Source of the DNA: Bdellovibrionota bacterium
GTDB taxonomy: Bacteria > Bdellovibrionota_C > UBA2361 > OMII01
Length of the DNA stretch: 10,623 nt
Reading direction: 5' to 3'
NCBI GenBank assembly: GCA_044356215.1
Contig: JBIKWQ010000093.1
Location: 1-10,623, forward strand
The notes under the pieces were generated by a model. The model saw only the letters and a list, made by a program, of their open reading frames with translations. It made no database searches and was not told where the DNA came from. The translations under genes and the position numbers were made by a program. Shown here piece after piece: positions 1-10,623 of this stretch (positions within the stretch are counted from its first letter, which is position 1; every line of letters starts with the position of its first letter).

Positions 1-76
1 GCAGAGGACACAGAGAAAACCCCATAATTGCCCATAAAATGGCCGTTCTCTGTGTCCTCTGCGTCCTCTGTGGTGA
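1..76. repeat. Palindromic repeat with 9-bp periodic arms (REP-like), cut by the left window edge
   Basis: 1-17 GCAGAGGACACAGAGAA is the exact reverse complement of 46-62 TTCTCTGTGTCCTCTGC. The right arm is three 9-mers (TTCTCTGTG, TCCTCTGCG, TCCTCTGTG at 46-72) followed by GTGA. The loop carries CCCATAA twice (21-27, 31-37). Confidence 0.85.
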
Positions 77-143
77 TAAAGAACTGCGATGCCCTAGTTG
101 GGGGGTAGATTCGTCGGATTTTCCGTGAGATAATTAGGTTTCT

Positions 144-1004
144 ATGAGCATTATTTCGCACGGGTACTCTGGTGATAAAGAATCAAGTGGATCAGATCCG
201 CGAATCACTAAACTTAAAAATGAGCTAAGAGAGTTTGATTTAGGGCGCTTCCTACTCGACAATCGGGGGCTTAATGGGCGATGGACCTCCTATGTGTTGA
301 TGTATCCGGATAGAGGTCGGGCGTCTAATCTGAGTAGCGATGGATCTCAACTTAAGGAGTTGGAGTCATGGTTGCTTAACAGGTGTCCGATATTCGCGGC
401 GACTCAAGAGAGATTCCGAATCTTTCGTGAATTGACTCAGCCGTTGCTTCGCTCAGATATGAAAATAGCCTCGCTTCCTAGTGGGCTGATGGATGATTTG
501 CTAACACTTGATTACTCCTCTGTCGATAACGTAGAGGTAACGGCCATAGATCTTGATCCAGATAGCTTAGAGGCCGCCAGCATTAATCATAAGCAGCTAA
601 ATACTCCTGTAGTCGTTAAGTTTGAGCAGCGTGATGCGTGGGCTCTCGATTCTTTTGAACGTTGGGATCTGATAACCAGTAATGGGCTAAACATCTATGT
701 AGCTGAGGATGAGAGTTGCACGGATTTATATCGCAGTATCTCTAAATCCCTTAAACCAGGCGGAATGTTTGTGATGAGTTTTATCACTCCGCCAGATCGG
801 TGGGAGCCAAAATCACCAGAGGACCTTGCACAGCAGCGTTTTCTTTTTACTAACGTGATGCCGGTCAGGTGGAGCTGTGTACGAGATGAGAGTAAAACTA
901 GACAGCAGCTTGACGCCGCCGGTTTTGAGGTCGTTTCAATTAGGTATGATTCACAGCGGATGTTTCCGGCAGTTCTAGCTCGTAAGCTTTCCTCGAGAAG
1001 TTAG
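144..1004 (+). CDS. Class I SAM-dependent methyltransferase, substrate unknown
   Basis: 286 aa. Motif-I-like IASLPSGLMDD, acidic motif II VTAIDLD, then RDAW, WDLITSNG and SLKPGGMFV in the order expected for a Rossmann-fold methyltransferase. Confidence 0.85.
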   Translation: MSIISHGYSGDKESSGSDPRITKLKNELREFDLGRFLLDNRGLNGRWTSYVLMYPDRGRASNLSSDGSQLKELESWLLNRCPIFAATQERFRIFRELTQPLLRSDMKIASLPSGLMDDLLTLDYSSVDNVEVTAIDLDPDSLEAASINHKQLNTPVVVKFEQRDAWALDSFERWDLITSNGLNIYVAEDESCTDLYRSISKSLKPGGMFVMSFITPPDRWEPKSPEDLAQQRFLFTNVMPVRWSCVRDESKTRQQLDAAGFEVVSIRYDSQRMFPAVLARKLSSRS

Positions 1005-1229
1005 CTCTGCCGCAAGGCACTGCTTATATGCCTCTTGGGGGCTTAACAAGCCTTCTTTGGGGGAGGGAATACCCTCTTCAGCTCTCTAATGTTTAGCCGA
1101 ACGCAAGGCTTCGATTTTAAACGCGCGTTAGCTCACGCGTATGCGGTACCTTCGTTTGTTCTGAAATAGCTCCTATCGCCGAGAAAAAGTCCCTCGACGG
1201 GCATATGATCTAAATGCAATACTTTTGGT

Positions 1230-1469
1230 GTGAATCCAACTATTTACTCTGAAGGTCCCTACCGTTTCTTCTTCTTCTCAAGAGAGGAACCCAGACCTCA
1301 TGTACATGTGATATCATCAAACGGAGAGGCGAAGTTTTGGCTTGAGCCCGTCGTCGCTCTAGCGGACTCGGAGGGGTTAAAGCCCCTAGAGCTTCGGCGA
1401 ATTCAAAAAATTGTGGAGCGTCAAAGTGAAAAGTTCCGGAAAGCTTGGAAAGATTTTTTTGGGGTGTGA
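1230..1469 (+). CDS. DUF4160 family protein (putative HicA-like toxin of a DUF4160/DUF2442 pair)
   Basis: 79 aa from a GTG start. MNPTIY..GPYRFFFFSREEPRPHVHV..GEAKFWL..AWKDFFG matches the DUF4160 pattern, and the gene overlaps a downstream DUF2442 gene. Confidence 0.88.
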   Translation: MNPTIYSEGPYRFFFFSREEPRPHVHVISSNGEAKFWLEPVVALADSEGLKPLELRRIQKIVERQSEKFRKAWKDFFGV

Positions 1470-1743
1470 GGTAGCTAACATCTCGCCATTTGGGGTGTGG
1501 GTGCTAGTTAGCGGTCGCGAGTACTTTCTCGACCACAAAAAGTTTCCTTGGTTCAAGGGGGCCGCGGTTGAAGATGTTCTGAACGTAGAGAGCCCTAGTA
1601 CAGGACATCTTAGGTGGCCAGCTCTTGATGTCGATTTGCACCTAGAGTCTATAAGCTCGCCGGAGCAGTTTCCTTTGGTGGCTCGTACCAACGGGCATAA
1701 CAAGAAGGCGGTGCGGAGGACCAAACGTCCCCGCACGCATTGA
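1426..1743 (+). CDS. DUF2442 family protein (putative antitoxin partner of DUF4160)
   Basis: EVANISPFGVWVL..FPWF..HLRWPALDVDL..SI..PEQFPL is the DUF2442 pattern. Start reassigned from the ORF-track TTG at 1411 to GTG 1426, which has GGAG (1415-1418) 7 nt upstream. The last ~16 codons run through the attC-like site. Confidence 0.85.
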   Translation: MKSSGKLGKIFLGCEVANISPFGVWVLVSGREYFLDHKKFPWFKGAAVEDVLNVESPSTGHLRWPALDVDLHLESISSPEQFPLVARTNGHNKKAVRRTKRPRTH

Positions 1744-1751
1744 CGTTATAC
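1695..1751 (+). mobile_element. attC-like recombination site (57 bp)
   Basis: R'' GCATAAC 1695-1701; L'' GCGGTGCG 1708-1715 pairs with L' CGCACGC 1732-1738 with one extra base; GAGGAC/GTCCC gives a second extra base; R' GTTATAC 1745-1751. The left spacer is 6 nt rather than the usual 5. Confidence 0.75.
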
Positions 1752-1853
1752 GCTTTTCTTTTCGCGCCTTCTCCAGTAGCCAGGTCGTCTTTTAGCATGA
1801 GCGATTGCTACAATCTCAATTGTATCTATTTTTATTCGAAATATTACAGAATA
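1746..1853 (-). pseudogene. C-terminal remnant of a RelE/ParE-family toxin
   Basis: Minus strand 1853->1746 translates as YSVIFRIKIDTIEIVAIAHAKRRPGYWRRREKKSV*, the characteristic C-terminus (..YSVIYR..IVAVAH.KRRPGYW) of toxins paired with TIGR02574-type antitoxins. The N-terminal part is absent. Not listed in the ORF track. Confidence 0.85.
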
Positions 1854-2052
1854 GAGAAGACCACGTAATTCCAACTGTATTACCAGAGTCAAGGTCCTCA
1901 ATTCTAGCTTTTAACTCTACTTCCCAAGCCGCTTCTACATCCCCAGTTTCTTCTTCCTCAAGACTCGCGATAAGCGACGCGGCCAATCCTGCTCTTTCAA
2001 CTTCCGTGAGGGCGAGTGCCTGATTTAATACTTTCTTTACATCTTCTGTCAT
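1816..2052 (-). CDS. Addiction-module antitoxin (TIGR02574 / Unstab_antitox-like) with an altered C-terminus
   Basis: MTEDVKKVLNQALALTEVERAGLAASLIASL..VEAAWEVELKARIEDLDSGNTVGITW matches the family pattern (AL.L...ERA.LA..L..SL..AW..E...R....SG....I.W). The tail after ITW is toxin DNA read out of frame. ATG 2052 is preferred over TTG 2082. Confidence 0.85.
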   Translation of the reverse strand: MTEDVKKVLNQALALTEVERAGLAASLIASLEEEETGDVEAAWEVELKARIEDLDSGNTVGITWSSLFCNISNKNRYN

Positions 2053-2073
2053 GTAAGTAGTGTACTGCATTGT

Positions 2074-2167
2074 GTATAGCAAATAAATGCAAAAGATTTC
2101 GCGCCATTAACTACTTAGTTTGACTAAACATCCCTAAGGCGCCAGCCTTTCGATTTGGACGATCTTT
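2074..2167 (+). mobile_element. Degenerate attC-like site (94 bp)
   Basis: The left arm GTATAGC-AAATA-AATGCAAA-AGATT aligns with GTATAAC-ACGGA-AATGCAGC-AGATT of the 2745 site. The right arm CT-TTCGATT-TGGAC-G aligns with CT-GCTGATT-TAGGC-G. Inner GCGCC/GGCGC pair (2101-2105/2138-2142). R'' has AAC->AGC and R' reads GATCTTT. Confidence 0.55.
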
Positions 2168-2281
2168 ATCGCCGCATTATCAGCGTTTAGCTGAGCTGTA
2201 TAGCTCAAAAGGTCGCTACTATTTTTAAAAACTAGCACGATAGGCACGCCGAATGCTTCTGCCTCTGGCGACTCTTCCAGC

Positions 2282-2542
2282 CTATAGATATACATCTCTA
2301 CGATGGCGCACTCGTTGAATCTCGATTTCTCGCCTCTGCTTGTTCACGATATAAATTACTCGATAGTCTCCAACTCGAATCCGAAAGGTATGTTCGGAGC
2401 CAATCAACTTCTTAGACGAAGCAGGAAACGGATTCTCTTCCAGAGCTTCTACGGCTTTAAGCACCCGGCGGACTGCTAATCGATCTAAACGCTTAAGGTC
2501 CTTGGCTACTGAGCCTTTAAAGGTGACCTTATAAGAGGCCAT
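2282..2542 (-). CDS. relE: Type II TA toxin, RelE/StbE family mRNA interferase
   Basis: 86 aa, basic. YKVTF..SVAKDLKRL..NPFP..KKL.G..FRIRVGDYRVIY..I.RVRHRRDVY is the canonical RelE pattern. Overlaps the upstream antitoxin by 14 bp. Confidence 0.92.
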   Translation of the reverse strand: MASYKVTFKGSVAKDLKRLDRLAVRRVLKAVEALEENPFPASSKKLIGSEHTFRIRVGDYRVIYIVNKQRREIEIQRVRHRRDVYL

Positions 2543-2723
2543 CTTTTTTAAGCCTCTTTTTCATTTGCTCGAATGATACTGTCTTGTCCTTTCGACGCTC
2601 GGCAACGGCAACGAGGTCCTGAATGTCCTCAAGCATCTCCTCATAGGTCTCAACAGGGAGGATAACTGATTTCTTGCGACCCTTCTCGTCGGTGACATAT
2701 TGAACTGCAGATGCTCTTTTCAT
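2529..2723 (-). CDS. Cognate RelB-like antitoxin
   Basis: 64 aa from ATG 2723 (TTG 2735 also possible). QYVTDEKGRKKSVILPVETYEEMLEDIQDL..AERR....SFEQMK pattern, immediately upstream of and overlapping relE. Confidence 0.85.
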   Translation of the reverse strand: MKRASAVQYVTDEKGRKKSVILPVETYEEMLEDIQDLVAVAERRKDKTVSFEQMKKRLKKDGLL

Positions 2724-2743
2724 GGTGCGTTCCAACTAAAAGG

Positions 2744-2752
2744 AGTATAACA
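2744..2752 (-). promoter_or_regulatory. Candidate extended -10 promoter (TGnTATACT) for the inverted antitoxin-relE operon, overlapping the attC R'' box
   Basis: Minus strand 2752->2744 reads TGTTATACT, 20 nt upstream of ATG 2723. No convincing -35 element. Confidence 0.5.
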
Positions 2753-2836
2753 CGGAAATGCAGCAGATTGCCGCAGGGCTCTCAAAAGTATAGGAGCTTT
2801 GAATAGGGGCGGCAACTGCTGATTTAGGCGTTATAC
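2745..2836 (+). mobile_element. Canonical attC site (92 bp)
   Basis: R'' GTATAAC 2745-2751, 5-nt spacer, L'' AATGCAGC 2757-2764 (one extra G) pairing with L' GCTGATT 2818-2824, AGATTGCCGC/GCGGCAACT stem with a second extra base (A), 5-nt spacer TAGGC, and R' GTTATAC 2830-2836 exactly complementary to R''. The next ATG follows 13 nt later. Confidence 0.9.
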
Positions 2837-2849
2837 GAGAAGAGAGTCT

Positions 2850-3398
2850 ATGAATATACGACCCGCCGAACCGCGTGAGCTGGCCTTGTGCGTCGCCCTT
2901 AACAATCGCTGCATTCTTGGCGAATCTGCTGACACTAACACTGGCTTCCTGCTTTCACCTCTTTCCATCGAAGAATTGGCTGCGTTCAGCAATGACGGAG
3001 TACTGAGAGTCGCCGTCCTTGAAGGGGACGTGGTTGGTTTCATACTAGCTTTTAAGAGGGAGAGTAAGTTCTTTACTAACCTATTGTCCCTGATGGCGAA
3101 CGTAGAATGGGTTGATCCCTCTATTCCGTCTATTAGTAAGCTTATGTATGTATACAAAAAAGCTGTCGAGCCGTCCTTTCGTCGTCGTGGAATAGCATCT
3201 TGTATGTATAAAGCACTTATTAGTGAGTTCAGCGAGTTTGGATTACTGGGCGCTACTGTGGAGAAGCCCGTATCGAATGAACCATCAAGGCTATTCCGAG
3301 AGCGTCATCAGTACCGCAGAGTCGGGACGTTTCATGCTGCGGAGTTTGAAGGTATTCAAGGGTATCAAAGTGGCATCTATTTCAAGAGCAGCGTATAA
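2850..3398 (+). CDS. GNAT family N-acetyltransferase
   Basis: 182 aa. N-terminal IRPA, beta strand VAVLEGDVVGFI, acetyl-CoA motif A AVEPSFRRRGIA and motif B SNEPSRLF..YRRVG. It has promoterless cassette geometry between two attC-like sites. Confidence 0.88.
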   Translation: MNIRPAEPRELALCVALNNRCILGESADTNTGFLLSPLSIEELAAFSNDGVLRVAVLEGDVVGFILAFKRESKFFTNLLSLMANVEWVDPSIPSISKLMYVYKKAVEPSFRRRGIASCMYKALISEFSEFGLLGATVEKPVSNEPSRLFRERHQYRRVGTFHAAEFEGIQGYQSGIYFKSSV

Positions 3399-3451
3399 TC
3401 AAAGACGCAAGCGCCCGGATGACGAGTTCCGGGTTATCGTTAGTGTTAGTC
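3393..3451 (+). mobile_element. Degenerate attC-like site (59 bp)
   Basis: R''-like GTATAAT contains the GNAT stop codon, and CGTATAA is complementary to TTATACG at 2831-2837. Inner stem CCCGGA/TCCGGG (3414-3419/3428-3433). R'-like GTTAGTC 3445-3451, with the next ATG 16 nt later. The L boxes pair poorly. Confidence 0.55.
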
Positions 3452-3467
3452 CTGATCGTAGAGACTT

Positions 3468-4295
3468 ATGTTAGTTAAATCCTCAAACCAAAAACATTCT
3501 ATTAGCCTTAGATTTTCAAACTCTGCTGATCTGATCGGAGAGATCCTCGCGGGAGAAGTTGTTTCGGAGATGCTCAAGCTCACGCCAGGGACTCTTTATT
3601 TCATGGGATTGCCGACAGGGAGGACTCCTATTCCTTTTCTTAAGTCATTCGTTTCCCAAATTTCTTCTTTGGATTCCGGGTTGCAAAAAGACCTCATTCG
3701 TAGCTTGAGCATTGTCGTGATGGATGATCTTGTTGACGCTAGCGGCAAGAACATTTCGCCGGATATTGAGTTCGGTGCTTTTGGCTTTATGAGAAAGCAT
3801 CTCCTCGAGCCACTCCGCCAATTTATTGATTGCAAAGACTTAGAAGAACGTATTTTTTTCCCGAAGCCAGGCGAGGTCGGAAATCTCAAGAAATTCGTGC
3901 TTGAAAACGGTGGAATGCCTTTTCAGATGATTGCCACCGATCCATTTGAGGGACATGTGGCGCAGAACTTTCCGAATGCGCCATTCCGCAAGACGGAGGC
4001 GGAGAAACAGGTCCCTCTGAGCCACGAATTTATTCGCCATAATCCGTGGGCCGAGCAGTATTCTGGAGTAACGTTTGATCTTGTCGATTTTGCAGAGATG
4101 GTCGCGGCACATCCATGCGGGCGAATAGTTGTCGTTATATCCGGTGCCACCAAACGCGATATTCTGGCCAAATTTTTTCAGAACCGGTCTGCTTCTGAAG
4201 ACTTTCCTTTATCGTATTTCTGGAGTTGTGAATGCCCGACAGAGCTGCACACTGATCAAACAGATGTGCTTGCCGATATTACCGAGCTTTCATGA
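3468..4295 (+). CDS. Divergent glucosamine-6-phosphate deaminase / 6-phosphogluconolactonase (NagB-fold) family protein
   Basis: 275 aa. MGLPTGRTP phosphate loop, VVMDD (NagB NMDEY), EGHVAQNFP (NagB DGHIAFNEP; 6PGL DGHTASLFP), VISGATK and FPLSY occur in the family order. Confidence 0.75.
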   Translation: MLVKSSNQKHSISLRFSNSADLIGEILAGEVVSEMLKLTPGTLYFMGLPTGRTPIPFLKSFVSQISSLDSGLQKDLIRSLSIVVMDDLVDASGKNISPDIEFGAFGFMRKHLLEPLRQFIDCKDLEERIFFPKPGEVGNLKKFVLENGGMPFQMIATDPFEGHVAQNFPNAPFRKTEAEKQVPLSHEFIRHNPWAEQYSGVTFDLVDFAEMVAAHPCGRIVVVISGATKRDILAKFFQNRSASEDFPLSYFWSCECPTELHTDQTDVLADITELS

Positions 4296-4299
4296 CAGG

Positions 4300-4319
4300 G
4301 CATAACAATCCGATCGAAA
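4300..4319 (+). mobile_element. Possible left half of a truncated attC site
   Basis: GCATAAC starts 4 nt after the NagB-like stop codon, followed by the typical spacer AATCC. GGGCATAACAA (4298-4308) is identical to 1693-1703. No matching L' or R' was found downstream. Confidence 0.4.
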
Positions 4320-4391
4320 CGCTCGCTTTAGTATTCGGACCAACTATTTAATTAACTTGTGAATTTCCAAAAACCAACCGATAACTAAACC

Positions 4392-6038
4392 ATGACTATC
4401 TGCCCCATAACAGACAGCGCTCAAATTAAGCGAACACCCTCGCGCATAGATAGCATTACACGAGCCAAAAACGAGATTTTTGATCTAATAGTAATTGGCG
4501 GAGGGATCCACGGTGTGTGCCTAGCTAAGATGGCTGCGCAGTCAGGGATCTCTGTCTTGCTGCTTGAGCAGAGTGACTTCGCGAGTGGGACTTCAAGTCG
4601 GAGTTCTAAGATGGCGCACGGAGGTTTGCGTTATTTAGAGATGTTTGATTTCGAGCAGGTCTATGAGGGGATCCGTTCACGTGAGGATCTCTTTAAGCGC
4701 ATGCCAAACTTGGCGCGGCCGGAGCGATTCCTTATCCCGATTAAGCGTGGTGATTACTGGTTTAGATTTAAACTGGGCGTTGGATTGACGATCTATGATC
4801 TGATGTCTCGCGGTAGCGCTCGCAGACATAAGTTGATTCCTGGAGTCTCGGAAGCTTTCGGAACTCACGCGGATCTCGCGGGATGCTTTGAGTATACCGA
4901 TGGGTTGATGAGTGATAGTAGGTTAGTTTTTGAATTCCTGACCGCCGCACGACAGCTAGGTGCGGTTACTTTAAATTATGCCCAAGTAGAATCGTGTAAG
5001 CTTGATAATTCAGATCTTTCAGAGGTTGTCTGGAGCGACCAAACACGAAACGAGAAGCATGTATCGCGTTGTAAGTTAGTCGTAAATTGCGCTGGACCTT
5101 GGGCGACAGAGATTAAAAGAGATCGAGGGCAGGGCTCGGATGTTAAGCTCCGTTATAGCAGGGGGTCACATTTAGTTTTCTCAACCCCCTGGAGATATCC
5201 ATCTTTATTTCTCCCACTTGAGGAGAAGGGCCGTTATTACTTCGTCTGGCCGCATCAAAGTGGAGGTACTCTAGTTGGAACAACTGAGCGTGAGGTGAGC
5301 GAACTAGACCTCGATCCACAACCTTCTCCGGATGAAGTAGAGGAGATACTAAAGAGGCTTGAGCGAGATCTCCCTCACGCTGGTCTAAATAGGGCTACTT
5401 TGAGTTACGGCTTCGCAGGAATAAGATCTCTTCCGGCGCGACCTGGAAGGCTAAATAGGGCAGGGGTTAGTCGTCTCTCTAGAAAGCATATCTGGGAACT
5501 AAAAGATGGGGTCTTAAGCCTCTATGGAGGAAAGTATACTACCTTTGCATGGACAGCGAGTGAGGGGTTAAGGCTCGTATTTAAGCGATTTAAGCGCGCG
5601 CTAAGTGAGCTTCCGGATCCGTATGATTGTCTTCCTAGTGTAGTTTCAGAGAGTGAGCGAGCGCGGCTAGTAAGCATGGTTAAATCAAAGATAGCTGTAT
5701 CTGATGACGCGCTAAATCGAGCCACTAGTCGCTTGGGTAACCAGGTGCTTATTTATTTAGATCGCCCTGAAGCGTGGAGTGAGATCTCAGAAGGGGTCTT
5801 AAATCTTGAAGCGATTCACGCCATCGAAGTAGAGCAAGCGGTGACGATAGAAGATCTGTTGCGAAGAAGGCTAGAGTTAGAGGCGACACCGTCACACGGA
5901 ATAGCGGCGCTAGATGCGCTAGAGCGGGAGTTAGGCAAAGTAGTCGAGCCCTCAATAGTTTCTATGCAGCGGGGTGAGTATTTGGGCAGGATTGAGGAGT
6001 TGATGCGGGTGTTGAAACCTACCTCCTCCCACCCTTAG
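4392..6038 (+). CDS. glpD: FAD-dependent glycerol-3-phosphate dehydrogenase/oxidase
   Basis: 548 aa. FAD motif DLIVIGGGIHG, signature DFASGTSSRSSKMAHGGLRYLE, VVNCAGPW, RGSHLV, GTTE, AGIRSL, SRKH, GGKYTT and C-terminal EQAVTIEDLLRRRL. Confidence 0.93.
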   Translation: MTICPITDSAQIKRTPSRIDSITRAKNEIFDLIVIGGGIHGVCLAKMAAQSGISVLLLEQSDFASGTSSRSSKMAHGGLRYLEMFDFEQVYEGIRSREDLFKRMPNLARPERFLIPIKRGDYWFRFKLGVGLTIYDLMSRGSARRHKLIPGVSEAFGTHADLAGCFEYTDGLMSDSRLVFEFLTAARQLGAVTLNYAQVESCKLDNSDLSEVVWSDQTRNEKHVSRCKLVVNCAGPWATEIKRDRGQGSDVKLRYSRGSHLVFSTPWRYPSLFLPLEEKGRYYFVWPHQSGGTLVGTTEREVSELDLDPQPSPDEVEEILKRLERDLPHAGLNRATLSYGFAGIRSLPARPGRLNRAGVSRLSRKHIWELKDGVLSLYGGKYTTFAWTASEGLRLVFKRFKRALSELPDPYDCLPSVVSESERARLVSMVKSKIAVSDDALNRATSRLGNQVLIYLDRPEAWSEISEGVLNLEAIHAIEVEQAVTIEDLLRRRLELEATPSHGIAALDALERELGKVVEPSIVSMQRGEYLGRIEELMRVLKPTSSHP

Positions 6039-7548
6039 AAGTAAGCGATCCAAATACCCCTCTAGTAATTGATCTACCGATCTGGCTGCCGATTGAGCGG
6101 GCGACACTTACCATCATCGCCTCAAGTGGGCTCTGTCTCGTTCTCTTGCCAGAGCCACTATTAGCCGCTCCCGATCCGAATATACCCGAGAGGATAGAGC
6201 CGTTTGATTCGTTCGTTACTTCACTTGATCCTTTAGGCGTGTCTTTACTCGCGGTAGCCTGACTCGCATCGTTCATGCGCTTTGTTAAGATCTCATAAGC
6301 CGATTCGCGATCGATACTTTTCTCGTAGGTTCCGTAAACGGTCGACGAGGTTATAACAGCCTTCCTCTCCTCTGGAGTGATAGCGCCTAGGCGACTCTGT
6401 GGTGGAACAACAAGAGCGCGCTTGGCTATGCATGGAGATCCCTTCTCATCAAGAAGAGAAACCACCGCCTCGCCTATCGCCAACTCGCCGATCACTTCCT
6501 GTAGATTCATCGACCCGTCACTTCTAAATGTCTCAGCGGTAGCTTTAATCGCCTTCTGATCCTTAGCTGTAAAGGCGCGCAGGGCGTGTTGAACTCTGTT
6601 GCCCAATTGCGTTAACACAGTATCGGCGATATCTAATGGGCTCTGAGAAACGAAATAAACTCCGACACCTTTCGATCTAATCAGTCTAACCACCTGCTCA
6701 ATTCTCTCAATAAGCGCCTTTGGAGCCTCGTTAAAGAGTAGGTGAGCCTCATCAAAGAAGAATACAAGCTTTGGCTTAGCTAGGTCGCCCTCTTCTGGAA
6801 GTTTCTCGAATAGCTCAGAGAGGAGCCAGAGAAGTAGGGTGGAGTAAACCAGCGGGGAATTTAGTAATTTCTCAGCGCTAAGGATGTTGATCACCCCACG
6901 CCCCGACGAGTCTGTTTGTAGGAGGTCATCTATGGTCAGAGCTGGCTCTCCAAAGAAAACCTCTCCGCCACTATCTTTTAGCGCGAGTAGCGATCGCTGA
7001 ATCGCGCCTATGCTCGCCGCAGAGATGTTTCCGTATTCAAGGGTAAATTTCTGCGCGTTCTCTCCAACATAAACTAACATCGCTTGGAGATCCTTTAGAT
7101 CTAAGAGCAACATCCCAGCATCATCAGCCGCTTTAAACACTATATTAAGCACGCCCGCTTGAGTGTCGTTTAGGTTTAATAGTCTGGACAGAAGGACTGG
7201 ACCGATCTCCGAGATCGTCGTGCGCATCGGATGGCCATTTACTCCGAGCACATCCCATAAAACAACCGGATAAGCTTGCGGGGCCCAATCCTCTATTCCT
7301 AAGGTATTTAAGCGCTCCGATAACTTATCTGATTTCACTCCCGGTTGGCTTAGCCCTGCCAAGTCTCCCTTAACATCCGCCATAAAAACCGGGACCCCCA
7401 TTCTACTGAATCCTTCAGCGAGGACCCGTAGAGTTACGGTTTTGCCGGTGCCTGTGGCTCCCGCTATCAAACCGTGACGGTTAGCCATACTAGGAAGTAG
7501 TTCCAAGATTTCAGAGCCAGATCGGGCGACAGTAAGTGGAGCGCTCAT
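6019..7548 (-). CDS. yjgR: DUF853 / YjgR family HerA-like P-loop ATPase
   Basis: 509 aa. ANRHGLIAGATGTGKTVTL (Walker A), ADVKGDL, KPKLVFFFDEAHLLF (Walker B), IRSKGVGVYF, QLGNRVQHALRAFT and DRESAYEIL. It has a 20-bp convergent overlap with glpD. Confidence 0.93.
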   Translation of the reverse strand: MSAPLTVARSGSEILELLPSMANRHGLIAGATGTGKTVTLRVLAEGFSRMGVPVFMADVKGDLAGLSQPGVKSDKLSERLNTLGIEDWAPQAYPVVLWDVLGVNGHPMRTTISEIGPVLLSRLLNLNDTQAGVLNIVFKAADDAGMLLLDLKDLQAMLVYVGENAQKFTLEYGNISAASIGAIQRSLLALKDSGGEVFFGEPALTIDDLLQTDSSGRGVINILSAEKLLNSPLVYSTLLLWLLSELFEKLPEEGDLAKPKLVFFFDEAHLLFNEAPKALIERIEQVVRLIRSKGVGVYFVSQSPLDIADTVLTQLGNRVQHALRAFTAKDQKAIKATAETFRSDGSMNLQEVIGELAIGEAVVSLLDEKGSPCIAKRALVVPPQSRLGAITPEERKAVITSSTVYGTYEKSIDRESAYEILTKRMNDASQATASKDTPKGSSEVTNESNGSILSGIFGSGAANSGSGKRTRQSPLEAMMVSVARSIGSQIGRSITRGVFGSLTSKGGRR

Positions 7549-7822
7549 GGTTGTTTATCCCCTGATAATTTAGCTATTTAAGCTTAAGATATGACGCGAA
7601 TCATAGAGAGCTTATTACACGTGAACTATAGTGTAAACCGACTTGTGCCAGGCTCTTTTCCCACGAGTTTGTGGCAACTTTCAATTAAATAGTCTCGATT
7701 CTCAATTTAAAGGCGTTAACTGGCGTGAATCAGAGAAGCCGTCAGAAAACTTCTATTTAAGCACCGAATGAGCCACCTTGTGGTTTAATGTATTACTAAC
7801 AGATAGCGAGGTAGTTTGATTT

Positions 7823-8929
7823 ATGGCGATTGAGTTAGGCGCGCTGAATGATAATAAAGCGATCATAGAAGCGGACCATTTAAGCGATATTATATCTAGT
7901 TACCGTGTCTTGGCCTTCAAATTTGATCAAGATGGTCGATGTGTCTACGCGCATAGTAAAGCGTGCGAAGTTCTTGGGATTTCAGCGAATGAGATTGTTG
8001 GCCGCGGAATATCTGAGATGCTTCCGCCACCCGATGAGAACTTTCTGAGCTACACGGCGGCCCTAGGTCAGGTCTTCGGTAGGGGGGAGGTTGCTGACTG
8101 CAGATTCACTCTGCAGAGAAATGGGGTTAAGAGAGAGTACCTGATAGTTTTTACTCAAGCGCCGCATCAGGAAGCAGAGACGCGGATCGCCTATGGATTA
8201 GCTTTCGAGATAAGCAAGATCTTAAGAGATCTTCACGCGAGCGATCGCAGGAAGGATCAATTTCTGGCGATCGTGGCGCACGAGATGCGTAACCCTATTT
8301 CATCGCTAGCTGCAGGGCTGCGCCTGCTTGAGCACTCGTCTACTCAGATGCCGTTAGCTGAAGTTCGAAGGTTAATGGGAAGCCAGATAGCTAACTTAAG
8401 CCGTTTAGTTGATGACATTCTCGACGTGTCTCACATAAGAAACGGGCGCCTGAGCCTTAAGTTAGAGTTAATTGACGCGCATGAGGTGGTCAAGGCAGCG
8501 CTCGATACCTGCAGGGAGGCGATAGAGCGTGGTAATCACGAGCTTCGAGTTGATTACGCTAGTGAGAAGATTCCGATGTTGGCGGATAGCCAACGTTTGT
8601 CGCAGGTCTTGGTCAATCTTCTCGACAATGCAGCCAAGTACACTCCGCCTGGAGGAAAGATAACCCTAAAGGTAAGCGAGGAGAGTGGTGATGTGTTTTT
8701 CTCCGTGTCAGACAATGGGATCGGCGTATCTCCTGAATATGCGCACAAGATATTTGAGCTCTTCTCTCAGCTTGAACCTGGATTAGATAAGCGTGGAGGG
8801 GGCGTGGGTATAGGACTCTACTTAGTTAAGATGATTGTAGAGGCACATAACGGCAGGATTCAGCTTGTCAGCGATGGAGCGGGCAAGGGGAGCGCGTTTG
8901 TAGTGAGGATTCCTGTGGTGAATGCTTGA
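7823..8929 (+). CDS. Cytoplasmic PAS-domain sensor histidine kinase (HisKA + HATPase_c), no receiver domain
   Basis: 368 aa. PAS-like FDQDGRCVYAHSKACEVLGISANEIVGR, H box AHEMRNP, N box NLLDNAAKYT, G1 DNGIG, F box IFELF and G2 GVGIGL. No obvious transmembrane segment. Confidence 0.92.
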   Translation: MAIELGALNDNKAIIEADHLSDIISSYRVLAFKFDQDGRCVYAHSKACEVLGISANEIVGRGISEMLPPPDENFLSYTAALGQVFGRGEVADCRFTLQRNGVKREYLIVFTQAPHQEAETRIAYGLAFEISKILRDLHASDRRKDQFLAIVAHEMRNPISSLAAGLRLLEHSSTQMPLAEVRRLMGSQIANLSRLVDDILDVSHIRNGRLSLKLELIDAHEVVKAALDTCREAIERGNHELRVDYASEKIPMLADSQRLSQVLVNLLDNAAKYTPPGGKITLKVSEESGDVFFSVSDNGIGVSPEYAHKIFELFSQLEPGLDKRGGGVGIGLYLVKMIVEAHNGRIQLVSDGAGKGSAFVVRIPVVNA

Positions 8930-9026
8930 CCAAAGTGTGGCTAGTGGAGACGTATAATAAACCGCCAGGATTGATAACTGAAAAGTCAGGAGGAGAGCCA
9001 GCGTAGCCGGCTACAGTCGTTACCGG

Positions 9027-9054
9027 GATTAAGCTCGCGTAAGCGAGCTTAATC
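9027..9054. terminator. Perfect 12-bp hairpin between the convergent kinase and rpsN genes; probable terminator or 3'-end stabiliser
   Basis: GATTAAGCTCGC-GTAA-GCGAGCTTAATC lies 8 nt beyond the rpsN stop. There is no long U-tract on either side. Confidence 0.6.
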
Positions 9055-9062
9055 ATCGCTTA

Positions 9063-9368
9063 CTACCAGCTAGACTTAGTAACACCAGGGATAAGACCCT
9101 TGTGAGCCATCTCGCGGAAAACGATACGCGAGATCATAAACTTTTTGTAAATACCACGAGGACGTCCAGATAGCTGGCAACGATTGCGGACACGCTCCTT
9201 AGCTCCGTTACGTGGAAGAGATTGAAGCTTCATGCGAGCCTTGTAACGCTCCTCATCAGAGATCTTTGGGTCGAGCGCTTTTTCCTTTAGCTCTTGGCGC
9301 TTAGCGTATTGGTTAGCTGCCATTCTGATGCGCTTTTCGTTGCGGAGAGTTGTGCTTTTCTTTGCCAT
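9063..9368 (-). CDS. rpsN: 30S ribosomal protein S14, long zinc-independent (C-) type
   Basis: 101 aa [54 protein letters not shown]. It has only one Cys, so no CxxC..CxxC zinc ribbon. Confidence 0.98.
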
Positions 9369-9458
9369 ATCTGTACTTAACTTCTAACTGCTGCCTATCG
9401 GCTAGCTTGTTAACAATTTCCTTTCGATCTGTCTCTTTTAGAATTTTTCAGAACGAGG

Positions 9459-9492
9459 TGCGACATCATATCACAGTTTCTGTTTAAGTCCA
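9459..9492 (-). promoter_or_regulatory. Candidate sigma70 promoter for rpsN with an overlapping imperfect palindrome
   Basis: Minus strand TGGACT (9492-9487), a 16-nt spacer ending in TGA, then TATGAT (9470-9465). An 8-1-8 inverted repeat TGTGATAT-G-ATGTCGCA (9475-9459, 6 of 8 positions matching) covers the -10 box. Confidence 0.5.
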
Positions 9493-9569
9493 TGATCTGA
9501 GAAGCAAGTTTAAAGATCCGGCCGTAAGTTGCTAACATATTGAATATAGGCGGTATTTAGCGCTGCTTA

Positions 9570-9657
9570 GCGAGGCGAGGCAAAACCTCGCCTTCGCGAG
9601 TTTTTGCTCGGTAACGGCGCTTATCGCGCCGTTTAGGGTCTGAAATCGCGATGATTT
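9570..9657. other. Cluster of tandem hairpins downstream of nfo
   Basis: AGGCGAGG/CCTCGCCT (9573-9593), CGAG/CTCG (9597-9610), AACGGCGC/GCGCCGTT (9613-9633) and AAATC/GATTT (9643-9657). Confidence 0.6.
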
Positions 9658-9668
9658 GCCGCTCTTAC

Positions 9669-10523
9669 TTAGCCCCTCTTTTCACTAAAACCGATTAGCT
9701 TATCAACCTCACTGCGTGCGCCATCAAGGCTCTCGAGGGCTGGGGTCTCCAAGATAAAGGGTATCTCAACTAACTTTGGATGGTTAAAGAACCGCTCGAG
9801 AGCCGCGGCGCCGATCAAGCCATCTCCGATATTTTCGTGACGGTCCTTCTTGCTAGCGCACGGAGTTTTGCTGTCGTTTAAGTGGATCGACCAAACCTTA
9901 TCTATAGTCATAGCGCTCTCAATATTCGAGATCACTTGCTCTTGATCCTCCACTAAGTTGTACCCGCTGGCCCACATATGCTGCGTATCAAGACCGAATC
10001 CAACCAACTCTTTGCGCTCTAGTTGTGAATAGATTAACGCGAGCTCCTCAAGCCGATCCCCGATGATACTCCCTGAACCAGCCGCAACCTCCATAATTAA
10101 TCGCGAGTTCTTAGGGGCGCGCTCAAGCACCCAATTAAGCCCAGAGACAACACGGTCGTATCCTTCCTCATCGCTAGGTTGGTCCTTCATACTTCCGACA
10201 TGAAAGATCACACCAGCGCCATCAATTCGCGCGCTGAGATCTAAATAGTTCAGCAGAGATGTTTTAGCCATGTGAAACTTCTGCGGATCCGGAGTCGCCA
10301 TATTAATTAGATAGATAGCGTGGAAGAAAACCTTCTCAAGACACGAGCCCTGGCGAAGTTTATTAAACGCGTCCTCAGCTCCTTCAGCGAATGGTTGTGA
10401 GTTCCATCTCTGTGGTGGAGATGGATGAATCTGTATCGTGTTAATATTGAGTTCGATAGCGGCCTTAGCCGCGTTGACCAGACCGCCCGCGCAAGAAACG
10501 TGGGCACCAAAGTAGCGCTTCAT
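9669..10523 (-). CDS. nfo: Endonuclease IV (AP endonuclease family 2)
   Basis: GAHVS..GG, FHAIYLINMA, IFHVGS, MEVAAG.G..IG, GLDTQHMWASGY, IHLNDSK, DRHENIGDGLIG and PFILETP provide the Zn-ligand motifs. Start reassigned from TTG 10556 to ATG 10523 (MKRYFGAHVS), 284 aa. Confidence 0.97.
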   Translation of the reverse strand: MKRYFGAHVSCAGGLVNAAKAAIELNINTIQIHPSPPQRWNSQPFAEGAEDAFNKLRQGSCLEKVFFHAIYLINMATPDPQKFHMAKTSLLNYLDLSARIDGAGVIFHVGSMKDQPSDEEGYDRVVSGLNWVLERAPKNSRLIMEVAAGSGSIIGDRLEELALIYSQLERKELVGFGLDTQHMWASGYNLVEDQEQVISNIESAMTIDKVWSIHLNDSKTPCASKKDRHENIGDGLIGAAALERFFNHPKLVEIPFILETPALESLDGARSEVDKLIGFSEKRG

Positions 10524-10623
10524 AAATCCTACACTTCCCCCAGGGAAGGCCGGCAAAACCCCTCCCTACTGCGAAAGCGGATCTTGAGCTGCTCTTCGAG
10601 TTTTCGAGATGGGAAAAAATCCT

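Follow-up and report, generated by a model that had tools for sequence, protein, structure and literature searches.

An eroding cassette array with two intact toxin-antitoxin pairs and no adjacent integrase, between an arnT-like gene and glpD of a Bdellovibrionota bacterium

Results

The window (the whole stretch of 10,623 nucleotides that was analyzed) contains a cassette array at approximately 97-4349, about 4.3 kb in length and closed on both sides, followed by a glpD-like gene (Table 1). The array had been predicted to begin at 1230; the array itself was recovered, but a tauE relic and a methyltransferase gene lie to the left of that position.

Table 1. Features of the cassette array and its borders. 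All positions are those of the window.
Feature	Position	Strand	Basis or remark
MITE-like repeat, right part (163-bp repeat)	1..96		insertion point: end of arnT-like gene
SAM-dependent methyltransferase gene	144..1004	+	Pfam; cassette gene in relatives
tauE/safE relic, cargo of tauE-dhiTA composite cassette	1021..1158	+	90.6% to intact G023 cassette
dhiT-type toxin (DUF4160), intact	1230..1469	+	Pfam; dN << dS
dhiA-type antitoxin (DUF2442), intact	1462..1743	+	Pfam; dN/dS comparison
attC of dhiTA cassette, intact	1695..1751	+ (bottom strand folds)	fold, template scan, model R1
ParE-family toxin, C-terminal fragment, N-terminal part missing	1746..1853	-	similarity to G029 toxin
Addiction-module antitoxin (PF09720/TIGR02574)	1816..2082	-	likely start 2052
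attC, inactivated	2074..2161	+	full-site alignment with intact attC from G009 and contig C9
Two SGNH/GDSL hydrolase relics (2161-2198 and 2204 to ~2253)	2161..2253	+	cargo of SGNH-relBE composite cassette
RelE/ParE-family toxin, intact, inverted in cassette	2282..2542	-	Pfam, NCBIfam TIGR02385
RelB-like antitoxin, intact	2529..2735	-	profile matches
attC of relBE cassette, intact	2745..2836	+	fold, template scan, model R1
GNAT acetyltransferase cassette gene	2850..3398	+	profile match
attC, eroded	3393..3451	+	homologues: attC in G010 and attC on contigs C92 and C115
NagB-like sugar-phosphate isomerase/deaminase cassette gene	3468..4295	+	Atlas score 0.92 to Glucosamine_iso clusters
Last attC, eroded, right array edge	4300..4349	+	weakest of three relic alignments
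glpD-like gene, chromosomal right flank	4392..6038	+	profile matches; synteny

The two intact attC sites form bottom-strand hairpins with paired R''/R' and L''/L' boxes and two extrahelical bases, and both passed a template scan that was passed by none of 300 shuffled windows. The covariance model R1 was built on 19 short attC from relatives, none of them a homologue of any window site, after an alignment of 35 attC made without structure had proved unusable. On the bottom strand, R1 gave 45.9 bits (E 3.6e-9) for 1695-1751 and 45.1 bits (E 5.6e-9) for 2745-2836; the next best match reached 8.4 bits, and the strand bias of the two sites was 45 bits (bottom) versus 8 bits (top). The original prediction of attC architecture held for the pairing and the two extra bases but not for a strict RYYYAAC R'' box, as the boxes here read GCATAAC and GTATAAC. 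Scanning for strict RYYYAAC found neither of the two true sites, and the search pattern was therefore relaxed. A repeat search of the window yielded no attC family because the sites are heterogeneous, and an Rfam scan of the window returned nothing meaningful. We discarded one further candidate (1041-1133), which falls within the tauE relic and scored at most 7.8 bits.

The remaining three sites were not matched by R1, which under-scores long or eroded attC because of the short sites on which it was built. Each aligns to an intact attC of the same genome or a relative with a score that none of 500 shuffles reached, the 4300 site being the weakest (score 11). At 2074, AAC has become AGC and the R' box past the crossover G is replaced by SGNH-gene sequence (G|ATC). 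The site at 3393 has lost the AAC of R'' and part of its left arm, and the remaining GTATAAT seems to have arisen when 8 bp, comprising the R'' AAC and spacer, were deleted. The last site retains R'' (GCATAAC) and lacks the GTT of R'. The five sites lie where they had been predicted, two intact by fold and R1 and three eroded by alignment. Core ends were also compared within cassettes. The 5' core at 1745 is complementary to R'' at 2074 with one change, and the predicted match between 2830 and 3392 is present, the GNAT cassette 5' core GTTATACG complementing CGTAT. The proposed pairing of 1745 with 2745 fell away; the relBE cassette's own 5' core is absent from the window, having been deleted together with most of the SGNH gene.

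The expected richness in toxin-antitoxin (TA) modules was found in that three are present, of which only two are intact. The dhiTA and relBE pairs each consist of an adjacent intact toxin and antitoxin of matching families, as required of type II modules. The PF09720/ParE pair lacks a full-length toxin, with only ~30 C-terminal residues aligning: the fragment has no Pfam match of its own and shares 47% over 30 aa with the toxin behind a homologous antitoxin in G029, itself a weak ParE_toxin match. The tail of this antitoxin enters the toxin DNA out of frame, and the frame of the dhiA-type antitoxin reads through most of its cassette's attC. The TA genes showed dN of 0.005-0.064 versus dS of 0.14-1.7, values that mostly reflect history before arrival in the array. 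TA promoters could not be placed because a promoter scan (6 versus 5.7 in shuffles) showed no excess.

Among the other genes, the methyltransferase gene has no recognizable attC here; ~65% identical genes in G051 and G046 are followed by an attC and preceded by an attI-like site or attC. Homologues of the GNAT gene occur in 3 of 60 relatives and of the NagB-like gene in none of the 60; the latter has a weak NCBIfam match (PRK09762), and a PDB search with its protein found nothing. The SGNH relics are 92% and 84% identical to an intact cassette in G050, which is also represented in G006 and G022. The tauE relic has suffered a further loss of 91 bp in three of four runs, indicating that erosion is segregating.

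Comparison with congeners revealed that homology stops at G|TT, with different neighbors beyond, as expected of units that move singly, and that each of the two intact TA pairs forms the 3' tail of a three-gene cassette (cargo, TA, and attC) whose cargo, tauE or the SGNH hydrolase gene, has been deleted here. The tauE-dhiTA cassette is intact in the complete integron of G023. The same TA-attC tails stand behind five different cargo genes in relatives: dhiTA follows tauE, a class D beta-lactamase-like transpeptidase, or NUDIX, and relBE follows SGNH or an NCS2 permease. Core ends of these composites are perfectly matched in 11 of 14 cases, are complementary across 1-2 kb, and co-vary in one lineage (GTTATTC with GAATAAC). 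The stretch between cargo and TA yielded no attC relic. Because cassettes were gained and lost one by one across relatives and R1 matched, the outcome that would have spoken against an integron-type array (no attC model match and a gene order conserved in relatives) did not occur. The array was borne out by both lines of evidence as integron-type, TA-rich, and without an adjacent integrase.

The contig breaks at the window start because a MITE-like repeat is inserted there. We counted 94 copies of its 96-nt part, and a 9-bp duplication was seen at 18 of 24 internal copies. The target duplication of the window's copy (97-105) is shared, among 40 contig ends, only by contig C116, at whose end an arnT-like gene lies. 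In run X13, an independent contig with a MITE-free allele joins the end of this gene to base 97. The left end of the array is therefore joined to the arnT-like gene, and intI does not lie to its left. On the right, the order glpD-herA-HK-rpsN-nfo is retained in G004. Gene content near glpD was compared in relatives as had been proposed: the arnT-like gene and glpD adjoin in G006 and have one gene between them in G004, a synteny that supports the left join as well. Neither end of the array carries a clear G|WT integration scar; the left start is not identifiable, and at the right the sequence is GGAC|CAAC. Simple loss of intI from a locus like that of G023, the only one of the genomes examined for this in which intI and glpD lie side by side, was rejected as the origin, since the G023 array reads away from glpD and the present one towards it.

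A genome-wide search, also proposed beforehand, identified a single IntI above the family cut-off (436 versus 265 bits), located on contig C13 and intact as judged from its sequence; 14 model hits on eight contigs were reported alongside it. C13 stops one cassette past intI, in a multi-copy element, and its attI-side region has no match in the window. Contigs C112 and C116 lack a tyrosine recombinase, the right flank consisting of 6 kb of core genes and the left of the 10-kb C116. With two R1 matches 1 kb apart on the same strand (by our own model), no intI nearby, and no intI and attI beside the array as in a complete (sedentary) integron, the array belongs to a known class, the CALINs, and is ordinary as such.

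Discussion

We consider it highly probable that 97-4349 is a CALIN between an arnT-like gene and glpD, made of six eroding cassette remains, in which two intact TA pairs were likely kept because their loss would poison the cell. Lost to deletion were tauE, SGNH, a ParE toxin, and all attC other than the two that belong to intact TA pairs; going by this pattern, the deletions likely spared the two pairs because losing them would harm the cell, and the pattern itself comes from a small sample of three TA modules and few deletions.

Neutral decay, in which the TA pairs remain through small size and few deletions rather than addiction, is a less probable account. It would explain why the GNAT, NagB-like, and methyltransferase ORFs are intact as well without any TA, why one TA was lost through deletion of its toxin, and why dhiTA without attC persists amid housekeeping genes in G018 and G024. 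Against it, the deletions removed most of both cargo genes and end at distances of at most ~70 bp (upstream of dhiT) and ~80 bp (beyond the stop codon of relE), intact attC remain only behind the two intact TAs, and the eroded TA lost its toxin and kept its antitoxin.

Retention by addiction would fit the following course. The cassettes would have been assembled by the host IntI. The deletion at 2161 was likely an IntI event, with the attC crossover G recombining at a secondary GWT site inside SGNH; the junction falls on the crossover base and reads GAT, fitting the GWT consensus. There are 30 GWT in 674 nt of SGNH, two of the three SGNH relatives carry A instead of G at the junction base, and the joint could also stem from slippage at the base of the hairpin. 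The sole IntI excision still possible within the array would be between the attC at 1695 and 2745; it would remove relBE and is therefore predicted to be counter-selected, so that the array would be locked and the methyltransferase, GNAT, and NagB-like genes would be immobilized passengers.

An active reservoir, from which the C13 IntI excises cassettes in trans and re-inserts them at attI, was raised as a possibility for CALINs in the 2016 study (PMC4889954) and could draw on an intact IntI and two intact attC. We regard it as improbable, since none of the four runs shows a cassette-excision joint (contigs drop rare variants), the intact attC have no intact upstream partner save through the excision that removes relBE, and the cassette genes have no second copy elsewhere in the genome. 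The original reading of the array as a sedentary integron's distal part, with intI/attI on its left, separated here from C13 by assembly breaks alone, could appeal to the repeats at which C13 ends and the window begins, but it is largely refuted, and hardly credible, given the duplication shared only with C116, the independent contig across the arnT junction, and the absence from C116 of all eight tyrosine-recombinase matches.

The array is of the same kind as those described in PMC4889954, with at least two attC, no intI nearby, and few cassettes; according to that account, half of CALINs have an IntI elsewhere in the genome and degenerate attC are a step to fixation. The present case is a well-resolved end of the life of a cassette array, as its flanks, deleted cargo genes, and ongoing, strain-level erosion can be traced. 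The way it has eroded agrees with the addiction model for TA cassettes. In the sedentary chromosomal integrons of Vibrio, excision of TA cassettes is reported to kill cells (PMC13108822), and in both systems type II TA pairs, each equipped with an attC inside an array, are predicted to penalize excision and deletion; the Vibrio TA cassettes described there are individual units, whereas here each TA tails a three-gene cassette behind cargo. With regard to the 2161 joint, GWT is given as the consensus of IntI genome insertion sites, attG (bioRxiv 10.1101/2022.09.11.507474), and at the junction AT likewise follows the attC crossover G. Unlike the attG events described, the 2161 event would be a deletion of the excision type; positions 6-9 lack the additional CRGM motif of hotspots, and no such scar is seen at the ends of the array itself.

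The recurring tails tentatively suggest that TA plus attC is a portable "addiction tail" that may have been grafted behind unrelated cargo in this genus, yielding self-addictive cassettes with core ends kept complementary, a reading we put forward as possible and rather doubtful. If true, such grafting would be a recurrent route for building or protecting cassettes and a handle on cassette making; the shared tail with matched core ends is relevant to how cassettes come to be built and kept, a question still open. Our literature searches found no report of one TA-attC tail behind several cargo genes with matched core ends. The fused cassettes blaOXA-10/aadA1 and blaGES-1/aacA4 (PMC8876359) likewise comprise two units that move together with one downstream attC. 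Unlike those described in that source, one tail here recurs behind several unrelated cargoes and the 5' core matches the R'' of the tail. Our literature search found no link of the dhiTA family to integrons; as in the dhiTA pair of Dickeya dadantii, from which the family pair takes its name (PMC8198452), the DUF4160 toxin gene precedes and overlaps the DUF2442 antitoxin gene, a match at the family level only.

Position of the array and its cassettes

The window makes up an entire contig (C112) of a 3.24-Mb genome assembled in 131 contigs, and the public runs that best cover this genome are lake and other freshwater metagenomes. Rightward of the array lie core genes whose order from glpD-like to nfo is conserved in a relative, G004. 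At its left end the window starts partway through a repeat of 163 bp, and 18 of 24 internal copies of this repeat are flanked by 9-bp target duplications. Of the 40 contig ends entering the element, C116 alone matched the duplication at 97-105, and C116 terminates in an arnT-like glycosyltransferase gene. This gene directly neighbors glpD in G006, with one gene intervening in G004, and in a contig of run X13 the arnT end is fused directly to base 97, the repeat being absent. By the shared duplication, the synteny and the X13 contig, the ∼4.3-kb array is situated between the arnT-like gene and glpD. The left neighbor is therefore C116, not the intI and attI that the original prediction expected there if present. 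A genome profile search placed the only IntI above the family cut-off (436 bits) on C13, where one cassette precedes the contig end; the array is a closed CALIN, in agreement with the definition in PMC4889954. No clear G|WT scar was identified at either array end. In G023 (L069, G023:C11:6083-9001), glpD comes immediately after intI and the array there reads away from glpD, the reverse of the arrangement in the window; we regard this adjacency as coincidence.

Window positions 97-4400 were matched in 26 of 61 genomes (own one counted), and long matches to relatives stop at G|TT with differing neighbors; the array genes behave as cassettes. The DUF4160/DUF2442 genes correspond to the dhiTA pair (PMC8198452), present as a unit in 17 of 34 congeners, including a complete integron in G023 (intI, attI, GNAT, attC, tauE-dhiT-dhiA, attC). 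Because the methyltransferase gene is a cassette in two relatives, the array begins to the left of position 1230, its proposed limit. GNAT homologues occur in 3 of 60 relatives and NagB-like homologues in 0 of 60.

Features of the window and composite cassettes with shared toxin-antitoxin (TA) tails
Feature	Window position	Genomes
Methyltransferase gene	144-1004	cassette in G051, G046
tauE relic	1021-1158	
dhiT	1230-1469	
dhiA	1462-1743	
Intact attC	1695-1751	
PF09720 antitoxin, ParE-type toxin fragment	1746-2082	
Eroded attC	2074-2161 (aligned as 2074-2167)	
SGNH relics	2161-2253	
relBE	2282-2735	
Intact attC	2745-2836	
GNAT	2850-3398	
Eroded attC	3393-3451	
NagB-like	3468-4295	
Eroded attC	4300-4349	
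Core genes: glpD-like, herA-like, histidine kinase, rpsN, nfo	4392-10556	
dhiTA-attC tail after tauE		G023, G002, window
dhiTA-attC tail after transpeptidase-fold gene		G009, G010, G043, G007, G045
dhiTA-attC tail after NUDIX		G048, G019, G044, G003, G001, G021, G047
relBE-attC tail after SGNH		G050, G006, G022, window
relBE-attC tail after NCS2 permease		G043, G007

attC sites

Both sites proposed as intact attC proved sound. On the bottom strand each forms a hairpin in which the R and L boxes pair and two bases are extrahelical, and they were 2 of the 6 top sites genome-wide in a template scan, such a match occurring in 0 of 300 shuffled windows. Their bottom-strand scores were 45.9 and 45.1 bits with a covariance model (R1) trained on 19 short attC from relatives, a set free of homologues of any window site; the next match reached 8.4 bits. 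In R1, 87% of cells are paired and changes on both sides occur in 15 of 20 pairs, support that is partly circular as training sites were picked by a pairing rule; across the genome R1 gave at least 14 matches on 8 contigs (150 of 706 candidates scored). The three eroded sites gave no R1 match, but their descent from attC was borne out by alignment: the first aligns full length with intact attC of G009 and contig C9, the second with attC of G010 and C92, and the third weakly with a C13 attC, each score being reached by 0 of 500 shuffles.

Erosion around the TA pairs

Judged against intact cassettes of relatives, the methyltransferase gene of the window no longer has its attC, tauE lacks its 5′ portion and an additional internal segment, and 475 bp at the start of the SGNH cassette are gone together with 103 bp elsewhere in it; 3 of 4 runs have an extra 91-bp deletion within the tauE relic. 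The third TA keeps its antitoxin, its ParE-type toxin being cut to ∼30 residues. Only two attC are intact, each behind one of the two intact TA pairs, whose genes gave dN of 0.005-0.064 versus dS of 0.14-1.7 (nine pairwise comparisons), reflecting their whole history and not only time in this array. DNA loss in the array surrounds the retained TA pairs; the small sample and the three non-TA genes that are also intact argue against erosion that spares TAs as such.

At 2161, attC is cut exactly at the crossover G and joined to ATC inside SGNH. This deletion was likely made by IntI, since the junction matches the GWT consensus of IntI secondary sites (bioRxiv 10.1101/2022.09.11.507474). The junction base is A in 2 of 3 SGNH relatives, and a contig of run X2 has intact SGNH sequence up to 2161. 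The sole remaining attC × attC excision would take out relBE, and the addiction model of TA cassettes predicts harm from such excision (PMC13108822).

Composite cassettes

The array is a real, ordinary and well-resolved CALIN; a side result that deserves a wider survey is that each intact TA pair forms the tail of a three-gene cassette, in which cargo plus TA share one attC, and that such tails recur behind different cargo genes. A search of 27 loci with R1 gave no attC separating cargo from TA, nor was any attC detected where dhiTA stands among ordinary genes (G018, G024). Both ends were readable in 14 composites, a count that excludes those interrupted by a contig end or an insertion (G002, G003, G021, G045, G047 and G006:C109). 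The 5′ core complements the tail R″ exactly in 11 of the 14, and the other 3 have a single mismatch. Both ends changed together in G007 (ATTATTC with GAATAAC), and a GTTATTC start is common to G045 and G006. Among 81 distinct cassette starts, 14 have one of the two cores and 12 the other, giving a chance match of three extra joins of ∼0.4%, a rough product of core frequencies weakened by non-independent kin and by stand-alone SGNH cassettes that already have the GTTATAC/GTATAAC pair. Sequence comparison indicates that TA tails also recombine: the window tail groups with that of G009 (support 97/96, most other forks being weak), and G009 and G010 are 94% identical in cargo and only 86% in tail.

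With all cargo types, dhiT starts at a GTG 6-7 nt downstream of a TA-rich hexamer (window 1205-1232 and homologues) and lacks a ribosome-binding site, which suggests a leaderless transcript; a promoter scan did not flag the hexamer. The transpeptidase-fold cargo gene (PF00905), which from its motifs we take to be class D beta-lactamase-like, is joined to dhiTA in freshwater congeners (L125:7456-8193 of G009, L164, L165 and L166).

Cassette fusion through loss of an attC is a known process (PMC8876359), cassettes can contain one, two or no ORFs according to reviews (PMC8618304), and TAs are common in arrays (bioRxiv 10.1101/2024.07.02.601686). We found no paper on one TA-attC tail common to several cargo genes in full-text literature holding few subscription papers and no supplements, which is not proof of absence.

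Other elements of the genome

The IntI (G000:C13:23679-25067; L001:1240-2628, minus strand) carries a DUF5710 domain at its N terminus (E = 2.8e-18) and extends into a long tail at the C terminus. Among the 24 IntI frames listed, this head is common only to G006, and a literature text search found no paper on IntI and DUF5710 together. Further integrase-less attC clusters occur on C9, C36, C49, C55, C87, C92, C115 and C130, several being TA-rich (C115); C9 and C92 have degenerate copies of the attI-side region of intI. At G000:C115:4022-5473, an ORF, presumably group II intron reverse-transcriptase-like, is inserted within a cassette array into another gene that we take to be KilA-N/ORF6N-like.

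A multi-copy element, which we guess to be IS91-like, abuts attC R′ cores (GTT|GAAC...) at the ends of C13, C9, C55 and C109, where it interrupts assembly; it also lies behind window 2832 in run X4, and a variant occurs on C36, C49 and C72. The 163-bp repeat that enters the window at 1-105 is a MITE-like element (94 copies genome-wide). It bears short terminal inverted repeats and an internal hairpin and is polymorphic between strains; its 9-bp target duplications scaffold nine contig pairs. Its autonomous partner may be a longer element that has the same terminus and ends C92, C29, C53, C61, C107 and C129. The right end of the window (10540-10623) belongs to another dispersed repeat, which has dozens of copies.
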